Shown here piece by piece: positions 1-63,981 of a stretch of DNA of 63,981 nt. Origin of the DNA: Chlorokybus atmophyticus (lineage: Eukaryota > Plantae > Mesostigma and Chlorokybus algae). Where the stretch lies: contig RHPI01002568.1 in NCBI GenBank assembly GCA_009103225.1, positions 261,742 to 325,722 of the forward strand, written 5' to 3'. The notes beneath the pieces were generated by a model. That model did no database searches and was not told where the DNA came from. It saw nothing but the letters and a program-made list of their open reading frames with translations. The position numbers and the translations under genes are program-made. Position 1 is the first letter of the stretch, and every line of letters begins with the position of its first letter.

Positions 1-384
1 CACAAATCATTGCCACCATTTCACATGACACAGTAAATGATGGCCTGGTGCTTCTAGCCGAGCTTGGTCAATGGTTTTTGCGCGCAGTACGTCGAAATTG
101 TGCACAGCTGGAAGCCGTTAGCTGGAAGCCGTTTGCTTACGGTTGTAAGCAAACGGCTTTCAGCTGTTACGTTGGTGTTCTTATGCTTTATGCTTTAAGC
201 GCACACACGAGCTCACGCGCGTGCACGCATGCCCGCACGCACGCACACTTACACATACACAAGAGCGCGCGCACGCACAGCTACAGACGAACCCTTAGGT
301 GCAACAAGCACGTACTCAGCTTGCTTGTTCTTGAACCCTGCATTCAAAACAGAACAGGCACAGCTGACACATTGCATATCGCTC
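1..384 (+). repeat. Exact copy of 6782-7165 (intron 2 of the protease gene)
   Basis: Base-for-base identity at offset 6781 up to ...gcatatcgctc. This copy then runs into a poly-C tract. Confidence 0.95.
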
Positions 385-998
385 CACCCCCCCCCCCCCC
401 TCCCAAAACAAACAAAGAACAAACAACAACATGGGGACATTATTATTATATTATTATTATTATTATTATTATTACGGCGAAGAGATGTCCCAAACAGCTT
501 CCCACACTTTCAGTTCAGCCTCACTCCTGCACACTGGCCAGCAGCACATGACGAGTCGTTCGCCTGTCATTATTGACGATTGACGACAACCGCCAAATAT
601 ATGTGCAGCGGTCCTCCACGACAGTTCCGTTATGCCGGACTGACCTGACAGGTCAGAGTCAAAGCTGCCGACCTGTCACACGTGAGATACGTCATCGAAC
701 GTCGTGATACGGCCTGCCACATATCTAGAAGCCGCAGCAGTGGCGTGTGGCATAGGCTGCCAATGCCGCAGATGCCTATAGTAGGCACCTACTGTCTGAC
801 AGGCAGACAGAGAGCCAGAGTAATGGAGTACAGCTTATAGGCAGAGTATAGGCAGATTGTAGGGGGTGTACTGAATTCTATCAAAGCTTTGTGTAACAAT
901 AACGGCGACGGTTGATTGGGCGTCTGCTGAGGACTGCTGCAGTCCGACCGCATCACACAGTGTAGATTTTACACTCGCTACCACAACATACTGCGCTA

Positions 999-3836
999 AT
1001 GCAGATGTCCTTCAAATGTGCTTATTTTGCCCCCCACCCCCGGGGGAGGGGGGCCGCCACAATAATTCTAGTGCACGTGGCGGCTGCCCTAATTTGGCTG
1101 CCTGGCTGGCTGCCTGGACGCTGCGCCCACAGCATCAGCATAGTGTCGAGTGGGTTAGAGGCCAGGCCACGACTGCAAGACGGTGGGTGGGTGCGTGTGA
1201 AGTCAGTCAGTACACACTCCAACATTACAGCCCTGGCCTGCCAGCCTTGCGCACTCACGGTGGCCACCGAGTACACACATATCCGTCTGCCTACACACAC
1301 ATGTGTCACGCCATCAACTTAGACTCTGTGACTGCGCCGCTTACTTAGCACATGTAGTAGAGAACACACCTGGTGTGGTGAGGTGTGTACCCCCCCCCTC
1401 CTTCCCCGAAGCTGCTCTGCATGCTTTTGTAGTTTGCCGGGGGTCACACAGCACTGAATCTGACAAGTCCTGTGTGACCCAATGAGTCCTTCCAGTCGAA
1501 ATTGTCTTTGATCAAAGCAGCAGCAGTTGATCTTTCTCTCCCCGCAACAAAACTCCTCCTCCACCTCTCCTCCTTTGTTCCCCACACCTACAAGCATGAC
1601 GCGGCTACCACCTCCTCCAACACGTTGCCCCCATCACAGCTGCATGCAATACTTCGTCATCATATCACTGGCATTCCTGTGCATGCTCTCCCCCTGCACT
1701 GCCAGTAGTACTCCACCCTGCTCCTGGTACTCCTCCTCGGACCCGCAGTCCGCCTGCGCCACGCTGCTCTCCGCCGACTCCAAAAGCTTCTTCGACTACG
1801 CCGCCAAGCTATTAGACCCGCCCGCTGTGGTCAAAGAACATGCTTACGCCACATGCACCATCGCGTTCTCCGTCAAGGTGCGTGTGCGTGTGAGTTCGAG
1901 TGAGTGCGAAAGGTTGCACGACAGTTGGTTGATAACATACCAACACAGGTGACTGGCATCCCGACGTCGTACATGCCGTACGAGCTGGCGATAGCCAAAA
2001 CGGATGCCGGGGGCGCATGCCCGAGCGTGTGGCCCGAAAGCGACGCCTCACTCATGTACTGGTCCGGGGTAAAGGCGCAGGTGGGTGCAGTACATGTGTG
2101 TCGATGCATATACATAGCATATACATAGCATCAGCTGCACTGGTGGTGACATGTTGATACAAAGTACACGTGGCCGTCTGTCTGCACATGCTGTTGTCAA
2201 TCCTTGTTTCAACTTGTAGGCCTCCACGTTGCAGCGCACATGCACACACAACCCGTCCCCTCCCACCCACTCACCCCCAGACACAGACACACGCACGCTC
2301 ACACACATTGGAACAGTCACATGCACACACAAACACAACCACAATTCGTTTCCTCGCGTGCAGGACTACACATGGACGTTCCAGGACTCGCAGCGTACGG
2401 ATCCGGGAGGCGCGTACTGTTTCCTTGCGCAGTGCTACGGCGCCTCCAACTGCTTCCCGTTCGATGCGGAGGCCTCAATGAAGGTTGACGCGAGCGAATG
2501 CGCCAGCAGCACCAATCAGGTGGCGTGTGGGGGGAGGTGGAGTCCATGTGTGTGCTTGTGCGCGCGTACGCATGTACGGGCGTGTATGCGCTTGTGCATG
2601 CATGTGCGTTCGGAGGAGGGAGGNNNNNNNNNNNNNNNNNNNNNNNNNNNNNNNNNNNNNNNNNNNNNNNNNNNNNNNNNNNNNNNNNNNNNNNNNNNNN
2701 NNNNNNNNNNNNNNNNNNNNNNNNNNNNNNNNNNNNNNNNNNNNNNNNNNNNNNNNNNNNNNNNNNNNNNNNNNNNNNNNNNNNNNNNNNNNNNNNNNNG
2801 GGGGGGGGGGGGGGGGGGGGAGAGCGCACTGCAACCTTGTTAGTGACTGCTACTGCTTCCAACACTACCAATCATCAAGTTCATAGCTCTCTGGATACCG
2901 TCACCACCACCACCACCACTGCTACCACCACTACGATGAATTAGCAGTGATACTGGCAGACTACTACCACTGCCAATCAAAGTAGTGCTGCTACTGCTGA
3001 ATATCACTGCCAACATCACTAGCACTGCCAGCATTATCGCGTTGTGATTGCAAGAGCCACTCCTATCTGCTCTGGCTACCTAAGTGTCCCTGCACAGCCT
3101 CAATCCACAACCAACGAGTGCTTTTCTGTTCCAACATGAGCTGAATCTCTCTTCCAGTTCTCGTTCTCGTCCTCATTCTCTCTCTCATCAACAGGCACCC
3201 GGCAGCAGCTCACCACCCATCTCACCATCCAACTCCCCTCCCAACTCGCCTTCCAACTCGCCTTCCAACTCGCCTTCCAACTCGCCTTCCATCTCCCCTT
3301 CCCGCTCCCCTTCCCTCTCCCCTTCTGCCAAGAGCTCTTCTTCGTCTGCGCCTGTTGGTGTCATTGTGGGGGTTGTTGGTGGGGTGATAGGGGCGGTGGT
3401 GTTCGTGGGAGTGATGTACTGCTGCTGCAGAAAGACGGTGGGTGTGAGCACAGTGTGTGTGTGTGTGTCTGTGCGCGTTTGAAGCCATGACAACTCTGTC
3501 TTATTGAGACTTACTTGTTGCTGGCTACTTCTCGTACTCTCAGTGTTTGTTGATTGAGCGAGTGCTTACTGAGAAGTGTTGAGTTGTGTTCTGTTGTGGG
3601 CGGTGTTGCAGCAGCCGAAGACGTCGCCCGCAGCTCTGCCCACTCATAATGCCGCTGTCGTGCCCGCGAGTGTGGTTCAGCAAAGCGCCAACACCGCCCA
3701 CAGTCACAACAAGGTCCAAAGCGACAACACCACGACCACCAACACCAACAGCAACAACCAGGTCAACACCACCATCATCCACCACCACTACGGCGGCGGT
3801 GCATCGCCCAACGCGTCCCCGCCGACATCGCCCTGA
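999..3836 (+). CDS. Multi-exon type I membrane protein of unknown family (Cys-containing ectodomain, Ser/Pro stalk, TM, short tail); interrupted by N gap
   Basis: GT-AG bounded coding blocks at about 1706-1878, 1949-2080, 2363-2519, 3195-3437 and 3611-3836. Contains (SPSN)n stalk and hydrophobic [22 protein letters not shown] followed by CCCRK. The start near 999-1050 is signal-peptide-like but uncertain. Confidence 0.6.
2624..2799. other. Assembly gap (N run) followed by poly-G
   Basis: N characters in the sequence. Confidence 1.
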
Positions 3837-4495
3837 CCAACAACAGGTGGAGTTGGTGATTGTGAAGTTATGCCGCAAACCTGACTTCGTGCTCCAATGC
3901 GTGTGTGCATGTGCACGCGCCCATATCTGTTTGCGTGTGCGCACGTGCGTGCGTGCAGATCATGCGTGCGTGTGTGTGTGTGCTTTGTCACATGCAGGTA
4001 ATATGCTTGTGTGGTTGCAGGCACTTGTCTGATGATGCACCGACGGGCCACAACTTCTACCGCAAACGGCCAGAGCAGGAAGGCAATTTGTGTCACCTCT
4101 CCGAGACATGTGCAACATGTGGACGCTGTTGTGTGGGCGCGGGTGAGGGGGCGGATGGGCGACAGGCGGACATGAGGCAGCATACTGCGTCACGCAAAGT
4201 AGTCGGCGTTCAACACCATACACCATTGATTGCAGTGACGCGGACAATGTGTTGGTGTGCACATACAAGTGCGCACATGTAAATGCACACCTCCAGACTG
4301 TCGCTGGCGTGAGCTGACTGTATGATGCGGTGACTAACTTGTAGGGTATTCAAAGCAACAACACTAATGGTACTACTGATACGCAAACTATTACTCTCCG
4401 CCTACGACTTGTTGAACAGAATTTGACGCTGTATGTAGTTGGCTATACCTCCGCCAAAGTAGTGTCTCTGCAGTCTCGTGCGTGTTGCGTACCTG

Positions 4496-4497
<2 letters not shown>

Positions 4498-4532
<35 letters not shown>
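4498..4532 (+). repeat. (CAA)n microsatellite
   Basis: Direct reading. Confidence 0.9.
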
Positions 4533-6352
4533 TCTTGGTACGTCACCTCATTGTTGGTTCAGCACAGCAGGTTGGAGGGGCTCCTATGAGGTGAGCGAAC
4601 TCTCGGAACTTCATCGTATGACTCCGTTTGACACTGCAAGCACCGAGAGGGTAAAGGATTTCTGAACTCACACTTAACAAATGCAGTTGTTCCGCACTGC
4701 TGCAAATGCGCCCCCGTGTGCTACAGACGGTCTTTGTGCACACATGCGCATTTGCGCACACAGACACACGTTGTGGTTGTGTGCTCTACAACTGCATTGC
4801 CAAGCCTGTGTATGCACATAGGAGCACGTAGCAAAGTAGTGCCCCGGGTGGAATATGATTGTGCATGTTTGCTTGCTCTAGTCTTGTTTGCTTGTATGTG
4901 ACATGTGCACGGACTGCATGTGTGAAATACGACTTATCCCCTATGCCTGAGCGAACATGCATGCACACATTAATGCGCATGAAACGCGCGTGTGCGCGTG
5001 GCGAATAGGGCACTATAGCTATCATAGCTATACTGAGATAACTATAGCTATAGTAACCTTACCCCTAGAACATATTGTCATCATGATTGCAATGCACTAT
5101 TCCATGTGAGCTTTATATAACTTAGCCTTCTTGATCAAATGTGTCGCGTAATGTTTGTTTATGTTTATTGGTAGATTGAAAACAATAAGCTTGCGGGTAG
5201 GTCATATAATAACAGCCCATTCGGAAGTACATTGAGCGCCGGATTTACTAAAAATCAAATTGCAACGCAAATTGCTGATTTGGCAAAGTGTCAATGTTTT
5301 GCTATCAACTACAAGATCATCACCACTTTGAAGTTTATTACCGCGGTGCTTTGCTTGTGCTGCATACGCAAAGATTTGGGTCATCAAGTGTTTAAATATA
5401 TGGCACTTGTAGACGCGAATGGAATAGTATCTGAAGTGTATACGTGTTTAAAAGTTGCATTATTGCAGTCACATGTAGTTATGTAAATACCAAAAGGCAA
5501 CGTAGTGAAAAGATATAATTGCATGCAAAAGCATGGATGAATTGAAACGGATAAGACTTTTCTATGGTACCATTGTAACGGAAACCAACAACTATAATAC
5601 GGTATTGACATGACAAACCATTTTCATTTATGACTGAAATTGACATGGGGTGTTCAGCTGTTCATCTAACGGGTGTGGTCACTATCACACCCACGTACAA
5701 ATTCATCATATCTACAACAATATGACAATTGGCTCAACTTCAATTTGCCATTACAGTACGAAACGTGTAAACGTATAGTTAACCCACATATTGAGTCATC
5801 AACGCATAATGAATGATGGCTGATTATTTTTGTTGAACTGCTTGGATGTTCGTGTAGATAATGATAGTAATTATATCATGCATTTTTTTTAATTAAATCA
5901 CTATTGAGGATAGGCCAAATACGATGGTGTAGGTGCCTATCGGTTGTGAGATTACTGCCACCTGGTACGCACACTGATATATCGAGGGTGCGCTTTTAGA
6001 GCTCCAGAATAACACTACATCATTTGGTAAACAGTGCAGTTTGCAAACATTCAATTAGACGACTCTCCGTGCGCCATGATCATGGAGAGTGGGCAGGCGG
6101 TCACTGCCGTCGTGACTCTGTGTTGCGTTTGACCGCGCACGTGCTTCAGCCACAATGCAGCCCCGAGAGAGCTTTTCTCCGCAACACTTTGCCGTCAACA
6201 CACTGCCGGCGGCGGCCGCATCATCGTCATCGTCAGCATTGTCGTCGTCGTGGCCGAGGGCAGGCCTGACTTAGGCAGACATGCGGTAGGGAAGCAGGTG
6301 TGGTGGAAGAAGGTGTGGAACATAGAGGGCTAGGCGGATTCTGTCGTGCTGG

Positions 6353-7644
6353 ATGGGGAGGGGAAGGCCGCCTTCAGGGGCGGCAGCGGTGGTGTTGGTG
6401 GCGTTGCTGACAGCATGCGCAAGTACGCTGCAGCTGGTTTCCGCTCTGCCAGCTCAGGGTAAGACGAGGTCAAGCTGCTTCTGTGGTATATTCATGTTGC
6501 TTGGTCCAGCAACAGCCTTACAATTTGGAGGAAAGATCAGCAACCTGGTCACCATGCAGCTGCTGCCAAGTTGGTCTAGTGGATACTTCGCTTGGATTAA
6601 CGTTGTTTGGAGGGTCAGAGATTTGTCTTAAGTATGTTGGTTGTTGTGTCCATTGTCATATGCAGGTAGCAGGCTGAGCAGCTCCCTGCGCCACGAGCAT
6701 GAACTGCACCAGCAGAGGCATGCTTTGCTGCTTGAAGATCGCGGCGCACAGCAACAGCAAGGAGCTGCTATTCCTGGTGAGCACAAATCATTGCCACCAT
6801 TTCACATGACACAGTAAATGATGGCCTGGTGCTTCTAGCCGAGCTTGGTCAATGGTTTTTGCGCGCAGTACGTCGAAATTGTGCACAGCTGGAAGCCGTT
6901 AGCTGGAAGCCGTTTGCTTACGGTTGTAAGCAAACGGCTTTCAGCTGTTACGTTGGTGTTCTTATGCTTTATGCTTTAAGCGCACACACGAGCTCACGCG
7001 CGTGCACGCATGCCCGCACGCACGCACACTTACACATACACAAGAGCGCGCGCACGCACAGCTACAGACGAACCCTTAGGTGCAACAAGCACGTACTCAG
7101 CTTGCTTGTTCTTGAACCCTGCATTCAAAACAGAACAGGCACAGCTGACACATTGCATATCGCTCTTATTCATCAACGTGCCACACCTTCACCGTGTCCC
7201 GCAGCCCCCACCCCCCACACCAGCACCCACAAGGTCCCCTTCCACCCTCCTCACCTGGGCATCGCCCTCCTCACCCTCCTCGCCACTAACGGGACAGAGG
7301 CACTGCTTCTTGAAATAGAAGAGCTGGAGTTAGGCTTCGTTCCCACCGGGAGTAGAGGACAGACAGTGGTGTCGGGGTGGATGCCGGCAGGGAGGATGAG
7401 TGAGCTGGAGAAGGTGGGGCAGTTGAGACATGCGGATATATCGAGAGCGGTGCCCAGGGGGAGGAGGAGATTGATGGATGCGTCTTCGACTGTGGAGAAA
7501 GGAGGGAGAGTGATCTCGCAAGGTGAGCACTGTGGGGGTAGGCGTAAATAATGTGCGCGCGCGCGCACCTTTGTGCTGACATCAACCGCGTGCACCTGTT
7601 CGTGTGCGTGTGCATGCTTGTGAGCACCCACGTGTGCGTGCGTA

Positions 7645-7675
<31 letters not shown>

Positions 7676-10600
7676 GCGTGTATGTGCGTGCGCGCGTGTG
7701 CATGTGCGTGTAAATGTGCTTGTGTGCGTACGTGCACGTATGTTTGTGCGTGCCTGCGTGTCCCTGTTCTTATGCACCTGCGTCTCTTTGCGAGCATACC
7801 TCTATGTCGTTTTGCAGGTGTCAAAGCGCTCGGTGTTGACGTTGTGCGCTCCATATACGGCGTCACGGGGTCCGGCGTGAAGGTCGGGGTGATATCCGAC
7901 TCATTCGATATCCACGGAGGCTACCAGACAGGTGACCGTGTGGCTACCAAAAGGCCACTCACTCACCTGCGTAGACACCATGCATTATTCCACACTACGT
8001 ATTGTTGGTCTCACTCAAGCAATGTCAACAGATGTGGAGAATGGAGAGCTGCCTGCTCGTGTCACCGTGTTGAAAGAGTTTGAGGGCCTCGGGTTCCCTG
8101 ATGGCGCAAATCTGGAGGACTTTGTCATAGATGAGGTATACACACACATGTAGCTTACACAACAACGTTCACCTGATAACACCTTTCTCCTTCTCTCAGG
8201 GTCGAGCAATGCTTCAGATCATCCACGACATTGCACCGGACGCAGACCTGTACTTCCACACAGGTACCAACATGTGCGCAACATGTGTGCAACGTTTGTG
8301 CTTGTGGCCCTCATCACAAACATGCTTGTACACACAGGGTTTGAGGGTCTCCCTCAGTTTGAGACTGCTGTCACGGCGCTCGTGGCGCAGGGTGTGAACA
8401 TAATTATAGACGACCTTTTCTATCTCAACGTAGGTATTGTGTGTTACGAATCTCTTTGACTGCACAACATCCCAACTTGTTGGCTGGATGCTTACGACTC
8501 ATCAGGAGCCCTATTTGTCGGACGGGACGCTTTCAGATGTGATCAGAGCTGCAAAGACAGCCGGCGTGTCCTACTTCACGTCTGCGGGTGAGTCTCACAA
8601 TGTGGGTAATGTGTTGGGTACGCGTATGCGTGCGTGTGGTGTAGACATTTGTTGAGCCTCCTCCTCATCTGCAGGCAATGATGGCATGCAGAGCTATGTG
8701 GGTGCGATGGTCGCAAAGCCAGTGGGCCAGTTCTCCCTGCACAGGTTTTCTGTGCAGGAGGGGCCGTACCAGCGAATCCGTGTGTGCGGGCAGTGCACAA
8801 TCACACTCGTCTTACAGGTAGGTGTGTGCTCATTGTATTCTGTATAAAGCTAGCAACGGGTTATAACACACCCATGCGCACGCATACACGCACACGCTGA
8901 TACTAGCAGTCATGCGCAGTGGGACGATCAGTTTGAGACCAACAGCGGCAAGCCCACGAGCACGGACTTGGACCTGTACCTGCTGAAAGGCCCTCAACCC
9001 AACATCAACAATGCGAACACAATAGTGACGGACTCCACCGATGACAACAGTAAGTGCTATTATAGCGTCAAAGTAGTAGATGATCTGACTGATGAGCCGT
9101 GTCATCCTTGCATGACAACCTTGACAAGTCGTGTTAAAAGTACTCTCATCGCGTGCAGTTGCCAGCGGCGAGCCTGTCGAGAAGTTGGCAGCGTAAGTTT
9201 GATGCCCGCATAAGCACATGAGTTGAGGGCGGAGTACATTCTCAACTGAGTAACTTTGCATGCCTATGGCAGATTCTGCAACCTGCCATTGGGCGCATAC
9301 TGCACCAACTACATCGCCATCAGCCTCTCCCACGGCCCGTAAGACCAACACATTCTCACATCATCCACCACTCACCCACACATCCCCACAACAGTCCCCA
9401 TCCACCACAACAACGTGCACACATACACGCAGATCTCCCAAAGCCGTCAAGTATCTCCTCCACTTCACTCTCCCCGCCGACGCTGGCTTACTGGGCGACC
9501 CGTCCCTACTAACAGCCGCCCCCGTCGACAAGATCAACTTCGACAAGGGCACCGTGTTGGGTCACGCTAACTGCGAGGCTGCGACGGCTGTGGGAGCTAT
9601 GTACTGGAAGGACACACCCGCATACAACAACAACAACAACAACAATGCCAACAACAGCAACCAGCCTTCTTTTTATAGTAGTGGTGGGGGTGTTGGCGTG
9701 CTGATTGATAGTGCCGGTAAGAGGTATAATAAGCCGGCGGTGCGGCGCAAGCCGCTGTTTGTTGCGCCGGATGGCGTGTCGGTTGATGTGGACACGTTCC
9801 CGACGGGGTTCTTCGGCACGTCTGCGGCAGCACCACATGCTGGTAGGTGCTATATAGTGAGTGTGTAGCGACCATCCCACCCACATTTGACTTGGTCAGT
9901 GTTGACATGCAGGTGAAGGGCTTCGCACATGTGTATGCACATGCTGACGCACACGCACACGCGCACGCACGCGCGCACGCCCACGTACACGTACACATTG
10001 ATATGCAACAACTCTCTGTGCAGGTGGTGTGGCTGCTCTTCTGCTGCAGGCCCGTCCCGACCTCCCTCCCGACAAGCTGATCGGTCTGATGGCGTACCAC
10101 GCGACCAAGGTGCAGCCGGACGACAAGTTCGACTTCCGGTGCGGGTACGGCGTCCTAAACGCCCTCAGCAGCTTCCAGGTGAGTGTGTGGGCATGAGATG
10201 TGTGTGTGTGAGTGCTGGTGTTGAATAATGTTACTCTTGTTTGGCAGGCTGCGGTTGACTCTGATAAGGACGGCCGCGTTGATGCTGTGGACGCATGCCA
10301 AGGCACGAAGGCCGGAGACGCTGTTGACAACGCCGGCTGCAGTATCAAACAGCTGTGCCCGTGCGATCACATGAAGGTGCGCATATGCGCCCGGTGTGGA
10401 TGTGTGCACGTACGTGTGTGGGCCTTCCTTAACCCAAAACTGTTGCTCACCACGCGTTTGATGTGTTCTGTCCAATTGGGATGACTCTGCAGGCTGGCCC
10501 GTGCTGGACGAACCACCTTGCGTACGTCAAGTGCGTCACAGACACGGCAGCTGCTTTCAGGGCTTCTCACAGCATCACTGCAAAGTATGTATAATGTTGC

Positions 10601-13600
10601 GATGTTGTGGGTATGCGTTCATTACTTGATTATAAGTAATGGGTGTTGTGTTATTGTCAGACTGCAGGCAACTGTGGTGGCTGCCGCCAATTCCTCCACT
10701 TGTGGCAACATCAAACTTTGCAAGGTGACATAAGTCTCAAACGTTGGAATGTGCTCAAAATGTTCATTATCACAACAGCAGAACTACAGGCTCCGAAACT
10801 CATGCACACATGTCGTTGTGCAGCTGTCTCCCCCGCCTCCTCCCCCACCCTCACCTCCAACAACATCCCCTCCACCTCCCTCACCGCCCCCGGCAGACCC
10901 CACCTCAGGCACATTGACACTCCTGTTGTCATCGTCGTCGTTGTTGGTGGTGGTGGTGATGATGTGTGTGTTGTGTAACAGGCGCTGCTCAGCTAACTGG
11001 CCAGCTCGTGGTGATCGCCACGGCGGACAACGTCAATGACCCGGAAGCCGAGGTGGTGGACCAGTCTGCTGAAGCACTGGCGGACATATGCGATGCAGGG
11101 TAAGGCTTGTGGTTGTGTGTGTGTGTGTGTGTGCGCCTGGTGCATGAAGTGCGCTTGACCATGGTTTCTTGCAACACAGGTCCAGCGACATCTGTGTGAT
11201 TCTCAGCCGGTCGTTTGTTGTGTCGGATGCGAGCCAAGGCCCGCATCGCAAGCTGCTCGGCGACAAGAAGAAGAAGTCCAATGGTTGCGGGTGAGCAAGC
11301 ATGAGCGTGACGCAACTCCACTGCAGTGCTGTGTGCATGTTGTTATTGTTCTGTCTACGGCTTCGCACTGCCCCTGTGTGGCTGGCATGTACTATAAGAG
11401 TTCAATGCAGGAAACGAAGGAGATCGTTGCTGGCAGTTGAGAATGCTGATGCAAATGGTGATGACATCGAAGAAAGAACAACGTCATCACTCACAACCCG
11501 CCTAAGACCATATCTCAACTTGACCTCCATAGTAAGCAACCATGGCCTTTGTTGACACTTACCAGCAAGTCAATGAAGGCTTCGGTCTCACACAACTGTA
11601 TGCGTGTCTCACAGAAGCAAAGGCACCGCAAGCTTGTGGACACAGTCAACTTGCTGCAGTTGGAGTTCGACTTCCAGATCACCGTTCCCGCGGAAGATGT
11701 GTTCACCGTGCAGGCGAAGCTGCTGGGGGCCAACGAAAACAATGGCTTTTACCAGACGCTGATCGCCACTCTGGCATACAAAGGTGACATATATGTCGCA
11801 TGTTACTGTAATACAAGACAACATGTTGCCTGCGTCATGGTGACTGATGGTGATGTGATTGTTCTTTTGCAGGGTTCTATGTTCTGGCGGCGTCGGTCGA
11901 AGTTGAAGGCTTTGAGTACTACCCTGACTGGTCTCTGCCTAGAAGCAAGGTAAATACCAGAGAAACGCTTGAGTTATTGTATAGGCACATGTACACGAGC
12001 ATGCACACACGCACACACAATTGCATGCATACATGCAAGCGGGCATGCGTGTGCACACCCGCACACGTGCACTGCCTGTACGCAGGCGCAATTGTTTATG
12101 TAGACACACACCCGCGCATGCATTGTGTCATACACGCGTGCGTGTATAGTTGCTGAGTATTGTGTTGTGGTTTGTTTGACAGGGAGCATGGGAGGTGCTC
12201 CCGCCCACGGTGCCAACCGGTCCCATGTGGAGTTACGCCGGCTCCCAAGTTGGCGACAGCAACTTCGTCTTCGCCGGCGGCTTGCCAAGTGAGATACCAA
12301 CACATCACATACACACTTCGCTCCCTTGCCCACACCCTGATCTCCGCATCGCATGTGCGCAGATGCGAAGGTGTGCATGACGTACAACGCCATCACCAGC
12401 GCGTTCACGACGTGTGCGGACATGCCCATCGGAGTCGTGTCGGCCTCGTCGGTGTTCTTCAGTGGGAAGGTGCATGTCACGGGTGGATTGGTGTTCAACA
12501 CGTCTACACCTACCACCAAAGTGCAAGTGAGCAGCTGATAATAGTACAGTGTGTGTGCATCCATCGCTGCACATGTTTGACTTGCTCTCACCTTGCTTGC
12601 CACGAGTCTGAGCTGATAGTGTCATCATCATGCAGAGGTATGACTTTCAGGCAAAGACATGGTCAACGTCTTTCCCTTCCCTTCAAGTGCCTCGCCACGG
12701 CCACGCAACATTTGTCTTCCGCGATCAGTTGTGCGTTGTGGGCGGCACATCGGAGGCCTACGCCAGCTCACCGGGTAAACTTACACCTCACCCAACATAT
12801 CGTCCAACTTGTGCATAACCTCTCATCAGCGTCTGTGTACCTCCAGTAATGGCGCCGACTGATGTCGTGGCTCGGGACGGGCCCTTCTCCAACCTTGCTA
12901 TCACTCCCTCTCTTCCAATGGAGTGCTATGTTGATGGACGCTGGAACGTAAGTCCTTGACACAACAAACACTCTATCTCATATAGTGTTCACCCCATGTC
13001 AACCTTTTCCTGTCTTCATAGGTTATGTACACCCCAGACGAGTCCCTGGCAAGCATCCCCTTTGTTCTCGGCGCTTACACGCCCACGCTGTCCGTGTACA
13101 GCACGTTGTACTTCTTCACCGCTAATGCCGATTCCAGTGACGCTTACATCCTGACGGAGCAGACATATTCAGACTGGGGGGGAGTGGACTTTACGACAAT
13201 CCCAACCATGCCCACCAAACGACGCGGCGCAGGTGGGTGAAAATAAAATGTTGGGATGTTGGGTTGTTGTATGCCTCACCTTGCTTGTTGGTAAAGTGGT
13301 CCAACCCAACACGTGCTTGTCATCAGGTCTTCGTGGGTCGTTGTGTGTCCTGGGTGAGGTCATAACAACCATGTGTGCATGTCAATAGGTGTGACTGTGC
13401 TGGATGATGGCAGCGGCCTCTTCCTGGTTGTTGTCGGCGGCATGGATATCACCACGGGCGCTCCCTCGTCCGTGGCGGAAATCTACCAGCCTTACACGGA
13501 TTTCTGGGCCACCATCAGCCCCATGAACGTGCCGCGCGCATACATGTCCCTCTTTACTTCAGCGAGTGCGTGGCGGGGGAAACCCAACATGATGTTGTTT

Positions 13601-14472
13601 GTGTGTGTTGCATGTGTCATACTCGCTGACTATGACTGTGCTGAGTGACAGAGGCTATCCTTGCATTCAGCGGGCTGCGCACACCAACAGTAGAAAGCCT
13701 TGTGCCCGTCCCGCTGTTTCCTTATAACAACAATCCTTCGCCTGCACCACCACAGCCAAGTAAGCTCTACCTATTGATTGGCGTCCCAAGCTATATATGT
13801 CTCACACACTAAGACAACTCTGCGTGTGCTTACCACTGTGCAGACTGCACCTACCAATCTGGCATAGTTTGGAGCACAATGAGGGTGACATCTCCCGGCG
13901 TGTTGACTTTGCTCTCTTCCTCCTTCGGGACTACCCCGCCCCAATGCTGTGACGTGTGCACGTCGTATCTCAACTGCGTGGCGTGGGACTTCCGCATACA
14001 GACATCTGGAAACACTCGCACCCCAACATGCAAGATCTACACAGAGTTGTACACGCCGTTCCAAAGCTCACGCATATCTGATGCGACGGGATCAGCGGGG
14101 ATCAAGCTCGTGCGTACACAACCTCCCTTACCCGTGCCTTCCCGTACTCGCCCGAACGGGTACACGTGTGACCTTATTGAGAATGACACACTCTTCACGA
14201 TTCAAGGTGGAGATGTTTTGTTCACTGATGTGGCCCCAAACCCGAGGTCGTGCTGCGATATGTGCCGAACCATGCCGGGATGTCAGTATTGGGACATGCG
14301 ATTCAACGCCACGGGAGCCCCCCCAACATATTGCAACCTTTACACGCGAGCGCTCAACCTTACCTCACCTCGCATCCCTCGCATCAGCAATGGTGTCACT
14401 TCACTCTTCAACTTCACTTCCGGGAGGACACAACTATGCGCGGGCTGGCCGAGTACTGCCTGCTTGGTGTAG
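6353..14472 (+). CDS. Large secreted multidomain protease: signal peptide, S8/S53-like peptidase, TSP3-like/Cys-rich module, Pro-rich linker, Kelch repeats, two PAN/apple domains
   Basis: Signal peptide MGRGRPPSGAAAVVLVALLTACASTLQLVSA. Protease motifs GVKVGVISDS, DE|GRAMLQIIHDIAP, FTSAG|NDG and GTSAAAPHA (Ser codon 9821). Also DSDKDGRVDAVDAC, Kelch-type VVGG/FAGG with W/Y-spaced repeats, and CCxxC...C..W...C PAN repeats at 13879-14472. That it is one gene rather than two is inferred from compatible splice phases. Confidence 0.75.
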
Positions 14473-15191
14473 ATTAAAGTCACCCGCACAAGTCACAAGC
14501 ACTATTGATGGTAGTTTATCGTCCCCTACATTCATTTAGGTGCCGCCAATCTCTTCAAGTGGTGAAGGTAGTGTGGTATCCATTAGCGCTAGCGTCGCTT
14601 AGTTAGGTGTAATGGATATAATGACCTTCCAATGCACTATCGTGCATTGCTTATTATGCATTCGTGTTCATCTCTGATTGAGATTTGATAAGATGAAATG
14701 ATCAAATGTTCAATGCATGCCGCCATTAATCTATAGTGCAACTATTATGTATATGCGCGTGCATGTACATGTTATGCAAATATGCAAATAGCTGATTGGT
14801 CAATGTGTGTTTTGATTGATGCGAATGCGTGCAATGCAAGATGCACACGTAATCAAAAAGAACAATATGTGTGTTTGCTGAGCACACACACACACATGTG
14901 TACTGCACACCACCCGCTCTCCTCTACAAGGTAGTGTATGCAGCGCTGAAGCGTCACCCCAGAGCGCGACAACAAGAGCACGGGGAGCAGGCTTATTGGT
15001 GAACACAGCTTGCCCGTGCGAAGGACCCAGCCCCACCAACCCCACCACCCAACCCAACCCAACCCAACCCGACCCTAACCAGAACATGCACTGCACAAGA
15101 GCACATGAGCACATGAGCGGCACAAGCCAAGTGCCAGCAGCACTGCGCGCACAGCACTGCAGACGTGGACTGCGAGGGTGCATGCAGCATC

Positions 15192-15491
15192 GCACTGCAA
15201 ACAGCGACGCAGCAAGCAACAGAAGCGCAGGGAGGCGGAGGGGGAGGAGAGGGCGAGGGAGTCGTCGTCGCTGCTGCTCATGTGCATGTTGTTGACACTG
15301 ACGACTAACCAAGCCCATGGGGCCAGGTACTACATGCATGTACTGACTGCTATGGCTAAAGGGGTGTTGGTAGAGTAGGTAGTGAAGTTAGCTAGTGACA
15401 GTAGCCCGGTGGTCTACATGGACGGTGTTGACTGCATGTGGACATGATGCTGGGTCCATTGCATGTGCATACGTGTTGCGAATTCTGTACA
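15192..15491 (+). repeat. Dispersed ~300-bp repeat, copy A (inverted relative to 41810-42115)
   Basis: Long shared blocks, e.g. ttggtagagtaggtagtgaagttagcta..tgacagtagcccggtggtctacatg, match the reverse complement of the 41.9-kb region. Confidence 0.9.
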
Positions 15492-15514
15492 CGCACGCAC
15501 GCACGCGCGCGCGC

Positions 15515-15516
<2 letters not shown>

Positions 15517-15565
<49 letters not shown>
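15517..15565 (+). repeat. (GA)n microsatellite preceded by (GC)n
   Basis: Direct reading. Confidence 0.95.
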
Positions 15566-15568
<3 letters not shown>

Positions 15569-17687
15569 CATGCATAAACACAACGTAAACACAGCAATCC
15601 ACAATGTCCAATATAAGCACGTCGCATACCATGTGCTACTGCACCTACGTGTTGCCACCGTGGGAACATGGCCTAGCCCCCACTCCTACAATGCCACACA
15701 CAATGCCACCAATGCTAATGTTGGTAAGTTAGCATTGGTGGCATTGTGCGTGGGCATGCACCCTTTTGCAGGTGTGATTGGCAATCACACCTGTTGCAAA
15801 GGGGCGCATGCCCCCCGCGCGCGCGTGTGTGTATGTGTGTGCGCATGTGTGTGACTGTTTGCGCATTTGTATAACTATTATGCAAAACGTTAATGTATGT
15901 ATCATGCATATGCATACAGATGCACTTGTATACGTGTGCACCTGTATAGTAGTGTACGTACAATATCGCATTGAGTCGCAGACATGATTTAAACCCCAAA
16001 GTACAACAAAGTTCGTACACATGTATACCCTTACATACTATACATTCCCATACACAATCCGTTCGTATGGATAACGATGGCGGCGGCAATGAATGACTAC
16101 ATTACACGGGTGCCAACTGGCGGTTGTGGTGTGTAGTGTTCATTACTACCCTACTCAAACACAATCATATAGCTTGTTGTACACAAGCAATGTCCTCAAG
16201 CGCTACATGCTGTCTATCGTGCACATGCAAAGAGGGCCCTCATGCACTGCAAACAATTGCGAGGAGGGAAGGGGAGCCGCTTAGCAGCACAACACTACAT
16301 TGCAGCCATGCCTTATCCGTGCTCAAACTTATTCTCCTCAACTGCAGCTAATGCTTGAATAAATGCCAAGTTGGCTGCCAACCAACTTCTATCACAAAAA
16401 CAGCATGAGCATTGTGACTATCCAAGAATGAAAGCCCATTGTTTCTTGATTATCAAGGGTCCAAAATTGTTGGTGACTGCCGCTTGCTGCGCTTTTGCAA
16501 AAACGGATGGCACGTAGATTGCCAGTGAGTCAAAACGCCGCGTTCCAACTCTCTCAGGGCAAGAGTGGTTGTTGTTATGAATGTACCACCGGACCTGCTT
16601 GCACTTCGTATGCATGCACACGCATGTGTATACAAAAGATGCATATTTAAAAATTCCTGCACATGCGCGTATGAATGAGTATAAAGCCATGGCCAACTAG
16701 CAACCATTATAATTCATCAACTCAACTACCGAGTATCGCAATGCTTGCATGCCAAGCAATGCTGCCTACCAGCTCCTCGCTCTACCACTACCGCTATTGT
16801 CCCATATCACATGATGTGTGCATGCATGCGTGTTAGAGATCGCATTGGCATGCATAATGCGTGTGCAATCACATGTATCGGGCTCGCATAGAGTGCAAGC
16901 ATGTATTGATGTTTGTGGACGCATCACGTTAGAGACGCTATACTCATGAACAGATTACTCAACACAGCAATGCAAGCCACCAACACCAACACACATAGCA
17001 GCATTTACGCCCACTGCTACAGAAGTACAAATATAGCATGTGCTTGTGTACAAATCTACTCCCGACTTGCCCCCACTCCTACCATGTCACACACAATGCA
17101 ACCAATGCCAACAATCGTTGATCAACAAATTGCACACACTTGTCACATTTATGGAATTCCATGGGCAACGCATGCGCGCGCTATTCTTGCCACTGAAAAT
17201 TTATAACTGAGAATGTTTGATTGCCACCGGCGACGCGGCATTTCAATTTCAGATGCATGCACCGTATTTACCCCAACACAGTCCCTCCCCAGAGAGGGAG
17301 AGGAGGGGGGGGTGGCGGGCTGTGTGGGTAAATGATCCACCTTGTCACCATAGCCTAATAAGGTAATAAAGCGAGCCTTGACATGCGCGCGTCGCCACCG
17401 CGTGCACTGACTCCACCGCACTAGCCGTGGTTCACCACTGCCACGTGGACCGTCCCGCGGGAAACCGGCTGACGACTGGGCTGCGGGCTTCATGACGGTG
17501 CGATGATGATTGTTACTCGGCAATCGATGGCTTGGAGAATCTGCTGGTAACACTGGTGCAGTGCTTCGGTGAATTGCGCCACGGTGAGCAGCGGGCGGCG
17601 GCCGCGGCGACGGCGGGGAGGGCAATGCCGGCGGCCAGGAGGAGGAGGAGGAGGAGGGGGGTCAGAGGGTTGAGGTGACAGTTTGTT

Positions 17688-20600
17688 ATGGAGGTGGCGA
17701 TAGAGCGTTTGGTGGTCGGCGCTCTCCTTGCGGCACTGCTGCTGGCTGCCGCAGCTGACGCGCAGACAGGTGAGGCTAACTGCCTGTCGCTGTCGTGGTT
17801 GTTGTTGTCGTGATCGTCAGTGTTTGTGTGGGAATTAGTTGCGAGCTGCTTGCATGCATTGCAGTGCGCGTGACCACGTTCGCGGAGCTCGCGAGGGCGC
17901 TGAGGAGCGGGGCGTTGGACGTCGTCGTGGTCGCTGCGGATTTCACTGCCACCTCCACGCTGACGGTGTCGGCGGGGGCAACGGTTACGGTTCGGGGCGA
18001 CGTTGTCAATGACGCCAGCAACAGGCGCAGCATTGCCGGCGCTGTCAACTTCACCGGCACCCTCTTCGACATCCCACGCAGCGCCGCCCTCACCCTGCAG
18101 GACCTGGAGGTCACCAGCATGGACACCTCAAAGGTGCTACTATTGAAACAGTAGCAGTCAGGGATTCGGATGGGGGGTGTTGAAGGTGTGTGCTCATCCT
18201 TTGTATAATGCGATTGTGCTGACTGCTACTGCATGTAGGATGAGGCGGCGGTGGTGAATGCTGGGGAGCTGACATTGACTCGATGCACATTCAGCTTAAA
18301 TACGTTTCGTGGGAAGGTATGTGCACATGCAAGCAAGCAGCAGCTGTCTGCTCTAGAGTGTGGTAACAGCTGTTTTGGCGAGCGCATGCTGCATGAACAC
18401 ATCAAAGCAAGCTGCGTTGCTCGCAGGCGGGTGCAAGCGGGGCAGCAGCATTGTATAACAAAGGCACGGCTACGCTGACATCGTGCACGTTCAGCAGCAA
18501 TGTCATCACGCGATCGGTAAGCAAACACATGGAGTGCTCCACATAGTGATGCAAACCAACGTTGCGCATGTTCGCCGTGTGCAGACTGTTGCAGGCACCA
18601 TCAACAACGAGGGCTCGTTAACAGTCACTGCATGCACGTTTCGTGGCAACGAGGGCTTTCGCGGGTCGGCACTACACAGCAGTGGAGAGCTGGACATCAT
18701 TAACTCATCTTTCAGAGGCAACACTGCAGAAAACGTAAGTAAAAGTTGCTTGTTGTTAGCCAGCAGTGTCAACACCGTGTTAACATCATGCATGTGTTCA
18801 GTGTGGCGCAGCTGTGTTTGTTTTGAGTGGTGGATCGGCGACAATCACAAACAGCTCGCTTGTTGGGAACAAAGGCCTCGCTCAGGGCAGTAACGTCTTG
18901 CCGGGTGGCGTCGTAAGCGTTGCTGGGAAAGGCTCAACGTTGACACTGGACGACTGTCAGTTTCTTGATAATCTACCGTGCAACGACACGATATGTGATC
19001 ACAGCGGAGCGGTATGTAGGTTGTTGGTCACACTGAGCAACATCAATCGCATTTGATATATCTGATGTTGGCTGTATGTTGGCGTTGTGTTCAGTATGGA
19101 GGCTGCTTGGGCGTTAGCAATGCTGCCGAGGCAACAGTGCATCGAACAGACTTCATTGGGTGTTCGACATCGGATGCGGGCAATGGAGGCGGTGCTTTCT
19201 ACAATGATGGTGGCGTGGTCACTCTTGCGGACTCCAACTTTCTCGACAACACAGCTGTAAGCACATGACCCCTTTTGGTTGACCACCTCATTATCACAAC
19301 TTGTCTCTTACTGTGGGCAGGATGCACATGCTGCCGTTGGGTACAACAATGCCGGGAGTGTTACACTCCAGCGGTGCAATATTGACAACCCGTATGCCAA
19401 CACCGAAGGCGGGGCCTTTTACAACAGGGCTGACATGAGCATACTCAACTCCAACATAACGGGCTCACAGTCAAGTGTACGGTTGTGGTGACACCTTGTT
19501 GATAAACTTAATAATAATGGTTTTCTTGTTGCTTGGCGGTATAATGTCTGCTGTCCAACAGGATGGCGGAGTGTTCATCAACTTTGGGACTCTTCTGTTA
19601 AGCAACTGCACCCTCACATCCAACGGGCTTTACAACACCGACTCCGGATTCGGCGGCGTCGCTATCAACTACAATGTCTTTCAGGCAGTCCGCTCTCGGT
19701 TTATCGGCAGCAGAGCCTATGTAAGTGTCGTGAGCACATCTTGTGGTAATATGCACAGGGCATCATTTGTTTATGCCTGTTCGTTGCAGCAAGCTGGCGT
19801 GTTGTATAATGCAGTGAACTCGGTTTCGGCAGCTTTCACCAACTGCACATTTTTAAACAACACGGCCACACAGGTTAGTGCACCTTGTACCCTGCCTCCT
19901 TCGCCATCATGTGTGTGTATGTGTGTGCGCGCGCGCTCTTGTGTGTGCAAGTGCACCTGCCACACTGCTGAATTGGTACACAGGCGTCTGGTGGTGTGTA
20001 TTTTGGCGAAGTCAACGCAGGAGTTGCAACATTTGAGGGTGGGCACGAATGCACGTATACCAGCACATATATGCACAAACACACCTGCACGCTTGCACAC
20101 AAGCACGCCTCACGTGCTCACAGATGTTTGCTGTGGTGGTGAAGGCTATTGATCTCTCTTGTGTTGGGTTACCAGGGTGTGTTTTTGATGGCAACTCTGC
20201 CGGGGGAGATGGCGGCAGCCTGCTTGGACAAACTTCGTTGACCATCACGAGCAGCAACTTCACACGCAACTCAGCTAAGGTAGACAGCACATGGCTCCCT
20301 TATCAAGCTTAACAAGCTAAACTCTACTGTTCTTGTGCTTTGCAGCGCAGTGGGGGTGCGGTCTACAACATTGCCACAGCAAGCATCAGTGACTGCAGGT
20401 TCAGCGAAAACAGTGCGGTAAGCGTGTTATGTTTTGCTGCTCAAAGGCGTGTATGTTTGTAACATACGAGTTGTTGCAGGTCATTGGTGGCGGAGCAGTG
20501 CACAACGTTCGTGTCATGACCATCATAGGCAGTGTCTTTGAGCGCAATCGCGCAGAGGTGATGAATTCGTTGAGTTGTTTGTGGGCTTGACGGATATAGT

Positions 20601-23600
20601 GCTTGCAGTCCTTGCCAACAATTATTTTCCGTCCATGCCAGGCGTTTTGTGGGGATGTCCGCAACAGCGTTGCACAAGAGCTGGTACGCAGTCAGCTCCA
20701 AGCAAGATCATTAGGTGACTGTGTACTTACATAACAACATTGTTTTCTGCTGTAGGTACTGAACAACAGGGTGCTTCTTCGCGGAGGTGTCAGCGGCAAC
20801 AGCCTGCGCATAACGAATTGTGTGTTTCAGAACAGCTCCGCTAAGGTGAGTGCGGCAACATAGTCATTTGCAAGACAATGCAACTAAGCGAGCATCGTGC
20901 AGTACTCAAGCCCTAATTGCTGCATATTTGGCAGGGTCAAGGAGGATCCATTTGCAACAGCCTTGGCAATCTGACCCTCACAGTAAGTAGAAACAGATGA
21001 CTGCCTTCATCCATGCTAGCGATCTCCTGACTACGGGTGATTGCCAACTGCAGGACTCGTTAATTATGGGGGCGCGCGCTGATACCGGAGGTGGTGTCTT
21101 TGTTGGCGGTGCAGACTCTGCAGCAAACTGCCAGCAGATGTCTACAGTCATCCAGGTATAGTAGGCTGCATGCTTACGTTACCTTGTGTGACTTTTTTGT
21201 TGTTTATGGCATCCAACCTACAGGGCTCTACTCTTTCAAGCAATGTTGCAACCACGTTGGGTGGCGGGCTTGCAGTGGACCCGTCGCAGTGCAAGTTTGC
21301 GGGTCAAGTTGACGTTACGAACACAACATTTGCCAACAACACCGCACAATCTGGTGGTGGCGTGAGCTCAGGTCTGTCTACTGGCTTCCAGTCATATCAC
21401 ATAGTAAATGCATAATCAGTCGCTGGACTATTGCTTGACATTACCAACACATCAGGCTGTGGGGATGCCGCGACGTGTCCCACACTCACCAATGTAACTT
21501 TCACGAACAACACTGCTGCGGGCGGAGGAGGTGGCGCGTTGTACAGCACGTCATCCTTACCCAACATTGTGCGCTGTCCGGATAACTTGGTGCCCTCACA
21601 GGTAAGCATTACAAGTTGTTGAGCATGTGCATTGCTTACCGCTTGGGTACCCAAGATTCAAGTGACGTCTGCAACAGGGTTGCACAGCATGGCGTGGCAA
21701 TATCGCTACAAAAGGCGGGTACGGCAACGTGGTAGCCACCTCGCCACGCCTCCTGCAGGCATCCCAGTCCAATTACAGGTGCACATTCAATCATTACAGG
21801 GCTGATGATACACGCACATTCGTGTATGCGTAGTGCAGTACTAACATGAGTGCCTTTACCTGCATGTGGCATAGGTTCACGTATTTGTGGACTTTGCTTC
21901 TTGCTCATTGGTATACGCTCGTACAGCGGAGTGGCTTCAGCGTCGGCCCTTGCCGACCTTCGCATCCGCGTTCTTGACGAGTATGGCCAGCTCATCTCCG
22001 GCGGGCCCAATGCATCCCTGGCGCTGCAGGCCGTGCTGTTATCTGGTGTTTCAGCCTCGCGAGCTCGCATTGTGGGACAGCCGGTCTCTGTCACAATAGG
22101 CAAGGAGGAGACAGAGTGCATGCTACATGTTTGTGCGTGTGTCTCTGTGGTCCGTCAACGCATCTGATGGTTGTTCTTGCAGGTGGCATTGCGAGTTACA
22201 GCGGTCTTGCTGTGCGCTCTGTTCCTGGCGTGAGTGCTGTAGATATCACTGCGCGCAAACTTCCGCCAACGCGGATCTTTGTCGATGTCCGCTCGTGCGT
22301 ACCCGTAAGTATGGTCGCTGTTTTGCAACCTGGTGCTATTTTCCATCTGCATGTTGTGCACTTACACTATCGCTTAGGGGGAAAGCACTTCACCTGACGG
22401 TGACTTGTGCACTTACTGTCAAGCGCCCTCATACAGGTTCGCAGGTTTGCATATGTTGCTTGGCAATCAATTAGTGATGGTGCTGATGTTCACTGTGAAT
22501 CACAGCTTTGACCCTACCACGGTAGGGTGTCTTTCATGCCCAGTGGACACCGCAGATTGCTATGGTGGTGCTCAGGTAGAGGCGTGGTTCTGTGCTCAGT
22601 GCGCACTGCATGCACTGCAATGCGCTGTGTGGGTATGTGTGTACCATCTGACTATGGTTTGTTGTTATAGGTTGTGGCGCAGCAGGGCTACTGGCAGTCT
22701 GGCTTGCTGGTCGATCAGTTCGTGCAATGCCTCAGCCAAATTGCGTGCTCCCAAGACAATCGCACAGAGGTGAGACATGTCGTCGTGTCACAATCAATGC
22801 TTGCGGTTGTGGTACGGCCACCACCCCGTTGTCTGACACATCACAATCCTGCAGATACTGAAAGCAAAGGTCCAGAATGGCACCTGGACCGCTAATGATC
22901 AGTGTGAACAAGGCTATGAGGGCAACTTGTGCGCTGTATGCTCAACAGGCTACGGCTTGTCAGGCCAGGTGAGCACCTTTGGTTATGCAGTTGCAGCAAC
23001 ATGTTCCTGATGCTGCTGTTTCCTTGTGAAGATTGGCAGCTACCAGTGCAAGAGTTGCGGCAAAAAGTCTCTTACGGCGCTGGCGCTGGTGGGTCTGGCA
23101 CTGATATCCATGGCAGCCATCATCTTGATTATTCGGTCCGCTTCAGACTTGCCCTTCGACGCCATTGATGAAGAGCGGATGACCCTCGGCATGATGATAC
23201 CTGCCATTGTGAAGCTGCTGGTAACACTGAGTGCTTGTGTTATTCATGTCAAATCCGCTTGCAAGTCAGCAGCATGAAAAGGGTTGGTAATGCGGATGTC
23301 ACATCAGGTGTCATATCTTCAAGTGAACTCTATAGCCTTCGGGGTCCAGTTTCGGTGGCCAGCCTTCATTAAACGAGTCCTCGGAGTAGTGTCGAGCGCG
23401 TCGACGGTGGGTGTGCAGCTGCTCTCACCGCACTGCCTCCTCGGGGACGGCCAGCGCCTCGACAAGTCCTTCCAGGTCCTCATCGCCTTTGTTGCGCTGC
23501 CTTTCATTGCTGCCGCCCTGCCGGCACTGTTCTACACCGCGCGATGGTACTACCTCAAAGCCAGGAAGGTGCGCTGGTGTGCCTGTGTGGTTGCATACGT

Positions 23601-25068
23601 GCGCGTGTGTCTGTGTGTGTACTCGCTCAGGTGTAGATACGTGCGCCTGCATCCGCATTCGCATTGGCATGCGTGTGTTCTGTGGACACCATGCCACTGA
23701 TAACACTGACGTGGTGTGCTGCACTTGTGCACAGAGGCTGGTTCTGCACAGCACATCGAGCCCGCATGATGACGGGTTTGCAGAGTACTTGAAGCCACGA
23801 TACGCGCTGGCTACATTTGTAACACAATTCTTTCTTTGGCCCTCCGTGACGACACGCATTGTTGCGCTGTTTTCGTGCCGGAATGTCAACGCCGCGGGGC
23901 CGAACGTGCCCGCATCTGCGGTGGGGACTTTCTGGGAGCAGGCTATGAACCACCAATGCTACAAAGGGACCCACATGATCATGGTGGGCGTCATTGGCAT
24001 CCCCGGTGTAATCATCTTCTGCATAGGAGTGCCCTTGTTCACCTTTATCATCCTCTACCGCAAGCGCAAGTTCTTGTTTATGGAAGCCACGGCAAAGTAC
24101 TACGGCTTCCTTTACGCCGGATACAGGCGCAAGATGTACTATTGGGAGTGCATCGTGTGCTTGCAGAAGCTCGCACTGATCTTCGTGCTCGTGTTCCTGA
24201 GCCAGCTCGGGACGGATAAACAGATCCTTATCTCGCTCGGCCTCGCGTGTATCTTCACGCTGATGTCGCGCGTGGCTGCTCCATACGCGTCCGACAAGCT
24301 CTGCAACATGCAGACGATCGCGTGGGCCTCTAACTGCGTGTTGCTTTATGTTGGGTGGCTGTTCTTCCTCCCTTTGTCATCCGGCCTCAGACTCCTGCTC
24401 TCCATTGTCTTTGGCGGCATCTACATCGGCTCCATCCTACTATTCCTGGCCTTGTTATCGACAGAGATCATCACAGGCTTCAAGCAGCTGCAGCGGCGTT
24501 CGTCGAGGCGAGACCACGACATCCAGAAAGACGACGTGGCGGACGCTCTACGCGAGGCTCTCGGCCCCGCACTCGGCACCATCCTTGTCACATTGCATAG
24601 TGCGTACACACTTTTCAAGAGGCGAACACGCCGATACATCCGTAAGAGGAGACTCGGTGCCGCGCAACAACATCACCGCGAGTACCAGCAGCGCGACTTC
24701 CAGTGAGTGCACATTTTGCTTGGTGTCAACTGGCAGAATCTATTGTCCTTTGGCCATTGTTGATGTATTGATTGCTCTCGCATTTGCACAGGCCTCACGA
24801 CAAGAATGCTGTTGTGTCACAAACTCAAGGAGCTGGGATTGATGTCACGCTGTCCGCAACCCCTGCTGCCAGTAACAGAGACATGAAGCTGGATTCGCCC
24901 TTTGGCTCAGCAAGAGCTTTGCCAACCAATGTTGCAGGTGATAATGCTGTTCATGAAATTGGAGAAGCTGGCATAGTTACACAGGAACAGGCTCATGATG
25001 GCACCGCAGAGAAGACAGATTGGGTTGACGATGAAGAGTCTACTTTTGATTCAAAGAGGCAAGAGTAG
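17688..25068 (+). CDS. Multi-exon membrane protein: signal peptide, parallel beta-helix (polymorphic-membrane-protein-like GGA..FxxN) repeats, Cys-rich region, multi-pass TM domain
   Basis: Signal peptide MEVAIERLVVGALLAALLLAAAADAQ. Repeated FRGN/FLDN/FTRN...GGA motifs. Cys-rich CLSCP..C..G...GYW and CEQGYEGNLCAVCSTGY. Several hydrophobic segments in 23030-24470. The last exon joins in frame by ttcca|gtgagt...cacag|g to a stop at 25068. Confidence 0.85.
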
Positions 25069-25633
25069 CAACAACATCCGCGTGAGATACTTATACACGT
25101 CCGTGTTGGGCACCATGTGGTGGGTAGCTTATATCAATATATAGCAAGTACTTGGTTGGTAGACCATATTAGTGTAGAGTAATCGCCAGAGTGTCGCGTG
25201 CCATGAATTAGTCTGGCAACGCACGCTGGTTGTATAGGGCATATGATAGTCGTAATGGACACCATGTTGTCGCATATTTGCCACATGGGCAAGAGGGGGG
25301 TGTCCATCACGCTCGTGCGCAAGATCATTCAGGTGGGAGTGGGTGCGTGTGTGTCTCGTATGTGCGCTCGCGTGTGTCTGTGAGCGGGACTGGGAGTGGG
25401 GATTGAGTTATGTACAGATACCACACATCTGTATGGAACGGTGCAAACAAATGATGAGTGCGTGTATGCGTGCTGATGTTGGCTGTCAAGCAGTGGCAAA
25501 TACATGACCTGTGCTACTGCAACATGCCACTCTCATACTCCTGAATCCGACACAACAGCGCAGCCCAATATCTATCCATCACACGCGAATGCGCATGGGC
25601 AATGTGCACGTGTGCGTGTGTAAACAGAGGGGG

Positions 25634-25870
25634 NNNNNNNNNNNNNNNNNNNNNNNNNNNNNNNNNNNNNNNNNNNNNNNNNNNNNNNNNNNNNNNNNNN
25701 NNNNNNNNNNNNNNNNNNNNNNNNNNNNNNNNNNNNNNNNNNNNNNNNNNNNNNNNNNNNNNNNNNNNNNNNNNNNNNNNNNNNNNNNNNNNNNNNNNNN
25801 NNNNNNNNNNNNNNNNNNNNNNNNNNNNNNNNNNNNNNNNNNNNNNNNNNNNNNNNNNNNNNNNNNNNNN
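25634..25870. other. Assembly gap (N run)
   Basis: N characters in the sequence. Confidence 1.
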
Positions 25871-26240
25871 GAAGGGCCCGCAGTACACCAGCTGCACCAC
25901 ACACACACATGCTTGGAAACACACACGACATACCATTATCGTTGCAAGTTGGTCAATGCATGCATCGCATGTGGCGTTACTGACTGCCACATCACAAGGG
26001 AAACATCCTCACAGTCACTGTTCGTGCAATCGCCAATGAACCTCATCGCCAGGTGAGGTGGTAGCACCGCACATATGCAGTACGCCAGCACGAGACTTAC
26101 AGCAAGCTTAACTGAGCCCTTCATGTTATACTTTACTGGCATAACAGCATACAACATTATTGAAGACATTCGTACACAACCACGCTCCCACATACTATCA
26201 TACATATCAAGCACACCACTTGTCTCACTTAGCATCACAG

Positions 26241-28873
26241 TTAGGCAGCGAGTGTGGTAGCGCTGAGCTTGTCAGCAATCCGCTTCAGCTGCGTTCTATT
26301 GGTTGTGACATCCGCATCAAGCCCAGCATCAAGCTTCTTTCTTTGATCGTGTGTGAGCACGGGTCCCGGTTTCGTCTTCACCCTCTTTGTCACAATATCA
26401 CTCCTGTCATCAGACGGGACTCGTTTCTCCAAATAAGCAAACATCTCCTCGAGGCAATCATCCTCGGGGCCGAGGCCGATCCAGCAGCCTCATCTGCAGA
26501 AGTTTTCTATCGACAACAGCGAGGGTATTCCTCAGCGCGGTGGTTTCAGCTGCAAAACCTTCGATATCTAGTGCACGACGATGCGCTAAGGTTCTGTTCT
26601 CCTCTTTGGCTTTGGTCAGTTTCGACTCCAGGACAGATGTCCGCTCCTCGTATTGATGTATAACAGCTGTCTCTCGCGGATATGCACGTCACGCCGATGA
26701 ATCTCCTGTTCACTTGCGGATATCCGCGACTTGTGCTCTTTGTGCATTGTCTCCTTCAGCGCGTGCGTCGCCAACTCAATATCGCTCTCAAGCTCAGCCA
26801 ATCGCAGCTGCTTCTGCTCTCCACTGCTCTCAGTTGATGATGATTTCAGCTCCACACGCTTCTTGATGTACTCACGTATGTGCTCCACAACCTCGTTGCA
26901 CGTAGAAGGCAAGCTATGTTGGTGTTGCAAACACAACACCAACTTCAGACTTGATCCAACATGCACCCAACATGCATGTGCATACAACCCAACACTACCT
27001 GTATGCTCTCCAGTGCTTTGTGTTCCATCTGCAGTTGCTCGTTGCTTGCGCGCAGGGCGTCACACTCGGTAGACAACCGCTCACATGCTTCCGTCCGCTC
27101 TTGCAGCTCTTTCGCCACGTCTCGCTTCAATGCAACATATAATCTGTGGACAAACGTGTGTGCGCCTGTGCGTATATGAGTATGTGAGTGGTGACAGTCT
27201 GCACCGCGTGTTGGTCACTCTAATTGCAGTCACACCTTTGGTTGTTTGCTGCAGGACGTCCTCGCGCTTGCTGAGCTTGTCACTCAACTCCTGCAATGCC
27301 ATCCCCAAGCAGCATCAGCCATCTTGCATCAATAGCAATCACCAACCAACTACTTCACACTTATTGCACTAGGCACAATCAAGTTCATACCACCCACCTT
27401 GCTTGCACAACACAGGACTAACACACGTAGCAATGGCTACCTTTATAATGTCTTTGTCTCTGGCAGCTCTGCTCTCCTCCTCCTGCTCGCGAATCCTTCT
27501 ATCCTCCATCAATGCAGCCACGCACTCATTCATGAACTGCGTTCATCAAGTCCACACACAACAACACGAGTCAACATCACCAAAGCTTATAAACGCTCCC
27601 CACATGCACACACATGTACTACAACTTACCGTGTCATGAAGCTGAGCCAGCAGAGACTCCATGCGCAGCAGCAGCGTCTCCGCATTGTTGGTGGGAAGAT
27701 ACACCGTGCGCACGCGATCAATGGACGGACCCCTCACCGAGCTGCTTATATAACCAATAAACCAACAAGCTTTTGGTATGTGATGTGGCAGTGTTGTGCA
27801 AAGTAGTACATACAAGTAACCCAACCTGTCTTCAGGCACGGCTGCTTGCTCCGGACGCCGCTTCTGCGCGCATTCGGCCTTCAGCTGCTGCTTGACCAGA
27901 GGCTAATTGAAACATAGAAACTCCTCCAGCTGTTGAAGCAATACAATACACCTTCAATTAATCTTTACTCGAGTGGACAAGTGATTACTGCCCTCATCTA
28001 CTATTAATGTAATGTAATTCTGCCAACCTTCCTGCGGTTTTCTATGATCTGCAGCTTGAGCTCATCTTTCTCCCCTTGCAGAGACAGCAGCCGTTCCCTC
28101 TCTTCAAACAAGAAAGTGTGTGCAACGCTCAACGCCTGTTGTGTTGTATTATCCCCATTCGGCTCACAGCAACCGCACAACAAACACACATGCGCGGTTG
28201 CACACACGCACACACACGTGCACATGCACATGCATGTGTTACCTTTTGCAGCTCGCTGAGTTCGGCTGCGCGTTTGTGGGCCTCCCAGTTGGCGCGGTGT
28301 AGCTCCTCACGCGTGGTTGTGCACGCCTCCACACGTGCAAGCAACTCTGCTCGCTTGGCATCAATTATAACGCCGCTGCAGTAGTGTTATCACTAGCTGT
28401 TGTTGTTGCAATGGACGTGCATGAACTGAACATTGTGGTACTACAATCACTACTTTTTGTGCTAAGTAGGGGTTTGCGACCATGAACGATGTGCATTGCA
28501 GTCTAGCTGTGTGTCTTCTTACGTGCGCTGAGGACCCATAAGCGTTCTGGTTGTTGGCCACATGATAGCATGAGAGCAGTGTTGTTACAGACTGCATGTG
28601 CATGTGTACATGTACAGTCGCCACAATAGCTTCGGATTCTGGATGTATGCACTTAACTTGTTGCAAGTTCGCTGGGCAGTGAGCTTTAACTCTACTACTA
28701 GAAGAGTAGTTTCTCACAACTGAGGTGCCAAACATAAATGCGAAAGGTCAGCTGGTATTGCGGACACGTACTGAAGGTAGATTGACACAGTTGAAACTCA
28801 GTCTCATTCTCACACCAAGTCTCTCCCGGTAGAACGCCACCAGTGCAGAGGAAGGCGGCGCCTCAGCCGTCAT
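26241..28873 (-). CDS. CCDC77: CCDC77-like coiled-coil protein (apparent +1 frameshift near 26475)
   Basis: Start MTAEAPPSSALVAFYRERL. Exons include ALSVAHTFLFEERERLLSLQGEKDELKLQIIENRRK, TLLLRMESLLAQL and HRRALDIEGF, which I recognise as resembling CCDC77 family blocks. Confidence 0.65.
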
Positions 28874-29159
28874 AACTGACTGATCCCTCACCTCCACCGT
28901 GCCAATCCTTAGAGAACCACCCCGCCCACCCCTACACGCACCTCACCGCCGCCGCCACCTGCATGTAGCCGTTCAATGTAGGGCTGAACACAGCCGATAT
29001 CAATCAGCAATGGGGCTTACGGGGACTTTGTCACTTTGCTCGATCGGATATCGGAGGCTTTTTGTAAGTTTGAAAATGCTTTTGCGCGCATATTTCCCTC
29101 AGTTTTGCCGGCATTTCTGTCCTGCGGCGGCGGCGGCGACGCCGGTGGAGGGGGCGGCG

Positions 29160-30689
29160 ATGAAGGTGTCGTTGGGGAGCGCTGAGGAGCTGGTGAGGTT
29201 GGAAGAGGCGCTTAGTAGGGCGCTGGGTGAGGCGGCGGTGGCTCAGGGGTCAGGCCGGGAGGGGGAGCAGCACCACAGGCAACACAAGGGTTCCACCGCT
29301 GAGGTGCTGGCGTTACGCCTGCAGCAGGTCGCCGCCGCTGTCCTTGCCAAGATACGCCGCAACGTCCTTGTGGACGGCAAGGAGCTCCGGGGGGAGGGGG
29401 GAGATGGTCAGGAGGACAAGGATGAGGGTAGGGTAGAAAATGCACAGCCCCTGCAAGGTGCGAGCATTGAAGCGCACACACACACACACACGCACACGCG
29501 CATGTGTCCACGTGACATGAACACCCTCACATGTGTACGCATGCAGTCTCGTGCACACGCATGCATGCACGCACCCCAGTCACAATGTGTGTTTGCGTGC
29601 ATGAGCACGCGTGCCCACACCCACCCACATCATGTCATTGTCCATGCCTGCGTTGTTGGTGACCAGGCGAAGAAGAGGAGCTCAATGCGCCAGAGCAACG
29701 CAGCAAGTTGGCCAGATGTGATGCTTCTGATGTGCCTGCTGAAACCGACGTGCAACTCCAGAAGCTTCAGGAAGAGGTAAAGCAAACACACACCTGCACT
29801 ATCTTCTTGTTTTTGCGTGCCAAATTTAGTATGTGTGTGTTATTGTTACTGTACTACTTTTCGCTTGCAGGTGAAGCGATTGTCGGCGATGGTGGCGAAC
29901 CACAGAGCCACAGTGCCTTTGATGCTAAAGAGCAAACTACAGGAGCACCTCGCCGCCGCTCGCATGGACAACAACTCTGGTATGTATTTCACGACAACAG
30001 CAGCAGCAGCAATCGTCTAGCATCTACTTGCAACAACTTGCATGGGAACCACAGAGAGAAAAGGGTTTTTCCTTTTTGGCATTGCTGTGCAGAGTCGGAG
30101 TCACCAGCAGCAAGGGACTACCAGCAAGACAACGGCAGCGCTCATGCAGAACTTCAGAGCCCCTTACCTGGCCTGGCACAGCGCTATGCAAGTAAGCATG
30201 CCAAAGCTTCACAACACTATCATTGGTAGAATGAGACAACAGCCTTCACAACAAGCACACGCACGCACGCGTGTATGCGTACGTGTGTGTGCGCACGCCC
30301 ACACATGCACGCCTACACGCGCCCTTACCTATGCATGCACGCGCCTGTGTACACACACAAACAGGCACGAAACATCTGCGCGCACGCACAACTACGCACA
30401 CATCCACGCGCACATCCACTGCCGTTGCACAGGTGCTAGCGATCAGATCCCCGTCTTGCGGGAAAGGCTGTCTGCTGCAATGAACAAGATGGAGCGCGTG
30501 GTGACGGCCATTGACGAGGCCGAGGTCAAGGACAAGCAGCAACCAAAGGACATCAACAACATCAACAACAGAATCTCCATAGAGCAGCTGGTGGCTGAGG
30601 AGGACCACACCGGAGAACACACGCATGTCATGGCTGCTGCGGACCGGACTCGCCGCCAGCTGGCACAGCATCTGCGGTCGTATCGATGA
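29160..30689 (+). CDS. Coiled-coil protein, possibly Mis12-complex subunit Nsl1/Mis14-like
   Basis: Spliced coding blocks MKVSLGSAEELVRLEEAL...KIRRNVLVDG, LQKLQEE|VKRLSAMVANHRATVPLMLKSKL and LRERLSAAMNKMERVV. The gene is well supported; the family call is a weak motif impression. Confidence 0.55.
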
Positions 30690-32383
30690 TGATAGTAGTG
30701 GTTATGCTACTGCTAGTCTTTGCGTGTTATGCTGTGGGATTGTATACTACGTGGTATTGAGGGTGTTTTGCTGATGACTTTGCGAGCTTGTGAGTGTGCT
30801 GAGGTGGATAAACGCATACTGCAGCTTGCTACCAGTTACAAATCACAAGTCGTGGACTATGCACCTGAATGAGTCTTCTGCACAAGGCACACTAATACCC
30901 GCATGCCACCACCAAACTAGACTGTTTTTTGCTGAGTGCTGATTATGGAAGAGAGACCAACATACATGGTAAGGCTATAGTGTAAAACAAAGTGTCACAC
31001 GCATTGTTGGACACGCACCGTAGCATAGGAGACCGGCTGCTAGGACATGTGACTCCATGCAACTAGCGGAGGCGCAGAGGCAGGGGAGGATGAAGGTGAA
31101 GGGCCCATGGCCATCCTGCGCAACGACGTGTTCATTCAACTCACTCCATACAAGTGTGCACCTTTTTACGTGCTCACAAGCGTTTCGAGTATGACATTGT
31201 ATGTATGTAAATGGTAATGAAATTTTTGACACGTGCACTAGTTGGCGAATGGCAGCATGTCAAACTAAGTAAAGAATGTTAAAACAGCGAAGCATGTTAC
31301 TGAGTGAGACATGCTTTGTTTCTAGGAGGAGTTGTAATCGCATCTACAAATATGGTAGGTCACAAGCAATATGACATTGATAATCATATAGCATCATTGC
31401 CTTGATGCACCAAACTCCACATTTATCATTCTTACGTTGTCCAACATGGTCTTGGAAAGTGCAATGTGCATGACATGACATTAACATGGCGCCTTCATGA
31501 TTGTAGCGCTACGATCAATAATGTGTAATACAATAACAAAAATGCTGCATGCAACTCATCTCGTATTGACATTGTTGTGAGTAGGCCGCATACAGTCACT
31601 GAAATGCGCATGCAATAGAGATATCGTAATCTATGCACTACTTCTTGCACACTGTAGCTGTGTGTCATGCACCACTCGCATGTGAAATGGAACAAATTCA
31701 TGCGTGTGTAACAACGTGTTGCAATCGTCACCATACATATAGTGCGTGCTTGCATTCTGAGTCCGTAGCTGAGCAAGTACCAGCAGCAAACGAAGAAGTT
31801 ACTGTCACATGGGTTGGCCCAAACCTTTGCACATAAGAAGCATTGAACTACATCACCATGGGTAGGCGAGCTTGTAGCACCTTAAAGCCCAATACCACAC
31901 TCACAGTCCGCGTGTGTGCAAGCAAACCCACCATGTATGGCAAGTGAACCAAGCAAAGGTCAAGTGTGAAAAGGTCAAGTAATGTAAGTAGTAGCATGGC
32001 CACATCATATATGCTATTTCAGGACTGACTGTGTCAAGTTGACATACTACTAGGACTGGCTGTGATTTTGTCAGATAGATGTCCAATGAGTGCACTTGAC
32101 ATCTCAGTAACGTTTGCTTGCACTGTGCTTGAGAACAAGTTGACAGCAATAACCGCAAATGCAAAGACTGCGGGCTGATTGACCCCGTCCATGCATGCGG
32201 CAGCGGCGGCGGCGGCGGCTGCAGCAGCGGCGGAGGCGGTGCTGCCTGACGCCATTGTCTACAACCAGCATGCCACGTCGCTAGTGTAGCCTGATCAGGC
32301 CGGGGCCAATGCGACAAGCCTAGCGGAGTCCTCTCTGATAAGGCCAGGCCGCGCGAGGCCAGGCCAGGCCAGGTCAGGCCAGC

Positions 32384-35300
32384 ATGGCGCACGGTCGGAC
32401 TTGGGTGTTCCTGGCAGGCCTGGCGGTGGGCTGGCTGCAGGCCAGAGCAACATGCACGCGCAGGTGCGGCATTGTAATCAGGCCAATCCCTACGTTTTCA
32501 CCGTTTCATGCTCGCATATCATGCATTGCTGCGACAACACACACACATGCCGGTGCACACTGCACATTGTAATGTAGGTGTCAACATTCGCATGCAACCC
32601 AAGTTAGTCAGAGACAATCAACCAACCCAAGCATGCAAGCAGATTGCGTAGAAAACCAGCAGCACAACAAATAGCTCATCCAACACCTACTCCCACACAA
32701 CCAACAACCAGCAAACAACAGCCAGCCAACCCCAACACAATCCCGGCCCACCCAGCACAATGTGACCAATGTGACCATCAAACCTGGCCTTTCACACGCA
32801 ACATCACACAAACACCAATCCACCCACCCCAACCCCAACCCCAACACCAACACTCCCCCTCCCAGATTCCGTCGCAAGCTCCGCGTGTTGACGCGTGCGC
32901 GTGCCACCGCGGCCGCCCTTTCCGTCAGCACGGCCGGTCCCAGCGAGCTGTCCCTCGTGCTGGGGTCGCTGCCCGCCTGGGTCAAGTTCCCGGACTACGA
33001 GAAGGCGGAGTGGCTGAATTACGCTTGGAGGGAGCTGTGGCCGCTCATGTGGGAAGGTGGGGTGGTGGTGGATGTGTGCCTGCAGGTTGCAAGCACACGC
33101 GCGCACTCATGCGAACGTACACACGCAGAGGCACACGCACATGTGCACATGCATGCGCATTGCCCAGACCACATGCACGCACATTACACTCGCTCACACG
33201 TTCACACACATATGTACATACAGATATGCGTACACCTCTTTCACTCAGTTTGCTCTCACTCTCACTCTCACTCTCACCCTCATTCGCACCGTCACTGTCA
33301 CTCTCACTCGTCTGTCGTCTGTCGTTATCTCCAGACACCTGCTCCTTCCTGTCTGCCCGTTTCGAGGAGTTGATGGAGCAGCACCGTCCCCCCCTCATCT
33401 CCTCCCTCACGTTCGCGCGTTTCGACGTCGGCACCAAGCCCCCGCTCATCACGGGAGTCAAGCACTACGCCACGGGGGATATAGGGGTCATGTACGACGT
33501 GGATGTCAAGTGGGTCGGGGACCAGGTGGGTGGGTGGTGTGCATGCGTGCGTGCGTGCGCGTGTCATGTGTGTGTGCCGTGTGGGTACAGCAACAGACTC
33601 TGTATTATTGTTGTGTTGTGCAGTCTGTGTCGCTTCGTGTGCGGAGAGGCTCGCTCTCCTTAACTGTCGGCGTCTGCGACATCCAGTTTCAGGTGAAGAC
33701 ACTTTGGCGTCTGTGCAACTAATGTCATGAAACATGTGGTTGCACTGTGCAACACTTACACACACGTGCTCACAAACACGGCCGTGCATGCACAAGCATA
33801 CGCACGCTCACTCACATGTGCACACACGCGTAACTATCCATACACTTGCAGCCACACGCACACGGATGCGCATACGCGCGTACGCAATGCACACACCCAC
33901 ACTCCAACACGCAGGGGCTCGTCCGCGTGGTTCTGAAGCCGCTGATGCCTGTCAAGCCATTCCTGGGAGCAATATCCTTCTCCTTCATGCAAGTAAGAAC
34001 GACATCCAATCCAACAGTCATATCTCTACATGTAACACACCTAGCTGAGATCATAGTGTCCTTCTCTCTCCACAACAGCCGCCCAACATAGACTTTGACC
34101 TCGTGGGCGTCACGGACTCGTTCCCTCTGCTGGAAGAAACCATTCGCGCACACATCATCGACCAGCTCTCCGCCCACTTCCTGTGGCCCAAAGCCTTCAA
34201 CATGAACTTTAAGGTAAGGTGTTGTGGTTGTGATGTGTGCACAACCACACTCGTTGTCATGTGTCCAACGCTGTCTCGCTGTATTGGTCAAGCCAGTAGG
34301 TCAATCAGTAGATCAATTAGTCAATCGGGGGTCCAGTAACAACCGAATGACTGCTTGTTCTACTGATTGGTTTACTGACGGATAGTGCGTGTGTGTGTGC
34401 TTGTGCGTGTCCGTGTGTGTCGTATGGTATGTGGGTATGTGGGTGTGTGCGTATGTGTGTGCTTTTGCGTGTGTATATGTGCAGGTGAGTGAGGTGAAGG
34501 ACTTGAATTTGCCTTCGGGCATACTCACGCTGAATCTGGCCGGTGCGAGTGGGGTGCGGAGGCGAAGATCATCTTTGATGATACTCTCTGCACTCGGTGG
34601 CTCCACGCTCGACGTGTACGTTGTGGTGAAGCTGAAGAAACGCACGGACAACAACAACGATCCCCACAAAAACAGAAACAAGTCTGGCCGGCAGAGGCGT
34701 GAGAGCAATGCGCTGAAACTCATGGAAGAGGAGCCGATATCGGAGTCATTGTTGGCAGCAGAGTGGCCCAGAAAGGAGTCCTTTCGCTTTGTCGTGGACG
34801 ATATCCGCGAGCAAGCCGTCCGATTGAAGATGTACAGCAAGTCTTCTTATAGATCCGACACGCTTATCGGCACCTGTGACGCGGATATCGCATCCCTACT
34901 TGCTGGCGAAGGTGGTGATATCCCACCAATACACCCCTTTGAGCTCGATATCACCGACCCTGCCCATGAGGACGATGACAATGTTGATGACGATGGCGAC
35001 GATAACAGCAATGTGGGCAGTATTCACGGCTCGTGCTCGTTCGCACCCTTCAAAGACATCCCAACAACAACAGAGGATGAAAATGATGTTCAACATCCCA
35101 ACAACAACAACAACAGTGAGGAGGAGGCCACAGTTGCAAACAACCATCATGTGGATGATGCGGTCAACAAGGTCGGGGCGCTCTTTGTCAAGTTTGACAA
35201 AGCGAGGATAGAACCTGGGAGTGCCTCGACGGTGTGTTGCCGGCTGCGTGTTGGGAGAGGGAAAGGGGGCAAAGAGGATGCTGTTGATGGAGATGGCAAA

Positions 35301-35839
35301 AGCAAAAACACTAGTGAGTGGCGGAAGACTAGCAGTGTCAAGGCGGTGGCGGATCCGGCCTGGCTTGAAGAGTTCACGTTCATCCTTGACGGGTAAGCGA
35401 TGTGCACCCATGTGTGCGCGCGCACGCATGCCTGCAAGCGTGCATGTGCGTGTGCGCACTTGTGCATATGCGCATGTAGGCACGTGGGTGTGTGCGCGTG
35501 CGCAAGCATGCATGCGTGTGTCTGTGCATGCGTACAAGTTTGTGGGAGCATGCATATGTGTACATGCATGTGCGTCTATGTGTGCACGCATTGTGATGAC
35601 AGAACACATAGTATGAAACCTTACACGATACTCCCACGTGCACGCACAGGTTGACTGAGCCTCTGGAGGTGTGCGTCGTGGACACGAGTTTCTTCAGCGG
35701 TGGCACTGTGCTGGGCACTGCGGTGGTGCCGCTGCAGCACCTGGCCCACGCGGGCGGGCGCGCCATCCAGGAGGACTTCCCGTTCACGGACCACAGACCG
35801 GGATCCATCAACCTCGCGCTGCGGTGGCTAAGCACGTGA
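32384..35839 (+). CDS. Synaptotagmin-like lipid-transfer protein (N-terminal TM, SMP domain, two C2 domains)
   Basis: LPAWVKFPDYEKAEWLN, ITGVK, GLVRVVLKPLMPVKPFLGAISFSF, PNIDFDL, and C2-like DPAWLEEFTF and DTLIGTCD. Confidence 0.9.
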
Positions 35840-36394
35840 TCGGATGATAGTGGGTTGGAGGTATGGGCGTGTGTGATGTGTGTGATGTGGGAATTGTTAG
35901 GTCATGGGCAAGTGGCGGGATGTGACGTCCAGTTTTGTGGGTGGGGATTGTTGCAGCAGCACTTTGCTGCTGTAGAATGTGTTGCACAATTGGCACGTTA
36001 CACTGTTGACTCGTTGAGTGGTATTGTACATTGTTGTTATGTTGACATGCAAGTAGGCAAGCTGCAAGAAAAATGAGTGACATTGGTGTTCATGAAAGAC
36101 ACCACATGCACTTTCGGTGTGTGTGTGTAGTGGTAAATGTTTGTCTTGTACAATGCCCAATGGAAAAGAAGCACACCTCACTGCAGGCATCAGTGCACTG
36201 AGTCAGTAATGGAGGTCAAAGCAATGGTTGTACTGCAGGCCAGTCTATTTGCCGCAACACAAAAGAATGCTCTCGTTATCAGCTAACTAACCCTACCACA
36301 ATACATTGCACTACAACCAATAGTAGGTCCCTAAAGTATACTATTACAATAGCAATCCTCTTGAAAGCATACCAACCAACACCTATCAACCGTC

Positions 36395-37207
36395 CTAGAA
36401 GCGCACCCAACAGCGGTTGCACTCCCCAGCACAGTCCCCACCACAATCGAAGTTGTAGCCCAACACCTGTCCATGACACACAACACAACAAATCAGCTCA
36501 CAACACACAACCACTGTAACTGACGTATATCCATGTCATAGCCAATGTCATTGTCGTTGTCCTTGTGACTGTTGGTGTCACGCATGTACCTGGGGCTGGC
36601 GTTTGACAACTGCCTTGGCTGCTGCTGCTCCCTTCACAAACCACCTTTCTGCGAGTGTCTGAATTGCAGCTCTTAGCTGCGCGTCCACATCCATGGCGAG
36701 CATCTCCGGGAACTTCTTCACGACAGCGGCGACGTCGGCGGGGGTGAGGGCGAGATCCGTCTCCAGAAAGGAGAGCACGTTGTCCACGTGGGCAGGCTCA
36801 GGCGTGGCGTCAACCAGAGACTCGCGCCAGTAGGCCGGAGAACCCCACCCAAAAGCCCTCGCTACCAAGAGCTCCGCCGCCTCCGCCGATGACAAGGACG
36901 AGGACGGTGACTCTATCCCTGTCGTTCTGGACATCAGTAGCTCCGCTGATGCTCTCAGCGCCGCCCTTTGATCTGGTGCCATGGCGGCGATCCTATCGGC
37001 CAGCTTAGCGGGCTTCTTCTTGCTGCTCTCCTCCGTCGCCGCTGGTGCGGCCGTCTCGGCTGCCGCCGACATGCATGCCGCCGACCTCCGCGGCCTGTAT
37101 CCCTTCCTAACGGTGGATGTGTGAGAAGACGTTGATGGCATGGACGTGCTGCATGTTGACAACGCCACCATCCTCCCTGCCGCCGCCGCCGCCGCCGCCG
37201 CCGCCAT
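36395..37207 (-). CDS. mTERF-like organellar protein (two exons: 37207-36590, 36466-36395)
   Basis: Ala/Ser/Thr/Arg-rich transit-peptide-like N-terminus, AFGWGSPAYWR and VKKFPEMLAMD. A phase-0 GT-AG splice gives RQPQ|VLGYNFDCGGDCAGECNRCWVRF*, which I recall as typical of a green-lineage mTERF-like family. Confidence 0.85.
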
Positions 37208-37565
37208 TGCCAGTTCTGTGCAGACAGATGCCCACGTGGACAACGCTGGCAACGGATAGCATTGTCCACGCAGAGGTGGTCTGAACCGGTTCCAACCAGG
37301 CACGCGAGTGAATCTTTGAAGAGGTTCTGCTGATCCCGCGTGACCCCGGTGGTGTCACGTGAGGTCACGACTGATCTGTATGCAGAAGCCACTTGGCAGC
37401 ACTTTTGGGTGCTGCGAATGGAGGCAATGTCACTCAGTACTACACCAGTCGTATCGCTACATGACGTAAGTTGCTTGTTGAGCCCGCAATACCAACTTTT
37501 TTTGAGGTCACTTGTCATACTTCATGCATGCCTCCATTGACACTTGTAGTGAAACGTGCCAGTGT

Positions 37566-40500
37566 TTACTGCGTGTTTGATCGCAATGATGCGTGTTCAC
37601 AGCCAAAGTACTTCTGCGCAAGGGCTCTGGCGACCCCAATACTATCTCCGTTCGGGTGCGTAGGCTCATCAAACTCCTTGTGCTGCCACCACAACTCAAA
37701 CGCGCTCACCCTCGCTTCATACTCCGTTTCATTCCACGCCAACCCCTTTTGCGCAGCGTCAACTATGGAGTCAATAAACGACTTCCATCTCGGGAGGTAG
37801 TATCCACTGACCAAACCGCCCCATTGCTTTGATGCATAATCGGACACTTCGCCTCGAATGGGACCCCAAAGAGTGATTTGATTCCGGGCTTGATATAAGA
37901 AAAGGGAAGTCATATTGCCACGGCCAGTGGCGATATCAGCGATACCGGCATTGTTATCGCTGCATCTGATTGCATCTGCCAGCCAGTTGCCCAACAAAAA
38001 GTGTTTTGATGTGGACAACAGTGTGTCAATATCGGCAATGAGCTCGGTCATGCGTTGGCCGGCTTCCTCCAGCTTAGATATCAGGGTTGGGGAGTTTGAT
38101 ATCAATGCGTTGCCAAGTGCGCTGGTGTTTCTGGCAATGGATATAAACTCCTCGTGCAAGCGCATGAAGTGGCTGCTCAGACACTGCCGACCTATGTCCA
38201 CTGCATCGTGGCGATATCCAGGAGTAGTGGGAGATATAGTATTGCCTTGCTTTGTTGGTAAGAAACTGCACCATGCAGCCTGCGATGCATGACATCACAT
38301 CAGCCCATGTGCGGCAAACACATGACATCACACACACCCGCACGCATACTTATACACACATACACGGACACACATATGCACGCCCACGCCCACACGCACG
38401 CATGCACGCGCACGCATACACGTATACTCACACATGCACCCACACACATCATGACCACACGTATTCGTTACCTCCAACAAAGCCGGGTCATAGGTCAGTT
38501 CCGTCGGCATAAACCCCGTCCGTTTCATCTCCACCGCCGGTCGTATCTCCACATAACTCTTCGTCACACCTCCCACCGCGCGCGTGGCATTGTACGGCCC
38601 CGGGAGCAACATCTCCCACGCAATTTCACACCCCCCACATGGCCCGTACCGCCGACGCGCGTAGTCCCGAACCCACTGTGACACATTGACACCATCTCCA
38701 AGTTTCCCACTCGTCCACGCGGTCTCGGCAGCCAACTCGTAGATGATGTAGTTCTGGTTGATGCCTTCCATAGTCAAACCGATGCCGGTGAGGCCGGGGC
38801 CGGCATGTTGTAAGGCATTGTGAGGACCTGCATAGAGAGCGTGAGTGGTGGGAGAGAGTGCTGTGGGTGGCATATGTTGGGTTGCACTGCAACGAAGCTT
38901 GTGGATATGGAATTGCAATAATAGCGACAACACTAACAGCAACAACGACAGCAACGACAGCAAGTATGACAAGCACAACAGGCACAACAACAACCACGAC
39001 CACAACAGCAACCACAACCACAGTAACCACCGCAACGACAACAACTGATCACCGTTTCCCACCGTCTCCAAGTCCCCGCTCATCCCCACATTTCCCCCGA
39101 AGTTGTGCAGCACGCAGTACGCCCACTCGTGTCCCGCAAAGGGCTTTGTGTGGGGACCCAGTCGTCTCGTCCACTGGGGTCGCGCCTCGGCGTAGAGGTC
39201 CAGCACGAGAAGGCGGCCAGTTGGGACACCAGACAGAAAAGCAAGCACCTGACGTTGGGAGAGACAGACGTGTGTAGAAGTGTGCATGTGTGTTGTACAG
39301 GTCGTGTGATACCACAACACGTACTTGTTCATCGCCCCACGTGTCGGGATCGTACGCGAAGAACCAGCCTTGCATGACCCAGATAGCCTGCGGGTCCGCT
39401 GCAATCAACGCTTTATACACCTGCATGATCATGACAAAAGTTTTTGATTGCATGCCCACAACAACAACAACAGTGACACTTATGCTCACCGAGCGGCTGA
39501 TATTTCGTATATATTCGGGGTCGCGAGAGCGCGGTTTCAGTTCATTGAAGAGGTCAATCTGGTAATAATGACTCATGAGTCGCTCCCCATAAAGCCGCCT
39601 CTGCTCCGCTATCACCGCCGCGAGGATATTCGCGAACAACGGAGCCGTCGGCTCGACGAAATCGACACAACAGTACGGCTCTTCAAACCCATTCCAAGCC
39701 GATGAAGCCGATATCCGCGACTCTTTTATGATATCCTTCATCTCCTTTGGCACGAAGCCGCTGAAAGCAGGGAATATCGGCGTCATGCCGAAATCGCTCA
39801 TGCGGGAGAGTATCGTGAGTTGGAGTTCAAGTTGGCGTGTGTAAAAGTTGTCCCAAAGAGGAGTGTGGGTGTGTTGTTGTTGTTGTTGTTGTTGTTGTCC
39901 ACCCCATGTGCCTTGGATGTTGCCCATGCGGCCCCATGCGGCAAAGGCCGGACCCGTGAAGAAACGAGAGAGGGCGCGGGAAGATATGTTGTAGGGTGGC
40001 TGTTGAAACACCCGAGCCCAGATGTACTCCTGCAGCAGAGAGTGTGTCTATGTGTGTGTGGCTGCGTGCGCTTGTGCTATGTGACCACTGTGTATGTTTG
40101 GCATGATATCAATAGTGAGACAGAGATGTTGACAGCAGCACGACTACTTTACAGTCAACACACCCACAGCACAAACGCTGCTGCTCACTGGTCGACAGAC
40201 AGACAGACAGACAGCGAGAGAGAAGCAAAGAAGACACAACAATTAGTGACATCACCACCACTCGCCTGGCCGACGGGAGCAAGGGGCATGTTAATGCCGT
40301 TGGCGGCCATCCAATCCAGCTCCCGCTCCCACCGCGCCCACTCCCACCACACGAAGCTGTAGCTGCACGCACACGTACACAGTCACACAACCGCAGCCCC
40401 TCCCTGCCATCAGCCAACACACACATAGACTCATGCACGCAATGGGCGCGAGTGTCCGCACCCACCCATCTGGACGTTCGCACACACGCGCATTTGCACA

Positions 40501-41709
40501 TGCACGTGCACGCATGCGCACGCACGTACACATGCAGATGTGCACACGCACATACGCACACGCACACGTGCTCGTGCGCACGCTCTTGTGCATGCACACG
40601 CAATTGCACAGGCACACATGCGCATGCACGCGCGAGCGCGCGCACGCACGCACACGCACTCACGCACACCCGCACATGCACCCGCACACGCACCCCTCAC
40701 CTCGCAGTGCACACGTTCTGATATATCGTCCACCGCGTTACCCGCCGTATCGTCCTCGGTCTCTCCACTTTTGGTAGCGGTTTCCCCTCCCTCGGCAGTA
40801 GTGTGGGCACACTGTCGCCGGACCAGGAGACCTGCACGCCGGCATCGTACTTCATGTACCTGTTGTTGTGAGAGTATCAATCACGTATGAGTGCACGTGT
40901 GCGTTGCTAACATCTGCGTGTGCCTGCCTGCGTGCATGGGTGCGTGCAATGGATGTGTGATTGAGCTGGTGGATGGGTGGGTGGGCGTGCATGAGCGCGC
41001 GTGGACACTTGTGGGTGTATGCACGTGTATGTGCACGTGCTTGTGCGTGTTTGGTTGTGCATGTGTCGACGTGTCAAACGTTACCAGTTGAGTGCGAAGG
41101 TGAGGGCGGTTGGGGTGCTTCCCCGCAGGAGGACGACATCAGAACCTTCTTCCTGGCTGACCTCCGCAATCTCAACATCCTCTGAGGGCAGCAGCTCCAG
41201 ACGAAACCCTGTCTGTTGCATGGAATTGCACCAGTCACTGTTGAGATGCACAGGTGCATATGCATATGGGTGATTCGCGTAGCAGTGCGAGAACATTGTT
41301 GTTCGGACACGCAGCTGCAGGACAAAACTGTCGGTTTGTGTGTACATGAAACTGGTAGTTACATAGACGGGGCACCTGCATAGCTGCTTAACATAGTGGC
41401 AATGCATAAACATGCCCAACACAAGCAACGTATGCAAGCTGACAACATTATCCAAAATCCTCGTAAACAAAATCTGCAGGGTGTCAATGTAAGAGGTCAC
41501 TGACTGTCGTTCTCTCTACTTTTTGAGACGCATCGTACCTTGCGTCCAAACAGTCTGTGCGCAAGGCCAGCGACGGCCGCCACGCCGTTAACGACACCGC
41601 CGCCGCTGCCGCTGCCGCTGGCGCCGTCGCTGCTAGCGGCAGCAGCGGCGGCGCACAGCCCTGTCAAGGACGCCAGCAAGGCCAACACCCACACCGCCGC
41701 CGCCGCCAT
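37566..41709 (-). CDS. NAGLU: Alpha-N-acetylglucosaminidase (GH89)
   Basis: Signal peptide. Motifs [101 protein letters not shown]. Confidence 0.95.
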
Positions 41710-41809
41710 GTTGCTGCTGATGTTGGCGTGCACGTACCTGACAGCTCAAGGCCCACGTGATGACGATTAGGCTGCAGTGCATCCCACAACCTGAAATGTC
41801 ATGCGCTAT

Positions 41810-42115
41810 GTACAGAAAATGCGCAACACGTATGCACATGCACGACACATGCAAGCATCATGTCCACATGCAGTCAAACACCGTTCATGTAGACCACCGG
41901 GCTACTGTCAGTAGCTAACTTCACTACCTACTCTACCAACACCCCGTTAGCCATAGCAGGCAGTACATGCATGTAGTACGTGGCCACACGGGCTTGGTTA
42001 GTCGTTGCAAGTTGTACCACATGCACATGAGCAGCAGCGACGACGACTCCCTCGACCTCTCCTCCCCCTCCGCCTCCCTGCGCTTCTGCTGCTTGTTGCG
42101 CTGCTGCTTGCAGTG
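41810..42115 (-). repeat. Dispersed ~300-bp repeat, copy B
   Basis: Reverse-complement homolog of 15192-15491. Lies about 100 bp upstream of the NAGLU start. Confidence 0.9.
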
Positions 42116-42616
42116 CTGTGTGTTCCAGTGGTGCTTTGGCGTTCATCGGGTGAGTGTAGAATGCAGAACTCTGACTGCAATGACAGTTTAACCCAGCCCA
42201 AGTGCTTGTAAGATTCTGCGCTGCAGTGTTTGCCAACAAGTTGATGAATTCGCTTGACATGGTAATGCATCTGAAAGTTGAGACAAGCATGTTGGTTATG
42301 AAGGAATGTGAATGTGTTGCCCTCATACTTGTATGCCCATGCCAACAGCTTCTGAACATAGTCTGCAAGCTCAACTGCATGCATTCCGCAGACCTGTCTG
42401 AATATAGCAACCAAAGAAGGCGCTGAACCGAGCAATGCATGTAATGTCGCATACACAGCGCGCAGATTGGCTTTGCCTGGCATGACTACAATAAATCACA
42501 TGACAATGCGCGCAACTTGATGCGATCGCGGTATCATAAAGGACAACACTGTAAAGCATGTTATACATTGAAATCTAAGCTGGAAAAACAAACAACAATG
42601 GAGTGGTAAGAGAACG

Positions 42617-43345
42617 CTACAGTCTTCGCCGCTTGCCAACTTTATTCAATCCCCCTTTCAAGTCCTCTATGGCCCCAACCACAGCCGCCTGCACGCAAAC
42701 ACAAACACAACACACACATCAACTTAGCACACATGTCAACCAATATGTACCAAAACATGACAGACAACAAACAAGACCACACTGGCCTACATACCAATGC
42801 CAACCCAAATGGTTTATGTCATCAAGTGAGAGCTACCAGAGCTGCGGTTGGCATGACAGTCATGCCAACCACAGCCCTGAATGACACAACGAACGACAGT
42901 GAAGTGTACCTTTGACGCGGGTACTCGAAATGTGAACAGGTCCTGACTGTTCATGCGTCCTCCGGAGGCATTGGCGAGCTCATCGAACCGGCTGCTGCAC
43001 TTCACGCCGCCGCACGGTTTGGGCTCAAACATCTCTGCGCTCCACGTTTTCTCCAGCCCGGCGTCCTTGAACTTGTTGGCCCACCAAAGCCGCGATTGTA
43101 GAGCCTGAATGCCGTCCATTTGCGCCGCGGGGCAGTCTGGCGTCACAATGCGGCTGCCGCATGTAGCCACCTGTGCAACAGGACAGCATTGGTACTGCGT
43201 GCATGTATGCATACGTATGCACAGTGCGCATGCACGTGTGCCGATGTGTATCATGTCACCTGCAAATGCGGGTGAATGCGAATGTGTTTGCACAAGTCAC
43301 AGGCACACACATGCACGCATGCCTGCGCGTCCGCACACATATCCA

Positions 43346-43380
<35 letters not shown>

Positions 43381-43775
43381 ATTTGTGTGCGCGCTGCACA
43401 TGCCCAGCGTGCCTTGTGTTGCTGCTTGTTCCTGTGCGCATCGCTCAACGTACCACAATCATGACATTCTTTGTGGCGAGACGGACTAGTAGGTTGAGTA
43501 CAGCGTCAATCCTGTCTTCCGGCAACATCTCCAGCTGATGCAGTGACAAAACCAAATCTTGGGTATTCTCCGCCAGGGGCAACGGTGTAGCTGCAAAATG
43601 ACGACAGCAGCTGAGCCTCACACACTACACGAGTTGCACACTGTAAATAAACTGCAACAGAATGTGTCCAGACAAGATGGCGTGAGTATGAAGGGTTGTT
43701 CGGCTATTCAGACTGCATGAGGATTACCACCGAGAAAATGTGATTGCTTAGTGGTGTAATTGTGAAGCTCCTACC

Positions 43776-43809
<34 letters not shown>

Positions 43810-46800
43810 GACAGAGCAGCAACACTATCACCTTCTAGTAAAAACGAGATGCTCCCAGTCTTGAGCAGAGAAGGGCAGTCTGCTGATACGCGGTGACGGG
43901 CAAAGTCGAGAACATGGATGTCCGGCGAGGAGCCCCTCGGGGCCACGCCCTTACCTTCCGCGGCAAGGCGACACGCGCCTGCGCCCGCCACAAGCATTGT
44001 GGCAACCCTCTGTTGCCTGAACTCGTTCGCGTACAGCTCCGCGGCCACCTTGAAGTACGAACAACCAAGACACTGGCGGCTGCCCCATGCGTCGGGACCC
44101 GTTTGAGGTATGGCCACCAGCGCAAATATGGCGTCCGTACCACGTGCGGGCTCAGCCTGCGGCATACACCATATGGGTCGTCGTCTTACATGTCTATCAT
44201 GCATGCTCACAACAAACGATTCAACTAACAAATGGCCTATTTGGCGAGCAAGAAAATGGTCACTACTCGTTGAGACTACGTAATTGCCACAAGACGGGAT
44301 GTGCACGCCACATTGATGACTCTTGCAAATGTGGTATTCATAGCATGTTCGTAGCAGCTGCTGGCGCAGATGCTACGAATGCCACATTTGCAAGGTATGT
44401 ACCTTCTGATACATGGCGCGCAGTGACTCCGTATGTGAAGGGGAGAAGGTGAGGCCGTGCGCCTCAAGAAGCTCTTGCCACCACTCGGCAGTGTGCAGGG
44501 ATACGGGCTGCAAGTCGTCTTTGGGAGGCTTCTTGCCCTGACTGTGCACGGAGATCGTGATGAACACATGCATGCGCGCCACCCGCACCATCTCCTTGAT
44601 GACGGTCGCGAGCCGGGCGTGAGGAAGAAACTCTAGCACGTGCGTTGAAGTCTGACAGACCAACAAGTGTTATTTGGCTTATATGGATGTCCACTCAATA
44701 CACTGACCAGCCGTCTTACCACCATATCAAAGCTCGCATCCGCAAATGGCAACTTGTCCAGTTTCGCATCCCTAACCACACCTTGTTCCAATAGATCTGA
44801 GCATTTTTCCTGTTCAAGTCCACAAGTAAGCATATCTCCGCAATCAATAAAACATGCAAGTACTGGCAAGTGGCAAACCTTCAGCGGGACGAGTATTGCC
44901 TCCACACCCTTGACTTCCCAACCAAAAGTGAGCATTCCGCGCACAAGGCCGCATCCACCCGTGCCGATGTCCAACGCAGAGTGGATTGCTGTTTCAGGGA
45001 TGGCGTACTCCTGCTGCAGCGCAGGCAAGTACCTGCAGCCGTCACATTGCCACATGCCGAACAGCCGCCGAAGGTACTCTTCACGCTCGGCTTTCTGTTT
45101 GGCGACCTGCTCAGGGGATGGTGCAAGTGCAGCGGGCGCGGGTGGTGGTGCAGTGCTGGTGACAGCCAGAATTATCTCAGGTGCTGGTGCATTGTCGGAA
45201 ACTGGTGATAATGATGATGTTGTTGATGACAACGATGTCAACAGCTGCCGGGGAAACTCCTCGATAGCAGGGCCTTGTTGGGGAGTATCAACTGCTGTGT
45301 TTGGGCTTGGGGTGTCAGCACTTGGGTTCACGGGATCGGTGACTGCCACAGAGGCTTGTTGCGGTGGGGGTGGTGCACGCGGTGGAGGTGCTGTGATGTT
45401 CAGCTTGGTCATCACCGCCTGGACCTTCTGCTTGATCTCCTGCTCCTGCTCCTGCATGAGCTGCTGCGCCTCTGCCTCCGACATGTGTGGTGTGGGCGGC
45501 AGCGCGGGAGGTGCATGCGGCTGTGGAAAGGGAGTAATACGGATTGGAAGCTTCATACACACACATGTTTGACTACACGCTCATGTGCACAAGTCGACTT
45601 ATAACCGATGTGCCTTGATCGCAGTCACAAAGACCATGCTGTTGAGGTGTGATGTTGCATACGAACACACACATGTAGTTGAACATGGACAGGCTGGGAA
45701 TCAGCCATGCCACACGTAAAACACGAGGCTTACGCGATGAGAAGATGTTTTTGGTTTCGGCGGAGGGCGCTGCGGAGGCGTTTGAGTCATGATCACGTCC
45801 GCATTGGCTTCAAGTTGTGGGGGTGGCGAATCAGGCGGGGGTGGGCTCAGCGTTGGTGGCGGAGGTGAAGGCGAAGGAGTTGCAGTAGCTGTATCAGGCT
45901 TTGTACTGCTTGCTGGCTCGGCCTGCAGCGCAATGCAGGCTGGGTTGCTTAACGATGTCAACAAGACCAGGGAACAGTTACAGCGGTGACATAGCAAAAG
46001 CACTTGTTGAATAGCTCAGCAACTCCCAAGCAAAACTGCACAGAAAATAGTTTTCGCTGACTTTACACACGCTATGATGGCTACGACACTACCAGTCATC
46101 ACCGCAGCCATTTGCGCTCAGAATGGTCAATGGCAATAACTGCGATACAACATCTAGGAGCCACAGCTTGAACAAATTGTATGATATGTAGAAATTCCAT
46201 CAATCAACACTACAACAATAAGGATTTATAGACTGCACGTACAGTTCAGTTAGCTCAAACGGGAGACACATGCTTGTGATTTGCAGCAAACCAGTGCATG
46301 CAGCCAGCTTTACCTCAGCCAGCTTGTTGCTCTCGAAGTCTTCCAAATGCGAGAGAGTGTCATCGCCCATGACAGCATCATCAAACTCCAGATTGGGCGT
46401 ATACTGCGCGGTAGCGTTCTTGAGCCAAGGAATGCTCACATCGCTGTCGCCTGACAACGAAGCATCGTCTTCATAATCCGCAATGCCGTCGAGTTCGGAT
46501 ATGTCCTCAACGTTGCTTATTTTCCTGTAACCCCTGCCATGCGTGCCCTCCCCTAACCCCTGCAGCTGCTTATGCCTCTCTATCTCTTCTATCCTCATGT
46601 CCGGGTAGGCCCCTGTTGCAGCAGCAGCAGCTCATCACCCGAAAAGAAAGAAGAATAACCCAAAGAAAACAAAGCAGCCTATCACCAATGAAACAAAATC
46701 ATGCTCCAGCAGTCAGCAGTTAACGCCATTGTTCATTGGAACGCATCTTACAGTCGTGGCATTGCGCTTGTTCACAACGGCAGCTTGTAGCAAATCAGCC

Positions 46801-47525
46801 CTTGACAGTAACATAACCCAACCCATCCATGCTTACACCATGCTGTAGCTGCTTGCATATAAGTATGCTGACAGTTGAGCAAGAAACCCAACTGGATCAC
46901 TGCATTGTGCTCATCAATCCCAGTGCAGTTGTAACAAAAAGTTGCAACATCAACTGATTGACGTTGGAGACAGCGCAATGCGCCTCAACAACTGAAGGTG
47001 GTGCGCTTGCTGTCCGCAACAGAGCACAGGACAATGCAACAATCGACAGTCAAAAAGCATACAGAAGACAAGAGCTTCTCAACAAACTCACCGTCGGTGG
47101 GCAGCATGGGTCGGGAGGGCATTTGCAAGTAGAACACTCCCTGCACGCATGGTAACAACAGTCCCACATTCAGCATTGCAAGCCAGGAGGCTGGCACGAG
47201 GGCAAGATGATCGCAAGTTTGAAGGCTAATTGGCTTCAGACCGTCACACAAGCAAAGTTGAAATCGCACGCATATGCTAGCGACATGGAGCAGCAAACAA
47301 GTGAAAGCAAGAGGAATGCAAGCATGCTACTACAGCTCCTCCTGTCCTGTGAGAGTGTGAACCAATGACAGCTACGTGTGCGAGAACGGGCGCACTGACC
47401 AGGAACACCACGACAAACAAGCATGTCGAGAAGTAACACAAGCTTCCGGATGCGCCCCCACCGCCGCCGCCGCCTAGGCCGCCCCCGCTGGAGGGGCGCC
47501 GCCTGTGGTGGGCGTGCCGCTGCAT
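42617..47525 (-). CDS. Type II membrane protein with Pro-rich stem and two class I SAM-methyltransferase-like domains
   Basis: N-terminal hydrophobic anchor LCYFSTCLFVVVFLVSAPVLAHVAV. Domain 1: ALDIGTGGC, KGVE, KLPFADASFDMV, HVLEFLP, EMVRVAR, HTAEWW. Domain 2: MLVAGAGAC, VLD, PLPLAENTQDLV, LEML, LVRLA, LWW. Last exon is AAVVG...RRRL* in phase 0. Confidence 0.8.
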
Positions 47526-48556
47526 TGCTCCTGGTGGGCCCCAATCAGCCAGCTTAGCCTACTCTGCCCCCTCGCATCGTGGTCACCACCCCTCGTCCCT
47601 CACCACCGCCTCCTCCTCCTTGCCCTCGTCCCGCTCCTCTGCCGCCGCTTCCTTCACCGCGTGGTTGTTGGCCATACCCGCCAGCGTGTCCACCATTTCA
47701 CCTGCCCTATTAGCGGAGTGCTGCATGAAACCTCGGTTCATGATAGCGCCTAACTGGCCGAGTTCCGAGGGCTGTCCAAGCTGGTGCTGGTCCAGATTGT
47801 AAGCGTTACATGAAGGCCGAGGCGTTTCATGACGGCTTGCATTGTTTTTGGCGTGCGACGAACACGCGTAGCCTGCGACTGTTTGCTTCTTGCGTGTCGT
47901 GGAGTGTTGGGGTCACAGTAAGTGACCCCAAGCCTTTGGGGTCGAACTCGTTGGCACCCGAACATCAATACCATTGCAATGCATTGACCATATTCCACCC
48001 ATTTTGTCGTTTACTGCAGACGGTAACAAACGCCATTTATGACGACGCCCGGGTTCGTGGACTACAGCAGCGTGCGAGGTAATGATGAGCGCATCATTAC
48101 ACGCTGGCATAGTGTGATGGCACCCGGATATCTATAGATACCACACATGTCCACGAGTACAGTCACATTCGAACATGCATGACGTTATTGCAGATGTGAT
48201 GCGATTCGCTTAAATGCTTACAACAGTACCCATGTTGGAGCAGCCGTTTATGCACAGGCAGATCCTTGCATACATCCATCATGGTGCCATGTAACATAAA
48301 GATTGTAACTGTAGTGGTATATATCTTTAATTTCATGCTGCTCAACACATGCTTACAACAATATAAGCACGATGTTCAAAGAATTTATTAATGCTTGCAA
48401 ATTATACAGGTCGAGTGGTAGTTCGTCTCGAGCTCAACTACAATTAATGTTGCTAACTAGCGGTGCGGCTGATTGGGGGCGAGGCGGGCGGCCGTCACCA
48501 GTAAGTCACCACACAAGAATTGTCAGTACAATCCGTCAGTGCCGGCTAAGGCCTGC

Positions 48557-48980
48557 CACACGCCATGTTACCGCTACAACCGGCATCCAAGCATCGACGG
48601 ATGGGACGTAGCGCGACATTGCAGCTCAGCATATGGCGTCACTTGATAGAATATCGTTGGATGTGCTAGTATACCGGATTATATGGCACGATATGCTTAA
48701 CAGCATATGGATGGATATCACTTATATGGTATCATGCGTGCAATGCGACCTGAACTCTGTTAACTCAGTGACGTCAATGGTCACACGCCATCTCACCGCC
48801 ACAACAGGCATACAAAGAGCGACGGACGCGACGTAGCGCGACTTGCAGCATAGCATATGGCGTCACTTGATAAAATGTCGTATAATGTGCTAGCATACGG
48901 CATCATATGGCGCGATATGCTCAACAGCATATGTTGAATATTACACATAAGGTATCCTGCGTGCAATGCGCTTCAGTTCA
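48557..48980 (+). repeat. Degenerate tandem repeat, unit ~224 bp, two copies
   Basis: Anchors recur at 223-225 bp spacing: cacacgccat 48557/48782, gacgtagcgcgac 48605/48830, gcatatggcgtcacttgata 48629/48853. Confidence 0.85.
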
Positions 48981-49040
48981 GGTCACCCAAAAATAAATTT
49001 CGGTTGCGTTATATTAATTGAGGTTATGTCACATTATAAC

Positions 49041-49223
49041 TGAACTCTGTCAACAAGGAACTCACGACATGTCATGCGACATCGCACCACACCATTCTAT
49101 ATCATACCATATAGTGTCACAGCGATCAATATGCCGGCATATAATGTCATGTGACGTGATATGGCGCGGCGTCGCTAGACATCGTGAGTCTTGTGCAACA
49201 TGTTAATAGAGTTCAAGTCAAAT
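49041..49223 (+). mobile_element. MITE-like/foldback element copy A with imperfect ~35-40 bp terminal inverted repeats
   Basis: Left end tgaactctgtcaac..aaggaactcacgacatgtc pairs with right end gacatcgtgagtcttgtgcaacatgttaatagagttca. A second copy lies in opposite orientation at 51734-51908. No TSD identified. Confidence 0.6.
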
Positions 49224-49289
49224 TGTGGTGCGTGCGTAATGTGTCCTGCGTATGATGGGATATCATACGCCCGGGCGATGGTCGATGAC

Positions 49290-51567
49290 TACCACGGCCC
49301 GGCAACCAAGTCGCACGCAAGCTCTTCGACGGCAGCGATGCCAAGATTGTCGAGCTTAGCGGCCGCGTTGTTTCGTTGGTGCATTGCGTCGCCTTCTTTC
49401 CAAGGTCCATGGCGAATTCTCGACGTGTTGCCACCTTCAAAATTGCTTCGTCCGTTGCATCTACGGCTGCAACCTCACAGGCATACACAAAGGCTGGATC
49501 GCCAGAGTGGGAGTGCAAAACTTCAGGTCTCATCTTACTAGCGGTACCCACAAGGACGCCTTCAATGAACTAACACGCCAACAGCAAGACGACTTGCTGA
49601 AATACTAGTTGGATCTGTTGAGTCCTGCATGGTGGCATGCATTGTTGTGCATGGGTTGAGTGGCAAACTGTTCCACGGCTTATGAACTTAACAATGTGCA
49701 ATGTCACTGTCAGTTGACTTTGAGTGCATGTTGCTGTCTGCATGATGGCACATTGGACGGACTTATGTGGGAATCATATTATGTACTTGTTGCCACTTAG
49801 GGTCGGGCTGCAGTGGCACGACACAACTTCAATTCAACCTACTGTGGGTGCCTTTATGCCATTTGCTGGATCGCGGCCTTTGCAGCAAACAACCCCCCTG
49901 CCACCATCGCTGCATGATGTTCTGCACCTTATTGGAATCTTATACGATATGAACTTTATCAAAGACGCCAATGTCAGTGCCTTAATGGTGCCAATAGGTA
50001 CGTGACTGCTTCAGGTGACATTAACAGTTTCATTCAGTGCATGTATCCCAATAGGTTCTCGTGTGACTCCGTCTAAGCGCCGTAGGAACTTGTCTATGGC
50101 GCCTGATACTCCCACCACGTCTCATGTCACTAACGCTGAAACAGGTGAGCAATGTCATCGTTGCAGAGGTTCTAACCTGATCCGTGAACTACATAAACGC
50201 AGGGGAAGCAATGCCGCGTATGCCAACTCACCAATTTATATCTGAGCTTATGCGTGCTGCTATCGACACCTTCAGTGCCCACCTGCTTGGTGAAGACCAA
50301 AACAACGTTCGTCTACAAAACGAAAGTAAGGGAAATTGTGCCATTGTTTTGACACACACCACTGATGGCATTGTTGGCAGATTTCAAGCTAGTTGACGAG
50401 AACACAGTCCTTCGCGAGCGCAACCTGAAGCAAGCAGAGCAGCTACGCCAAAATCAGACACAGCCTGATCCTCAGATCGCTGCAAAGCTGTTGATAATGG
50501 TCAGTGAACTCAATTGTCTGCGTGCAGGCCATGCTGCTACAGAACAATGCTAACCTGGAGCGTGCATTACACGAAGAGCGTGCTGAGCACGTTAAAATGA
50601 CAGAAAGCGTAAAAAATGCAGACGCAGCAAGCATTGTGGGTTTACGCAAGCAGCTGACAGAAGCTTAGCGCAGGACCACACAGTTGTAGCAACACAATGA
50701 GCGTAACGATGCAAAATTGGCGCGTCTGCAATGCCAGATTGGAAGAAGCCAACCAGACGATTGCTGCACACAAAAAAAAAGGTGTGTGTTCCTGCATTGT
50801 TAGGAATTTTCAGCAACTGACTTGCTGTTGTAGATCTCAGAGTGGACAAGCGTCCTGCGTCTTCAAACGGCAAATTGGCGATTTTCTGAGCGCGTTGTAC
50901 CCAATGGCGTGCAGTTCGAGAGCTTTCAGCAGGAACTGGAAGTCACCAAAAAGGAGTTGGACAGCTTAACAAAATACATGTTAAAAGAGATTGACCTTGA
51001 CGGAAAGGTACTGAACAATTACAATTATGACAATTATCAACGAATGCAACACTTTGGTGTTCACTGGGTGTTGTACCAGGTATCGCTTCTCAATCGCAGA
51101 GATGTTAAAAGGCAGCTGCAACTGCAACTATACCAAACACTCTGAGAGAAGCTTTGTACCTACCTCTGCACAGTTGCCTGTTGCTGCGTGAAGCAGCAAC
51201 AACCGAAGAAATGCAACGACATGTGCGCCAGGACTACAAGGGCAAGCGCGTGGTAGACAGTGAAGACAACACATGCGGGATCTGCTGCAAGCAGAAGCCA
51301 GTGGAAGCGTTGCTACCAATGCCATGTTGCGGAGCTACACTGTGCCATCAGTGCTTGAAGAAGCTGCGCACAGGATCTCACCCTCAAGTTGAGTGTCCTT
51401 TCTGCCGCCGCTTTCAAATTATTTGTATGCAACGCCCACCACGTGGTGCAAAGCTCCCCGATTTCCCTGTATATAAAATGAGCAGCAGTGACGATGATGA
51501 GGATGTTGATACACACAATACCGTTGCTGCTGGCGCTGGGCCCTCGCAGCCACCCCCCTTTTTGTAG
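49290..51567 (+). pseudogene. Spliced, decayed gene: possible Zn-finger, coiled coil, C-terminal RING finger
   Basis: RING CGIC..PCCGATLCHQC..CPFC in 51154-51567. Coiled-coil exons with GT-AG borders and in-frame TAG stops. The upstream block CIYGC...FRSHLTSGTH (49384-49608) is linked only tentatively. Confidence 0.6.
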
Positions 51568-51733
51568 ACCTGTATTTTATGGAACCCGTTTTGCCCTTGT
51601 CGATGCATATGTCAAGGTTGTCAATTGAGTAATCTTATGCTCTGTTATTACCTGTATGGTTATGTTGTTATGGAACATGCTTTACAACACATGGCCGCAC
51701 ACATTGTGTCACTGCGATAGGTAGCATATGGAT

Positions 51734-51908
51734 ATTTGACTTGAACTGTGTTAACATGAAGCACAAGGAACTCACGATGTCCAGCGACGTCGCGCGACAT
51801 TCTGCCATATCACGCCATATGACGTCATATGCCGGCATATTGATCGATGTGACACCATATGGTATGATATGGAATGGTATGGTGCGATGTCGCATGACAT
51901 GTCGTGAG
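51734..51908 (-). mobile_element. MITE-like/foldback element copy B, truncated by (CT)n
   Basis: Reverse complement aligns along 49061-49223 with scattered mismatches. Confidence 0.65.
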
Positions 51909-52519
<611 letters not shown>

Positions 52520-52716
52520 TGAGACTATNATCACCAAACACCACAGCATACGTACATCTTTGAAGTTACACCAACACAGTTACACCACCAATATGCACCC
52601 ACCTATATCATATCGACACCAAAGCATGGTGTCGCACAAAGTGTCCAACACACATGGTGACCTACACAAACAATAGCCAGTTTCACTCTGTTTTTATTGC
52701 CGAAACCGCTACCACT

Positions 52717-54170
52717 TCATCGACGCGCCCAAAATGCTTTGAACCTTGCTGGGTTGCCTTCATTCATATTGTAATCTTTGCACCCTCAGAAGTCGTATTC
52801 GGCGATGTACCTTGCTTCTAACCAATCTATTCGTGCCTTGCAATGTTCTAAAACTTCCAACTACACTTGCTCTTCAGAAGGTTTACTGCTATCAAAGTCA
52901 GGCAACATTTTCGTAGGCGGGTGTCTACGATGTTCCTTATAACGTCGACCTGGGTGGCTACTTTAACCGATATATACTTTCTGTGTTGCCACATGCGTCA
53001 ACTTGTAGACAAACTTCACACCTGTGTTTATGGGTTGCGCACGTTTTTTGAGGTACGTGCAGAGGCCCTGATGTTGGTGTTGGCATTGATGATGTTTCTT
53101 GCTGCCGAGGATCGCAGAATCATCTGGACCTCATCGTTTACCTGCAAAGAACAATGTTACTATAAATGCTGCAGTACACATCCGAGATTGATGTTGAATA
53201 TGGTGACATATATGCGTAGCGAAGTAGAAGCAAGGAAACAGACAACGGGTAAAGAATAAGAAGCAAAGGAGCCAATGCAAAAACAGAAGTGTAACAAAAG
53301 ATGGAGTGACTGCATGGGTTTCGGCTTGATGTGCCCATTGTTGTTGGAACTCTGCTATGCAACCATAGCATTCTCATGTCATCGCGACTAATCTTGGCAA
53401 GCACAGTATTCCCATCATCAAAAATGATAACAATAACAACACACCTCATTGGCATCAACATTTGCTACTGGAGCTTCCCTTGGATCTGCTTTGTTTATCT
53501 GCTCAATGATTTTTTCTGCCTTTCCTTGCGACATGAAACGCGCTGTCTCTCAGTTGCAAACTTTGCGAACGTGCACCAGCTCGAACACCTGTGAAACATC
53601 TGTTAACTACAGGTGCTTTGGCCAATGACCAAGTGTCACATTGATACATACCTGATTAGCGTAAATTGGCTCTGCATTATCAAGAAGATCTGAGTTGTCC
53701 TTGCGCATCAGAGTGTCACACAGCTTGTAAGCTACTTGGCGCTTCAGGTCATCAGAAATGTCGATGCCGAGCTTTCTGAGGTAGTAGATGCATGTTCCTA
53801 CACATACTTGCATCAGTTAACACATGCACCACAGTGTGTAAGTGTACATTTACCGCCTCTCGTCAGTTGCAATGGAGGCCACATGGTTTATGCAAACCTC
53901 TTGAGCTCTCTCTTTGGCAGGGCGAATTAACTTATCGACCTCTCACTTGGTGAATAGCCCCTCCAGCTTGTCGGGAGTGATTCCTGCTGAGTCACATGCT
54001 ACCAGTTGTTTTGCTGTCAGCGGACGACCAGGCGCATCACCTCCAGAGCTACTGGTACGTGGACGCTTAGAGCCAGGTTCGTCATTGAAAATTTAAGCGC
54101 GGAGCCTCTCGAACAGGTCTTTTCCGTCAAAGTCCATGCTGTCAACCAGGTGCATTGTCAATGCAACGCT
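52717..54170 (-). pseudogene. Intron-containing gene with C-terminal GIY-YIG endonuclease domain (53040-52717)
   Basis: Manual translation: GVKFVYKLTHVATQKVYIG*SSHPGRRYKEHRRHPP...EVLEHCKARIDWLEARYIAEYDF*GCKDYNMNEG. This has the Y..YIG, Arg, Glu and YN signatures. Phase-0 GT-AG introns at 53651-53589 and 53444-53142. The 5' start is uncertain. Confidence 0.8.
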
Positions 54171-54574
54171 CGCCAACATGTTGACTCACAGAGTTTGAGA
54201 TTGAACAGAGGTAAACTGAGCCACGCACCTGTGTCTGGCTGAGTTGACAATTTCCGCATTGGGCAGGTGTCTGAGGCAGGTGATGCGACAGGCCCTGCGA
54301 TCTAACGTTTCAACTGGTGTACATTTATAACAGCGCTAGATATACTGCCAATGTATATTTGCATGGCAAGGAAAAGGGTCTGCATCGGCAGAGCACCACG
54401 TGCTAAGCCATGCCGCGATGCGATTGGTGAGAAGAAATGATGGGATGGAGGAGATGATTGCATACAAAGCATGGTTGGATGACGGGCGATACGGCAATCA
54501 ATTGAATGTGCCATGTCATCAAACCGTACAATGTGTACATTGTGGTCATAAGATGCAATTCATGTTACGCGACA

Positions 54575-54840
54575 TGGTCCAATATCGTCGAACATGGAAC
54601 CATATAACAATGTTGTGCAACATCGTTAAAACATGCTCAAACATCATGCAATATGCGTTGATATCAAACAACGTCGCGCAACATCGTACCATGTCGCCTA
54701 AAGCAATATCGTCCAACTTGGAACCATGTAGTGCAATGTTGTGCAACATCGATCACACATGGTCAAAAATTTGCGATATGCGTTGATATCAAACAACGTT
54801 GCGCAACATCGTATCATATCGCCAAAATGATGCAACATAT
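54575..54840 (+). repeat. Degenerate tandem repeat, unit ~125 bp
   Basis: atgcgttgatatcaaacaacgt at 54653 and 54778. caatgttgtgcaacatcg also recurs at that spacing. Confidence 0.85.
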
Positions 54841-54885
54841 GTCACACCATTGCGCAAAACTCACTAGACTTACCGGTTATCAACG

Positions 54886-57800
54886 TCAATCCCCAAAAAC
54901 GGGCGTCATCTCTTCAGGGCGCGGCAAACGCGTCAACCGTAAATAGGCCATGTTTGTCACACGCGACAACGCCACATACCACAAACCAGGAGCAAACGCT
55001 TCCTGCATGTGGACAACAGTAGTTGATTGTACGCGTGCGTTGCACCTTGACACTTGTGCACTGTCATTGCATACGCTAGCTGCAAAGGAAACATAGCTTT
55101 GTAGTACGTTTTGCCTTGAAACGTTGTTGTTTGCTGCATTGTTCGGCGCATCCACATGAATTCTGCCAAGTGATAAAATGTAACTTGTATACTGCTCACA
55201 TTACCTTTGTAGTATCTGAACTGCGTCACTGTTCCCAAAGACCAATTGGCCACACCATCTTGCGGTTTTAAAACCAACACCTTTGCTCCCTTGGCGGCTG
55301 AAGGTAATAAGTTGAACTTGGGCTTGTGAATGCAGTCGTACAATTTGGGCACGTTCACTGCATTAGAAGTAATTTGTATTGGCACAATGGCATCGGTTGC
55401 AAACGTTGTCTCACAATCATGCTGTTGAAGGCCAGTGTGTCTTGTACATGTGAACACAATATGGTTGCATCACTTGGTAACTGCTGTAAGTACTCCGAAG
55501 TGACCAGACAGCCACCTAACGCATCTGCTATCTTTGTTAAACTGAGTATGCTAGAACGAATCCGAATCAAGAATTGAGCAAACAGAGGGTCTGAAGCGTG
55601 ACGCACTGAAACAGAAAGAAAATGTTGCCTGCGTAATGGCCACCTCTGTGATGCAGAAATATGGCATTTGTGGCAAACCTGCGTTGCGTCTTGGACTTTT
55701 TGTCCACAAACGGCTGGCAATTGCTTGTGGTCACCAACCAACACAACGCCGATTGTTGTAGAAATTCCGGTCCATGAACTTGCTGCAAGCGCAGCATCAC
55801 CAAATCAATCAACCGCGATGTCATTATGGAAAACTTGTCAATAATAAACACTCAACAATGATGTAACCGTTTGTAAGCATCATCCATAGCAGTTACAAAC
55901 CGGAGTTGCTGACCGTTGACTGGTATTGCGAAGTTGGAATGTACATTGAAGCATATGAGCTGAGCCACAGAGCCGCAACGCCAGCTGTAGCACTGAGTAA
56001 AACAGGTATCCCAGCAACACGCAACTTGTGAGTGATGAATTTGGTCAAAAATGTTTTGCCTGCTCCTGGACAACCAGATATTACATGTAGACCAACCGGT
56101 GCTGCAATGATACTACTTGCGGTGCATTCCTGCTGGCTGGTCAAAGAGAAATTGTCGCAAACGCAAACTCCTCAACATTTAAAGTACCTTGAAACATCGG
56201 CGCTGATACATCTGAGTCCGTTGTCACAGTTGAAGCTGGAGATGCAGGATTGGATGGTGTTGCTGTTGGATACTGCGTACTAGGTTCTGGTGCAGTTTGG
56301 CTGTCTGTCGGACCAGTTGCAGCCATAGACAAGGCATTAATAGCATTATCAGTGGTCTGCATCATGGCGTTCACCATATGGTAAGTCTTAACATCATTGT
56401 ATAGATGACGTTCGGCATAGCGCGTGACATGTGTCGACAAATTGCGGTTTGTGTTGTTAATAAATTGGTTGTTCAAAGAAATTAAATCAACTTAGGAACG
56501 AAAAGTAACCCGCTGAAGAAGTAAATTGAGACAAAACCCCTCAATGCTGTGTACAGGATGGTAATCTGTGACTCATAATTGAATGCATTCAATATGTCTC
56601 GTAAAGTACGCACAGTGTTATGTGGCACAGTGTCTCCATCTCGGTGCATGTACTGTCGAAAGTAGTTGTACATTGTTACTCTTTCTACCTCGTCAGGCCT
56701 GACACAATAACGATGAATGGGATGCACAATTACTGTTCGTGCACGACTGTTCACTATGCGAGAACGATCGTTAGGCAATGCGTGTCAACATATGTTACAT
56801 TGGACGACATTTGCATGATGGAATATTCAAACATATCAAAGCAGCTTCAGCTGGAGCAATGGGTTTGGACAAGTACATTGTGTTCAATATGCGCAATTCA
56901 TTAACAGTCAATCCTTGCAAACCGAGGGCATTGGTGTCTAATGTATCATCAACAGTGCCACAAGGTTCCATTTTAGTTGTGTACTTGACTAAATACTTGC
57001 TCCAATGACTGTCAGTAACTTGCAACACATTACAATGAGCACCCCACAACAATAAAAGCACTGAATGTGTGGGAACAACATTGCGGTCACAAGTGCGTGC
57101 TCTGTAGTAATTGTATATGCGCGTTTCTGTGTTAAACTGAGGTCGACGATCTGGTTGTACGGGATACAGAAAGCCCATGTCGCACTTGTTGTCAAATGCT
57201 CTGCAGCCACTGCCAACATCAGAACACTTGTGCATCTGCTTGTGTACAACATATTCATAAAGGACTCGCAATTTAGAATCAGTTGGTACAATTATTTGCT
57301 GATTTGCATGGTCAAAATCTCCGGCGATAAATGTAGTGATTTCACTGCAAACTCATTCAACATCATCGGGGTGTAACCACAACATAACATGTGCATGCAA
57401 AGATCCACGGTGTTTGTTTCATAGCTGATAACATAGTGCATCACACGTTCAAGAATATCTTTTTGCATGATATATTCTTCAACGAAGGTGTTGAACCGAT
57501 GATGAAACAAACGTGCGCACTCCATACGGGCATCGCGCCAACTAAGTTGCGTGGAGACATTGTGGTGAACATTCTGCAAATCCATGATCTCAGGGACTTT
57601 GATACTGGACACTTCATCTGCAGTCATGGTGATAAAGAGATGAGGCATACCCCAATGCTCAACCAGACACAGCAGCTCACTCAACTTTCGTTGATGCCAA
57701 CTCGGAGATTCAATACTGTCACCAGGAACACGAAAATTTACAGCATTTTGATGGCATCGTTGATTGTGGCAGAAGGTCGATGTTTGAGGAACTTCTTAAT

Positions 57801-58620
57801 ATTAGCGTCCACAGCAACTTCGCGGCACTTTCTGACTGTGAGAAGTGATTGACGGATTTGGTACATCAACAGCAAATAAGGCTTGTACAATGTGAAAACT
57901 GAGAATAACTGTGTAAGACGAAACTTGACTCAATCTGACAGTCTGATGTACACGTTACCATCAAAGAACCCACGTTTGTGCGGAAACAACATGGGCAACA
58001 GAGCAGACTTAACAGTTAACCAGGAATGTTGTACGCACCACCTGTATCTATGTGTATCAAAGAAGGAACACAAGGCCCATGCAGCGACATATGTCCAACG
58101 CGCAACATGGTGTCCACTGTGACTTCAACTGTGCTGCGCGAAGGAAATGGCAACAAAGTGGTTAAAACGTATGTGTATGCTGATTCACCAGCAATGTTAA
58201 AAGGATTACGATCCTGTGCACGAGACACAATGCTACGAATAGTAGATGAACCGACAGTGGGGATGCCGTCAAAACCAAATGGTTGTTCCGCCAAGGTCTG
58301 ATATTTCTGAACAAGAGTGTTGGACAATAATAACTCGCTCAACAATTCTAGCAACAAGATGGCATGTTGGTTCTTATGTGTAAACTCATCCCAAGTGATA
58401 AACGTACCGTTAATCATATTCAACTGCTGAACTTGGCCAGAAGTGAAACTGTATGAGTTATATAAGTTGCAAAGCGTGGCATCAAAAAGCCTCCGCACAT
58501 AAGCTGCTCGAAGAAGAGATACTGCTTCGCTCCGGATTCTCCTTGGGCACGACCATTTGTGCTGCAAAACGACTTGGTGCTTCCCGCGCACTGCTTCAAG
58601 TTGTTGTATGCATTCCTTGA
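54886..58620 (-). mobile_element. Helitron RepHel (HUH Rep + Pif1-family helicase), decayed by frameshifts and stops, 5' truncated
   Basis: Rep: GMPHLFITMT (~57645), HRGSLHAHVMLW (57412-57377, after a frameshift), NVVP..LLLLWGAHCN and YLVKYTTK (56995-56972). Helicase: GCPGAGKT (~56075), FIIDKFS, LVGDHKQLPAV, SVRHASDP.F, FPLQLAYAMTVHKCQGAT (~55091) and YVALSRV (~54978). Confidence 0.95.
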
Positions 58621-60425
58621 GCGTCAACATCCACCCACACGGAGGTGACAGCCACCAGCAGCAGTGCCTCGGGCACCACCACGTCCATGACCACCACATC
58701 ATTTGTGCCCCCGGTAATGCACAAAGACGAGACTACATAGGCCTACATCCGGCAATGCAGCGTAGCCGTCGCCGCTTACGCCCTCACTTGGCAGCAGCCT
58801 CTCCTGCCAGTGCACCTTCCGTAGCCCATCAACCACCAGCTGAGGAGAAGGCCTCCACCCTGGCGGCACTCTCCCCATGGACTTGGGCCTGCAACTGAGC
58901 CAGCGCTTTTCAGCCTACACCATCGAAAAGGCGCAAGAGCTCATCAAGTCAAGAAGGAAACCAAAGGAGACGCCAGTTCGTTTACATGAGCGCATCGTCA
59001 ACTTGTTGGAGGACACCACCCTGAACGAGATGCCACCAATCAATCCTTATCATCTGGCACAGGTGTACGTGGAAGACCTTAACCCACCTCTATACAAGCA
59101 TGTGAAGGCTGACTTATGCGGCGAAGCCAATCACACCCTGTATCAGGCATACATGCGCGCGGTGTACTGGCAAGAAGACCTGGTTCACGAGCAGGCCGCC
59201 CTTGAATTCAGTAGTCTCGCGCACCGCATTAGCGGCACCGGCTTAGCCTCCACCCGTGCACCGCCCAAGCACACGCACTCTGCTCATGCTGCCGTGCGAG
59301 TAGAGAACAGCCCCTCCCAAACCTACCACAGGTGTAGCAAAGAGGGGCACTTCATTCGAGTATGCCCGATGCCACGCGCTGATGCCCTTTGCAACCACTG
59401 CGGCATGAAGGGTCATCTTGAAGTTGTTTGCTACACATTGCATTCAGAGTTGAGGGAGGCTCTGAAGGCAGAAACCTCTCTTGTCCGCACTGGCGCCGAC
59501 TACAAAAATTCAAACAACTACCACAACAATAAGTGGAAGGGCAAAGCCGGCTCCTCCGACAGCTAAGCTTGGCGCAAGCACAAAGCCAAGGTTGCCTCCG
59601 TCATATGAGGCACCACCAGCTTGCACGGTGAGCGTAACGGGCTGCTTGCAAAAATTGAGGATTACGCAGCTGAAGAGATGAGCTAGAAGACCTCCGTTAT
59701 TGCGACTAGTACACCGCCTACACTGCCACCCGCATCACACGAGTCATGGGTGCTACGCGCCGCTCTCCTCGCTCGCCCCCTCACCCGCCTCCAAGCCGGT
59801 TTCCTTTTCCACCATCGCAATGGCCATGGGTTGATCCTCATACAGCCGGGACCACACCGGCTCCCACATTGGAGCAGCTGCTGGAGCAACGACACCCTGC
59901 GTGGCGTGCGGCCATATTTGCTATTCGCCCGCTTCAGGCCCCGGCAACCTCACCACTTGACCTACAGGAGCTCCATTAAGCGTGGCGAGACGCATTGCAA
60001 GCCGTTCGACACCAACCCCGTCGGGTGACCCCCTTACCTCCCTCCAACACGGACTTTCTTACCAGTCTTATAGGGCACCCTCATCGATGGGGCCAGCTAC
60101 AAATGAAATGGCGCAAACTTGTCAGGGGCTGCGATCCACATCGAGCTTTGCCAGATGATGACGGGCCACTTTCGGACTGGACATATGAGTCTGCCCAAAA
60201 GCTGGCCCAGGCCTACTGCCCCGCACCCCTTACCCAAGCTGGCGAGGTGGCCCTCGACGCCCAAATTAACTAGGGTGTCAAAGATCTGCAAATGGTGACC
60301 AACAATTAGATGTACCGCACTTGGTTTAAAAATCCTCATGACGGTTTTAAAGATGATCCAACTCGGGCGCTGGAACACCTACCCCCTTTCGCCATAGCAG
60401 ACGCTTGTAAGCATTTGCTATGGCA

Positions 60426-60504
60426 AAATAGGCATGACCAGTGAGGTTGAGCTTAGAAGTTAGCTAGCTAACTTCTAAGCTCAACCTCACTGTCATGCCT
60501 ATTT
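60426..60504. repeat. 79-bp spacerless near-perfect palindrome
   Basis: aaataggcatgac c agtgaggttgagcttagaagttagct | agctaacttctaagctcaacctcact gtcatgcctattt, with one bulged C. Confidence 0.95.
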
Positions 60505-61388
60505 CGTCTCCCAAGACGCACCGCACCTTGTAGAGCATCATCTGAGCGCTTTTATGGCATGTCTGTAGTTACTGTTGGCGCAACATATGGCGAGCATAGG
60601 CAATGCCGCTCCACTGCAGCCCCTTCACCCGCCACGGGTGGCAGGCCTATCACTCACGTCAGATGAGTCAGCCATGTATCAACACTGGCATGAGGGAATT
60701 GGCAAACTTGAGGCTCTTTATGATGCGCGCGAAGCAAACAATACTAGGCGAACGCCGCTATTCAGGCTTGCCCCCACCCAATTATGGGGTAAGAAACCGC
60801 GAGTTTTAAGAACAACTTCATCACCGTATTTGAAACAATCCTTGACCCTTGGTTTGGCCAAACCCCGATAATGTTGAGCGCATGGCGCAGCAAGTATTGG
60901 CCACGTTGCAAGCTGACCCCATCTTGCGCGTGCATCGGGACCACCTTCTGCTAGATCAGGAAACGCCCAGTCTAGAGCACGCCACAACGGAAAGGGTGCG
61001 CGAGCTGTCCAACTGAGTGCACCTTGGCGCATCTGGTCAAATGCTGTCCGTTCAACAGCATATACACTGAAATAACCCCTTAGACTTGCGTGACCGGGTA
61101 ATATACTAGGTGCTTAACGGCTTGCAGATGCCTCCGGATCGCGACTACGAGCAGCTCAATGAGCTTTCCGCGCTGACGGAGCGATGGCTAAATGTCTTGG
61201 CCACACGGCCTCACATGTACCACCCCAATCCCCCAGACCCACAGCAACTAGTGTTCAACTTCACGCCACCCGCATTGCTGCACCATACGAGAGCAAATCT
61301 CGTGTGGTGCACAGCTTAAAGGACAGGCACGTAAAATGGCAATAAGTTAAGAATATAGAAGCAGGCATCCCTTGCCTCACCTATCGGA

Positions 61389-61496
61389 GCAAATGTTTTG
61401 CAGCAGCAGCTTGGCGCGCCAGCCACCTTGCACGAATTGCAAATGTCTTGCAGCAGCTGCTTGGCGCGCCAGCCACCTTGCACAAATTGCAAATGT
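61389..61496 (+). repeat. 50-bp tandem duplication
   Basis: gcaaatgt recurs at 61389, 61439 and 61489, with near-identical intervening units. Confidence 0.95.
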
Positions 61497-63981
61497 ATAC
61501 GCCAGAGTCCGCGCAACATTAGCATTGAGTCCCGTGGGGCAATGCAGTACATGCGGGAGTACGCGTTTGCGCACGTTACTTTAAATACATCGCCTCGGCC
61601 AGCTTAAAGCTGGAGCTAAAGAGCGCTTCAAAGGAGAGACATAGTATTTGGCCCCGGCGGACCCCAACATTGCATCCTCCTCAAGGTCGCCATGCCGGCC
61701 ATACAATCAGCAGGTGCAACACGACATGCCACTCACCATTGTTAGAGCCGCACGGGCACGCTAGGCCACCATTCGCTTCCTGCCACGTCGCCTATTATTG
61801 GGAGAACCATGCATCTTTTAAGAAGAGGACTTGCACTCAGCCCTGGTGCTAGCCAACAATGCCGCTTGAAGCCAGCAAATGCAAGAGTACGACGCTTCGC
61901 AGCCGCAAACCGATCACGGCGTGCGCGACTGGTTGCAGGGATAACAGTTAACAATCCAAAGGGAGCGGCGTCTGCTTCGGACATCTCAGTTGCTACATGG
62001 TGCTGATGCTCGTAGAGCCGATAAATTGCCTACACGCGAACACTTGCATGACACACTATGTGCTCGAGTTGAGGGGGGGGGCCTCAACACGGTGCCCGTC
62101 ACGCAGAAGAATTTTTGCCTTACCATTACCGCGCCCATACACTGCCAGCGGCATTGCTGCTTGACACCACCCCTTTGCCTAGCCAACCGGGTGGCTAGGG
62201 AAGGTGCTTGCACTGAAGGCATAACACAACTTCTGATGCAGATCACATGCCGCGAGGGGCCATGGAATACACTCCGAGCACTTGGACGAGGCATCCCAAA
62301 TTGTCAGCTCATCCACCTCATTGTGTGGCTCACCTCGTCTAAGTCAAACAACACCCTCCACCCCGACCTCTTTGTCAGTCCTGCTGCGGGGTTTAATTTA
62401 CATTAGACTCCCTTGCCTCGATAGCAGGGCAATTGATTATTGGTTTTGGTGTCCTATATGGATGTCCAACTAGTATGTGTGGACACGGTCGTCATCAACT
62501 ACACAGCAGCTCGGCTACAACGAAGGTCTTCGACGCTGGCAGGATGAGCGTGACGCAGATGTGCTTGACCGCGCTGTTCGCTATCAACAGGACGATTCAT
62601 AAACGCGCGCGCTGGCGCGTTAACAACTAGCACAGCAACTTTGTGAAGGCGCTAGAATCCTTGAGCAAGTGATATGGAGGCATCCGGCCGCAATCACCGA
62701 GGCGGCGCGAGAGTTGGTGGCAACCTACGTCAGCCTACCACCTATCCTGCCAGTCATTTATGGCGACCGTCAAGGTCAACATTGGGAGCAAGCTATTACT
62801 GCTGAAGCTTCACGCTTAGCCTTGGATGCCCCCGCTGAGTACGCACACTATGGTGCTGCACTTGCTGCTCCATCGGCTGCCCCATCGGGCGATTTGCCTA
62901 CCTCGTCCTCAGCTCTATCCACACCGGTTCAGCAGTCTCCCCTTACCAGATGACGCACCCGCACCCGATGCTGCTCCACCCACGCCTGTACACCGATCCC
63001 CCTGTGGGTGTCTCATTGTCAAGTGGAATTGATCTTTCACTGTCATTGTCCCTTTCGGAAGATAAATCAGCACCCGGCACAGAGGTAGGACCCCGGTCCG
63101 CCCTAGTTGTGTTCACTGCAGCTCCTTCCGAGCACCTTTCTCCCACCAGAGCCCCAACGTCAGCCCCGTTGAATCTTTTCGCCCCACCCCGTACTTCAAA
63201 TTAATAGGCTGCTGGTCCGCCCCAACATTGGCATGGTCAACAACTGGCGGGGCCACGTCCGCTTTGCACACCATGACTGGCTCCCATGCCACCTCTTGTT
63301 CGACACGCGCCCATCCCGTCATCCTTGGCTTGCGTGTTGCTGAACGTCTCGGCATCAACCTCAATAACTTGGACAACACCTCCCACGAGATACGCACCGC
63401 TTAAGGCGAGCTCGAGACCACCACGGGTGTGAAAAACTCGTCGCACACCATTACGATTTACCGGCATGCAACCCGAGCAGACCATGGTGTTGAGTGTTTT
63501 GCTTGGTCTTCGACTCCGTAATGTTTGATGTGCTTGTGGGCATGGAGGCGTTGTATCCCATCGGTGCCACCGTTGACACCTAGATGAAGTATGCACTCTT
63601 CCGACCTTGCTGGCACCAAAGCGATGGCACCCCTACAGCTATTCCCTTTCGTCTCCCCACCTACTCGCACTACTCCTCCACCACTGTTCCTGTTAAACTC
63701 GCCAACGCTGCGCTGCATTACGGCTTGCACTTTGCCCACGCGGATTAAGTCAAATCTTAAGCTCTACACACCGTTATCCATAAGTGTTACGTTGGAGCTG
63801 AGTTTTTTTTTGGGCGGGGGGAGTTCAATCTTGTTGCATAGGCTTGGTAGCAAGTCTATGCGCATTCATTCAATTGTCCGCGTAGACCACATTGTCGTTC
63901 AGCTATACATTAGTTAAGCTGAGCATATACATTCAAGTAAAAGTTGATCCATTATCAGCGGGGGGGGGGGGGGGGGGGGGG

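Follow-up and report, generated by a model that had tools for sequence, protein, structure and literature searches.

Helitrons are thought to need only the RepHel transposase, and RepHel by itself suffices for the transposition of canonical members, Helraiser among them. Helentrons are the Helitron-like elements with an AP endonuclease and are, to our knowledge, the sole recognised nuclease-bearing branch of Helitrons. A GIY-YIG nuclease serves as the endonuclease in Penelope-like retroelements, which are mobile elements of eukaryotes. Programmed readthrough of UGA is known in the UGA-CUA/UGA-CGG class of plant viruses and at UGA-CUAG in animals. The HELIANO study (NAR 2024, PMC11417382) has described a 'captured and transposed' GIY-YIG domain in the element HelenSM92 of Sphagnum magellanicum. 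A GIY-YIG Helitron is not wholly new, HelenSM92 being the earlier one, and the initial annotation was justified in its caution that such elements may already be reported in algae, the host being a moss and not an alga.

In our study, a stretch of 63,981 nucleotides from Chlorokybus atmophyticus (the window) was analysed and its features are listed in Table 1. We consider it likely that this locus is a decayed copy of a Helitron-like family with the order RepHel, gene 2 and I-TevI-like GIY-YIG nuclease; readthrough and an accessory role of the nuclease are what we infer for the family. In this arrangement, the order of which is fixed in the family, RepHel, a fast-evolving gene 2 whose tail is basic and NLS-like and, directly after it, a GIY-YIG domain of about 100 residues all lie on one strand.

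Table 1. Features of the element and its surroundings in the window
Feature	Coordinates	Strand	Basis or remark
Possible RepHel N-terminal region	58056..58702	minus	ORF list; upper part of open frame 58702-58016
RepHel transposase remnant	54886..58055	minus	Pfam and tblastn; copy dead
Spacer between RepHel and gene 2	54526..54830	.	125-bp unit twice (54580-54827, 85%)
Gene 2, coding-like blocks all in one frame	53019..54185	minus	three-frame translation
TGA that ends the gene-2 frame; two bases lie between it and the first codon of the nuclease	53016..53018	minus	sequence
GIY-YIG (I-TevI-like) catalytic-domain pseudogene	52717..53013	minus	HMM of relatives, tblastn
(CT)n microsatellite between nuclease and RING-like gene	51909..52509	.	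about 300 units
Inverted repeat, right arm	51734..51914	.	repeat scan; 181 bp, 84.5%
Coiled-coil and RING-like gene, frame-shifted pieces, convergent with the nuclease	50365..51567	plus	translation
Inverted repeat, left arm	49055..49223	.	repeat scan

The decayed copy in the window

Homology to all long RepHel relatives spans 58055-54892 on the minus strand, and the RepHel stop is the TGA at 54888-54886. Two features of a Helitron-like element were found, namely a Rep with the HUH motif and two catalytic tyrosines and a C-terminal Pif1-type SF1 helicase in the same polypeptide, the frame of which is now broken. The HUH motif RGSLHAHVMLW and the two-tyrosine motif YLVKYTTK were aligned to RGTLHAHILLW and YLLKYATK of P0001, the closest relative, and the helicase has the Walker A sequence GCPGAGKT. 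Pfam matched Helitron_like_N on the RepHel pieces (E 1.6e-11) and PIF1/AAA_30 on 56144-55893, and the helicase pieces were aligned down to 54898. In tblastn, residues 289-1362 of the P0001 query were covered in seven pieces, in three frames and with 8 in-frame stops. The region above 58055, where the possible N-terminal part is placed, has no Pfam match and is reached by no RepHel relative.

A same-strand, coding-like, multi-exon stretch, which the initial annotation had placed about 0.7 kb past the helicase stop, was seen at that distance as gene 2, running from an ATG at 54179 to 53019. Four in-frame stops interrupt it (54095-54093, 53945-53943, 53552-53550 and 53030-53028) and its tail reads ...RTSKNVRNP*TQV. 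The two introns proposed earlier, 53651-53589 and 53444-53142, are plausible candidates, judging from the canonical sites CAG/GTATGT...TTTCACAG/G and GAG/GTGTGT...TTCTTTGCAG/G. Gene 2 of the window matches no Pfam family, and no similarity between it and its counterparts in the relatives could be detected; any part it may play in DNA binding is therefore conjecture.

The nuclease block begins 1.87 kb past the RepHel stop; it occupies 53013-52720 in a frame other than that of gene 2, and its terminal stop is at 52719-52717. The translation VYKLTH..KVYIG..RRYKEH..LEARYI..DYNMNEG, read earlier through three stops, was recovered here, the stops being TAA 52965-52963, TAG 52863-52861 and TGA 52788-52786. 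An HMM was made solely from the nucleases of eight intact relatives. With stops read as X, the block scored 77.7 bits against it (E 4e-26, Z=1), and 1000 shuffles reached 5.5 bits at best; the block seen in the initial annotation is confirmed. When all six frames of the window were scanned with this HMM, no other such match came up. The first nuclease piece alone matched only SegE_GIY-YIG in Pfam (E=0.022), and tblastn with the window nuclease gave E 2e-10 to lineage L008 and E 1.6e-8 to L001. The catalytic Tyr of GIY, Tyr of YIG, Arg, His, Glu and Asn are all present (FVY..VYIG..RRYKEH..LEARYI..YN). The frameshift that the initial annotation needed in order to join the nuclease to the upstream exons is also seen, since two bases part the TGA at 53018-53016 from the codon at 53013.

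The RepHel frame carries at least eight stops and at least five frame changes, the nuclease three stops and gene 2 four; with all three broken, the window copy is dead, immobile and cannot act. Since the copy is dead, function cannot be read from it. The earlier view of a Helitron with a second nuclease stands as to the separate, co-oriented gene region that ends in an I-TevI-type GIY-YIG domain, but fails for this copy, which is broken; the target nicking or homing-like spread proposed there is a hypothesis.

The surroundings are rich in repeats. The 125-bp units of the spacer abound in short palindromes of the GTTGCGCAAC type, and a single N lies at 52529. The arms of the inverted repeat flank the RING-like gene, and the left arm is preceded by a 225-bp tandem pair (48557-48970) built of related units of about 10 bp. 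The RING-like gene matched zf-C3HC4_3 with E 1e-4 and 22.5 bits, under the 27-bit cut-off; a strict C3HC4 regular expression found no match in it and no counterpart was found in the loci of relatives. Beyond the RepHel region a gag-like CCHC ORF starts at 58877. Helitron-like elements end in 5'-TC...CTRR-3' with a hairpin, or in short terminal inverted repeats and a 3' stem-loop, and insert without a target duplication. As to such termini, the repeat scan of the window returned internal spacers and chance-size pairs only, with no second element copy. Three features had gone unmentioned in the initial annotation, namely the in-frame TGA junction that the family conserves, the RING-like gene convergent with the nuclease and the repeat spacers.

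Linkage of the nuclease to RepHel among relatives

Loci were collected from RepHel relatives alone (L001, L003/L004, L008, L009, L013, L014 and L015), and the relatives include metagenomic sequences. All seven distinct lineages with enough downstream DNA carry a GIY-YIG domain on the same strand, 1.15-2.5 kb past the RepHel stop. Pairwise identity among lineages is 28-48% for RepHel and 19-42% for the nuclease, and the two sets of identities co-vary (Mantel r=0.72, p=0.0036, all 5040 permutations). PF01541 was matched by all eight intact relatives at E<=0.01 (best E 1.2e-12); among the scores seen, L001 (27.9) and L003 (33.4) exceeded its cut-off of 22.6 bits. The residues Y, Y, G, H, P and E do not vary across lineages, and the catalytic positions are kept in the complete relatives, the Asn column missing in L007 and L013, both of which end early.

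These data bear on chance adjacency, which had been named as the outcome that would undo the initial interpretation. An unrelated GIY-YIG pseudogene, for example Penelope-like or virus-derived, could lie beside a dead Helitron in a TE nest, and the region is such a nest with its gag-like ORF, microsatellite and repeat arrays; moreover, in L007 the 10 kb upstream of a related nuclease contain no RepHel. We regard this as very improbable, because the seven informative and distant lineages were found by RepHel alone and yet each has the nuclease downstream at a similar distance, because the divergences of the two co-vary and because no reverse transcriptase adjoins the nuclease in the window. The presence of the nuclease in all of these lineages shows the pairing to be a property of the element rather than an accident of a TE nest. 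The joint divergence with RepHel further indicates that the nuclease is of old standing in the element and has been retained there, being neither a neighbour nor a recent capture.

An ancient capture is a different matter, in which the GIY-YIG cargo was gained once by an ancestral Helitron, had no role in transposition and was kept for other reasons or has not yet been lost. Helitrons are known gene capturers and canonical ones such as Helraiser move on RepHel alone. HelenSM92 has been read as a capture, and the accessory genes of Helitron-like elements are often fragmentary (PMC11417382). On the other hand, the open frame and the residues Y, Y-x-G, H and E are kept though RepHel is only 28-48% identical, a span over which neutral cargo would have decayed, and position, orientation and the TGA junction are conserved as well. 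Capture without a role in transposition is judged to be unlikely and a retained accessory nuclease is preferred.

The in-frame TGA junction

In six of the eight lineages (L001, L007, L009, L013, L014 and L015) a single in-frame TGA separates the GIY motif from an upstream open frame of 83-266 codons with a K-rich tail; as these six junctions share a common descent, they do not count as six separate events. Their contexts, in the same order, are TGA-CTA, -CTC, -ACA, -CTC, -CTA and -CTG, which is TGA-CTN at five of six. Among other stops of the same contigs TGA accounts for 8 of 17 and CT follows in 2 of 17. The exceptions are L003/L004, where the nuclease comes after a TAG and lies in the -1 frame, and L008, where about 190 nt come after a TAA-CTT and the nuclease may have its own ATG. 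All junctions were read from DNA and splicing could alter that of any lineage. In the window, the TGA closing gene 2 is a vestige of the same in-frame junction with the frames now one base out of register.

The sequence marks of readthrough are a single leaky in-frame stop, a favourable 3' context and a startless downstream domain; six of eight lineages have the TGA and the startless domain, five of them with CTN next. With a single in-frame UGA before the nuclease in most relatives, the nuclease may be made only by stop-codon readthrough. Programmed UGA readthrough would then append it, as a rare product, to the C terminus of the gene-2 protein, and this would keep a DNA-cutting enzyme scarce while supplying it with a nuclear-targeting or DNA-binding partner. 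The nuclease would serve as an accessory nickase or cleaver in transposition, at the donor or the target. The broadest form of this proposal, that the whole Helitron-like clade makes its nuclease only via programmed UGA readthrough off an NLS-tailed protein and requires it as a transposition accessory, is put forward tentatively, as a possibility that we hold to be below even. If it is true, a DNA transposon would be dosing a DNA-cutting enzyme by translational recoding, in the manner of retroviruses dosing Pol. Among the papers searched, none links Helitrons with programmed UGA readthrough.

A working nuclease could also be expressed conventionally, spliced to upstream exons or from its own start, the TGA being the stop of a neighbouring cistron or intronic. 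These eukaryotic genes would bear introns and the window has canonical splice sites; in L008 an ATG stands seven codons ahead of the GIY motif and GT..AG introns are possible at many places, and in L003/L004 the nuclease frame differs from that of gene 2. However, in the six TGA-junction lineages the segment from the TGA to the first catalytic strand contains no usable ATG, the frame, the identity of TGA and the CTN context are kept, and at the L001 junction no GT donor occurs in the roughly 30 bases read upstream of the TGA. Conventional expression is somewhat unlikely, yet the most serious of the alternatives.

Significance and comparison with known systems

A second branch of Helitrons that keeps a GIY-YIG nuclease through deep divergence would imply that for some rolling-circle transposons a further cut, at the donor or at the target, is necessary. 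As an instance of translational recoding by a DNA transposon, the conserved UGA junction would be compact and testable. The module of RepHel, gene 2, TGA and nuclease escapes ORF callers and could aid in classifying algal and bryophyte Helitron-like elements; the window copy itself is a fossil only.

HelenSM92, a family of Helitron-like element 2 (HLE2), resembles the window family in having a GIY-YIG domain that moves along with RepHel. The two differ, as compared by description, in that HelenSM92 is one family with a one-sentence report of capture, in which no cross-lineage conservation, gene-2/TGA junction or role is described. DUF6570, which has been proposed as the Pfam marker of HLE2 (PMC11417382), had no match at E<=0.01 in P0001, P0006, P0012, P0014 and P0035 or in the N-terminal ORF of the window.

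Among solved structures the nuclease profile of the relatives matched 1MK0, the catalytic domain of I-TevI, best (E 1.2e-5, whole domain), the profile aligning to I-TevI residues 5-92, and the atlas look-alikes of the family nuclease are phage GIY-YIG clusters. The likeness to I-TevI and phage GIY-YIG homing endonucleases lies in the type of catalytic domain. Whereas I-TevI has a linker and a DNA-binding domain, the family nuclease ORFs end 15-20 residues past the catalytic core, without linker, zinc finger or helix-turn-helix. The I-TevI-type homing endonuclease class was rejected, as only the catalytic domain matches and the setting is a transposon gene, not an intron or a free-standing gene. 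Penelope-like elements differ in that their nuclease is fused to a reverse transcriptase, whereas here it follows a separate gene in a rolling-circle RepHel element. Like the programmed UGA readthrough classes, the junction has one in-frame UGA followed by C, mostly CUN, and a startless enzymatic domain downstream; unlike them, it is a predicted case, and two of eight lineages deviate.

Helraiser and canonical Helitron1 elements share the transposase of a Rep (HUH, two tyrosines) and a Pif1 helicase, and Helraiser is also the best solved-structure match of P0001 (PDB 7LCC, E 1.3e-19), a similarity lying mostly in the helicase; they differ in needing no second nuclease. Helentrons, too, are rolling-circle RepHel elements and resemble this family in the lasting retention of a second, accessory nuclease, but their nuclease is of the APE type (Exo_endo_phos) and not GIY-YIG, and neither the window pieces nor five full-length relatives contain Exo_endo_phos. 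The role proposed for the nuclease would parallel those of the Helentron AP endonuclease and the Penelope-like GIY-YIG domain.

Pairing of RepHel with a GIY-YIG nuclease in the relatives

Relatives of the element were sought with a 158-residue Rep piece (56795-57271) of the RepHel transposase, and not with the nuclease, among 1.84 billion representative proteins. The contigs of eleven full-length RepHel relatives among the better matches were examined, the distant protein P0136 being left out. A co-oriented GIY-YIG domain was found 1.15-2.5 kb downstream in every lineage whose contig extends 1.2 kb or more beyond the RepHel stop; the corresponding distance in the window is 1.87 kb. The lineages informative on pairing are the loci L001, L003/L004, L008, L009, L013, L014 and L015, and the remaining contigs end too early. 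All eight intact nuclease ORFs (8/8) matched PF01541 in Pfam, and the I-TevI catalytic domain was the best solved structure for the nuclease profile.

A chance adjacency of the two genes, which the initial annotation had named among the findings that would refute its interpretation, is highly improbable, since the nuclease lies downstream of RepHel in all seven informative lineages and the divergence of both co-varies. Pairwise identity among the seven RepHel proteins is only 28-48%, and the closeness of the nucleases agrees with that of the transposases (Mantel r=0.72, p=0.0036, exhaustive). As the closest pairs coincide at this low identity, the nuclease must have entered once, long ago, and has been inherited together with the transposase thereafter.

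From the nuclease side, a word search returned only the two query clusters and a metagenome scan yielded one locus, L007. This locus is the exception, in which gene 2 (the second gene, between RepHel and the nuclease) and the nuclease are present, yet no RepHel was found in 10 kb upstream; L007 may have been rearranged or be a non-autonomous copy. Gene 2, the TGA and the GIY-YIG domain lie here at the end of a 19-kb contig of 62% G+C (L007:1-10000), and the long ORFs in the upstream 10 kb, a 582-codon ORF included, matched no Pfam family. L014 is the only long contig (38.5 kb), and a 425-residue ORF is found past the nuclease on the same strand (L014:15948-17222); this ORF, possibly an additional gene that the element has in this lineage, and the other ORFs of L014 are without a Pfam family. 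A small chromodomain ORF (L002:757-1014; Pfam Chromo, E 2e-4, sub-threshold) was also observed just upstream of the relative RepHel P0003.

The junction between gene 2 and the nuclease

In six of the eight lineages (L001, L007, L009, L013, L014 and L015) a single in-frame TGA precedes the nuclease, and the first catalytic strand (e.g. LIYRVTC, TIYRMYN) begins 0-12 codons past it. The frame closed by this TGA is open for 83-266 codons and has a lysine-rich tail (...GKKPAK*, ...AKRAKPTV*), and no ATG was found ahead of the GIY motif in these six lineages. The codon after the TGA is CTA, CTC, ACA, CTC, CTA and CTG, respectively, and among the other stops on the same contigs TGA accounts for 8/17 and a following CT for 2/17. 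In L003/L004 the nuclease follows a TAG and is read in the -1 frame; in L008, TAA-CTT is followed by about 190 nt, and the nuclease may have its own ATG.

Judging from these sequences, a programmed UGA readthrough is the probable event at the junction, which would yield a rare fusion of gene 2 and the nuclease; splicing could alter this picture. The possibility of an alternative genetic code was rejected: on the same contigs the RepHel frames, 1350-1600 codons long, stay open in the standard code and several of them end in TGA. Selenocysteine was set aside, as it would serve no purpose in a linker. The RepHel of L013 itself ends in TGA-CTA (L013:5497-5502), a context identical to the nuclease junctions. 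In L010:6070-6075 and L011:4586-4591, the ATG of a 267-residue ORF without a Pfam family directly follows the RepHel TGA.

The degenerate copy in the window and its surroundings

The window RepHel, when aligned with its best relative P0001, was found in seven pieces and three frames with eight in-frame stops, and this transposase is dead. The HUH motif RGSLHAHVMLW, the two-tyrosine motif YLVKYTTK and the Walker A motif GCPGAGKT are recognisable in the alignment, and single pieces match Helitron_like_N (E 1.6e-11) and PIF1/AAA_30 in Pfam. The termini of the element were not found within the window by a repeat scan and a search for a second copy.

The coding-like blocks of gene 2 share one frame, from an ATG at 54179 down to 53019, starting ~0.7 kb past the RepHel stop, with four in-frame stops (54095-54093, 53945-53943, 53552-53550 and 53030-53028). 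The two introns proposed earlier correspond to stretches with canonical GT...AG ends and are candidate introns. Gene 2, searched exon by exon, matched no Pfam family, and tblastn against the relatives and an all-against-all comparison revealed no similarity of gene 2 among lineages. Helix-extension-helix/SAP-like repeated motifs (L..LGI....L) were considered for gene 2 as a guess, for which profile support is absent.

The GIY-YIG block with three stops described in the initial annotation is present, and the catalytic positions Y, Y-I-G, R, H, E and N are all retained in the alignment. Its four pieces searched singly gave only a weak SegE_GIY-YIG match in Pfam, on piece 1. The X-joined read-through scored 77.7 bits against the relatives' profile, the best of 1000 shuffles reaching 5.5. 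The window junction reads ...NVRNP TAA TQV TGA, two bases, FVYKLTH, and is the family's junction, to which one further stop and a frame break of one base have been added. This break, placed after the junction TGA, accounts for the one frameshift that was earlier said to be needed before the nuclease. The observation holds, and its interpretation as a Helitron with a spliced downstream GIY-YIG gene is partly supported.

Features of the window around the RepHel remnant and the nuclease block
Feature	Position	Strand or orientation	Basis or remark
C2-domain ORF	34389-35393		
Alpha-N-acetylglucosaminidase (NAGLU) host-gene exons	38331-40011	minus	Pfam E 4e-53, 2e-26
225-bp unit, repeated twice	48557-48970		followed by left inverted-repeat arm
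181-bp inverted repeat, arms	49055-49223, 51734-51914		flank RING-like gene
Coiled-coil and RING-like gene	50365-51567	convergent with nuclease	translation, sub-threshold Pfam match
(CT)n microsatellite, about 300 units	51909-52509		then short (CG)n run; single N at 52529
GIY-YIG block	53013-52720	minus	frame differs from gene 2; three in-frame stops
RepHel terminal stop TGA	54888-54886	minus	frame end
RepHel homology	58055-54892	minus	alignment to relatives
Gag-like ORF, CCHC zinc knuckle	58877-59566	plus	zf-CCHC_2 E 8e-5

The window is eukaryotic DNA and contains host genes with introns, among them that of alpha-N-acetylglucosaminidase. As the gag-like ORF starts 175 bp past the last open frame, on the 5' side of the Helitron, a retroelement appears to abut or truncate the element there. 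None of the relative loci examined holds a counterpart of the RING-like gene, though most of these contigs stop shortly past the nuclease. The 225-bp pair and both 181-bp arms are built of ~10-bp units of the CATATGNCGN type, and recombination between the arms could invert the RING-like gene, since they bracket it. The region between this gene and the nuclease, with its microsatellite and N, may be an assembly-uncertain spot; further N runs are found at 2624-2799 and 25634-25870.

Relation to known Helitron-like elements

DUF6570, the proposed Pfam marker of HLE2 (Helitron-like element 2), gave no match in the five relatives examined, and the element is therefore not filed under Helitron2. In the literature searched, no paper connects Helitrons with readthrough, and papers naming both Helitrons and GIY-YIG, beyond PMC11417382, do not connect them. 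The window locus itself is a fossil, and it is the conserved module of RepHel, gene 2, TGA and I-TevI-like nuclease at the family level that is absent from this literature. The initial annotation had allowed that GIY-YIG-bearing Helitrons may already be reported in algae; one such report of a Helitron-like element does exist and its host is the moss Sphagnum magellanicum, in whose HLE2 family HelenSM92 the HELIANO study described a 'captured and transposed' GIY-YIG domain (PMC11417382).
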